NCBI GenBank assembly: GCA_045632465.1
Contig: JAZQWS010000068.1
Span: 1 to 43,254 of the forward strand
Length of the DNA: 43,254 nucleotides
Source: Eubacteriales bacterium
GTDB taxonomy: Bacteria > Bacillota > Clostridia > Oscillospirales > CAG-272
Direction: 5' to 3'
Shown here piece after piece: positions 1 to 43,254 of this stretch (the first letter of the stretch is position 1; each line of letters opens with the position of its first letter). Made by a program: the position numbers and the translations under genes. The notes below the pieces were generated by a model. That model was not told the origin of the DNA, ran no database searches, and saw only the letters and a list, made by a program, of their open reading frames with translations.

Positions 1-1335
1 GGCCTCCTTTTCCATGACGTTGGTCACGGATGGACGATCGATCCCTTCGGCATTGACTCCAAGCATAGCTGGCGCAAGGTTGATCCGAGCATCGTTCCGA
101 AGGAAAGTATTCAATATCTCGCCGAAATCAACGGAAAGCGCGGTCTTTTTGAGGATACGCCGATCAACACGAACTTCTGTATGTCCAATCCCACGGCGCG
201 CAAAATGTTCTGCGACTATGTGGTGAAATACGCAGAGGAGCATCCGAATGCGGATTATTTGCAGGTTTGGCTGGCGGACAGCGTCAATAACCATTGCGAA
301 TGCGAGGAATGCAGAAAAAAGATTCCCTCGGATTATTACGTGATTTTGATGAACGAGCTGGACGAGGCGCTGGCGGCAAAATCTCTCCCAACGCGCATTG
401 CGTTCATCGCGTATCTTGACACGGTATTTCCGCCTCTCGTGGAAAAAATTAAGAATTCCAAGCGTTTCTCCTTGATGTTTGCCTACATTTCAAGAAACTA
501 TGCCGATACCTCAATCGAGAGCAAGGATCTTTCGCTGAAGCCTTACGTGAGAAATAAAATTCCTCGTATCGGCGCGCTTTCGGATGCTCTGCGCTATTAT
601 CAGAAATGGCGCGAAAGCTATGATGGCGACGGCATTGTCTTTGAATACCATTTCTGGCGGCATCTGTATTACGATGTCAGCGGACTTCAGATGGCGGCGC
701 GCATCTTTGAGGACGTCGCGCTTTACAGAGAAAACGGCTTCCGTGGTTTTATCGAAAACGGAACGCTTCGCCCCTTCTTCCCAACCGGTATTGCATTTTA
801 TACCTACGCAAAATGCCTCTATGACGAAACGCTTTCCTTTGAAGATATCTGCCGCGATTATTTTTCGCATATCTACGGCGAGGATTACAAGGATTTCGTT
901 GCTTATTTTGAAAAGCTGAACGAAATTCTTCCGTATCGCTTCACGGAAACGAATGCGCCCGGCGGAGGAATGAAAAAATCCCTCGAATTCTGCGAAGGCT
1001 TTGCTGAAAAGCTGAACGGAGTGGAAGAGGTAATCGCATACGGCCGTAAGCTTGTGGAGAATCATTATAATTCCGATATGCGTGTGCAAACCGTAGCGGT
1101 CAGACTTCTCGAAAAACACTTGCGCTATGCAGAGCTTTATGCGGATTCGATCCGCAAGAAGGCTCGGGGCGAAAACGAAGCTGCTAAGGAAGCCTTGGAT
1201 GTTTTGCTTGAAGAAATGGGCAGGGAGGAGGTCTATATCCAGACCTATTACGATCATAACCTCAATTCCACCGGTCTTGGTCATTATTTCAATCTCGATA
1301 GCAATCCCTATATTTCCATCGGTGCGGATATATAA
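1..1335 (+). CDS. DUF4838 domain-containing protein (putative glycoside hydrolase-like), 5'-truncated by window edge
   Basis: Frame is open from base 1 (GLLFHDVGHGW...TNFCMSNP), so the track start at 181 is internal; 'WLADxxNNHCECEEC', 'FIAYLDT' and 'FEYHFW' motifs are typical of DUF4838 proteins. Confidence 0.7.
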   Translation, partial: GLLFHDVGHGWTIDPFGIDSKHSWRKVDPSIVPKESIQYLAEINGKRGLFEDTPINTNFCMSNPTARKMFCDYVVKYAEEHPNADYLQVWLADSVNNHCECEECRKKIPSDYYVILMNELDEALAAKSLPTRIAFIAYLDTVFPPLVEKIKNSKRFSLMFAYISRNYADTSIESKDLSLKPYVRNKIPRIGALSDALRYYQKWRESYDGDGIVFEYHFWRHLYYDVSGLQMAARIFEDVALYRENGFRGFIENGTLRPFFPTGIAFYTYAKCLYDETLSFEDICRDYFSHIYGEDYKDFVAYFEKLNEILPYRFTETNAPGGGMKKSLEFCEGFAEKLNGVEEVIAYGRKLVENHYNSDMRVQTVAVRLLEKHLRYAELYADSIRKKARGENEAAKEALDVLLEEMGREEVYIQTYYDHNLNSTGLGHYFNLDSNPYISIGADI

Positions 1336-1342
1336 TTAAAAT

Positions 1343-1390
1343 AAAAGACGGATCCGAAAGCTGAATTCGCAAGCTTTGGGATCCGTTTTT
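1343..1390. terminator. Bidirectional intrinsic terminator
   Basis: AAAAGACGGATCCGAAAGCT...AGCTTTGGGATCCGTTTTT inverted repeat with A/T tracts on both sides, between convergent genes. Confidence 0.8.
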
Positions 1391-2203
1391 TCATTCAATC
1401 AGATAGCGTTTGTGTTCTTCTTTTACGTAATCTCGCGGCGTGATATGCATCCGCCTTTTGAATACAGAACTGAAATATGTTTGTGAAGAAAAGCCGCATT
1501 GTGCCGCGATCTCCGTCAGCGTTTTGGATGTTGTCGAAAGGAGAATGATGGATTTTTTTATCCTTAAATCCTCCACGTATTCGTGAAGCGTTTTTCCTAC
1601 CGCGGCTTTGAAGCAATTGTGAAAATGAATTTTACTGTAAGAGGAAAACTTGGCCATCGCCTCCAGCGACAAGTCGTCCGATAGGTGTTCTTTTATGTAT
1701 TTTACAGATTGCTCTATTTTGTCATATTCGAGATTTCCGAATCTCCTTGTGCGCATCTGCCTTTGAGCATCGGTGCTGAGCGTATGTATCAATTTTAGTA
1801 TCAAGCTTTGTAAAATAATATGGTTTGCCTCCGCTTTTGTGTCACGGTGATTGTAAAGCGACTTGAATATATAAAGATATTCTGCAAAGGCGGCAATAGG
1901 AATAAAGGACGGGATTTTCATCAAAGTATCATAAAGCTCACCTTCCTCTATAATCATATGAACGAAATAACATTTGTAAGGGAAGCGCGTATGCCGCTCT
2001 TGCCCGGGCTTTAGGCATATAATCATATTGGGTGTTATGGGGGCTTGCTCGGAATCTATATAGGCAACACCGCCGTTTTCGATCGGAAGGTCTATCTCAA
2101 ACATCGTGCCTTTCCTTATGCTTGTGATCGTTTTGTTTTTTGCCGAAACATCGGAGTTGTAAATTCCGATTGCAACGATTTTCGGAAGAATGATCTCGCC
2201 CAT
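1391..2203 (-). CDS. AraC family transcriptional regulator
   Basis: C-terminal double HTH (LSLEAMAK...FHNCFK...EIAAQCGFSSQTYFSSVFKRRMHITPRDY); N-terminal cupin-like region; GAGGAG RBS. Confidence 0.93.
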   Translation of the reverse strand: MGEIILPKIVAIGIYNSDVSAKNKTITSIRKGTMFEIDLPIENGGVAYIDSEQAPITPNMIICLKPGQERHTRFPYKCYFVHMIIEEGELYDTLMKIPSFIPIAAFAEYLYIFKSLYNHRDTKAEANHIILQSLILKLIHTLSTDAQRQMRTRRFGNLEYDKIEQSVKYIKEHLSDDLSLEAMAKFSSYSKIHFHNCFKAAVGKTLHEYVEDLRIKKSIILLSTTSKTLTEIAAQCGFSSQTYFSSVFKRRMHITPRDYVKEEHKRYLIE

Positions 2204-2258
2204 AGCCGACTCCTCTCATAATAAGATCTTTAACAAAATACATAATATTTTAATGGTA

Positions 2259-2287
2259 TTGCGCTAATAAATATGATACAATAAAAT
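2259..2287 (+). promoter_or_regulatory. Putative sigmaA promoter for the GH16 gene
   Basis: TTGCGC (2259-2264) - 17 bp - TAAAAT (2282-2287). Confidence 0.5.
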
Positions 2288-2301
2288 TATAGAAATGTCA
2301 A
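2273..2301 (-). promoter_or_regulatory. Putative sigmaA promoter for the AraC gene, overlapping the divergent GH16 promoter
   Basis: Minus strand TTGACA (2301-2296) - 17 bp - TATCAT (2278-2273). Confidence 0.6.
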
Positions 2302-2373
2302 TGCGGACGAAGATCCGATTTGCGTTTTCTTGTAAAAAATATAGCGTAGCTTTGCTTGAAAGGAAGCATAAGA

Positions 2374-3234
2374 ATGAAGAAGTTTGAAGTAAAAGATCAC
2401 GAGCCCAGTTACTTGCCGGATGGCGATTGGGAGCTTATATGGGCGGATGAGTTTGATGGAACGGAGCTTGACAGAACAAAATGGGACTTCCGATTAAAGT
2501 TTTGGGGAAAGCAGTTTGATGGCTACACCGATCAAGGCATTGTTCTTGACGGAAATAGCCATATTGAGCTGCATCGAACCGAGATTGATGGAAGATACGT
2601 ATCTCCGCAGCTGCAAACAGGATCGAATTCCTTTGATTACTTATCAGCCAACAGAGAAAATCCGTGGGGGCTGGATGGCATATGGCCTCTCGAGGAATTG
2701 CAAGCGCCCAAATTCGTCCACCGTTACGGTTACTATGAGTGCAGATGTAAATTCCAAAAATATCCTGAGCTTATGTGGAGTGCCTTTTGGACGCAATCTC
2801 CCGCGATTGGCGCGCGCTTTGAGCCCGAATGGTGCGGAATAGAATCCGACATTATGGAGTGCTTCAAGAAAGGCAGAGCCACTACGGGAAATATTATGGG
2901 CGGTTATGGAAAGCAATTCAGAGACGAGGGAAGAGTCAATTACGATCTTGAAGAAACGATAGACGGATGGCATTATTTCGGTATGGATTGGCAGCCGGAA
3001 GGATACGTTTTCTATTGTGACGGCAAAGAGGTTTCGAGATGCAACGGTAGTGTGTCGCACGTGCCGCAGTTTATTTTGCTCACCACGGAGATTCAGGGGT
3101 ATCGCTCAAGTGCGAAGAAAAGAGTTTTGTTGAACGGCGAAAGCACGGAGGACGTGCCGTATGAAATCAAGGGCGATTTTGTGGATGATGCGTTTATCGT
3201 TGATTTTGTAAGAGTGTACGATAAAATCGGGTGA
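2374..3234 (+). CDS. Glycoside hydrolase family 16 protein (no signal peptide)
   Basis: 'WELIWADEFDGTELDRTKW', 'RYGYYECR', 'WSAFW', catalytic ExDxxE 'ESDIME', 'WHYFGMDW', C-terminal 'VDFVRVY'; ATG 2374 follows an AAAGGAAG RBS. Confidence 0.9.
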   Translation: MKKFEVKDHEPSYLPDGDWELIWADEFDGTELDRTKWDFRLKFWGKQFDGYTDQGIVLDGNSHIELHRTEIDGRYVSPQLQTGSNSFDYLSANRENPWGLDGIWPLEELQAPKFVHRYGYYECRCKFQKYPELMWSAFWTQSPAIGARFEPEWCGIESDIMECFKKGRATTGNIMGGYGKQFRDEGRVNYDLEETIDGWHYFGMDWQPEGYVFYCDGKEVSRCNGSVSHVPQFILLTTEIQGYRSSAKKRVLLNGESTEDVPYEIKGDFVDDAFIVDFVRVYDKIG

Positions 3235-3296
3235 AGCCATATAGCTTCTCGCTTGTCAGAGCAATATAAGATTACTTATAAAAGGAGAATATCTTT

Positions 3297-3449
3297 ATGA
3301 AAGTCAGTGTAAAAAAACATAAACAAATTATTCCGACCTACGTTCCAAAGGCGGCACACGATCTGCCAATGTTCTTCGAGAACAGGCCATATCAAGGAGC
3401 ATCGGGAAAAAATTATCCGATCAAGGTTAAGAGTAAGGAATTTTTATGA
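3297..3449 (+). pseudogene. 50-codon N-terminal remnant of a DUF5107-type (TPR-containing) protein
   Basis: Not in the ORF track. AAGGAG RBS, then MKVSVKKHKQIIPTYVPKAAHDLPMFFENRPYQGASGKNYPIKVKSKEFL*; the 'IPTY...PMF.E.R.YQG.SG..YP' pattern matches my recollection of DUF5107 N-termini. Confidence 0.65.
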
Positions 3450-4324
3450 TGAACGAATTATTCTTGGAAATTCCATTGCAGCCTGATTTTTCTGCGCATA
3501 TCATGTGCGGAAGCGATGAGCTCGTAAACAAGTTTTATGAGCCGCTCAGACAGGCATATCCAAATTATATTTCCAGAACGATGATCGGTACCGATACGTC
3601 GGGGCAATATCAGATGTGGTTATATGACTTTTGTCCGGAGCGTTATGAGGCTTGTGTCTTTCTTCAAAGCGGCGTTCATCCCATCGAAACGGAGGGCTAT
3701 CTCGGTCTTGCACGTATTATGAAAATGATCGCTGAAAATGAATTGCCCGATTTGCGCTCTAAGGTACGCTTTTTGGTGATTCCCATCGTGAGCGTGTACG
3801 GCATTTCCAAAAAGGCACAAGCTGACAGTATCATTAAACGCTATGATATTCCGCACAATGTGCTCGGTATCAATGGCAACAGAGATTGCTATGGGCGCCG
3901 TTTGAACGAAACCAAAAACGTTTTGTCGGTGCTTGAAAAATACAAAGATGTCATAGATTTTGCCTTTGATTTGCACACAACCACCACGGAGGATTGGGGG
4001 GATTACCTCACGGTATATCCCGACAAGCTGCCGCACCAAAAGGAGCTTGTCCGTCTCAACGATCTTTTGCGTTCTCGCAATATCAAGGAGAGGGAAGCCA
4101 AAATCGTTTATTCCGGAAACTCAACGAATTACCCAACGGGATCAAATGCTGCCTCATATGCTTCTTATATAACCGAAGAAATAGGTATCCCGATGTGCAC
4201 GCTCGAGCATTCCGATCTTGTTTTTGATACCGCCCTCGGCACGCCGATTGCAATGACACGCGCCGTTGAGCTTTATCTTAATCACATAATGCTTGCCTTG
4301 GATTTTTATAAAAATCAAAAATAA
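3446..4324 (+). CDS. M14 family zinc metallopeptidase / succinylglutamate desuccinylase-like hydrolase
   Basis: HxxE 'GVHPIE', 'NGNR', 'FDLHT' and C-terminal 'TLEH' glutamate. Confidence 0.8.
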   Translation: MMNELFLEIPLQPDFSAHIMCGSDELVNKFYEPLRQAYPNYISRTMIGTDTSGQYQMWLYDFCPERYEACVFLQSGVHPIETEGYLGLARIMKMIAENELPDLRSKVRFLVIPIVSVYGISKKAQADSIIKRYDIPHNVLGINGNRDCYGRRLNETKNVLSVLEKYKDVIDFAFDLHTTTTEDWGDYLTVYPDKLPHQKELVRLNDLLRSRNIKEREAKIVYSGNSTNYPTGSNAASYASYITEEIGIPMCTLEHSDLVFDTALGTPIAMTRAVELYLNHIMLALDFYKNQK

Positions 4325-4327
4325 AGC

Positions 4328-4371
4328 AATCCCCCGAAAAGTTGAAAAAGCTTTTCGGGGGGATTATCTTT
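4328..4371. terminator. Probable bidirectional intrinsic terminator
   Basis: AATCCCCCGAAAAG...CTTTTCGGGGGGATT hairpin between convergent genes. Confidence 0.75.
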
Positions 4372-6169
4372 ATTCAAAAATCGTAAGATTTCCAATTGCA
4401 ACGTTTGCATCGGAATAGTTTGGATTTTCGCTGTATTTTCCGACGGTGGTAAGAACGTCAAAGCGAACGTATCTTGCCTCGGTTGCAGGGAAGCGGATGA
4501 TGTTTTCATCGGCAAAAACGCGGCAATAGCCATCGGCCTTCAGATCAAAGTGAATGCCGTCAAGACTTGTGTAAACGGCATAGTCCGCAGGAATAGGCGC
4601 ACCGATACCTGCGAGTTCCTGGGATGTCTGGCCCGGTTTTCTGCACATAGGCATCGGATAATGTCCGAGCGCGGCGATTTCTTTGGATTCCTTCATATCG
4701 ATGAGAATAGAAGCCGTCTGCTGCTTGCAGGTATAAGGCTCAAAAGGCTTTCCGTTGATCGCCAAGGATGCATCCTCGCCGCTGACAGTTTCGGTCGCGG
4801 TGCAGATGCTCATATCGATCGGCGTAAGCTGCGGCAGATCATCCACTTCATTGTAAGCTCTTCCGGTGTAAACAGGGCAGGAGAATGCGCGCTTTCCGTT
4901 TGCATCCATGAAGCGGAGATAGAAATATCTTGCCGTATCGGAGAAAACGGTGAAATCCAGCGTTTTCTTGCCTTTGCAGTTGATTGCCATTACGGTTCTG
5001 CCGTAGTCGGAAACAACGCGGCAGGAAACGGGAAGATCACTTTCGTTTCCGTCAAAGGTATCCAGCGAAACGTGGAAGCTATATGTATCCGCGAGAGGGA
5101 GATCTGCGGGCGCGGTCATACCGTTTACCTTGTAGCTCATTTTCAGATTTCCGCTTTCCGTGGTGTAAACTCTACCGCTACGAAGCGCATCCAAAATGGC
5201 CTCCTTGCTTTTTTCGGTAACAACGGCAACCGTTTTGTGCGGTACGCGGTCAAATCTCCAATCGTTGTGGGCATCGCTGTCGCCGTAAGGGCTAACGCGG
5301 AATCCCGCGTCCAACGCATAGGTGTAGGATTGCTCGTAAGCGAGATTGGGGCCGGCGCCGTCCAGTACCTCAATGCCGCGCATAATATGCTTCATCTCGG
5401 GAGAAAAGATTTTGGGAAAAGCAAAATCCCAGGCTGTGGGCGGATCGCCCCAGCCGATTACCTGCGGATGCGCGAAAATTCCGATAGGCTCGGGAGCATT
5501 CTTGAAAGTATCAATAAAGGAAGGGAATCCGTCTGCCAAAATATAGCCGTCTGCGTTCAAAACGAGAATTTCGCCGGATTTGCGCACGGGAACATCCAAT
5601 CGGTTTCTCTCGATATAAACCACCTCGCTCTCCGAGCCGGGGAAGACGATAGTTTTCATTGGCCTTGCATTTTCTTCCGCAGTAAAGCAACGGAAGAAGT
5701 GCTCGTCGTTGATGGTTTCCGCGTGGTCAGACATAACCGTAAAATCCATGCGTCCGTCCGCCTTGATCACCTCGAGGTAATCCTCGGGAAATTCTGAGGT
5801 TCTCGTGGGCAGAATCTTCGGATCGTGGATGCTTGTGGTGTGTGCGTGCATATCGCCGAAGAGGTGAATCGAGGCCTCCTCGGAGGTCGCCTTTTTCATT
5901 GGATGCGCATCCACGGTGCAGACAAATTTTTCACCATTGCAGGTACAAGTGATAAGGCTCTTTCCTGCTTTTTTTACGGTAACGAGCACGCCGTTTGCGA
6001 AAGCGAAGTCTCCGTCACCCTTGAAGTCGCGCAGAGCGATGGCGTCAGCGTCAGCGGTAAAAGTGATATCCTCCTTCGCAAGATTTTCTCCGCTGTCCGA
6101 GCAAAACTTCAGCGGGAAAACTTCACCAACGAAGGTTTCTTTTTCTTTGGTCGATAGATAAAAAGCCAT
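4370..6169 (-). CDS. PHP-fold metallohydrolase (CehA/McbA-like) with C-terminal discoidin/F5-8 type C domain
   Basis: PHP motifs 'GDMHAHT', 'MSDH', 'PGSE', 'FAHP', 'GDSDAH', 'ILDALRSGRVY'; C-terminal 'VYTSLDG...IRFPATEARYVRF' discoidin signature; AAAGGAG RBS. Confidence 0.75.
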   Translation of the reverse strand: MAFYLSTKEKETFVGEVFPLKFCSDSGENLAKEDITFTADADAIALRDFKGDGDFAFANGVLVTVKKAGKSLITCTCNGEKFVCTVDAHPMKKATSEEASIHLFGDMHAHTTSIHDPKILPTRTSEFPEDYLEVIKADGRMDFTVMSDHAETINDEHFFRCFTAEENARPMKTIVFPGSESEVVYIERNRLDVPVRKSGEILVLNADGYILADGFPSFIDTFKNAPEPIGIFAHPQVIGWGDPPTAWDFAFPKIFSPEMKHIMRGIEVLDGAGPNLAYEQSYTYALDAGFRVSPYGDSDAHNDWRFDRVPHKTVAVVTEKSKEAILDALRSGRVYTTESGNLKMSYKVNGMTAPADLPLADTYSFHVSLDTFDGNESDLPVSCRVVSDYGRTVMAINCKGKKTLDFTVFSDTARYFYLRFMDANGKRAFSCPVYTGRAYNEVDDLPQLTPIDMSICTATETVSGEDASLAINGKPFEPYTCKQQTASILIDMKESKEIAALGHYPMPMCRKPGQTSQELAGIGAPIPADYAVYTSLDGIHFDLKADGYCRVFADENIIRFPATEARYVRFDVLTTVGKYSENPNYSDANVAIGNLTIFE

Positions 6170-6216
6170 GATGTATCTCCTTTGTAAAGAAAGACGTAAA
6201 AATCAAAAAAACGAAA

Positions 6217-6945
6217 TTAAAAAAAGGCAGAACGTGAATCGAAAAATAAAATATAGATTACAAAAATAAGAACGAGATGCAAGGGATAGGCGATATAGAA
6301 AAGATATTTGAAGTTCTTCTTTCCGCGTTTGCCGCTATACAGCAGAAGGATCGGAATCGCGCAAAAGGCGAGGAGCTGTTCCCATTCGAAGTCCAGAGAA
6401 AGAAGATAAAGCAGAGGAATCATGGCGAGAAGCCGCCATTCCTTTTTTGGGATAAAATAAAGCACAACGGGAATCAGGAATGGATAAATTCCATAGTCGA
6501 GATATAGCCCATAAGGCGCGGTGAAGCTTGGTGGATTCGCGAGAAAAATCATCAGAAGAAGCAGCGCGATGCAAAGCACTGCGTTTTTTAAGATCTGCAA
6601 TTTTCCTCGCTCCGTGCAGAGCTTTTTCAGAAGAAAGATCGCAAGCACCGCGAGTGAGAAGGAGATCAGTGTGGAAAGATAAAGCGTTCCGTAAGCTACG
6701 AAATAAACGATTTGGCAAAGCACGCCGAGAATGAAAATTCGTAAAAAATATTTTTTCGGATTTCTCGTGTGGTGGCATCCTTCTGCGATCATGTAGGCAA
6801 AAATGGGAAGTGAAATGCGCCCAAGGCAGCGAAGCCAGAGCGCATTTGGGAAAAGCATAACGCCGATGTGATCGATCACCATGGAAATCAGCGCGATGAT
6901 CTTCAAGGCGTTTGCATTCAAAATTTCATATTTTTTCAAGAGCAA
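6217..6945 (-). CDS. TraX family membrane protein (acyltransferase-like)
   Basis: 'LKIIALISMVIDHIG', 'GRISLPIFAYMIAEG..HTRN..KY..R', 'LLLYSGKRG', 'KYLFYIAYPLHL' family motifs; start codon uncertain. Confidence 0.85.
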   Translation of the reverse strand: MLLKKYEILNANALKIIALISMVIDHIGVMLFPNALWLRCLGRISLPIFAYMIAEGCHHTRNPKKYFLRIFILGVLCQIVYFVAYGTLYLSTLISFSLAVLAIFLLKKLCTERGKLQILKNAVLCIALLLLMIFLANPPSFTAPYGLYLDYGIYPFLIPVVLYFIPKKEWRLLAMIPLLYLLSLDFEWEQLLAFCAIPILLLYSGKRGKKNFKYLFYIAYPLHLVLIFVIYILFFDSRSAFF

Positions 6946-6974
6946 TGGTCCTTTCGCATATCAAGCATTCCAGA

Positions 6975-7397
6975 TCACTTGTAGATCTTTTGATAGGCGG
7001 AGGGCGTCGCCTTTTGCTTCTTAGTCTTCACCTTGCTTTGAATCAGTGCACAAAGCGCGGCAATCACAACGTAACCGAGCGAGAAAAGAACGATGGCAAC
7101 GAAAAAGCTCGAAGGACCTCTGTCTGCATAATTTCCCGCAAAGCAGTAAATGAAAATAAAGCTTGCAAGCAATGCGGCAAAATGAAGCGCATATCTTGCA
7201 AAGGTATGAAGCTTTTTGATAGAAAATATCTCTTGTGCCAGAGAAAATATCATCGAAAATCCGAGAATCAGAAAGAAATAGCGTGCGCTGATGCCGGGCT
7301 GCTCCATGGGAAGCACGAAGGAAAAAAGATAAAACGCGATAAGAATACCGGTTTCGTAAATCAGGCCGCGGCGGATTATATCCCTAAGCTTTTGCAT
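6975..7397 (-). CDS. Small membrane protein with about 4 TM helices (possibly DUF3021-like)
   Basis: ATG at 7397 follows AAGGAG; four hydrophobic segments, 'RYALHF' motif, basic C-terminal tail. Confidence 0.6.
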   Translation of the reverse strand: MQKLRDIIRRGLIYETGILIAFYLFSFVLPMEQPGISARYFFLILGFSMIFSLAQEIFSIKKLHTFARYALHFAALLASFIFIYCFAGNYADRGPSSFFVAIVLFSLGYVVIAALCALIQSKVKTKKQKATPSAYQKIYK

Positions 7398-7428
7398 AAA
7401 ATGTCGCTCCTTTGAATTCAATGCCAAT

Positions 7429-7457
7429 ATTCTACCACATTTTCTCGAGCATTGCAA
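7429..7457 (-). promoter_or_regulatory. Putative sigmaA promoter (extended -10) for the membrane protein/traX/PHP genes
   Basis: Minus strand TTGCAA - 17 bp - TG-G-TAGAAT. Confidence 0.6.
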
Positions 7458-7505
7458 GTCTTAAGTGTAAATTTTTAAATAAATAGAAAAATATGCGCGC
7501 GGGCG

Positions 7506-7534
7506 TTGACAAGGCGGCAAAAAAAATGTATAAT
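7506..7534 (+). promoter_or_regulatory. Consensus sigmaA promoter of the nusB operon
   Basis: TTGACA (7506-7511) - 17 bp - TATAAT (7529-7534). Confidence 0.85.
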
Positions 7535-7572
7535 ATGAATAATAAAACGATTTTTGTAAAGGAAATGCGAAT

Positions 7573-7977
7573 ATGAACAGAAAAGAAGCAAGAGAAAATG
7601 CCTTTCTCCTTCTGTACGAAGGCGTTTGCAAAAAGGATGAGAGTGCCGAGGAGATTTTGGAAAAGGCAACCGAAGAGCGCGCGCTTGAGATCAACGATTA
7701 CGTAAAGGATGTATTTTTCGGCGCATATCAGAATATGGAGGCGCTCGAAAGCGTGATTGCGAAGAATCTCGTTGGTTGGAAGAAGGAGCGTGTTTCGCTG
7801 GTCTCCATGGCGATCCTTCGCCTCGGAGCATACGAGATCCTTTATCGCGAGGATATTCCTGCGAAGGTTTCGATCAATGAATGCATCGAGCTTTCCAAAA
7901 AGTATGATGATGAAAAAACGTATATATTCGTAAACGGTGTGTTGAATGCCATTGCTAAGGAGCAGGCGCAGGCATGA
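7573..7977 (+). CDS. nusB: Transcription antitermination factor NusB
   Basis: 'MNRKEARENAFLLLY', 'AILRLGAYEIL', 'VSINECIELSKKY', 'FVNGVL'. Confidence 0.96.
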   Translation: MNRKEARENAFLLLYEGVCKKDESAEEILEKATEERALEINDYVKDVFFGAYQNMEALESVIAKNLVGWKKERVSLVSMAILRLGAYEILYREDIPAKVSINECIELSKKYDDEKTYIFVNGVLNAIAKEQAQA

Positions 7978-8921
7978 TGGGCGGTTGCTTTCTCGGAATC
8001 GATACGAGCAATTACACAACGTCCGTTGCCGTGATCGCTGAGGATGGGGCGGAACTTGCCAATATCAAATACCCGCTTCCCGTAAAGGAAGGTAAGCGAG
8101 GGCTTCGCCAGTCGGATGCCCTTTTTTCGCACACAGTGGCATTGCCCAAGGCAATAGAGCGCGCAAGAGAGGTCGTTGGCTCTCGCCATATTTTTGCGGT
8201 TGGGGTCAGCGCTCGGCCGCGAAACGTGGAGGGATCGTATATGCCATGCTTTTTGGCGGGCGTATCTGCTGCCACGGCGCTTTCTATGGGCGCGGATGTC
8301 CCTTTGTATCAATTTTCCCACCAATGCGGTCATATCATGGCTGCGCTTTATTCCTCGGGAAGTGAATCGCTTCTTGCCTCACCATTTTACGCTGCGCACG
8401 TTTCGGGCGGAACAACCGAGCTTCTTCGCGTAGAGGCGGAAGCCGCAGGCTTTCGTGCTACCTGCATTGGTGGAACAAAGGATCTGAATGCCGGTCAGCT
8501 GATCGATCGTGTCGGCGTTGCTATGGGGCTCTCGTTCCCCTGCGGGCCCGCAATGGAGAAACTTGCGCTTGCCTGCGAGGAAAAGATTCCGAAGCGCGCA
8601 CCGCGCCTCGAGGGAACGTACGTGAATTTCTCGGGTGCAGAAAATCTTTCACTTTCTCTTTTTGAGAAAACGAAGGACAAGGGATTGACGGCGGCGTTTC
8701 TTCTTTCGCATATCGGAGAAGGACTTTCGCGTGCCACGCACGCCTGCATGGAAGCCTTTGGAGAAGCCCCTATTGTGTTTGCGGGTGGCGTTATGTCAAA
8801 TTCCATATTGAAGGAAAGACTTGGAAAGGAATTCCGTGCATTTTTTGCCGATCCTCTCCATTCGGCGGACAATGCGGTAGGCATTGCCGTTCTTGCAAGA
8901 AAAAAGCATCTCGGCATATAA
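7974..8921 (+). CDS. Kae1/TsaD-like (peptidase M22 family) protein, probably a paralogue
   Basis: 'LGIDTSNYTTS', HxxxH 'SHQCGH', 'VSGGTT', 'AGQLIDRVG', 'AGGVMSN', 'DNAVGIA'. Confidence 0.8.
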   Translation: MMGGCFLGIDTSNYTTSVAVIAEDGAELANIKYPLPVKEGKRGLRQSDALFSHTVALPKAIERAREVVGSRHIFAVGVSARPRNVEGSYMPCFLAGVSAATALSMGADVPLYQFSHQCGHIMAALYSSGSESLLASPFYAAHVSGGTTELLRVEAEAAGFRATCIGGTKDLNAGQLIDRVGVAMGLSFPCGPAMEKLALACEEKIPKRAPRLEGTYVNFSGAENLSLSLFEKTKDKGLTAAFLLSHIGEGLSRATHACMEAFGEAPIVFAGGVMSNSILKERLGKEFRAFFADPLHSADNAVGIAVLARKKHLGI

Positions 8922-8985
8922 AACCGAGAATTTTATAAATAGCACGTGTTCGGTATCGTCCGTTCACCTTGCGGAAAGGAGCGTT

Positions 8986-10221
8986 ATGGATATTTCTTCA
9001 TTGAGAGAGCGGGCGCAGGTCGAGCCCTCTACCGTCACGGAATTGAATGAATATATTAAGGGGCGGCTGGAAAGCGATGCGCATCTTTCGCGTGTTTTCG
9101 TTCGCGGTGAGATATCCAATTTCACGCGCCATTCCAGCGGTCATCTCTATTTTTCAATCAAAGATGAGGGGGGGCAGATTCGCGCGGTGATGTTTCGCTC
9201 TGCGGCTGCATCCTTGACCGTTGCTCCTGAGGACGGTATGAAGGTGATTGTAACGGGCTCGGTGTCGCTTTACGTGAAGGGAGGATCGTATCAGATCTAC
9301 GTTACCTCCTTGCGCCCGGACGGATTGGGCGCGTTATATCTCGCTTATGAGCGATTAAAGCAGAAGCTTGAGGCGGAAGGACTGTTTTCGGAGGAACGAA
9401 AGCGCCCGTTGCCGCCTTTCCCAAAAAAGATTGGTGTTATCACGTCGCCAACGGGTGCGGCGATCCGTGATATTTTGCATATAACAGGCAGGCGGTATCC
9501 GCTCGCCAATATCCTTTTGTATCCTGCGCTCGTGCAGGGAGAGGGAGCGCCCGCCTCTTTGCTTGCCGGCCTTCATTACTTTGAATCCTCGGATGCCGAT
9601 GTGATCATTATCGGTCGCGGCGGTGGCTCGATTGAGGATTTGTGGGCGTTTAATGATGAGGCGGTTGCAAGAAAGATTGCCGCAATGCCGATGCCCGTGA
9701 TTTCCGCAGTCGGTCATGAAACGGATTTTACAATCTGCGATTTTGTTGCTGACCTCCGTGCGCCAACGCCGTCTGCCGCGGCAGAGCTTGCCGTTCCGGA
9801 CGTGCGTGAGCTGATTCTTTCGTTAGACGGTGCGGCAGAACGTGCATCCGGAGCGCTTTTGCAGCTCGTGAAGAGAAAGGGCGAGCGACTTTCTTCGCTT
9901 GAGGATCGCTTGCGCTTGCTAGGCAGCGGCAGATTGTTTGAAGGAAAGCGGCAAACGCTTTCGCATCTTGCGGAAAAACTGCAATCGGCGTTGAAAATTA
10001 ATCTGGAAAGAAAAGGTAACGAGATTGCGTTGCGAGCCGAGAAACTTGAGGCACTGAGCCCGCTCCGTGTTCTCGGTCGCGGTTATTGCGTTGCGGAAAG
10101 CAACGGAAGTGTTGTTTCATCCGTTGAATCGGCGGCGATCGGAGCGCCGCTATCTATAACCCTTTCGGATGGAAAAATCTCTGCTGTGGTGCAGGATAAG
10201 GAGAAATTTTCGAATGAGTGA
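8986..10221 (+). CDS. xseA: Exodeoxyribonuclease VII large subunit
   Basis: 'VRGEISNF..H.SGHLYF', 'IGVITSPTGAAIRD', 'GRGGGSIEDLWAFN', 'SAVGHETD', 'RAPTPSAAAE'; ATG 8986 follows AAGGAG. Confidence 0.96.
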   Translation: MDISSLRERAQVEPSTVTELNEYIKGRLESDAHLSRVFVRGEISNFTRHSSGHLYFSIKDEGGQIRAVMFRSAAASLTVAPEDGMKVIVTGSVSLYVKGGSYQIYVTSLRPDGLGALYLAYERLKQKLEAEGLFSEERKRPLPPFPKKIGVITSPTGAAIRDILHITGRRYPLANILLYPALVQGEGAPASLLAGLHYFESSDADVIIIGRGGGSIEDLWAFNDEAVARKIAAMPMPVISAVGHETDFTICDFVADLRAPTPSAAAELAVPDVRELILSLDGAAERASGALLQLVKRKGERLSSLEDRLRLLGSGRLFEGKRQTLSHLAEKLQSALKINLERKGNEIALRAEKLEALSPLRVLGRGYCVAESNGSVVSSVESAAIGAPLSITLSDGKISAVVQDKEKFSNE

Positions 10222-10450
10222 AAAAAGTATAAGCTTCGAGGAGGCTATGGAACGCCTGGATGGCGCCGTTAAGGCTCTCGAAAGCGGAAATCTCGGATTG
10301 GATGCCGCTATGAAAACCTACGAGGAGGCTGTAAAGCTTCTTCGTATCTGCCATAGCGCGTTGGAGAGTGCCGAGCGCCGTGTCAGCATCCTTGTGGAGG
10401 GCGAGGGCGGTTCGCTTTTTGCCGCTCCCTTTGAATCCAATGAGACTTGA
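10214..10450 (+). CDS. xseB: Exodeoxyribonuclease VII small subunit
   Basis: 'SFEEAMERLD..V..LESG.L.LD.AM..YEE...L...C...LE.AE'; overlaps the xseA end. Confidence 0.93.
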   Translation: MSEKSISFEEAMERLDGAVKALESGNLGLDAAMKTYEEAVKLLRICHSALESAERRVSILVEGEGGSLFAAPFESNET

Positions 10451-11171
10451 TGTTTTTTTGGCCGAAAATGGCTTTGCGCGTAGCCGTACGGAGGCAAAGC
10501 AACTGATAGAAGCGGGGGCTGTTACCGCTGGTGGCCGCGTGCTTGATAAAGCGTCCATGTCCGCTGATGGGCTCGAGGAAAGCATCGTCCTGGATAGGAC
10601 GGCAAAAAAATACGCCAGCCGCGGCGGAACGAAGCTGGAAGGTGCGCTTTCTGCATTTTCATTGAACGTACATGGTGTACGTGCCATTGATATCGGTGCT
10701 TCCAGTGGTGGGTTTACGGATTGCCTTTTGCAAAACGGTGCGTCACGCGTGATTGCATTGGATTCCGGCAGAGATCAGCTCGTGCAATCCCTGCGTTTCG
10801 ATCCGCGCGTTCACGTGATCGAAGGTTACAATGCGCGTTATCTCGTTGCGGAGGATCTTCCGTACGTGCCGAATTTTGCGGTGATGGACGTTTCCTTTAT
10901 TAGTGCAACCTATATCATTCCTGCCGTATATAATGTTCTTGAAGATGGAGCGGATTTTGTCTGTCTTGTGAAGCCGCAATTTGAGGTGGGGCGCGCCGCG
11001 ATTGGAAAAGGTGGTATTGTAAAGGACGAGAAAGCGCGCGAGGCCGCGCTTGCTTCCGTTGTCTCTTTTGCAGAGCGCATCGGCTTCATCTGTAAGGGCG
11101 CCATTCTTTCTCCGATACGCGGTGGCGACGGAAACGTGGAATACCTGGCGCATTTTCATAAAAAGATTTAG
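10440..11171 (+). CDS. tlyA: TlyA family rRNA methyltransferase
   Basis: S4 domain 'MRLDVFL...SR..AK.LI', 'YASRGG.KL', 'DIGASSGGFTDCLLQ', 'DVSFIS', 'LVKPQFE', 'GGDGNVEYL'. Confidence 0.95.
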   Translation: MRLDVFLAENGFARSRTEAKQLIEAGAVTAGGRVLDKASMSADGLEESIVLDRTAKKYASRGGTKLEGALSAFSLNVHGVRAIDIGASSGGFTDCLLQNGASRVIALDSGRDQLVQSLRFDPRVHVIEGYNARYLVAEDLPYVPNFAVMDVSFISATYIIPAVYNVLEDGADFVCLVKPQFEVGRAAIGKGGIVKDEKAREAALASVVSFAERIGFICKGAILSPIRGGDGNVEYLAHFHKKI

Positions 11172-11188
11172 TTTCGGGAGGCTTCGAA

Positions 11189-12025
11189 ATGAAGATCGTT
11201 ATTATACCAAATGAGAAGAAGGATAAGCAGTTCGTTTTGACTAAGCGCGTGATTGCAGAGCTTTTGTCCTGCAGTGCATCCGTTCTTTTCGATGCTTCTT
11301 TGCCGCTTGAGGCAGAGGGCGCTATCGCATACGAGCATTTTCCCATGGATGCGGATGCCATTATCGTTATCGGCGGAGACGGATCGATCCTGGATGCTTC
11401 ACATTATGCAGTGCAATTTGATATTCCGATTCTTGGAATCAACCTTGGGCGTCTTGGCTATCTCAGCGAGCTCGCGCCGACGGATATATCCAAGCTTTCA
11501 ATGCTTGTCGGCGGTGAATACACCGTGGAAGAGAAAATGCTGCTTGCGATCTCTATCGACGGAGTGGCAGTCGCTGAGCGCCTCGCAGTGAATGAGATCG
11601 TTTTCTCACATAGCAACCCCATGGAGCTTACTTATATAACGCTGACGGATCGGTACGGCGCCTCAATGAAATATAGAGCGGACGGCTTGATTTTCTCAAC
11701 GCCCGTGGGATCAACGGCGTATTCCTTCTCGGCAGGCGGTCCTATTGTGCTGCAGGATCATCCTTCGATATTGGTAACGCCCGTTTGCCCGCATTCCTTC
11801 TTTGATCGCTCTCTTGTTTTTTCAGATGAAGAGAAGTTAACGGTTTCTTGTGGATCGCAAGCGCCGCTGAATATTGCAGTAGACGGTCGCCCCTTTTGTG
11901 TTTTGAATGCGGGGGCCTCTTGCCAGCTTCAAAAAAGTGAGAAAAAACTGAAAATGATAACGTTTCGTAAGGAAAATCGAATGAATGCGCTATTTGCGAA
12001 AATGCGATCGATGAACGAAATATAA
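11189..12025 (+). CDS. nadK: NAD kinase
   Basis: 'GGDGSIL', 'GINLGRLGYL', 'AVNE', 'ADGLIFSTPVGSTAYSFSAGGP'. Confidence 0.96.
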   Translation: MKIVIIPNEKKDKQFVLTKRVIAELLSCSASVLFDASLPLEAEGAIAYEHFPMDADAIIVIGGDGSILDASHYAVQFDIPILGINLGRLGYLSELAPTDISKLSMLVGGEYTVEEKMLLAISIDGVAVAERLAVNEIVFSHSNPMELTYITLTDRYGASMKYRADGLIFSTPVGSTAYSFSAGGPIVLQDHPSILVTPVCPHSFFDRSLVFSDEEKLTVSCGSQAPLNIAVDGRPFCVLNAGASCQLQKSEKKLKMITFRKENRMNALFAKMRSMNEI

Positions 12026-12041
12026 AAGCGAGGAAACAATC

Positions 12042-12494
12042 GTGAAAAACGCAAGACATCAGAAAATTTTAGAGATTATAGAAAAATACGAGGTTGTTAC
12101 GCAGGGGGCTCTCATTGATCTTCTTGCAAAAGAGGGGTATTACGTTACGCAAACGACAGCCTCTCGTGATATTCGTGAATTGCGCTTGGTGAAGGGGCTC
12201 ACGGGCAAGGGAACGTATAAGTATGTGCTGCCCGAAATTAAGAAGGAAGGAAAGGCTTCTGCCTTGAATTCCGCTATCACCGATTCGATCGTTGCCGTAG
12301 ATTGTGCGGGGAACATGCTCGTTGTTCGCACGACAACGGGAATGGCCAATGCAATTGCCGTTTGTGTAGACCAGATGGCATTGGAGGGAATTCTCGGCTC
12401 GGTTGCGGGGGATGACACGATTTTGATGGTTGTGCGCGATGCGCAAACCGCGCAAAGCTTGAAAAATGAGCTGAAACGCTCGTTTGGTATTTAA
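12042..12494 (+). CDS. argR: Arginine repressor
   Basis: 'TQTTASRDIRELRLVK', 'GSVAGDDTI'; GTG start. Confidence 0.96.
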   Translation: MKNARHQKILEIIEKYEVVTQGALIDLLAKEGYYVTQTTASRDIRELRLVKGLTGKGTYKYVLPEIKKEGKASALNSAITDSIVAVDCAGNMLVVRTTTGMANAIAVCVDQMALEGILGSVAGDDTILMVVRDAQTAQSLKNELKRSFGI

Positions 12495-12512
12495 AAGAAA
12501 AAAGGAGCGCAT

Positions 12513-14201
12513 ATGCTACTTTCTTTACATATTGAAAATATCGCGGTCATTCATCGGCTGGACGTGGATTTTTCGGAAGGCTTTTCGGCTTTAACGGGCG
12601 AGACCGGTGCAGGAAAATCCGTAATTATAGATAGCATCAGGCTTTTGCTTGGTGCAAAGGCGGAGAGGGAATTGATCCGCACGGGTGAAAGCTCCGCGAT
12701 GGTAAGCGGTATGTTTGGCCGCTTCAGATCGGATGCCGCCAAGGCTTTGGATGCGGCCGGAATCTCCCCCGATGAGGATGGTATGCTTCTCGTGCAAAGA
12801 AGCATTACTGCAGATGGGCATTCCTCCATCCGTATCAATGGTCGCGCGGCCAATCTTTCCATGCTTCGCTTGATTATGCCTGCACTTGTCAGCATTCACG
12901 GACAAAATGACACACGTTCGCTGATGGAAAGCGATGTGCATCTTTCGATTCTGGATGCATACGGCGGCTATGAGGCGCTTTTGGCTGAATATAAAGCTGC
13001 ATACGTTGCATATGATAATGTTAGGAAAGAAAAGAAAAACGTGGCGGCTAAGGCCGCAGAGCGTGAGCGCCGTATGGAAATGCTCAGCTATCAGATACGC
13101 GATATTGATGCGCTGGCTCTTGAAGTCGGTGAAGAAGAACGCCTTGTGGATGAAAAGGTTCGCTTGAAGAGTAGTGAGCGTATTCTGAAGCACACGTCAT
13201 TCGTATATAAGGCGCTTCGAGGAAGTGACAAGGGCAGTGTTTCATTGCTTTTGGATCGAAGCATTGCCGCGCTGACGCAGATTTCGGATGTGATCCCGAA
13301 GTGCGCGGAATATGCCGAAACGCTCAGAGATTGTATGTATTCCGTGATGGACATTGCGGAAGAGGTCGCTGTGTATAGCGAGGATGCAGAGGTAGATCCT
13401 ACGGTTGCCTTGAATGATATCGAATCCCGCCTTGCGGATATTTCAACCTTAAAGAGAAAATACGGCTTGACGATCTCGGAAATCCTGGCTTACCGCGATC
13501 GCGCACGTGCGGAATATGAGGAGATGGAAAACGCGGATGAGCTTCTTTCCTCTTTGGAAAAGCAGGAGCGGGCGGCATATCGAGCGGCGTTGGCACTTGC
13601 TGATAGCTTGCATGAGCAACGTGTGAGCACGGCAGCGCGTCTTGAACTTTCTGTGAAGGAAACTTTGGAATTTCTTGATATGCCGAAAACGGTGTTTTTT
13701 GCTTCGGTCAAAGAGCAATTTGCAGGCGGCGAGAAGATTTTGTATCCAACGGGTAGTGATACGGTTGAATTTTTCGTCAGTGCCAATCGCGGCGCCGTTC
13801 CCAAGCCGATTGCGAAGATCGCATCGGGCGGAGAACTTGCGAGAATTATACTTGCGCTTAAATCCGCCCTCTCGGACAAGGAAGGCGTTGCCACGTTGAT
13901 TTTCGATGAGATCGATGCCGGTGTTTCAGGAAAAACGGCAAGAAAGATTGGACTTAAGATGCATAGCCTTTCCGAAACGGCGCAGATTTTCGTTGTAACG
14001 CATAGCGCGCAGATCGCTTCTCTTGCTGATACGCATTTCCTAATTGAGAAGAAGGATGTAAACGGCATTACCAAAACAGGCATCCGTCCGCTGGATAGAG
14101 ATGGGCGCATCGGTGAGATTTCGCGCATTCTCGGCGGAATTGAGGTAACGGATGCGCAAAAAAACGCGGCGATCGATATGATCGAGCGCAAGGAAATTTA
14201 A
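12513..14201 (+). CDS. recN: DNA repair protein RecN
   Basis: Walker A 'TGETGAGKS', 'IHGQND', signature 'ASGGELAR', 'LIFDEIDAGVSG', 'VTHSAQIA'. Confidence 0.97.
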   Translation: MLLSLHIENIAVIHRLDVDFSEGFSALTGETGAGKSVIIDSIRLLLGAKAERELIRTGESSAMVSGMFGRFRSDAAKALDAAGISPDEDGMLLVQRSITADGHSSIRINGRAANLSMLRLIMPALVSIHGQNDTRSLMESDVHLSILDAYGGYEALLAEYKAAYVAYDNVRKEKKNVAAKAAERERRMEMLSYQIRDIDALALEVGEEERLVDEKVRLKSSERILKHTSFVYKALRGSDKGSVSLLLDRSIAALTQISDVIPKCAEYAETLRDCMYSVMDIAEEVAVYSEDAEVDPTVALNDIESRLADISTLKRKYGLTISEILAYRDRARAEYEEMENADELLSSLEKQERAAYRAALALADSLHEQRVSTAARLELSVKETLEFLDMPKTVFFASVKEQFAGGEKILYPTGSDTVEFFVSANRGAVPKPIAKIASGGELARIILALKSALSDKEGVATLIFDEIDAGVSGKTARKIGLKMHSLSETAQIFVVTHSAQIASLADTHFLIEKKDVNGITKTGIRPLDRDGRIGEISRILGGIEVTDAQKNAAIDMIERKEI

Positions 14202-14259
14202 TACAGAGGACAAAAAAACAAAGGAAGAGCAAGGATAACGATAAAAGGGGAATTTTTCT

Positions 14260-15180
14260 TTGGATCTTCGCTTGTTTTTGCAGAGTCACAACATTGAATA
14301 CAAAGCAAAAGAGCGCGCTTCGCACCTGTCCTTTGTTGGAATTGGCGGTAGCGTGACTCTTGTAACGTATCCTAAAAATAGAGGAGAGCTTCTTTGCCTT
14401 CTTTCTTATCTCGTTTCGCACAGTATCCCCTATAAGGTGGTTGGGTATATGTCAAACATCCTTCCGCCTGATGGAGAATGGGGCATTTGCTTGGTTTGTA
14501 CAAAAAGGATGCGTTCGATATATTTTGAAAAAAATCAAACGGTTGCGGAATGCGGCGTTTCTCTTTCGGCCCTTTGCAGAGCAATGCTGAAAGAGGGACG
14601 TGTGCCTCTCGTTGAATTGTTTGGAATTCCCGCAACGGTTGGTGGCGCGGTATACCAGAATGCAGGGGCTTTTGATCGATCCATTTCGGACTGTATTCTC
14701 AGTGTTGATTTCTATGATCCGCGCTTTGATCGCGTGGTGAAAAAAGAGCGTAGTGAGCTTGCGTTTTCATATCGCAGCTCCTCCGTAGTCAACGAGGGAA
14801 TTGTTTTATCAGCCGATATATCAAGCGGTATAGGGAGTGCACCTGATGCTGCAGAAAAAATGGCCGCGCTTTGCCGTCGCCGTCGCCAATCTCAGCCACA
14901 TACTCCTTCCTTGGGATCTGTATTTTTGCGTGTCAACGGAATTTCAGCCGCATATTACATCGATCGTGCGGGATTAAAAGGGCGACGCATCGGCGGTGCT
15001 ATGGTTTCACCGAAGCACGCAGGATTTATTATAAATTCAGGTGGTGCAACCGCAGAAGATTATATCGCCTTGGTGAATCTTGTCGAGGCAGAGGTGCATG
15101 ATCGGTTTCATTTGAGCCTTCAAAAAGAAATTGAAATTATCAATACAAAGGAGAAATACCAATGGCTTCATTTTGCATAG
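14260..15180 (+). CDS. murB: UDP-N-acetylenolpyruvoylglucosamine reductase
   Basis: 'GIPATVGGAVYQNAGA', 'FSYRSS', 'PSLGSVF', 'SPKHAGFIIN.GGATA'; TTG start. Confidence 0.9.
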   Translation: MDLRLFLQSHNIEYKAKERASHLSFVGIGGSVTLVTYPKNRGELLCLLSYLVSHSIPYKVVGYMSNILPPDGEWGICLVCTKRMRSIYFEKNQTVAECGVSLSALCRAMLKEGRVPLVELFGIPATVGGAVYQNAGAFDRSISDCILSVDFYDPRFDRVVKKERSELAFSYRSSSVVNEGIVLSADISSGIGSAPDAAEKMAALCRRRRQSQPHTPSLGSVFLRVNGISAAYYIDRAGLKGRRIGGAMVSPKHAGFIINSGGATAEDYIALVNLVEAEVHDRFHLSLQKEIEIINTKEKYQWLHFA

Positions 15181-16055
15181 AGCAAAAGGAAGAGCTCGTC
15201 TCACAGTTGCCGAAAAGCAGCTGTTGCAGAAGGGCTTTTTTGCACGGAGTTCTCGCGGTGCGCGGAGAGCGCTCGGAGGATAGGGTATCTCTTTGCCTTG
15301 ATAATCAGAAAATTGCGGATGCTGTTCGTGCACTGGTTTTGGAATTCTTCGGAAAGGAAGCGCATGATATCCCGAGATCGAAGGGAGAACGAGGGGCATC
15401 CATTGGCTTCTTCAGCCCTTCGGCGATGCGCTATCTTCGTGAGATAGAAGAAAACGAGCACATGACGCCGATGCCGAAATGTCATGCCTGCGCGTCTTCT
15501 TTTTTGCAGGGCGTTTTTGTCGGTTGTGGCCGTCTCTCCTCACCGCAAAAGCAATACTGCCTTGAATTTTTGCCAAAAAACAGAACAAATGCACTAACAT
15601 CTTATTTGTCTGAAGTTGGCATAGAAATGAAATATGCAGAGCGAAACGGTGCGCCGATTCTGTATCTGAAGCGTAGCGAATCCATCGAGGATTTTTTTGC
15701 GATCGCCATGATGAATGCCACGGCGTTTCGCATGATGAATGCCAAAATAGAAGGCGATATTCGCAACACGGCAAACCGAGTTGCCAATTGCGAAACGAAT
15801 AATATTGAAAAAGCGGTGGTGGCTTCGGCGCGCCATATTTCCGCCATTGAGGATTTGGCAAGCCGTGGCCTCCTTTCATCACTTTCGGAGGAGCTGGAAA
15901 AGACTGCGCGCTTGCGCCTGGAATACAAAGATCTTTCCTTGTCTCAGCTTGCGGCGCTTTTTGTCCCTCCGATCACAAAGCCCGGTCTTTCGCATCGATT
16001 GAATCGCATCGTTGCGATAGCAAACAGGATTCTTGCAGGAGAATCGAATGATTGA
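15162..16055 (+). CDS. whiA: DNA-binding protein WhiA
   Basis: 'FLQGVFVGCG.LS.P.KQY.LEF', 'NRVANCETNNIEK', 'LSLSQL', 'TKPGLSHRL'. Confidence 0.93.
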   Translation: MASFCIEQKEELVSQLPKSSCCRRAFLHGVLAVRGERSEDRVSLCLDNQKIADAVRALVLEFFGKEAHDIPRSKGERGASIGFFSPSAMRYLREIEENEHMTPMPKCHACASSFLQGVFVGCGRLSSPQKQYCLEFLPKNRTNALTSYLSEVGIEMKYAERNGAPILYLKRSESIEDFFAIAMMNATAFRMMNAKIEGDIRNTANRVANCETNNIEKAVVASARHISAIEDLASRGLLSSLSEELEKTARLRLEYKDLSLSQLAALFVPPITKPGLSHRLNRIVAIANRILAGESND

Positions 16056-16081
16056 TATAAAAAACGAAGGGGGTGAATTCC

Positions 16082-19000
16082 ATGGGTGAATTCGTGCATC
16101 TGCATTTGCATAGTGAATATAGTCTTTTGGATGGAGCATCTCGCATTTCCATGATTGCGGACAAGGCTATCCGAGAAAAACAGGACGCCGTGGCGATTAC
16201 GGATCACGGTGTTATGTACGGTGCTGTGGAATTTTATCGCTCCTTGAAAGCCAAGGGGATTAAGCCGATTATCGGTTGTGAGGTATACGTAGCACCCCGC
16301 TCGCGTTTTCAGAAGGAAGGTCGAGCCGATTCCTCGGGCGATCACCTTGTTCTCCTTTGTAAGGATGCGATCGGCTATAAAAATCTTTGCGAGCTCGTAT
16401 CTCGTAGCTTTACGGAAGGCTTTTATACACGTCCTCGCATTGACATGGAGCTTCTCGCGGAGCATCACGAGGGGCTGATTGCGCTTTCTGCGTGTATTGC
16501 CGGAAAAATTCCTTCCTTGATTTTAGCGGGAAGCATGGACGAGGCGGAAAAATACGCCTTAGAAATGAAGCAACTTTTCGGGGAAGATTTCTATCTTGAG
16601 ATACAGAATCACGGCATGGAGGATGAGCGGAAGGTCGCTTTTGCGTTACGCCTTCTGTCGGAAAAATGCGATATTCCATTGGTTGCCACCAATGACGTGC
16701 ATTATCTTGAAAAAGCGGATGCTGATATGCAAACCGCTTTGCTTTGTATTCAAACCGGAAGCACGCTTGCAGATGGAAAGCCGCTCGGATTTGAGAGTGA
16801 AACCTATTATTTCCGCTCTACCGAGGAGATGAAGGCTTTGTTTTCTTCATTCCGCGGCGCAATAGAAAACACGGTTAAGATTGCAGAAAAATGCAATTTT
16901 GATTTTGAATTCGGAAAGCTTTATCTGCCGAGCTTTACGCCGGAGGGCGGCGTTTCCCACAAGGAAAGGTTGCGCCTCGATGCTTATCAAGGCCTCGAAA
17001 AACACGAAAAAAACGGCCGTATTTCATACGATCGCCACGAAAAGGCCGTTTATCTCGATCGAATTGCGTACGAGCTCTCCGTAATCGATAAAATGGGCTT
17101 TAACGCATACTTTTTAATTGTTAGCGATTTTGTTTCTTATGCCAAGCGCAGAGACATTCCCGTTGGCCCGGGACGTGGTTCGGGTGCCGGAAGCCTTGTT
17201 GCTTTCTGCATTGGCATCACGGACGTTGATCCAATTGCATACGATCTTTTGTTTGAGCGCTTTTTAAATCCGGAGCGTGTATCAATGCCGGATTTTGATA
17301 TCGATTTTTGCTATGACCGACGTGAAGAGGTTATAGCTTACGTGAAGGAAAAGTACGGAAACGATAAGGTTGCACAGATCGTTACCTTCGGAACGCTTGC
17401 GCCTCGTGCCGTTGTGCGAGACGTTGGCCGCGTTATGGGACTACCGTATGCAACGGTGGATGCGGTTGCTAAATTGATTCCGAGAGAGCTCGGCGTAACG
17501 CTTGCATCCGCTATGCAACGTAAGGAACTTCGTGCGGTATATGAGAGTAGCCCTGAAATTCGCAAACTTTTGGAGATTTCCGAGCGTCTTGAGGGAATGC
17601 CGCGCCATGCTTCCACCCATGCGGCCGGCGTTGTGATCACCGAAAAGCCTTTACATTGCTATGTTCCGCTTGCCGCAGGAAACGGAAGTGCCGTTACGCA
17701 GTTTGATATGACGACGGTGGCGGATCTTGGTCTTGTGAAATTCGATTTTCTGGGACTTCGATATCTGACGGTTATTCATGATGCCGAGCGCACAATACGC
17801 CGCAAAAAACCGGACTTTGATATTACAACTGTTCCGGAAGATGATGCCACAACCTTCCGACTGCTTTGCCAAGGAAAAACGGATGGCGTTTTTCAGTTGG
17901 AATCGCAGGGGATGAAGGCTGTGCTCGGTCGTCTTGCACCCGGAAATCTTGAAGATATTATTGCAACCATTGCGCTATACCGTCCCGGACCGATGGATTC
18001 TATCGGAACTTTTATTGCGAGAAAGCATGGCAGGGAGAAAGTATCGTATAAAATACCCGCTTTGGCCGAGATTCTGGACGTTACCTACGGATGTATAGTA
18101 TATCAGGAGCAGGTAATGCAGATATTCCGCCGCTTGGCAGGATATTCTTTTGCACAAGCGGATATCGTTCGTCGTGCGATGTCTAAAAAAAAGGAAAGCG
18201 TGCTTCTTGCAGAAAAAGAACGTTTTGTTAAGGGGTGCTCTGAGCATGGAATAGAAACACATCTTGCAGAGGAAGTCTTTGACGAGATGGTAAGCTTTGC
18301 AAAGTATGCGTTTAATAAGAGCCACGCCACGGCATACGGCGTTTTGTCTTATCGCACGGCGTATTTAAAGGCGCATTATCCTGCCGAATATTTTGCGGCA
18401 CTCCTGACGAGCGTTCTTGGTTCGACCGATAAGCTTCGCTCGTATATTGCCGATGCGCAAAAGCACGGAATTGACGTGCTTGCGCCTCATGTAAATGAGA
18501 GTGAGGCGGATTTCTCGGTTGTGGATGGAAAAATTCGCTTCGGCCTTTTGGCGGTGCGCAACGTCGGCAGATCTTTTGCCGCTTCCGTTGCAGAGGCGCG
18601 CTCCTTTGAGCGTTTTTCGTCATTGGATGACTTCGTTCATCGTTTGGGAGGTAAGGAACTTAATAGAAGGACGCTGGAGTCACTTATAAAATGCGGTGCT
18701 TTTGACGGCTTGGGTGCAAGTCGCGCATCTCTTCTTTCCTGCTATGAAAATATATTGGATACCGAACAGGAAAAGGCACGCAACAATATCAGCGGGCAAA
18801 TGGATCTTTTTTCGCTTGCTTCCTCGTCCGGTGCGGAATCCAACGGCGCATATGAGTATCCGAATGTGGCAGAATATCCGCTTAAGGAGCTTTTGATTTT
18901 GGAGAAGGAAAGCTCGGGAATGTATTTTTCGGGCCATATGGTGGATAATTATTCCGAGCATCTTGCAGAACTTAAGAAGGATTCAATTGCGGATATCCTT

Positions 19001-19597
19001 TCAGACGCAAGCGAAGAGAATGCCTCCTTCGAAACAAAATATAAGGATCGTTGTGCGGTGAAAATCGCAGGTATCATTAGCGCCATTCGTAAAAAAGAGA
19101 TCAAAAATGGCGATACGATGGCTTTTCTTCGTATTGATGACAAAAGTGGAGAAATTGAAGTTATTGTTTTTGCAAGACAGTATTCCTCCTTATCTTCCAT
19201 CTTGGCAGAAGAGGTCGGCGTTTTGATTGAGGGAACGCTTTCTGTTGAAGAAGGAGAGGGAGAAAGTAACCAGGTGCGAATTCTTCTTTCTACAGCATTT
19301 GCATTGGAAAGCAATGATGCGATACGAAATAAGTCGCCGTTAAAGAAGCAGGAAGAAAAAAAGACTGCGGATCGTATTTGTATTAAGCTTCCATCTTTGC
19401 CCGATAAGCGAACGGACGTTTTACTTCGCCTTTCTTCTTTGAATCCGGGGAAGAGTGAAATTCTTCTTTACGATGCGTCATCCGGACGATATTCCAGGAT
19501 GAGTGGCGTGTATATAGAAGCGAATGATAGAGTGAAGGAAAGACTTTGTGGATTGTTTGGTAAAGAAAATGTGGTTTTTCTCGGTGCATCGCATTGA
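16082..19597 (+). CDS. dnaE: DNA polymerase III alpha subunit
   Basis: PHP 'FVHLHLHSEYSLLDG', 'GPGRGSGAGS', 'FERFLNPERVSMPDFDIDF', 'KFDFLGL', 'YAFNKSH'. Confidence 0.98.
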   Translation: MGEFVHLHLHSEYSLLDGASRISMIADKAIREKQDAVAITDHGVMYGAVEFYRSLKAKGIKPIIGCEVYVAPRSRFQKEGRADSSGDHLVLLCKDAIGYKNLCELVSRSFTEGFYTRPRIDMELLAEHHEGLIALSACIAGKIPSLILAGSMDEAEKYALEMKQLFGEDFYLEIQNHGMEDERKVAFALRLLSEKCDIPLVATNDVHYLEKADADMQTALLCIQTGSTLADGKPLGFESETYYFRSTEEMKALFSSFRGAIENTVKIAEKCNFDFEFGKLYLPSFTPEGGVSHKERLRLDAYQGLEKHEKNGRISYDRHEKAVYLDRIAYELSVIDKMGFNAYFLIVSDFVSYAKRRDIPVGPGRGSGAGSLVAFCIGITDVDPIAYDLLFERFLNPERVSMPDFDIDFCYDRREEVIAYVKEKYGNDKVAQIVTFGTLAPRAVVRDVGRVMGLPYATVDAVAKLIPRELGVTLASAMQRKELRAVYESSPEIRKLLEISERLEGMPRHASTHAAGVVITEKPLHCYVPLAAGNGSAVTQFDMTTVADLGLVKFDFLGLRYLTVIHDAERTIRRKKPDFDITTVPEDDATTFRLLCQGKTDGVFQLESQGMKAVLGRLAPGNLEDIIATIALYRPGPMDSIGTFIARKHGREKVSYKIPALAEILDVTYGCIVYQEQVMQIFRRLAGYSFAQADIVRRAMSKKKESVLLAEKERFVKGCSEHGIETHLAEEVFDEMVSFAKYAFNKSHATAYGVLSYRTAYLKAHYPAEYFAALLTSVLGSTDKLRSYIADAQKHGIDVLAPHVNESEADFSVVDGKIRFGLLAVRNVGRSFAASVAEARSFERFSSLDDFVHRLGGKELNRRTLESLIKCGAFDGLGASRASLLSCYENILDTEQEKARNNISGQMDLFSLASSSGAESNGAYEYPNVAEYPLKELLILEKESSGMYFSGHMVDNYSEHLAELKKDSIADILSDASEENASFETKYKDRCAVKIAGIISAIRKKEIKNGDTMAFLRIDDKSGEIEVIVFARQYSSLSSILAEEVGVLIEGTLSVEEGEGESNQVRILLSTAFALESNDAIRNKSPLKKQEEKKTADRICIKLPSLPDKRTDVLLRLSSLNPGKSEILLYDASSGRYSRMSGVYIEANDRVKERLCGLFGKENVVFLGASH

Positions 19598-19622
19598 CAA
19601 GGGAAAAAATATTTAGTATAAT
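19594..19622 (+). promoter_or_regulatory. Consensus sigmaA promoter for CvpA/Clp ATPase/mrp; -35 overlaps the dnaE stop codon
   Basis: TTGACA (19594-19599) - 17 bp - TATAAT (19617-19622). Confidence 0.8.
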
Positions 19623-19663
19623 AAATGCATTGAGTAAAAAAATAAATCGGAGGATGTGATAAA

Positions 19664-20335
19664 ATGAATCTTATCGTTGATCTCGTGCTGGTTGTTATCC
19701 TATTGGTTGGACTTGTTTGGGGATATAAGCGTGGATTTGTAAAAACCGTTGCCAAGCCTGTTAAGCTGGTTGCTGTTTGGTTTTGCACGATTAAATCCTG
19801 TTCCGCCGTTGCAGCACGTTTTATTGCACCCTTGATTCAATCCTCGGTAACAGAAAAGCTCTCAAACTTTTTACAGGAAAATTATAAAAATATCACTGCA
19901 TCGAATGTGTCGGAAGAAATGCCAACGCTCTTGAAAATTGCCGCAGGTATTTTCGACATCGATATCCAGCAGGTTGTGGAGGATGCAGGATTGGCATTGA
20001 CGGAACAGCTTGCGGAAACATTCACGGCGCCTTTAGTATCTTTGGTTTCGATCGTGATTGCTTTTGTTCTTCTTTTGATTGTTTTTTCTGTTCTTTTTTC
20101 GGTCGTTCTTTGGATCATAAACGGTATTTTTCATATTGGTCCGCTTCTTTGGTTCAATCGTATTCTCGGTGTTATCTTTGGTGTTGCGCTTGCGCTCATC
20201 GTTGCCTGGGCTGTTTCGATGATTTTGGGATTTGTTTTGGAACTTCCGGCATTGTCTGCAATCGGATTTGATGGCGGTGTTGTGTATGGATTTTTCAGGG
20301 AATACCATCCGTTGGATCTTTTGCTTGGTTTTTGA
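19664..20335 (+). CDS. CvpA family membrane protein
   Basis: 'IVDL..V.IL....VWGYKRGFVK' N-terminus and 'NRILGVIFG' motif. Confidence 0.85.
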   Translation: MNLIVDLVLVVILLVGLVWGYKRGFVKTVAKPVKLVAVWFCTIKSCSAVAARFIAPLIQSSVTEKLSNFLQENYKNITASNVSEEMPTLLKIAAGIFDIDIQQVVEDAGLALTEQLAETFTAPLVSLVSIVIAFVLLLIVFSVLFSVVLWIINGIFHIGPLLWFNRILGVIFGVALALIVAWAVSMILGFVLELPALSAIGFDGGVVYGFFREYHPLDLLLGF

Positions 20336-20386
20336 GCGTGTAGCGATTTTGTCTTTTTTGATTATTAAAGTTTTTATAGGAGAATC

Positions 20387-22672
20387 ATGGAAATTCAAAA
20401 ATGTGCCCGATGCCAAAAGCGTCCGGCTGTGGTGTTTATTACGCGCCTTGAAGGGGGAAAAACCGTCAATGAAGGTCTTTGCCTTGTGTGCGCAAAGGAG
20501 CTTGGAATCAAGCCTATCAATGATATATTGAAAAAAATGGGTGTCAGCGATGAAGACATCGAGAATATGAGCGGAGAGATGGAGGGGCTGATTGAGGCCG
20601 TTTCCGAGGATTCCGATGGCGGTGCACCTGCGATCGATTTCCCGAAAATATTCTCAGATATGAGCACGCCTTTCTCGTCGATAAATGGAGCAGGAGAGAA
20701 AAAAACGCCCAAAATGCAAAAAAACGAAAAGGCGGAAAGTGGCCGTAAGTTTTTGAATATGTACGCAACGAATCTGACAGCGAAGGCACAGCAAGGGCGT
20801 ATTGATCGAATGATCGGGCGCGATCGCGAGCTGGATCGCGTGATACAGATCCTTTGCCGCCGCCAAAAAAACAATCCTTGCTTGATCGGAGAGCCCGGAG
20901 TTGGCAAAACTGCAATTGCAGAGGCTCTTGCGCAGAGAATATTTGATAACCAAGTTCCTGAGCGCTTGCGCGGATGCGAGCTTTGGCTTTTGGATTTAAC
21001 CTCGTTGGTTGCAGGAACACAATTCCGCGGTCAGTTTGAGCAGAGAATTCTTGGCCTGATTCGTGAGGTGAAGCATGCCGGAAATATCATTCTCATGATT
21101 GACGAGGTGCATAGCATTGTCGGTGCGGGTGATTCCGAAGGCAGTATGAGCGCCGCAAACATCTTGAAACCTGCACTTTCTCGTGGCGAGATTCAGGTTA
21201 TTGGTGCAACAACCTTGAAGGAATATCGCAAGCATATCGAGAAGGATAGCGCTTTAGAGCGCCGCTTCCAGCCCGTGATTGTAGAAGAGCCATCCGTAGA
21301 AGATACGGTTTCAATTCTTTGCGGAATCAAGGGTTATTACGAGACATTCCATGGCGTTAAAATTTCGGATGAGGTTGCGCGCCTTGCCGTGATCATGTCT
21401 GAGCGATATATTACGGATCGATTCCTGCCGGATAAGGCAATCGATCTTGTGGACGAGGCTGCCGCGAGAGCATCCTTGACATCTCCGGAACTGAACGAAA
21501 TGCGTAGGGCAGAAAAGTCTCTTGCAGAGATGTCGAAGAAAAAAGAATCACTTGAAGCAAAGCTTGAGAATGAGAAGGAGCAGACCGAGGAAAATTATAA
21601 GCTTCTCGCCGATCTTAAGGTGGAAATGCTTCGCCTTGAGGGGCGTATTGATTCGCTTCGTCCTGCACTTGAAAATCTTTGCTTGACGGCAAATGATATT
21701 GCGGGTGTTATTGAAATTTGGACGGGAATTCCCGCCACCGACATTAAAGAAAATGATTTTGGTGCTTTAGAAACGTTGGAGGAGAAAATCTCTTCACAGT
21801 TGATCGGTCAAAACGAGGCTGTGGATGCTGTGGTTCGTGCGGTAAGAAGAAAACGCGCCGGCGTTTCGTATAGAAAAACGCCTATATCCATGATTTTTGC
21901 CGGACCGACGGGCGTTGGTAAAACCGAGCTTGTAAAAGTTTTGGCAATGGAGCTTTTCAAACAGCCGGAGGCCTTGATTCGTTTGGATATGTCCGAATTC
22001 ATGGAAAAGCATGCAGTTTCTAGAATTATCGGCGCCCCTCCCGGATATGTTGGTTATGATGAAGCGGGACAGTTGACCGAAAAGATTCGCCGCCGTCCGT
22101 ATTCCGTGGTTCTTTTCGATGAAATTGAAAAGGCGCATCCTGACGTAATGAATATTCTTCTCCAGGTTTTGGATGACGGAAAGATTACCGATGCGCAGGG
22201 ACGGGTGGTAAATTTTGAGAACACGATTATTGTTATGACAACGAACGCGGGAAGTGAAACTTCCTCTGCGATTTCCGGCTTCGCAATGGAAAAGAGCGTG
22301 GTCGCAAAGGATAAAACGCAAAGAGCGCTTGCGTCGTTTTTGCGTCCCGAATTCATTAATCGCGTGGATGAGATTGTAACATTCGCTTCGCTGACGCAAG
22401 TGGATTTTGAGTCTATTGCGAAACTGATGATGGGGAAGGTTGCCGCACATATGGCAGAAAAAGGTATTCGCGTAACCTTTGATAACGCAGTACTTGCAAA
22501 GATCGCCAAAGAATCTTATTCCGAAAAATTCGGCGCGAGAAACATGCGCCGTTATATTGAGAAGAATGTCGAAGATCTCTTGGCCGGCGCTATGATCGAG
22601 CATTATGAAAGCCGACTTGCCGGTATTCATTTCTCGGTCAAAAATGATAAAATAGTTATTGATTGTATTTGA
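20387..22672 (+). CDS. ATP-dependent Clp protease ATPase subunit with N-terminal C4 zinc finger (ClpE-like)
   Basis: CARC...CLVC N-terminus; two AAA+ modules (GEPGVGKT/IDEVH and [16 protein letters not shown]); 'GYVG' pore loop; 'ISGF' putative ClpP-docking loop. Confidence 0.92.
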   Translation: MEIQKCARCQKRPAVVFITRLEGGKTVNEGLCLVCAKELGIKPINDILKKMGVSDEDIENMSGEMEGLIEAVSEDSDGGAPAIDFPKIFSDMSTPFSSINGAGEKKTPKMQKNEKAESGRKFLNMYATNLTAKAQQGRIDRMIGRDRELDRVIQILCRRQKNNPCLIGEPGVGKTAIAEALAQRIFDNQVPERLRGCELWLLDLTSLVAGTQFRGQFEQRILGLIREVKHAGNIILMIDEVHSIVGAGDSEGSMSAANILKPALSRGEIQVIGATTLKEYRKHIEKDSALERRFQPVIVEEPSVEDTVSILCGIKGYYETFHGVKISDEVARLAVIMSERYITDRFLPDKAIDLVDEAAARASLTSPELNEMRRAEKSLAEMSKKKESLEAKLENEKEQTEENYKLLADLKVEMLRLEGRIDSLRPALENLCLTANDIAGVIEIWTGIPATDIKENDFGALETLEEKISSQLIGQNEAVDAVVRAVRRKRAGVSYRKTPISMIFAGPTGVGKTELVKVLAMELFKQPEALIRLDMSEFMEKHAVSRIIGAPPGYVGYDEAGQLTEKIRRRPYSVVLFDEIEKAHPDVMNILLQVLDDGKITDAQGRVVNFENTIIVMTTNAGSETSSAISGFAMEKSVVAKDKTQRALASFLRPEFINRVDEIVTFASLTQVDFESIAKLMMGKVAAHMAEKGIRVTFDNAVLAKIAKESYSEKFGARNMRRYIEKNVEDLLAGAMIEHYESRLAGIHFSVKNDKIVIDCI

Positions 22673-22697
22673 AATTTAAATAAGGAAGTATTAAAAC

Positions 22698-23528
22698 ATG
22701 GCAGAATGTACACATGATTGTTCTACGTGCAAATCCAAGTGCTCAAAAGAGTCCTTGCTTGCACCGATGAATAAAGCGAGTAACGTAAAGCGCGTAATCG
22801 GTGTTGTGAGCGGAAAAGGTGGTGTAGGTAAGTCTCTTGTAACCTCAATGCTCGCGGTATCGATGCAGCGCCGCGGATATCAATGCGCGATTCTTGATGC
22901 GGATATCACCGGCCCCTCGATTCCCAAGGCGTTTGGTATCGGTGTTGGAACTGTAACGGGCAATGAGCTTGGAATGTTCCCGCCAAAAACAAAGACCGGG
23001 ATAGAAATCATGAGCGTAAATCTTCTGATGGATGAAGAAACTAAGCCTGTGGTTTGGCGCGGCCCCGTGATTGCGGGAACTGTTAAGCAATTTTGGTCCG
23101 AGGTTGTTTGGAACGAGGTTGACTATATGTTTGTGGATATGCCTCCCGGAACGGGAGATGTTCCTTTGACCGTGTTCCAAAGCTTGCCGCTGGATGCGAT
23201 TGTCATCGTAAGCACTCCGCAGGAGCTTGTTTCCATGATTGTTGATAAGGCGATCAATATGGCAGACATGATGAAGGTTTCGGTTCTTGGTCTGGTGGAG
23301 AATTACAGCTATCTCGTTTGTCCCGATTGCGGCAAGGTGATTCATCTGTACGGCGAAAGCCATATCGAAGAGCTTGCAGCGAAGCATGGCACGAAGGTTT
23401 TGGCAAAGCTTCCGATTGACACAGAGCTTGCATCTCTTGTTGATAAGGGTGTGATTGAACTCTTTGAGGCAGATTATCTTGAGGCTGCGGCGGATGCTGT
23501 TGAGTCGGCATTCCCGATCGAAAAATAA
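22698..23528 (+). CDS. mrp: Mrp/NBP35 (ApbC) iron-sulfur cluster carrier ATPase
   Basis: 'SGKGGVGKS', 'DADITGPS', 'DMPPGTGD', 'ENYS..CPDCG'; N-terminal CTHDCSTCKSKC. Confidence 0.93.
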   Translation: MAECTHDCSTCKSKCSKESLLAPMNKASNVKRVIGVVSGKGGVGKSLVTSMLAVSMQRRGYQCAILDADITGPSIPKAFGIGVGTVTGNELGMFPPKTKTGIEIMSVNLLMDEETKPVVWRGPVIAGTVKQFWSEVVWNEVDYMFVDMPPGTGDVPLTVFQSLPLDAIVIVSTPQELVSMIVDKAINMADMMKVSVLGLVENYSYLVCPDCGKVIHLYGESHIEELAAKHGTKVLAKLPIDTELASLVDKGVIELFEADYLEAAADAVESAFPIEK

Positions 23529-23530
23529 AT

Positions 23531-23591
23531 AAAAAACCTCGGCAAAAGAGAACGGAGACAAATACTCTCGATCTCAGAGCCGAGGTTTTTT
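23531..23591. terminator. Bidirectional terminator between mrp and clpC
   Basis: AAAAAACCTCGGC...GCCGAGGTTTTTT outer stem with an imperfectly paired interior. Confidence 0.75.
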
Positions 23592-23604
23592 ATAACATGT
23601 GAGC

Positions 23605-26082
23605 TTATTTCTCGGATGCGGCCGGGATAAATCGATCTTTGGGGATGGGGGGATGTTTCGTATATTCTTTCGGAAGATACTGAAATGTAAGCATATCTTC
23701 CGTTTCGTCGTGGTCGACAAGGATACGTGTATTGTTTTCTAAGCCGTATTCCACTATTTTTTTTGATATTGGAGTTTCGATTTCATCTACGAACATTCGA
23801 GCGAGAGGGCGCGCCCCCATACCTGCGCGTAAACTCTTTTTAGCAATAAAACTGAGGGCAGCATCACTGATCTGCAATGAATAACCAATGGAAGCGATTC
23901 GTTCCATGAGAGCGTCAGCTCGATTTTTTGCAATCGTTGCAAGCGTTTTTTCGTCGAGCGGAGAAAAAAGAATAATCTCGTCCATGCGGTTTATAAATTC
24001 GGGACGAAAGTAATTCTTGAGGTGGTCTGACAGATTCGGACGATCTTTGTTTTCAAGAAAACCAAGTCCGTTACGGTTTTTGAATTTGTCAGCACCGATA
24101 TTGGATGTCAGAATAATCACGCTATGACGGAAACTGACTGTGCGCCCGCAATTGTCAGTGAGTGTTCCGTCGTCGGTGATTTGCAGAAGCAGATTCAAAA
24201 CGTCCGGATGTGCCTTTTCAATTTCATCGAAGAGAACCACTGAATAGGGATGACGGCGGATCTTTTCGGTCAGCGTTCCTCCTTCCTCGTATCCAACATA
24301 GCCGGGCGGTGCACCGATAAGCTTGGATACAGAATGCTTTTCTAAAAATTCGGACATATCGTATCGGATAATGGCTTTTTCGGAAGAAAATAAAGATCTT
24401 GAGAGTGCTTTGGCGAGCTCTGTTTTACCAACGCCGCTTTCGCCGATAAATAAAAAAACACCAACGGGACGCAAGGGATCTGAAAGACCGGCTTTATGGC
24501 GGAGAATGGCTTCTGAAAGTGCACGTACTGCGGGCTTTTGACCAAGCACATATCGGTTAAGCGTTTGTTCAAGATGTGCATCATTTTTTGTGTTGAGATC
24601 TCGAACCGGAATACCGGTAATTTCCGTAACGATTTCTTCGATCTGCTCAACGTCTATGATACTTTTAGTAGCAAGATGATTGCTTTTCTCGAAAACTGAT
24701 TTATATTGCTCTGAGTAAATATTTTCTAAATCTCTTAAATGAAATGCGAGCGAAAAATTTCGGTTTTTAAGAGCTTCCGTTTTGCTGTTTTTTGTTTGTT
24801 GGATTTTTTCGGAAAGCTCAGAGATCTCTTTTTCTGCTTGATCGGATTTTTCAACCGCAAAATGAACAATGCGTTTTTTTGCGCAAGCTTCATCCAAGAG
24901 ATCCAGCGCTTTGTCGGGTAAATAACGGTCTTGCAAATATTGAATCGAGAGCTGAACGCAAGCCCTTAATGCCTCAGGCATGATAATAACGTCATGAAAG
25001 GCTTCGTATCGTTCTTTGACCCCTTCGAGTATTCGGAGTGCTGCGGCTTCGTCAGGCTCTCGAATTGCCATGGGCTGAAATCTTCTTTCAAGCGCGGGAT
25101 CTTTTTCGATCGTTTTTCTGTATTCAGCTAACGTAGTTGCTCCGATAATCTGTATTTCTCCGCGCGATAACTCCGGTTTTAGAATATTGGCGGCATCAAT
25201 AGCACCTTCCGCCGCTCCGGCGCCGACGATAGTGTGTATTTCATCGATAAACAGAATAACTTCACGATTGGCACTTACCTCTTGAACAATATTCTTGATT
25301 CTTTCTTCGAAATCTCCTCGGTATTTTGTCCCTGCTACCATCGTGGTCAGATCAACGGAAAAAATTTTTTTTCCAAGCAAAGGCTTAGGGACGTTACCTA
25401 CAGTAATCCTGTGCGCCAAGCCTTCGACGATTGCGGTTTTTCCAACACCGGCTTCTCCCAATAGGCAGGGATTGTTTTTGCTTTTTCTGCAAAGTATGCG
25501 AATTAAACGATCGGTTTCTGCTTCGCGTCCGATAATAGGTTCTGCGCGCGCCTGAAATCTGGCACCCGTAAGTTCTTTCCCATATTGCGATAAAAGTGGC
25601 AGGGAAGAGCTTGCGTTGATTGAGAATGTTGCCGATGCCCCTTTATCATTACTTCGCATAAAAGTTATCAGTTCATCGCGGAGTTGTGAAATATCTGCGC
25701 CCAAATGTTCCAAAAGCTTTCGAGCCACGCATTCGCGCTCTTCCACAACTGCTAAAAGAATGTGTTCCGTTCCGATTTTTGGAGTATTGTATTTTTGCGC
25801 ATTTTTGTGAGAAAGCTCCAAAAGCTTTCGACATCGCGGTGTCATATCCGTAGGAGTTAAGCGGCTTTTTTGTCCGCTTCCTGCATAAGTCTTGATTGCA
25901 TTTTCGATCTTTTTTGCATCAATGCTTTGCTTTTGAAGAAAAATATTTGCAAGGCTCATTTCTTCCTTTGCTAACGCAAGAAGAATGTGCTCGCTTCCGA
26001 TATACGTATGTCCGAGACTTTGTGCCAGAGGAATGGTGTTGTTCAGCACCTTTTCTGCTTTTTCAGTGAATTTATTGCTCAT
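23605..26082 (-). CDS. clpC: ATP-dependent Clp protease ATPase subunit ClpC
   Basis: Two Clp_N repeats ('[11 protein letters not shown]', 'IGTEHILL'), GEAGVGKT and GESGVGKT Walker A motifs, UVR-like '[18 protein letters not shown]', 'LGF' loop. Confidence 0.93.
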
Positions 26083-26151
26083 TTCAACTCCCGACGGATT
26101 TTTTGTTAATTATAGACCGACAAGAAAAGGATTAAGCATTCGCTTTGAATT

Positions 26152-26673
26152 TTATTCTTTTTCAAGAAATGCAAGTCTTGCTTCCAATTCATTTTCCAAT
26201 CTTTCAAAGAGATTTGCATCTACCGTCCCGCTTTCTTCTACTTGAAACTTTTTCTGTACGTACCGTATAGCGTTTTCCGTTTCAGCGGAAAAATAAGTGG
26301 AGCGTGGAATGCTGGGAAAATTTTCATCATGTTCGGCAAGAACACGTAGCAGCGCATGCAAGACTTCAACATCGTTGCCATGTGATCCCTTTTTTAATGG
26401 ATACGCATGTTTGACATGTAAAATAGTATCTGCTTCGTTTTTTCTCCTGTATTCGAAAAAAACATCTCTGAGTTTTTCAAAGGTGAGGAAGTCAACAATA
26501 CCGGTGATCGGTAGCTTTTGCTTTCTTTGAAAATCTGAAATCGCGCGCATGGTTGTGTCGGTATAAATGCCGTTTCGCGATGCAAAATATTCGATGCCTT
26601 CGTATAAATGAATTTCGTAAAGATAATCCTGGATGCGGCGTATTGCTGCTTCTGTGTTGTTTTGTGTGTACAT
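26152..26673 (-). CDS. Protein made of two peptidoglycan-binding (PG_binding_1-like) domains, no catalytic domain seen
   Basis: 'IRRIQDYL...NGIY...T..AISDFQRKQKLPITGIVD..TF' and 'LKKGSHGNDV..L...YF..ETENAIRYVQ..F.....G.VD'; ATG 26673 follows AAAGGAG. Confidence 0.8.
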   Translation of the reverse strand: MYTQNNTEAAIRRIQDYLYEIHLYEGIEYFASRNGIYTDTTMRAISDFQRKQKLPITGIVDFLTFEKLRDVFFEYRRKNEADTILHVKHAYPLKKGSHGNDVEVLHALLRVLAEHDENFPSIPRSTYFSAETENAIRYVQKKFQVEESGTVDANLFERLENELEARLAFLEKE

Positions 26674-26686
26674 TGCGTCTCCTTTG

Positions 26687-28084
26687 TTATGTGATTGGAT
26701 ATCCGGGAAATTGATCGTTGCCAACCAATGCGCCCGCATAGAGGTCCTCATAGATTGAGGCGATCGCATCCCATATCGTCGCGTTCACACGGCCGTTGGT
26801 ATCCGGCAATCTGTAGCTTTGTACAAACGCTCGAACTGCCGCTTCCGTGGCAGGGCCATATGCGCCATCGGGCGTTATGGCAGGAATGGAAGGGTTCTTT
26901 TTCGCAATGAAGGATAGGTACTCCTGCAAAACACGAACGTCATTTCCTTCAATGCCCAGACGCAAAATGCGCCCGGGATAGGGAATAATCTCGCCTTCGC
27001 TGAATATATAGGGGATATTTTGTACCTGGCTATAATAGATTTCCTGAATTTTATTCCATGTTAAGCGATTGACAACGCCTGTGATCGGCAACCCATATGT
27101 CCTTTGAAAAGAAATTACAGCTTCTTTCGTTGCAGGACCGAAACTGCCGTCAATGGTAACAGAGCGCACGGTTGGAACGTAGTTTGCAATATAGCTTAGA
27201 TAGTATTGCAAAACCAAAACGCCGTCTCCTTCTATGCCTTCGCTGAGTTCAGAAGGGTATTCCGTTGAAAGATCTGCAATCTTTAAGCCTTCGGAATTAA
27301 GCTCATATAATCGTTTCACGGCGTTGTAGACAGATTGTATACTGTACCAAGTATTTTTTCCAACCAATCCGTCCTCGGCGAGGCCGAAAACTTTTTGAAA
27401 TTCTTTTACCGCATCGGTGGTACTGATGTCAAAAAGTCCATCTGCCGGATAAATTTTCGGAATTCTCGGAAAATTCACCGAGATTCGGTTCAGTCGCCGT
27501 TGAAGTAATTCAACATCTCGTCCGGTGTCACCTTCCTTCAGCGGTATTGGAGGAGCGCTGGAAACGCTATTTTCGATCGGCGTATCGGAAACAATTTCGA
27601 TGTCTTGGCCGTAGTATCTTCGGAGTATTTCTATCGCCGAAAGGCCGCGGTTTGCGAGATCTACGGAGCCCCATTGCGAAAGCCCATCGCATTGCACCTC
27701 GATACCATCGCAAAAGGCGGCAAAAAGTGGCTCCAGCGATCCGTTTCTGCGAATATAATTCGTGAAAATTTCGTCAACGATATCGGAAATGTTTTCGAAT
27801 ATATCCCTTTGAAAAACAAAGGATTGATCAAATGCGGTAGAGGACGTGATATCAAAATCATAGCCGCGGCTTCTATAGTATTCTGTGTAAACTCTGTTAA
27901 GAGCTACAGAAATTTGAGCCAGAATGTTAGCTCGCAAGGATTCATCGGGCCAGGTTGGATATATTTCACTTGATGCAACGTTTTTTATATAGTCGGTAAA
28001 GCTAAGTGTTACATTGGCGGCATCCTCTGTGGGAGCACCTAAGTGAACCACTATTTTCTCGGGGATAGTTGGGTATTCAATCAT
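26687..28084 (-). CDS. sleC: SleC-family spore cortex-lytic enzyme: catalytic domain plus three peptidoglycan-binding domains, no N-terminal pre/pro region
   Basis: 'IPEKIVVHLG.P', 'DYIKNVASSEIYPTWP', 'LNRVYTEYYRSRGYDFDITSSTAFDQ', 'CDG..V.C.GLSQWGS', then three 'L..G..G.DV..LQ..L...DG.F/YG..T..AV..FQ' repeats. Confidence 0.88.
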   Translation of the reverse strand: MIEYPTIPEKIVVHLGAPTEDAANVTLSFTDYIKNVASSEIYPTWPDESLRANILAQISVALNRVYTEYYRSRGYDFDITSSTAFDQSFVFQRDIFENISDIVDEIFTNYIRRNGSLEPLFAAFCDGIEVQCDGLSQWGSVDLANRGLSAIEILRRYYGQDIEIVSDTPIENSVSSAPPIPLKEGDTGRDVELLQRRLNRISVNFPRIPKIYPADGLFDISTTDAVKEFQKVFGLAEDGLVGKNTWYSIQSVYNAVKRLYELNSEGLKIADLSTEYPSELSEGIEGDGVLVLQYYLSYIANYVPTVRSVTIDGSFGPATKEAVISFQRTYGLPITGVVNRLTWNKIQEIYYSQVQNIPYIFSEGEIIPYPGRILRLGIEGNDVRVLQEYLSFIAKKNPSIPAITPDGAYGPATEAAVRAFVQSYRLPDTNGRVNATIWDAIASIYEDLYAGALVGNDQFPGYPIT

Positions 28085-28097
28085 GGATTGCTCTCTT

Positions 28098-28502
28098 TCA
28101 GTTTAAACTAAGATTTTCTGTAATAACGGCGGTTTCATTTTCTCTCGGTGCATTCTGTTGTGTATTATAAGGTGTTGAAGGGATCATGTTGATGGGTAAA
28201 ACGGAAGTGATGCCTGAGAACATCGCGACGTCGTAAATCTTTTTTTGATAGTATCCTTCTTTGTAAATTTCGACATTGTATCTGGAAAAAGCCTCTTCTG
28301 TGTTATCGGGAGAAAGTGACAGTACGCGCGGCGGTGTTGGCAAAAGAATCGGTTGTGTGACTCCGTTTTCATCGCTTAGTATGGATATGCGCGTATCATG
28401 GCCAACATCGGATGCGCCGCTGATGCTTACGTTAACACCGGCGACCGGATATGCGCCTGAGGCAGTCGTTGTTCGAACGATCATGATTCCATATTCCTCC
28501 AT
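28098..28502 (-). CDS. Stand-alone SleC N-terminal pre-domain-like protein (carboxypeptidase regulatory-like fold)
   Basis: 'G...V....ASGAYPV.G..V.I...SDENG.T....LP.P....SL.P......FSRY.V.....GY......V..F.G......I.M.P' pattern resembles the N-terminus of clostridial SleC precursors; AAGGAGG RBS. Confidence 0.75.
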   Translation of the reverse strand: MEEYGIMIVRTTTASGAYPVAGVNVSISGASDVGHDTRISILSDENGVTQPILLPTPPRVLSLSPDNTEEAFSRYNVEIYKEGYYQKKIYDVAMFSGITSVLPINMIPSTPYNTQQNAPRENETAVITENLSLN

Positions 28503-28585
28503 AAATCGAACCTCCTTGTGGAATTCGGATAAAAAACGTGTGCATATTTCGCGCTTTTTGACAACATTTGATTTTTGTTTTGCTC

Positions 28586-28614
28586 TTGACTTTGCTGAAG
28601 TTATAGTATATAAT
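28586..28614 (+). promoter_or_regulatory. sigmaA promoter of prs
   Basis: TTGACT (28586-28591) - 17 bp - TATAAT (28609-28614). Confidence 0.75.
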
Positions 28615-28667
28615 ATTATGTGTAAAAGTTTTTGGTTCTCTTACAATCAAATATATGGGAGTTACGT

Positions 28668-29789
28668 ATGAAAGACAGTCTTTTCGGAGAGCTTAGTGTT
28701 ATTGGTATGCGCGGTTGTGAGAATTTTACCGCGGAGGTGGATTCTTACCTGAAGGAATGGAGACGCCATGACAACGATGGCACGTTTACCGTTGATGTCG
28801 CTTGTCCTCGTTTTGGAAGCGGAGAAGCTAAGGGTGCGCTCCGTCAGTCCCTTCGTGGAAATGATGTTTATATTATTGCCGATGTTTTTAATCATGGTGT
28901 AACCTACAATATGTATGGAATGACGGTTCCTATGAGCCCTGACGATCATTTTCAGGATTTGAAGCGTATCATCGGAGCGATCGGTGGTAAGGCGCGTCGT
29001 ATTAGCGTAATTATGCCTATGCTTTACGAAGGAAGACAGCATAAGCGTTCCAGCCGCGAGTCCTTGGACTGCGCGCAGGCTCTGCAGGAGCTTGTTAATA
29101 TGGGCGTAACCAATTTGATCACTTTTGACGCGCATGATCCCAGAGTGCAGAATGCAATTCCGCTTTCCGGATTTGAAAACGTGCGTTCCTCCTATCAGAT
29201 GATCAAGGCGATGCTGAATTCTTATGATGATATCAATATCGATCCCGATAATCTTATGATCATTTCTCCCGATGAGGGCGGAATGAGCAAGTGTATGTAC
29301 TATTCCTCCGTTATGGGAATTGATCTCGGCATGTTCTATAAGCGTAGAGATTATTCCGTTATCGTAAACGGAAAGAATCCTATCGTTGCGCATGAGTACC
29401 TTGGAAGAGATGTTGCCGGTAAGGATGTTATTATCATTGACGATATGATCTCCTCGGGTGATTCCGTAATCGATGTAGCTCAGCAGCTGAAGGAAAAGGG
29501 AGCAAAGCGTATTTTTGTATTTGCAACCTTCGGCCTTTTCTGTAATGGTCTTGAGAATATGGATAAGGCATATGCCGATGGTGTTTTCACCAAGATTTTC
29601 ACCACCAACCTTGTATATAGAATGCCGGAGCTTTTGAAGCGCGAATGGTATCAGGAGGTAAATATGTGCAAGTATGTCGCATATATCATTGATACCCTGA
29701 ACCATGACCGTACGATCAGCCATTTGCTGGATCAGTCCAAGAAAATACATACGATTCTTGATAAGTATAAAAAAGCAGACGTAAAATAA
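28668..29789 (+). CDS. prs: Ribose-phosphate pyrophosphokinase
   Basis: 'RFGSGE', 'MPMLYEGRQHKR', 'TFDAHDP', 'SPDEGG', PRPP-binding 'IIIDDMISSGDS'. Confidence 0.95.
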   Translation: MKDSLFGELSVIGMRGCENFTAEVDSYLKEWRRHDNDGTFTVDVACPRFGSGEAKGALRQSLRGNDVYIIADVFNHGVTYNMYGMTVPMSPDDHFQDLKRIIGAIGGKARRISVIMPMLYEGRQHKRSSRESLDCAQALQELVNMGVTNLITFDAHDPRVQNAIPLSGFENVRSSYQMIKAMLNSYDDINIDPDNLMIISPDEGGMSKCMYYSSVMGIDLGMFYKRRDYSVIVNGKNPIVAHEYLGRDVAGKDVIIIDDMISSGDSVIDVAQQLKEKGAKRIFVFATFGLFCNGLENMDKAYADGVFTKIFTTNLVYRMPELLKREWYQEVNMCKYVAYIIDTLNHDRTISHLLDQSKKIHTILDKYKKADVK

Positions 29790-29800
29790 AAAATATTTTT

Positions 29801-29841
29801 GTATTGGGTGCTGTTTTTTTCGCTGCACCCAATATGCTTTT
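29801..29841 (+). terminator. Hairpin after prs, possible partial terminator
   Basis: GTATTGGGTGC...GCACCCAATAT followed by GCTTTT. Confidence 0.5.
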
Positions 29842-29862
29842 ATAGCAATAAAGTGAGGAGCT

Positions 29863-30273
29863 ATGAGAATTACTTCCGAATCCGATTATGCGCTTCGCAT
29901 TATTACTGCACTGGCACGTCATTCTGAGGTTGTGGATGCAAAAACATTAGCGGATGAAACCTCCGTTACCCTGCGTTTTACCTTGAAAATTCTTCACAAG
30001 CTTGTTATGGATGGACTTGTGGATTCCTATAAGGGCGTTAAGGGAGGATATCTTCTGCGGCTTTCTCCGGAGGAGATTACCTTGCTCCGTGTCATCGAGT
30101 TAATAGACGGGCCGATCGCAATTGTTCGATGCCTGGATAGAGAAGAGGGATGCACGCTGAACAACGATAAAACGGCATGTATCTATCATTATATCTTCAA
30201 TTCTATCAGTGCAGACGTCGCAAAGCGTCTTTCCGGAATAACGATTGCCGATGCAATGAATAAAAAAATCTAA
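29863..30273 (+). CDS. Rrf2 family transcriptional regulator (three Cys, likely Fe-S binding)
   Basis: 'MRIT.ESDYALR', 'SYKGVKGGY.L..SPEEITL..VIE.IDG', 'C......C........C..H'. Confidence 0.92.
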   Translation: MRITSESDYALRIITALARHSEVVDAKTLADETSVTLRFTLKILHKLVMDGLVDSYKGVKGGYLLRLSPEEITLLRVIELIDGPIAIVRCLDREEGCTLNNDKTACIYHYIFNSISADVAKRLSGITIADAMNKKI

Positions 30274-30286
30274 GAAGGAGCCGACT

Positions 30287-31126
30287 ATGAATATTTCCGA
30301 AATTGGATTTCCGGGTCTTGGAATCGAACCCTTTAAGGTAAATAGTATTGCTTTTACCGTGTTTGGAATCGAAATTGCATGGTATGCTGTGATTATAACC
30401 TTCGGCATGATTATGGCGGTTTTGTATTGCTCGTATCGCGCAAAGCAAATCAATATGAAAATGGATGACGTAATTGATTTTGCGCTGGCGGCAATTCCGA
30501 TTGGTATCATTGGCGCGCGTTTGTATTATATTCTGACGAAACTGGAAAATTTCCCAACCTTCCGTGATTGGCTTGCCATTCGAGACGGTGGATTGGCAAT
30601 TTATGGTGGCATCATTGGCGGTGCAATTGCCGTTCTTGTGGTTGCAAGGGTGAAAAAAATCAAATTTTTGGCTTTTGCGGATTGCACGATGCCTGCAATT
30701 ATTTTGGCACAAGCTATTGGCCGCTGGGGCAATTTTTGCAATGGTGAGGCTTTTGGGTATGCAACGGATATCTTTTGCAGAATGTCGTTGAATAACAATT
30801 TGACTTATTACGAAACCATAATGGTGCACCCTTGCTTCCTCTATGAGTCGCTTTGGAATATTCTGGGATTCGTTTTGATCAATCTTTTTTATACCAAGCG
30901 TAAGTATGACGGTCAGATATTTGTTGCCGTTTGCGGTTGGTATGGCCTTGGACGCGCATGGATCGAAGGCTTGCGCACGGATTCACTGTATCTTCCGGAG
31001 ATTTTTGGCCTGGAAAATCTTCGTATTTCCCAGGTGCTTGCGGTAGTGATCTTTGCGCTTTGTCTTGGAATTCTTATTTACCATGCAGTTAAAAAAACAG
31101 AAAAACCATTATATATTAAAGGTTAA
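30287..31126 (+). CDS. lgt: Prolipoprotein diacylglyceryl transferase
   Basis: 'IAWYA', 'GIIGARLYY', 'GGLAIYGG', 'QAIGRWGNF.N.E.FG', 'HPCFLYES', 'IEGLRTD'. Confidence 0.96.
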   Translation: MNISEIGFPGLGIEPFKVNSIAFTVFGIEIAWYAVIITFGMIMAVLYCSYRAKQINMKMDDVIDFALAAIPIGIIGARLYYILTKLENFPTFRDWLAIRDGGLAIYGGIIGGAIAVLVVARVKKIKFLAFADCTMPAIILAQAIGRWGNFCNGEAFGYATDIFCRMSLNNNLTYYETIMVHPCFLYESLWNILGFVLINLFYTKRKYDGQIFVAVCGWYGLGRAWIEGLRTDSLYLPEIFGLENLRISQVLAVVIFALCLGILIYHAVKKTEKPLYIKG

Positions 31127-31138
31127 CGGAGTTATTAT

Positions 31139-31984
31139 ATGTTAATTGATGGAAAATTGGTTTCCGCACATGTAAAGGAAACTGTAAAGAATGAGGTAGC
31201 GGATTTTATTGAAAAAACGGGTGTTACTCCCGCATTGGCCGTTGTTGTGGTTGGAAATGATCCTGCATCTGCGGTTTACGTAAGAAATAAGCACAAGGCT
31301 TGCCTTGCTGTTGGCATTGCTTCGCATGAATATGCCTTGCCCGAAGAAACAACAGAGGCTGAGCTTTTAAAGCTGATCGCCGAGTTGAATAACAACAAGG
31401 ATATTCATGGCATCTTGGTTCAGCTTCCTTTGCCGCGCCATATTTGCGAGGAAAACGTGCTTCTTGCAATCGATCCTAAGAAGGATGTGGATGCATTCCA
31501 TCCGATGAATGTTGGTCATCTTGTTGCAGGAAATTATGATTTTCTTCCTTGCACGCCTGCGGGTGTTATGGAGTTGCTTCGCTATTATAATTTTGAGATT
31601 ACAGGAAAGCATTGTGTTATTATCGGTCGCAGTAACATCGTTGGTAAGCCGATGGCGCATCTGATGCTGGAGGCGAATGCTACCGTAACGGTTTGTCATT
31701 CACGCACGAAGAATCTTCCCGAAATTACGCGTCAGGCCGATATTTTGATCGTTGCCATAGGAAAAGCTAATTTCGTCAGTGCAGATATGATTAAGCCCGG
31801 CGCGGTTGTCATCGACGTTGGAATCAACCGCATGCCCGATGGTACTCTTGCCGGCGACATTGCAACAGCAGAGGCAGAGGCTGTGGCTGCTGCGATCACG
31901 CCCGTGCCCGGTGGTGTTGGTCCTATGACCATTGCGGTGCTGATGAAAAACACCTTAACAGCGGCAAAAAAACAGATTTTTTAA
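31139..31984 (+). CDS. folD: Methylenetetrahydrofolate dehydrogenase/cyclohydrolase
   Basis: 'YVRNK', 'GILVQLPLP', 'KDVDAFHP', 'PCTPAG', 'GRSNIVGKP', 'TPVPGGVGPMT'. Confidence 0.97.
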   Translation: MLIDGKLVSAHVKETVKNEVADFIEKTGVTPALAVVVVGNDPASAVYVRNKHKACLAVGIASHEYALPEETTEAELLKLIAELNNNKDIHGILVQLPLPRHICEENVLLAIDPKKDVDAFHPMNVGHLVAGNYDFLPCTPAGVMELLRYYNFEITGKHCVIIGRSNIVGKPMAHLMLEANATVTVCHSRTKNLPEITRQADILIVAIGKANFVSADMIKPGAVVIDVGINRMPDGTLAGDIATAEAEAVAAAITPVPGGVGPMTIAVLMKNTLTAAKKQIF

Positions 31985-32011
31985 TAAAAGCAAAAAAATA
32001 TAAAAAAACTA

Positions 32012-32040
32012 TTGACAAAACAAAAAAAATACATTATAAT
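32012..32040 (+). promoter_or_regulatory. Consensus sigmaA promoter of rpsU
   Basis: TTGACA (32012-32017) - 17 bp - TATAAT (32035-32040), with an A-rich UP-like region upstream. Confidence 0.85.
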
Positions 32041-32099
32041 AGTAAAGTGATTATTTGAGATGAATATCTCTTTGCACAGCGAAGGGAGGGGAAATAAAG

Positions 32100-32276
32100 A
32101 TGGCAGAAATCAGAGTAAAAGAAAATGAGACTTTGGATAGCGCGCTTCGTCGTTTCAAGAGACAGTGCGTAAAGTCCGGTGTTTTGACTGAGCTCCGCAA
32201 AAGAGAGCACTACGAGAAGCCCAGTGTTAAGCGCAAGAAGAAGCAGGAAGCTGCAAGAAAGCGCAAGTATAAGTAA
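32100..32276 (+). CDS. rpsU: 30S ribosomal protein S21
   Basis: Not in the ORF track; hand-translated [58 protein letters not shown] (58 aa); GGAGG RBS. Confidence 0.97.
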
Positions 32277-32282
32277 TTAAAT

Positions 32283-32338
32283 AAAAAGCACAGATAGTTT
32301 GAAAGCAAAGTCGCTTTTCTATCTGTGCTTTTGTTTTT
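32283..32338. terminator. Bidirectional terminator between rpsU and the AraC gene
   Basis: AAAAAGCACAGATAG...CTATCTGTGCTTTTG inverted repeat. Confidence 0.8.
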
Positions 32339-33176
32339 AGAGAATTGAAACGCGCTCTTTGGGAAGGGCGCGTTTTCTGTATCTTGAAGCGGAGATCCCG
32401 ATTTTTGAGGCAAAGAATTCAGAGAAATAGTTTTCATTGGCAAATCCAACGGAATTTGCGATTTCTCTAATTGTCATGTCCGTTTCAAGCAAGAGTCGTT
32501 GACCCTCTGCCAGGCGCTTGTTCAATATATATTGTTTAGGGCTGATATGGAATGTGGCTTTGAAATAATTTGAAAAATAAAGCGTGCTCACGTTCATTTT
32601 TGCCGCAAGAAGCGAAATCGGAATTTCGACATTGTAATTTTCTTCAATATAAGAAAGAATGGATTCAAATCTCGCGAGATCCTTGTGCGCAGAGGAAGAT
32701 TCCTTAAAAAAATCTGAAAGCAGGAGTTGCATCGCGCCGTCCACCTTCATTTTAGCCTGCACTGTGTTTTTAGTATAATTTTCGATGACCGTCTCAAAAA
32801 GTGCTTCGGTCATAGGTGTACTATCGATAAAATATTGATTGGATAAAAAGCGGTGAAGCCGTAACTCCGGTGAATTGGAGCGAAAATGGATATAATATTT
32901 ATTCATGCGTCCGTTGATTTTGCTTTGAAGAATCGTAAATGCAGGGATGAAATACAGCTTTCCGGTCTCTAATTCAATGGTTCGGTCGATTAAATGTAGC
33001 GTCGCTTTTCCGCCATTAGGATCGGTTCTGTAATATAGACGATGACAATCGATCTCAAGATGCTTTTTATTCCATTCAATCAGATTCCATTCGTCTCCGA
33101 CATCTCTTCTTTCAGCAAAAGAGACTGCGAAATCGTCGTAATGTCCGGCAGATGGGAGAGAAACGGTAGAGTTCAT
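32337..33176 (-). CDS. AraC family transcriptional regulator, divergent from fucI
   Basis: 'LAAKMNVSTLYFSNYFK..F.ISP.QY', 'IREIANSVGFANENYFS..F....G.SAS.YR'. Confidence 0.92.
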   Translation of the reverse strand: MNSTVSLPSAGHYDDFAVSFAERRDVGDEWNLIEWNKKHLEIDCHRLYYRTDPNGGKATLHLIDRTIELETGKLYFIPAFTILQSKINGRMNKYYIHFRSNSPELRLHRFLSNQYFIDSTPMTEALFETVIENYTKNTVQAKMKVDGAMQLLLSDFFKESSSAHKDLARFESILSYIEENYNVEIPISLLAAKMNVSTLYFSNYFKATFHISPKQYILNKRLAEGQRLLLETDMTIREIANSVGFANENYFSEFFASKIGISASRYRKRALPKERVSIL

Positions 33177-33221
33177 TTTATATCACCTAAGTTTTGTTAA
33201 GATTTTTGCTTGTTTTATGGA

Positions 33222-33250
33222 TTGACTAAATTATAGCATTGAAGTATAAT
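33222..33250 (+). promoter_or_regulatory. sigmaA promoter of fucI-GH20
   Basis: TTGACT (33222-33227) - 17 bp - TATAAT (33245-33250). Confidence 0.75.
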
Positions 33251-33258
33251 AATGTCAA
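33230..33258 (-). promoter_or_regulatory. Consensus sigmaA promoter of the AraC gene, overlapping the fucI promoter
   Basis: Minus strand TTGACA (33258-33253) - 17 bp - TATAAT (33235-33230). Confidence 0.75.
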
Positions 33259-33287
33259 TAGATCTGATAAAAAAAGGAGATTTTTCA

Positions 33288-35093
33288 ATGGCTAAAAACA
33301 GATTGATCGGGGAATATCCCGTGATTGGAATCCGCCCCACGATAGATGGTCGTCGCGGTCCGCTTCGTGTGAGGGAATCGCTCGAGGAGCAAACGATGCG
33401 CATGGCTAACGGCGTTGCCGAGCTTTTATCAAAAAGCTTGAAGTATTCAAACGGCGATCCTGTCCGTGTTGTTATTGCGGATACAACGATCGGTCGAGTA
33501 GCCGAAGCGGCTGCTTGTGCTGAAAAGTTCAGAAAAGAAGGCGTATCTGTGACAATTACCGTAACGCCCTGCTGGTGCTACGGATCGGAAACTATGGATA
33601 TGGATCCGCACACGATCAAAGCGGTTTGGGGCTTCAATGGAACGGAGCGTCCCGGCGCGGTTTATCTCGCGGCTGTTCTTGCAGGACACGCGCAGAAGGG
33701 CTTGCCTGCTTTTGGCATCTACGGACATGATGTTCAGGATGCGAATGATGCTACTATCCCTGCGGATGTAGAGGAAAAGCTTCTTCGATTTGCCAGGGCC
33801 GCCGTTGCGGTTGCAACTATGCGCGGAAAATCCTATCTCCAGATCGGATCGCTTTGCATGGGCATTGCAGGCTCGCAGATTGATGTAAACTTTATGGAGG
33901 AATATCTTGGCCTCCGTGTGGAGTCTGTGGATGAGGTTGAGGTTATTCGCCGTATGAGCGAAGGAATCTACAACAAGGAAGAATACGCGAGAGCCTTGGC
34001 TTGGGCGGAAAAGACCTGTAAGATGGGATTTGATAAAAATCCGGATGGGCTTCGCAAATCCGATGAGCAAAAGAAAAAGGATTTTGAATTCTGCGTTTTG
34101 ATGGCTGTTATCATTAAGGATCTCATGAACGGAAATGCAAACCTGCCCGAGGGATGCGAAGAAGAAGCTGTTGGACATAACGCTATCGCCGCAGGCTTCC
34201 AAGGACAGCGTCAGTGGACGGATTTTTATCCGAACTGCGATTTTGGTGAATCTATTCTCAATACCTCCTTCGATTGGAACGGCGCTCGTGAGCCTTATAT
34301 TCTTGCAACAGAGAATGATACGCTGAATGGCATCGGAATGCTCTTTATGAAGCTTCTAACGAATCGTGCGCAGATTTTTGCAGACGTTCGCACCTATTGG
34401 TCGGGAGCGGCGGTAAAGCGCGCAACCGGTTATGATATTGAGGGACGCGCGAAGGAAGCGGATGGATTTATCCATTTGATCAACTCCGGCGCGGCTTGTC
34501 TGGATGCCAATTGCCGTGCTAAGGACGAAAACGGAAACGGTACCATGAAGGAATGGTATAACGTAACCGAAGAGGATCAGAAGGCGATTATGGATGCTGT
34601 AGAATGGGCGCCCGCAGATGCAGGCTATTTCCGCGGCGGCGGATTCTCCTCTCGATTTGTTACGAAGGCGGAGATTCCTTGCACGATGATTCGTTTGAAT
34701 CTTGTGAAAGGACTCGGACCTGTGCTTCAAATTGCAGAAGGATGGACAGTAGATCTTCCTGATGAGGTAACTGACGTGCTTTGGAAGAGAACCGATTACA
34801 CTTGGCCTTGCACTTGGTTTGTTCCTCGTTGCGACGGCGCGAGCGGCTCTCCTTTTGAGAACGCATATGAGGTAATGAACCATTGGGGCGCGAACCACGG
34901 CGCAATCAGCTACGGACATATCGGAGCAGATCTTTTGACGATGGCTTCGATGCTCAGAATTCCCGTTTGTATGCATAACGTTCCTGCGAAGGATATTTTC
35001 CGTCCTGCGGTTTGGAGTGCTTTCGGAAGCGATAAGGAAGGCCAGGATTACAGAGCTTGCGCGGCATACGGCCCGCTTTACAAAACAATTTGA
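33288..35093 (+). CDS. fucI: L-fucose isomerase (L-fucose/D-arabinose isomerase)
   Basis: '[11 protein letters not shown]', '[10 protein letters not shown]', '[10 protein letters not shown]', 'ATEND', 'FADVRTYWS', 'WGANHG'; ATG 33288 follows AAGGAG. Confidence 0.97.
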
Positions 35094-35117
35094 TTTTTGA
35101 AAGGTTAGGTCTTTATA

Positions 35118-37061
35118 ATGATTTTCAATTTTATAGGGGATATTTCAGATGTTGAAGCGGGATTGAAAATTCTTGCTCCGGATTACGGATTCTCGATCTG
35201 TTCTTGCGGAATCGAAACGGCCGTTGTGAAGGGAGATCATCTTGCGGTCTCCTTTGATGGAAAGAAAGCATCCATTACGTATAGTCGCCCCTGCGAATTT
35301 TTCCGTGCGATCGGCCTTCTTTTGCAGGAAACCGAGGATGGAAAGAAGCCCTACGCCAAGGAAGAATGGGCGAAGTTTGATACTTGTGGCGGAATGGTGG
35401 ATCTTTCGCATGGTTCTTTGATGAATGTAGATGCACTGAAAAGCTGCATGCGTAAGATGGCAATGATGGGTCTGAATATGTTCCTTTTCTATAGAGAGGA
35501 ATCCTATCACGTTCCGGAATACGAGTATTTCGGATATATGAGAGGCAGACATACGGACGAGCAGATTAAAGAGCTTGATGATTACGCATATGCACTCGGA
35601 ATTGAGATCATTCCCGCTATCCAGTGTCTTGGTCACCTTGGACATACGTTGCACTGGGGACAATTTGCCCCCATTCGAGATACGCCCAACTGTTTGCTTG
35701 TTGGTGAAGAGGAAACCTATCGGTTCATCGAATGCATGCTGAAGGCGGCAATGCGCCCGCTTCGCACCAAGCGTGTACATATCGGCTTTGATGAAACGAT
35801 GAGCCTTGGAACCGGCGCATACCGTGTAAAGCATGGTCTTGTTCCTCGCGAGGACATCTTCTGCGAGCATCTTCAGCGCGTAGCTGAGATCTGTGAGCGC
35901 ATGGGACTTCAGCCGAATATTTGGGCAGATATGTTCTTCCGCATCGGCGGCGCGGCAACCGGTTTTGATATTACCAATCATGATGTTCCCGAAGAAATGA
36001 AGAATAAGATTCCCGAAAATATCGAGCTGACTGCTTGGGATTATACCTCTTTGGATACTACCAATCTCGAGCAGGAAATCCGTTCGCTTAAATCCAGCGG
36101 AAGAACGATGTGGTTTGGCGGTGCTGTGCAGGATTGGCATGGCTTCTGCGTAAACTATTATCTCACGCGCGCCGCAACGGAATCGGCTCTGCCGCTTTGC
36201 AAGCGCCTCGGAGTTAAGAATATTATTGATACCACTTGGGGAGATGGAAGCACAGAACGCGATTTCTTCTGTAATTTCCTTGGCTTCCAGATGTATGCGG
36301 AGCATATGTATAATGATGCCCCCACGTACGAAGAGATTCAGCATCGCTGCGATTTCTGCATCAAGGCACCTGCGCAGATGATTTTGGATATTGCAGATAT
36401 CGACAATGCCGAGCATGTCGAGGATCTTCTTGCGCTGAAGGATGATATTGTGGATTCCATGGCGCCTGAAAATACGACTGCTCGAACCCTGGACAGCTCG
36501 CCTTCTCTCGTGAATCCCACGTTCTATCTTATGTGGCAGGATCCTCTTGCCGGCCTCTTTGATACCGAGCCCGTGAAGCTTGATTTCAGAGCGCATTTCC
36601 TTGCGCAGAAGAAAAAACTTGAGGGATATGTAGGAAAATATCCTGAGTATGAGCAAACGCTTGTATTTTATATCTCTCTTTGCGAAACGTTGATTGAAAA
36701 GTGCGATATCGGTATACGCCTTCGCGATGCATATCTCGCAAAGGACAATGTGGCTCTCAAGTCGCTTATCGACATCGATGTTCCGAAGCTGATCGACCTG
36801 GTGGAGGATCAATGGCTGAAGTATAGAACGCTTTGGTTCTTGAGAAACCAGGCATTTGGATTTGATGTGATCGAGCGCCGTTACGGTGGAGTAATTGCGC
36901 GTTTGAAGACGACCATTTATCGTGTAAACGAGTATCTGGATGGAAAAATTGATTTCATCGAGGAGCTTGATGAGCCTCGTCTGCCTGCTACAAGAAAGAG
37001 CAACCATATTTCGTACAGTCATTCTTATTTGGGTGTTGCCTCTGCTTGGGGAACTCCTTAA
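35118..37061 (+). CDS. Glycoside hydrolase family 20 beta-N-acetylhexosaminidase-like protein (no signal peptide)
   Basis: 'FGYMRGR', 'IPAIQCLGHL', catalytic 'VHIGFDE', 'IWADMF', 'TWGDG', 'WQDPL', 'FGFDV...RYGG..AR'. Confidence 0.88.
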   Translation: MIFNFIGDISDVEAGLKILAPDYGFSICSCGIETAVVKGDHLAVSFDGKKASITYSRPCEFFRAIGLLLQETEDGKKPYAKEEWAKFDTCGGMVDLSHGSLMNVDALKSCMRKMAMMGLNMFLFYREESYHVPEYEYFGYMRGRHTDEQIKELDDYAYALGIEIIPAIQCLGHLGHTLHWGQFAPIRDTPNCLLVGEEETYRFIECMLKAAMRPLRTKRVHIGFDETMSLGTGAYRVKHGLVPREDIFCEHLQRVAEICERMGLQPNIWADMFFRIGGAATGFDITNHDVPEEMKNKIPENIELTAWDYTSLDTTNLEQEIRSLKSSGRTMWFGGAVQDWHGFCVNYYLTRAATESALPLCKRLGVKNIIDTTWGDGSTERDFFCNFLGFQMYAEHMYNDAPTYEEIQHRCDFCIKAPAQMILDIADIDNAEHVEDLLALKDDIVDSMAPENTTARTLDSSPSLVNPTFYLMWQDPLAGLFDTEPVKLDFRAHFLAQKKKLEGYVGKYPEYEQTLVFYISLCETLIEKCDIGIRLRDAYLAKDNVALKSLIDIDVPKLIDLVEDQWLKYRTLWFLRNQAFGFDVIERRYGGVIARLKTTIYRVNEYLDGKIDFIEELDEPRLPATRKSNHISYSHSYLGVASAWGTP

Positions 37062-37075
37062 GTCTGCTTACAATG

Positions 37076-37121
37076 AAAAAAACTCCGATAGCATCTTTTT
37101 TGATGTTATCGGAGTTTTTTT
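37076..37121 (+). terminator. Intrinsic terminator after the GH20 gene
   Basis: AAAAAAACTCCGATAGCATC...GATGTTATCGGAGTTTTTTT. Confidence 0.85.
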
Positions 37122-37218
37122 ACTTTGTTTGACAAGCGTAAGTAATTTTTCCTTGTTTTTTTATAAAGAAAATGAAAAAAATAAAAGGGAAGTGAAAAGA
37201 AAGGATTCTTGTGCAAGA

Positions 37219-37998
37219 ATGATTATAAAAAGAGGATTGGCTTTTTTTACGTTGACAATTTTGATTTTTTCGCTTGTTTCCGGCAATGTATTTGCGACCG
37301 AGTGCCACGGAAAAAGCTTCTATATAAAAAAGAACGGGAATTTACGTCCCATATTGCCGGATGATGAAAAGGCGATCGAGATGTATGATGCTTTTTATAT
37401 AGACCCATGTAAAACAGACGGTGATACTGATAAGGTTTTATATCTCACCTTTGATGCAGGATACGAAAACGGAAATGTTGAAAAGATATTGGATACACTG
37501 AAGGAAGAAAACGCTCCCGGTGCATTTTTTCTCCTTGGGCATATCATAAGAAAAAACACGGATCTTGTGAAAAGAATGAGCCGAGAAGGGCATATCGTTT
37601 GCAATCACACGGAAAATCATGCGGATATGACACAGTGTTCTAAAGAAGAAATGTGCGAAAATCTTTCCCGACTCGAAAGTGTATATAAAGAACAAACCGG
37701 CGAGACGATGGAGAAATTTTTCCGTTTTCCTGAAGGAAAGTACGATGAAGATCACCTTTCCTATGCAAAAGAAATGGGATATAAAACGTTTTTTTGGAGC
37801 TTGGCTTATGCAGATTGGGACAACAACAAACAAATGAATACGGAAAAAGCTAAGAAAATTCTCCTTGAAAATACACACAATGGAGCGATTATCCTACTTC
37901 ATCCAACTTCTTCGACCAATGCAAAAATTTTGCCCGATCTCATCAAGGCGTGGCGTGCGATGGGATATAGATTCGGAAGCCTCAAAGAATTTGTTTAA
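37219..37998 (+). CDS. pdaA: Polysaccharide deacetylase, PdaA-type (muramic delta-lactam-forming de-N-acetylase)
   Basis: Signal peptide ending 'VFA'; 'LYLTFDAGYENG', 'NHTENH.DM', 'FRFPEG', 'FWSLAYADWD', 'HNGAIILLH'. Track start at 36940 overlaps GH20 and the terminator, so rejected. Confidence 0.85.
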   Translation: MIIKRGLAFFTLTILIFSLVSGNVFATECHGKSFYIKKNGNLRPILPDDEKAIEMYDAFYIDPCKTDGDTDKVLYLTFDAGYENGNVEKILDTLKEENAPGAFFLLGHIIRKNTDLVKRMSREGHIVCNHTENHADMTQCSKEEMCENLSRLESVYKEQTGETMEKFFRFPEGKYDEDHLSYAKEMGYKTFFWSLAYADWDNNKQMNTEKAKKILLENTHNGAIILLHPTSSTNAKILPDLIKAWRAMGYRFGSLKEFV

Positions 37999-38837
37999 GT
38001 ACGGAATCCTTCCAGCAGGGAAATACGCTTATTGGCGTAGCGATAAGCTTGTTCGAAGTTGATAAGCTCCTTATAGCAGAGTTCCAAATCGGAGTAAACG
38101 CTGAGGATAACGCAGGAGTTATATTGTTCGGGGCCTTTCATATCCTCTAACTTGTGAAGAATATTAATTGCTTCGTTGTATTTTCTCGTGCGCAGAAGAG
38201 CTTTCGCTTCCATGTGCAGGCGAAAGACTTCATTCTCATAGGAAAATTCTTGATCCTGATGAAGATAACGGAAGAATTCGTAATCGTAGGAGGAAAATAT
38301 GTGTTTGTTAAAAGCTTCTGCATCGAGCTCCAATAGGGGGGATTGGATGTTTCTCACAATGGCACTATAGAGCGGAATCAGTGCTTTGAATTCTTCTGTT
38401 GGATAAATACAGCTATCCATGTGCTTTTTGCAGTTCTCGAAATGCTGTTCGGCGCGGCGAAGATCTCCGGCGATTGTTAAGCGCTTTCCATAATAAAAGG
38501 AGGCGCAAACGTAAAGAAATCGAATCTCATCATCCATTTCGCCAAGCGAGTCTATCAATGTAAGGCAATCCTGATATCTCTTTTGTGCATATGCTTTTCT
38601 TATGTTTGGGATTGCCTTTTCTTTTTTATAGGAAAAGAGATTCGCTTCTTCGTCCATCAGATATCCGATAGGCAAATTCAAGGTTTCTGAAAGATATTTC
38701 AGTGTTTCGATCGAAGGCTGAACCTTGCCGGATTCTATGCAGCTGAGCATGTTTCTGGTGATGAAATCGCCCGCGATTGCGTTTTGAGTCAATCCGAGAC
38801 GAATTCGTTCTGCCTTTATTTTTTCTCCTAATTTCAT
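37995..38837 (-). CDS. XRE-family HTH regulator with helical TPR-like C-terminal region
   Basis: 'LGEKIKAERIRLGLTQ..IA...ITRNMLS.IESGK..PS.ETL.YLS..L' HTH; TPR-like helices (e.g. 'DLELCYKELINFEQAYRYA'). Confidence 0.82.
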   Translation of the reverse strand: MKLGEKIKAERIRLGLTQNAIAGDFITRNMLSCIESGKVQPSIETLKYLSETLNLPIGYLMDEEANLFSYKKEKAIPNIRKAYAQKRYQDCLTLIDSLGEMDDEIRFLYVCASFYYGKRLTIAGDLRRAEQHFENCKKHMDSCIYPTEEFKALIPLYSAIVRNIQSPLLELDAEAFNKHIFSSYDYEFFRYLHQDQEFSYENEVFRLHMEAKALLRTRKYNEAINILHKLEDMKGPEQYNSCVILSVYSDLELCYKELINFEQAYRYANKRISLLEGFRT

Positions 38838-38852
38838 TTTTTCTCCATAAAA

Positions 38853-39869
38853 TCAATGTTTCTTTTGGATGTCAGAAAGTGGGTTTTGTTCCATGGCTTC
38901 TTCGATGTTTCGGCTCACGACGTGAGTGTATATTTGTGTTGTGTTTAATTGCTCGTGTCCGAGTATATCCTTGAGAACTCGGATGTCTACCTTTCCGGTC
39001 TGATACATTAGCGTTGCCGCGGTGTGACGAAGCTTATGAACCGAAAGTCCACGATGTCCAAGCCCTGCAGCTTCCAGATATTTATAGGCTAACCATTGAA
39101 CTGTTTTAACGGAAATGCGGGTTTCAAGGCGGCTGATAAAAAGAGCCTTTTCGTCGGTTCGGATATATCTTGGATCGAGGCGAACGCGCAGATAATCCTG
39201 CAGACTTATTTTGCAGGCGTTATTAAGATAGATCATACGCTCTTTGTTTCCTTTTCCGAGAACCATTACTTGCGTTAGATCGGAGTCGAAGCTGTCAATG
39301 TTGAGACCAACAAGCTCACTTAAACGCATTCCCGTATTCAGAAACAAGGTGAAAATACAAAGATCTCTCGCCACGGTTTTGGATTCAATATCATTTTGGA
39401 TGGCGGAAAGAAAACGGATCGATTCCTCCAAGGTCATATATTTTGGAAGGGATTTTTTTGCCTTCGGTCCTTCCACATCGGCGGCGGGGTTGCTTTCAAT
39501 CAAGTGCTTTTTTGTATAAAGATAATGAAAAAAGGACTTGATCGCGCTAAGCTTTCGCATACGCGTATTGGAGGTATTTTCGCGCTTCGTAGCGATATAC
39601 ATGATAAAATCGATGATATTTTGCGTCGTTATGCGCTTAACATCATCTAAGGTGATATGGCTGATAGAGAGTGCCTCAAATTCTTCGGCAGATAAATCAG
39701 CTCCTTCCTCACGCATTCTTAAAAAACGGAAAAACGTGCGCAGATCCAGTAGATATTCGCAAATAGTTTGGGGGCTGTTTCCGCGTATCGCCGTTGTGTA
39801 TGAGGCATATTCCTGAAGGATTTTTGGAAACGTGCGGAATTCAGCATTGTTCATTTCAAGCACAGCCAT
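38853..39869 (-). CDS. xerC: Tyrosine recombinase, XerC-like
   Basis: Intact catalytic set: R (TGMRLSE), K (GKGNKER), HxxR (HKLRH), H (LGH), Y (TQIYTH); ATG 39869 follows GGAGGTG. Confidence 0.88.
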   Translation of the reverse strand: MAVLEMNNAEFRTFPKILQEYASYTTAIRGNSPQTICEYLLDLRTFFRFLRMREEGADLSAEEFEALSISHITLDDVKRITTQNIIDFIMYIATKRENTSNTRMRKLSAIKSFFHYLYTKKHLIESNPAADVEGPKAKKSLPKYMTLEESIRFLSAIQNDIESKTVARDLCIFTLFLNTGMRLSELVGLNIDSFDSDLTQVMVLGKGNKERMIYLNNACKISLQDYLRVRLDPRYIRTDEKALFISRLETRISVKTVQWLAYKYLEAAGLGHRGLSVHKLRHTAATLMYQTGKVDIRVLKDILGHEQLNTTQIYTHVVSRNIEEAMEQNPLSDIQKKH

Positions 39870-39955
39870 AGCATCACCTCCGTTTTTCACTACTTCTATT
39901 ATACAAAATAAATTTTAATTTTAGTGGATAAAGTGTAAACATTTGTCGTTTTGCC

Positions 39956-39983
39956 TTGCTTTTTTTTCATGCTATGTTAAAAT
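39956..39983 (+). promoter_or_regulatory. Putative extended -10 sigmaA promoter of the membrane-protein gene
   Basis: TTGCTT - 16 bp - TG-T-TAAAAT. Confidence 0.45.
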
Positions 39984-40013
39984 AGATATAAAATATGACA
40001 CTTGGGAGTGCCT

Positions 40014-40613
40014 ATGCGATTTTTGAAAGAAAACTCATATGATATTGTTCGCCTTTACATCAACCAGTTTGGAATGACTGTATTTTCGTTGATTTTATAT
40101 TTTTCGTCTTCAATTGTCGGGAATAACGATTGGATATTGACTCTTTATCTTGCGGTATCCGTTTTTTCCACGCTTTTTCTCTACGTTCTGTTTTACTACG
40201 CGGCTTGGGAATTTGGAGCAAAGGATCGTATCCGCATTGATTCGGGCCGCATGATTTACAATAAATACAAGGGCTTGTACCTTGGTCTTTTTGCAGGCGC
40301 ACCCAATTTTGTTTTTGCGCTTCTCAGCATCATCGGAAAGGGAATTTATATTTTGACCGATGCAGGATTTTTTGATCTCCTTTTCTCGATCCCAAACGTG
40401 CTTTTGAGATTTACGTCTGCGATGTATATGGGTGCTTTGAAATTTGCTTTCGAGCCCTTGAGCGCTAGTTCGCCGGATATTTTCTTCTTCTGGCAATCGG
40501 TTGGCTTCGTTGTGCTGACGGCGCTTGGCGTTCTTGTCGTGCATTTTGGTTATAGCATGGGGCACGGATGCCGCCATATTGCGGATATATTCAAAGGAAA
40601 TAAGGAAAACTAA
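40014..40613 (+). CDS. Hypothetical multi-pass membrane protein
   Basis: Four to five hydrophobic segments, 'WEFGAKDR' motif, GGGAG RBS; family not recognised. Confidence 0.7.
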   Translation: MRFLKENSYDIVRLYINQFGMTVFSLILYFSSSIVGNNDWILTLYLAVSVFSTLFLYVLFYYAAWEFGAKDRIRIDSGRMIYNKYKGLYLGLFAGAPNFVFALLSIIGKGIYILTDAGFFDLLFSIPNVLLRFTSAMYMGALKFAFEPLSASSPDIFFFWQSVGFVVLTALGVLVVHFGYSMGHGCRHIADIFKGNKEN

Positions 40614-40642
40614 GAATACTTGATGCTTGACCTCCATATGGT
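40614..40642 (+). promoter_or_regulatory. Putative sigmaE-type sporulation promoter of cwlD
   Basis: GAATACT (40614-40620) - 14 bp - CATATGGT (40635-40642), compared with the B. subtilis sigmaE consensus (T/G)(A/C)ATAxx-N14-CATAcaxT. Confidence 0.45.
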
Positions 40643-40670
40643 TTACCGTATGGAGGTCGTTATGTTTTTT
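40629..40670 (+). terminator. 13-bp hairpin followed by a T-rich tract; also covers the cwlD Shine-Dalgarno
   Basis: GACCTCCATATGG-TTTA-CCGTATGGAGGTC (one G-U pair), then GTTATGTTTTTT. Confidence 0.6.
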
Positions 40671-41399
40671 GAGTATGTTTTTAAGGAAAAGAAGAGCGGC
40701 GTGGTAACTTTGTTTTTTCCGTTCTTGATTTTAACTGTTTTTCTTTTGGCGGTTACTCCGATTCTCTTATCTTGCGCTAAAAGTGTTTCGGTAGAGAAAG
40801 AGAAATCCGGGCGTGTTTTTATATTGGATGCGGGGCACGGCGGGGAGGATTGCGGAGCAATAGGAAAAAATGGCGCTTATGAAAAGGATCTCAATTTGAC
40901 GATAACTATGGAGCTGGGACGCCAACTTTCCGATCTCGGTTACACCGTAGTATATACGCGAACGGAGGATAAACTTCTTTATACTGATGAGGAGAATATC
41001 AAAGGGCTGCGGAAAATATACGATTTGAAAAATAGAGTCAGGATTGCAGAAAGCTATCCCGATGCTACGTTTGTTAGTCTGCATATGAATTCATTTTCCG
41101 ATCCAAGATATGATGGCTTGCAGGTTTTTTATTCGGGGAATCACGAAGAAAGCTACATATTGGCGGCATCCGTACAATCGCAGGTGAAGGAAAAACTGCA
41201 ACCGAATAATAACCGAAGTATCCGAGAGGGGGCGGGGCTCTATCTAATGGAAAATCTCACATGTCCCGCTGTTTTGATTGAATGTGGTTTTATATCCAAT
41301 TCATCAGAGTGTGAAAAACTTTGCGAAAAAGAATATCAAAAACAATTGTGTTTTGCCATTTTATGTGGTATAATAGATGTAAATACAAAGAAAAAATAA
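40662..41399 (+). CDS. cwlD: N-acetylmuramoyl-L-alanine amidase (Amidase_3), CwlD-like
   Basis: N-terminal TM segment; 'ILDAGHGGED', 'EKDLNL', CwlD-type insert '...RKIYDLKNRV', 'SLHMNSF...Y.GLQVFY', 'LIECGFISN'. Confidence 0.8.
   Translation: MFFEYVFKEKKSGVVTLFFPFLILTVFLLAVTPILLSCAKSVSVEKEKSGRVFILDAGHGGEDCGAIGKNGAYEKDLNLTITMELGRQLSDLGYTVVYTRTEDKLLYTDEENIKGLRKIYDLKNRVRIAESYPDATFVSLHMNSFSDPRYDGLQVFYSGNHEESYILAASVQSQVKEKLQPNNNRSIREGAGLYLMENLTCPAVLIECGFISNSSECEKLCEKEYQKQLCFAILCGIIDVNTKKK
41346..41374 (+). promoter_or_regulatory. Putative internal sigmaA promoter for radA inside the cwlD 3' end
   Basis: TTGTGT (41346-41351) - 17 bp - TGTG-G-TATAAT (41369-41374), extended -10. Confidence 0.6.
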
Positions 41400-41411
41400 A
41401 AGGAAGTTGCA

Positions 41412-42809
41412 ATGAAAACGCCAAAGGTTTTGTTTGTCTGCCGAGAATGCGGTGCAACCAGCATCCGATGGATCGGAAAATGCCCGGATTGTGGCGCATG
41501 GGATTCTTATGACGAAGAGCAAGTGCAGGAAGAAAAGGCAAAGACAGGTTCGCGTGTATCCTCAAAAAATAAAGCTGTTCCTTTTTCGGAATTATCACAG
41601 CCGGATTATTTGCGTGCAACAACCGGAATGGCGGAGCTGGATAGAGTGCTCGGGGGCGGACTTGTGGAAAGAAGCGCTGTTTTGCTCTCCGGCGAGCCCG
41701 GTATCGGAAAATCCACACTTCTTTTGCAGATTTGTGATGTACTTTCGGAGAAACGCCGTGTTTTGTATGTGTCCGGAGAGGAATCTAACGGTCAATTAAA
41801 GCTTCGTGCCGAACGTTTGGAAATTAAGGGGGAAAATATCTTTCTTTTGACCGAAACCGATGTAGAGGCGGTTTTAGAAGAATGTGAACGCATTCAGCCG
41901 CAAGTCGTTATAATAGATTCTGTGCAAACACTTTCCAGCAATCGCTTTACGTCTGCTCCCGGAAGTATCACACAGGTACGTGAGTGCGCCTTATCCTTGA
42001 TTCATTACGGAAAAAGTAGCGGTGCGGCCGTTTTCCTTGTTGGTCATGTTAATAAAGAAGGCGGAATTTCCGGTCCGAAAATACTTGAACACATGGTGGA
42101 TGCCGTTCTTTATTTCGAAGGAGAGCGAACGAATTCCTACCGTATCATTCGTGCGATCAAAAATCGCTTCGGATCAACCAATGAAATCGGCGTGTTCCAA
42201 ATGGGAGAGCGCGGTTTGGAGGAAATTCCTAATCCCAGCGAGGTTGTGATGGCAGAGCGCCCCAAAAACACAAGTGGCTCTTGCGCAGGATGCGTGATGC
42301 AGGGAAGTCGTCCGATCATTTCGGAGATCCAGGCATTGGTAACGAAAACTACCTATCCCGTCGGAAAACGTACGGCGGATGGATTTGATTACAATCGTAT
42401 GTGCCTTTTGATGGCTGTGCTTGAAAAAAGGATGGGACTTCGTTTTTATGAAAATGATGTGTATTTGAATGTTGCCGGCGGTATTCGTCTTGATGAGCCA
42501 AGCGCAGATCTTTCAATTGCGATGGCCCTTATCAGTGGCATCACAGATCGTGTGATTGCAGACGATCTGATTGCTTTCGGAGAAATTGGCCTCGCCGGAG
42601 AGGTGCGTGCAGTCTCGCATATAGAATATCGTGTGAAAGAGGCTGTGCGCCTCGGATTTACGAAAATCGTTCTTCCGAAAAAAAATATTATACCTTCACT
42701 TCGTGTGCCGAGTGGTGTGAGCCTGATAGGTATTGAAAACATTTATCAAGCGCTTGCGAATATGAAGCTTCGCAAGCAAGAATCCGAACATTCGGAAGAT
42801 TCTCTCTAA
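41412..42809 (+). CDS. radA: DNA repair protein RadA/Sms
   Basis: C4 zinc finger CREC...CPDC, 'GEPGIGKSTL', 'GPKILEHMVD', 'KNRFG', Lon-like C-terminus. Confidence 0.97.
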   Translation: MKTPKVLFVCRECGATSIRWIGKCPDCGAWDSYDEEQVQEEKAKTGSRVSSKNKAVPFSELSQPDYLRATTGMAELDRVLGGGLVERSAVLLSGEPGIGKSTLLLQICDVLSEKRRVLYVSGEESNGQLKLRAERLEIKGENIFLLTETDVEAVLEECERIQPQVVIIDSVQTLSSNRFTSAPGSITQVRECALSLIHYGKSSGAAVFLVGHVNKEGGISGPKILEHMVDAVLYFEGERTNSYRIIRAIKNRFGSTNEIGVFQMGERGLEEIPNPSEVVMAERPKNTSGSCAGCVMQGSRPIISEIQALVTKTTYPVGKRTADGFDYNRMCLLMAVLEKRMGLRFYENDVYLNVAGGIRLDEPSADLSIAMALISGITDRVIADDLIAFGEIGLAGEVRAVSHIEYRVKEAVRLGFTKIVLPKKNIIPSLRVPSGVSLIGIENIYQALANMKLRKQESEHSEDSL

Positions 42810-42856
42810 ACAATTTATTTTAAATATTTTATATAGCTTTTTAAAATACATTTTAT

Positions 42857-42896
42857 GCGAGGATAATCGAATCTTTTTTCGATTGCCTCGCTTTTT
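42857..42896 (+). terminator. Intrinsic terminator after radA
   Basis: GCGAGGATAATCGAA...TTCGATTGCCTCGC-TTTTT. Confidence 0.8.
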
Positions 42897-42977
42897 CATT
42901 TTATAAAATTGTGCACAATAAACAAAAATGAACTATTATTTTCTACGCGCTATGTTGGTTTAAGTCAAAAAAACATC

Positions 42978-43006
42978 TTGAAATTCGGAATGCCATGTTG
43001 TATAAT
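42978..43006 (+). promoter_or_regulatory. sigmaA promoter of the EF-G-like gene
   Basis: TTGAAA (42978-42983) - 17 bp - TATAAT (43001-43006). Confidence 0.7.
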
Positions 43007-43072
43007 AAAATCAAGATGTGTGAGCAAAATGGTGCTCGGCATCAAATTATAGCATACAGGAGAACCAAACAC

Positions 43073-43254
43073 ATGGAAAAAGTTTTTACCAAAAGTATTA
43101 GAAATGTTGCACTCCTCGGACATAGCGGGGGTGGAAAGACGACGCTCGCGGAGTCCATGCTATATATTTCGCGCTTAACGGATCGTCCCGGTACAATTGC
43201 AGACGGAAACACCGTTTGTGACTATGATCCGGAAGAGATAAAAAGGGGTTATTC
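43073..43254 (+). CDS. fusA: Elongation factor G-like GTPase (EF-G2/FusA paralogue), 3'-truncated by window edge
   Basis: Hand-translated MEKVFTKSIRNVALLGHSGGGKTTLAESMLY...GNTVCDYDPEEIKRG; not preceded by rpsL-rpsG; AGGAG RBS. Confidence 0.85.
   Translation, partial: MEKVFTKSIRNVALLGHSGGGKTTLAESMLYISRLTDRPGTIADGNTVCDYDPEEIKRGY

Follow-up and report, generated by a model that had tools for sequence, protein, structure and literature searches.

A predicted SleC-type cortex-lytic enzyme of a gut bacterium is encoded in three adjacent genes and not as a single chain activated by proteolysis

As listed below, three adjacent genes lie on the minus strand of the window, which is the whole stretch of DNA that was analysed (43,254 nucleotides; contig JAZQWS010000068.1 of assembly GCA_045632465.1, Eubacteriales bacterium). 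The first two are ORFs of 134 aa (28502–28098) and 465 aa (28084–26687), which lie in different frames with 13 bp between them; the larger begins MIEYPTIPEKIVVHLG and holds three peptidoglycan-binding repeats. This layout had been described in an earlier sequence-only reading and was confirmed, but that reading took the two genes as the unit and overlooked a third ORF of 173 aa (26673–26152), which follows on the same strand after a second 13-bp gap. Judged from sequence comparison, this gut bacterium encodes a SleC-type enzyme as three neighbouring genes and not as one protease-activated chain. The features are as follows.

28511..28517, minus strand: ribosome-binding site AAGGAGG of the small gene (gene 1), from the sequence.
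28098..28502, minus strand: gene 1, a 134-aa stand-alone SleC pre-domain (transthyretin-like beta sandwich) followed by a stretch of about 15 residues with homology to the first part of the pro-region (profile, fold, and a model with pLDDT 90.9).
28085..28097, minus strand: spacer of 13 bp, holding a weak ribosome-binding site rich in purines, in place of the pro core and the CspB-cleaved linker (sequence, locus comparison).
26687..28084, minus strand: gene 2, a 465-aa SleC-type enzyme, which starts with its catalytic domain (about aa 1–172; sequence comparison).
Gene 2, C-terminal part: three peptidoglycan-binding repeats (about aa 178–447) and then a QFPGY linker stub.
27965..27967, minus strand: codon of Glu40 of gene 2, likely catalytic, aligned with SpoIID Glu101 (alignment).
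26674..26686, minus strand: 13-bp spacer with the ribosome-binding site AAAGGAG of the third gene (sequence).
26152..26673, minus strand: gene 3, 173 aa, consisting solely of two peptidoglycan-binding repeats; some lineages have it joined to the C-terminus of the enzyme.

No terminator was found on the minus strand after gene 3. A ClpC-like gene starts 69 bp past gene 3 on the same strand, no terminator being found between them, and it is one of two Clp ATPase genes that face each other (20387–22672, plus strand; 23605–26082, minus strand). Elsewhere in the window are genes for two possible cortex muramic-lactam enzymes, an Amidase_3 gene (40620–41399, plus strand) and a pdaA-like deacetylase gene (36940–37998, plus strand; 258 bits against a cut-off of 298), as well as a tyrosine recombinase gene with an HTH gene (37995–39890, minus strand).

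SleC of Clostridium perfringens and Clostridioides difficile is a single zymogen, whose pre-region aids folding and whose inhibitory pro-region is removed by CspB at germination. Gene 2 matches C. difficile prepro-SleC (PDB 9h68) over chain residues 214–477 (E 1e-68). The numbering of the 9h68 chain is offset by 57 residues (a tag), and the gene 2 enzyme therefore starts at about native residue 156–157; residue 156, going by the work on C. perfringens, is the CspB cleavage site, and the match agrees with the proposal that the large ORF starts about where mature SleC begins. By the same offset, the chain arginines at 169, 172, and 176 are native R112, R115, and R119, which the relevant passages of bioRxiv 2024.06.10.598338 give as the YabG sites of C. 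difficile SleC. A SpoIID/LytB-type catalytic domain with its conserved Glu is present in gene 2, as is a C-terminal peptidoglycan-binding domain, here made of three PG_binding_1 (PF01471) stretches versus one in canonical SleC; a full-length match to NCBIfam spoIID TIGR02870 was not reached (23.7 bits against a cut-off of 234.75). Glu40 is invariant in 66 of 66 aligned rows and is aligned, inside a weak stretch, with E101 of SpoIID chain 5txu, which is described as catalytic in the part of PMC6221140 concerned with that enzyme; Glu40 is likely the catalytic residue of the gene 2 enzyme. The SpoIID lytic transglycosylases (PF08486; PDB 4rwr, 5i1t, 5txu) thus resemble gene 2 in the aligned catalytic Glu and QWG motifs, but they lack a pre-domain and PG_binding_1 repeats and, according to the same part of PMC6221140, have an engulfment role after SpoIIP. 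Three repeats are found in 120 of 133 complete split enzymes, while canonical enzymes have one. The split enzymes of one family (f48; L123, L125, L129, L143, and L144) are shorter, with frames of 376–414 aa, and keep the third gene; five two-repeat enzymes were counted.

The small ORF alone gives a weak match to the C. difficile pre-domain (E 0.075). A profile of 66 small ORFs, on the other hand, matches 9h68 at native residues 2–120 (E 1e-21), and a fold search with the structure model of the gene 1 product (pLDDT 90.9) returned 9h68 at ranks 1–4 (E 1e-8, TM 0.76–0.78), so that the identification of the small ORF as the SleC N-terminal pre-domain is supported by both family profile and fold. 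No Pfam family was assigned to the gene 1 product; 19 of 66 of its relatives match CarboxypepD_reg weakly, and DUF3869, the name given to this domain in bioRxiv 2022.02.25.481979, gave no match for the small protein. It can be seen from the alignment of the tails that the small ORFs end at the position of the I.I.PNTL stretch, which opens the canonical pro-region, and the tail past the folded domain is variable, with a median of 22 aa. The pro core (G.YPPKIPE...GVV) was found in neither gene at any of 138 split loci, compared with 10 of 11 canonical-branch loci and a variant form in the eleventh. The sequence-only reading had reported the pro-sequence as missing from both ORFs, which is correct for the core, but the first 15 or so residues of the pro-region persist as a stub at the end of gene 1. 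In all 138 split loci, the enzyme has just 11–17 residues before the conserved His of VHLG, and therefore no pro-peptide is left to cut. Canonical features absent here include the pre-domain on the chain of the enzyme (it is a separate gene with a stop codon) and an inhibitory pro-peptide before the catalytic domain. At several loci (L018, L069, L078, L092, L113, L139, L140, L147, and L154–L156), the frame of the pre-domain is extended upstream by 100–300 residues, often rich in Pro, Gln, or Glu; the extension of L018 (160–1473) has no Pfam match, and some such extensions may be untranslated.

Two ORFs that are separated by a change of frame may also arise from a sequencing frameshift or a decaying gene, and the frames in the window do differ by one base, in an assembly that is a 406-contig MAG with a GC content of 45.5% for this contig and 50.8% overall. 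The sequence-only reading had cautioned that deletion of one base in the T run at 28102–28104 would fuse the ORFs, still without the pro motif. Assemblies of four runs from four studies were aligned to the region: contigs from three of the four runs (three studies) span the junction with at least 31 letters on each side and no gap, and the contig of the fourth run also has no gap but ends too near the junction to count. The independent contigs show no indel, and the one-base error is not supported. In addition, the 138 split loci have varied gaps and Shine–Dalgarno words of their own, with all three frames in use at the junction (52/39/47) and an SD-like word ahead of the enzyme start in 136 of 138 distinct loci. 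The dN/dS values are 0.079 for gene 1, 0.038 for gene 2, and 0.12 for gene 3, i.e., 0.04–0.12 across all three genes, and they come from one pair of relatives because dS between the window and its relative was saturated. Frameshift and pseudogene were ruled out by these independent contigs, the recurrence of split loci, and the dN/dS values, which leave an artefactual split with a vanishingly small probability.

Within the genus, all 16 other loci with the junction on a contig are split, with gaps that range from overlap to 36 bp. Among the best 80 GTDB loci, 77 are split, 1 is fused, and 2 are truncated, which is no census because these loci were picked by their likeness to the query. An even draw of 241 Clostridia gave 55 genomes with the catalytic domain, and the even-draw genomes and nearer relatives make up a panel of 77 genomes, of which 61 (13 families) are split, 15 fused, and 1 undetermined. 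The split class (138 distinct loci) was defined by a pre-domain gene directly upstream, and no locus with enough upstream DNA was without this gene, save the right half of one interrupted gene. The rows left out are G005 (junction off the contig), L021, L070, and L084 (truncated), and L111 and L135 (duplicates); the two halves of the interrupted gene (L169, L170) were excluded from the locus counts and the tree, and their genome, G228, was counted as fused. The arrangement is conserved within the genus, but it is not peculiar to the lineage since 13 families share it, in keeping with the caveat that similar split genes might already exist unremarked in related genomes. Full-text searching, with most subscription papers and supplements outside its scope, found no description of a split SleC; in those passages of two surveys that touch on it (bioRxiv 2022.02.25.481979, PMC3533761), SleC is treated as a single multidomain protein or mentioned briefly. 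NCBI names some of the stand-alone small proteins 'spore cortex-lytic protein', and the genes are therefore annotated but unremarked. Cultured carriers of a stand-alone small protein include Zongyangia hominis and Anaeromassilibacillus senegalensis. Two split loci (L073, L097) are on records labelled Akkermansia and with a Bacteroidales name, and these are likely misbinned contigs or labels. In G228 (C18:28309-41593), the catalytic domain of a canonical sleC is interrupted by about 12.8 kb, one end of which carries a large serine recombinase of 568 aa (Resolvase + Recombinase); this insert may be a skin-like element that is excised during sporulation.

The relationship of split and fused enzymes was studied with an unrooted tree of 67 catalytic-plus-first-repeat regions, to which the 17 genus loci contributed 5 rows and the 80 GTDB loci 3. 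All 50 split rows are on one side of a single branch (97/95; 98% of bootstrap trees), and, across a 100/100 branch from 11 canonical rows, the 50 split rows stand together with 6 long fused rows, the latter with 2–6 repeats and non-canonical linkers. By this tree, the split branch groups with long SleC2-like forms and not with canonical SleC, the named SleC2 protein itself being outside the tree. The simplest reading would be that the long forms first gave up the pro core and their dependence on Csp and that a stop and a new start then replaced the linker, although the order of events is not fixed because the tree is unrooted. It has been reported, in the passages of Brunt et al. 2016 (PMC5083711) on these proteins, that SleC2a/b are long SleC paralogues with 4–5 peptidoglycan-binding domains and a putative function. 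L153 (fused, 794 aa, five repeats), one of the 6 long fused rows, shares 50% identity with gene 2 over 452 aa, and only its length and architecture were used to equate it with SleC2a; its likeness to the split form extends to the missing canonical pro core and to the number of repeats, as gene 2 and gene 3 together have 3 + 2 = five. The long forms are a single chain that includes a linker of about 40 aa, whereas two breaks give three genes here, and the SleC2 arrangement of repeats and pre-domain on one chain is absent (three repeats in gene 2, two in gene 3, the pre-domain in gene 1). In one genome (G075), a long form occurs alongside canonical SleC.

A repeat-only third gene follows 95 of the 129 split loci that have room for it, versus 0 of 16 fused loci, and fusion explains some of the 34 split loci where it is absent. 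For instance, in 10 of 10 checked enzymes from families f21 and f72, which were chosen for having no separate third gene or for being longer, the best scores of the fourth and fifth repeats are with the first and second repeats of the third gene; similarly, a Q[FY]PG linker stub ends 52 of 77 enzymes that precede a third gene. From these repeat matches and stubs, the third gene is therefore a natural fusion partner of the enzyme. Derivation of gene 3 as the simple cut-off tail of a SleC2-like chain was not supported, as, by score, its repeats do not correspond to those at the end of L153. Gene 3 may serve to anchor or tune the enzyme.

Csp was searched for with a profile built from five Csp domains, in panel genomes that are MAGs, mostly more than 90% complete, so that an absence means 'not found'. 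It was found in 0 of 61 split versus 10 of 15 fused genomes, all ten with a canonical linker. The comparison of split and fused state with Csp, which the sequence-only reading had put forward, gives this contrast, but the split is one change on the tree, and the contrast is therefore a single event without statistical support; a statistical Csp–split correlation was dropped, as there is one independent contrast only. Five fused genomes are also without Csp, namely four having only long forms and G054, and the fused long forms have no pro core either; hence, the split need not have caused Csp independence. The absence of a csp subtilase gene from the window extends to the whole assembly (92% complete), where no Peptidase_S8 was found, and to 17 congeners: none of the 18 genus genomes yielded Csp or any other subtilase. 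A search for YabG was positive in 1 of 61 split genomes and gave nothing in this assembly or in the 17 congeners. GerC is present in 20 of 61 split genomes, YpeB is above the cut-off in 3 of 61 (0 of 18 in the genus), and 39 of 61 are without Csp, GerC, and YpeB together. Hydrolase_2, i.e., the SleB/CwlJ family, was found in 32 of 61 and not in 29 of 61, and, with no YpeB over the cut-off in 58 of 61, the split SleC is often the sole recognisable cortex-lytic candidate. The assembly itself contains spo0A, one GerA-family gene, two mother-cell-type sigma factors, and the pdaA-like gene, the sigma-K and pdaA-like matches falling below curated cut-offs. Its only SleB/CwlJ-family gene (G000:C52:15565-16452) has a signal-peptide-like start, and does not resemble canonical SleB or CwlJ; no YpeB was found. 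The assembly bin may be mixed, given the GC content of the contig and a size of 2.6 Mb compared with 1.2–2.1 Mb in 24 congeners drawn; despite the GC mismatch, the enzyme of this contig groups with those of congeners (100/99), and 17 of 17 congeners show the same absences.

A non-Csp protease might still activate the enzyme, by cutting or degrading the small partner or by trimming the enzyme. A subtilase of some kind is present in 35 of 61 split genomes, a variable tail is kept after the folded domain of the small protein, and pro-SleC of C. difficile is partly cleaved even without CspB activity, according to the relevant part of PMC3567191. Against this, there is the lack of any subtilase match in the 18 genomes of the genus and the short N-terminus before the VHLG His at 138 of 138 loci, which offers no pro-peptide to cut, and proteolytic activation is accordingly considered unlikely.

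As for expression, no RNA data set carrying the stretch was listed, a result with no bearing on whether it is expressed. A usable upstream region is present at 115 of the 138 loci, and in 47 of these 115 the pattern AC-N16-18-CATA...T precedes gene 1; the reverse strand gave 2 matches and shuffles gave 3.75 +/- 2.5. Although kin are not independent, the excess is large. In the genus, 8 of 16 loci have this sigma-K-like pattern, while upstream of gene 1 in this window no match was found, and the CATA words there fall in or near a sigma-70-type promoter of the divergent prs gene. AC is a sigma-K −35 element, and C. difficile sleC is listed as sigma-K dependent, in the portion of PMC3789822 that covers these genes. 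The sigma-K-like promoter of the relatives would also fit an operon that has left germination for late sporulation, such as lysis of the mother cell or remodelling of the cortex, for which an enzyme made in its finished form would require no switch; the additional wall-binding repeats and the kinship with long SleC2-like forms of putative function (PMC5083711), one of which is present in G075 beside canonical SleC, point the same way. However, canonical sleC is likewise sigma-K driven, and with 29 of 61 split genomes lacking a SleB/CwlJ-family match and 58 of 61 lacking YpeB over the cut-off, no other cortex hydrolase is recognised, so that a move out of germination appears improbable.

The prepeptide of C. 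perfringens SleC stays bound to the enzyme non-covalently after cleavage. Binding of the small to the large protein, as the sequence-only reading had envisaged, is supported by modelling: the predicted complex of the gene 1 product and residues 1–268 of gene 2 scored 0.81, versus 0.00 for the best of three controls, a pass that may show likeness only (memory of 9h68, released in 2025) because the halves resemble this solved chain. Among solved complexes, 116 of 157 attained the mark, compared with 2 of 215 mismatched pairs, and the prediction was fed with the alignments of this analysis. The runs share at least 63% of contacts, with a partner pLDDT of at least 79, and the predicted interface on the enzyme (residues 42–45, 92–98, 100, 138, and 141) comes directly after Glu40. 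Interface conservation is marginally above that of the remainder (p 0.054 for the small and 0.088 for the large protein), and 0 of the top 100 inter-gene covarying pairs fall at the predicted interface.

It is proposed, with a probability of about one half, that the split SleC-type enzyme digests the cortex at germination without CspB cleavage and that the pre-domain, which is predicted to bind by the active site, keeps it folded and quiet. The operon would be transcribed by sigma-K late in the mother cell, and the products of gene 1 and gene 2 would form a heterodimer that reproduces the canonical pairing of pre-domain and enzyme, with no YabG or CspB cut needed. The edge strand (aa 95–105) and a loop (59–65) of the pre-domain would contact enzyme residues 42–45, 92–98, and 138 by Glu40 and thereby restrain the enzyme, while gene 3 would supply two extra wall-binding repeats that help to hold the complex on the cortex or to tune it. 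A non-Csp germination cue, which may be Ca-DPA release, rehydration, or a ligand, would then shift or free the partner. The control of cortex lysis without CspB through a partner subunit, as first suggested, is partly supported by the missing Csp (0 of 18 genomes in the genus), the lost pro core, and the modelled binding, though not as a peculiarity of one lineage.

The inhibitor of canonical SleC is the pro-peptide and not the pre-domain, according to the part of PMC3567191 that treats inhibition, and an inhibitory role of the pre-domain is therefore inferential. The small protein may instead serve in folding, stabilisation, or delivery alone, with the enzyme active as made and dormancy kept by the state of the spore, as for Ca-DPA-activated CwlJ, or by the third, wall-binding protein as a brake. 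Absence of the pro core, which is the known inhibitor, suits such an arrangement, and the prepeptide of C. perfringens is reported to be required to produce active enzyme (Okamura 2000), which fits an activator or chaperone; in addition, the third gene occurs with split loci only, and CwlJ is activated by Ca-DPA, as stated in the pertinent section of PMC5083711. A predicted interface that covers residues 42–45 and W138 beside Glu40 is less easily explained in this way, and the third gene is absent at 34 of 129 split loci, of which fusion explains only some. A purely assisting role is possible, though less probable than the proposed heterodimer switch.

Compared with prepro-SleC of C. difficile (CD0551, PDB 9h68) and C. 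perfringens, which is processed by YabG and CspB, the proposed heterodimer has a homologous pre-domain and a SpoIID/LytB-type catalytic domain in the same order, a peptidoglycan-binding domain after the catalytic domain, and, in relatives, a sigma-K-like promoter. Unlike prepro-SleC, the pre-domain has its own gene, the pro core and the cleavable linker are absent, three repeats replace one, a third repeat-only gene is added, and Csp and YabG were not found in the lineage. The SleB-YpeB and CwlJ systems are alike in principle, as a hydrolase is made mature and controlled by a partner or Ca-DPA (PMC5083711, PMC13393411), but the fold and partner are unrelated, and YpeB was found in 0 of 18 genus genomes.

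SleC has been described as a zymogen that requires CspB, while here a whole branch of SleC, which occurs in no fewer than 13 families of gut Clostridia, most of them uncultured, was found without the pro-peptide or Csp. A broader and rather unlikely extension is that, in a large group of commensal gut Clostridia, germination follows a third route not yet described, without Csp and often without GerC or YpeB, in which the free pre-domain would be the switch that holds the enzyme shut and releases it on a cue such as bile salt or Ca-DPA. The split SleC is a natural experiment on the function of the pre-domain, and with three small soluble proteins and cultured carriers the question is directly testable. 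The germination of commensal spores bears on transmission and on spore-based microbiome therapies.
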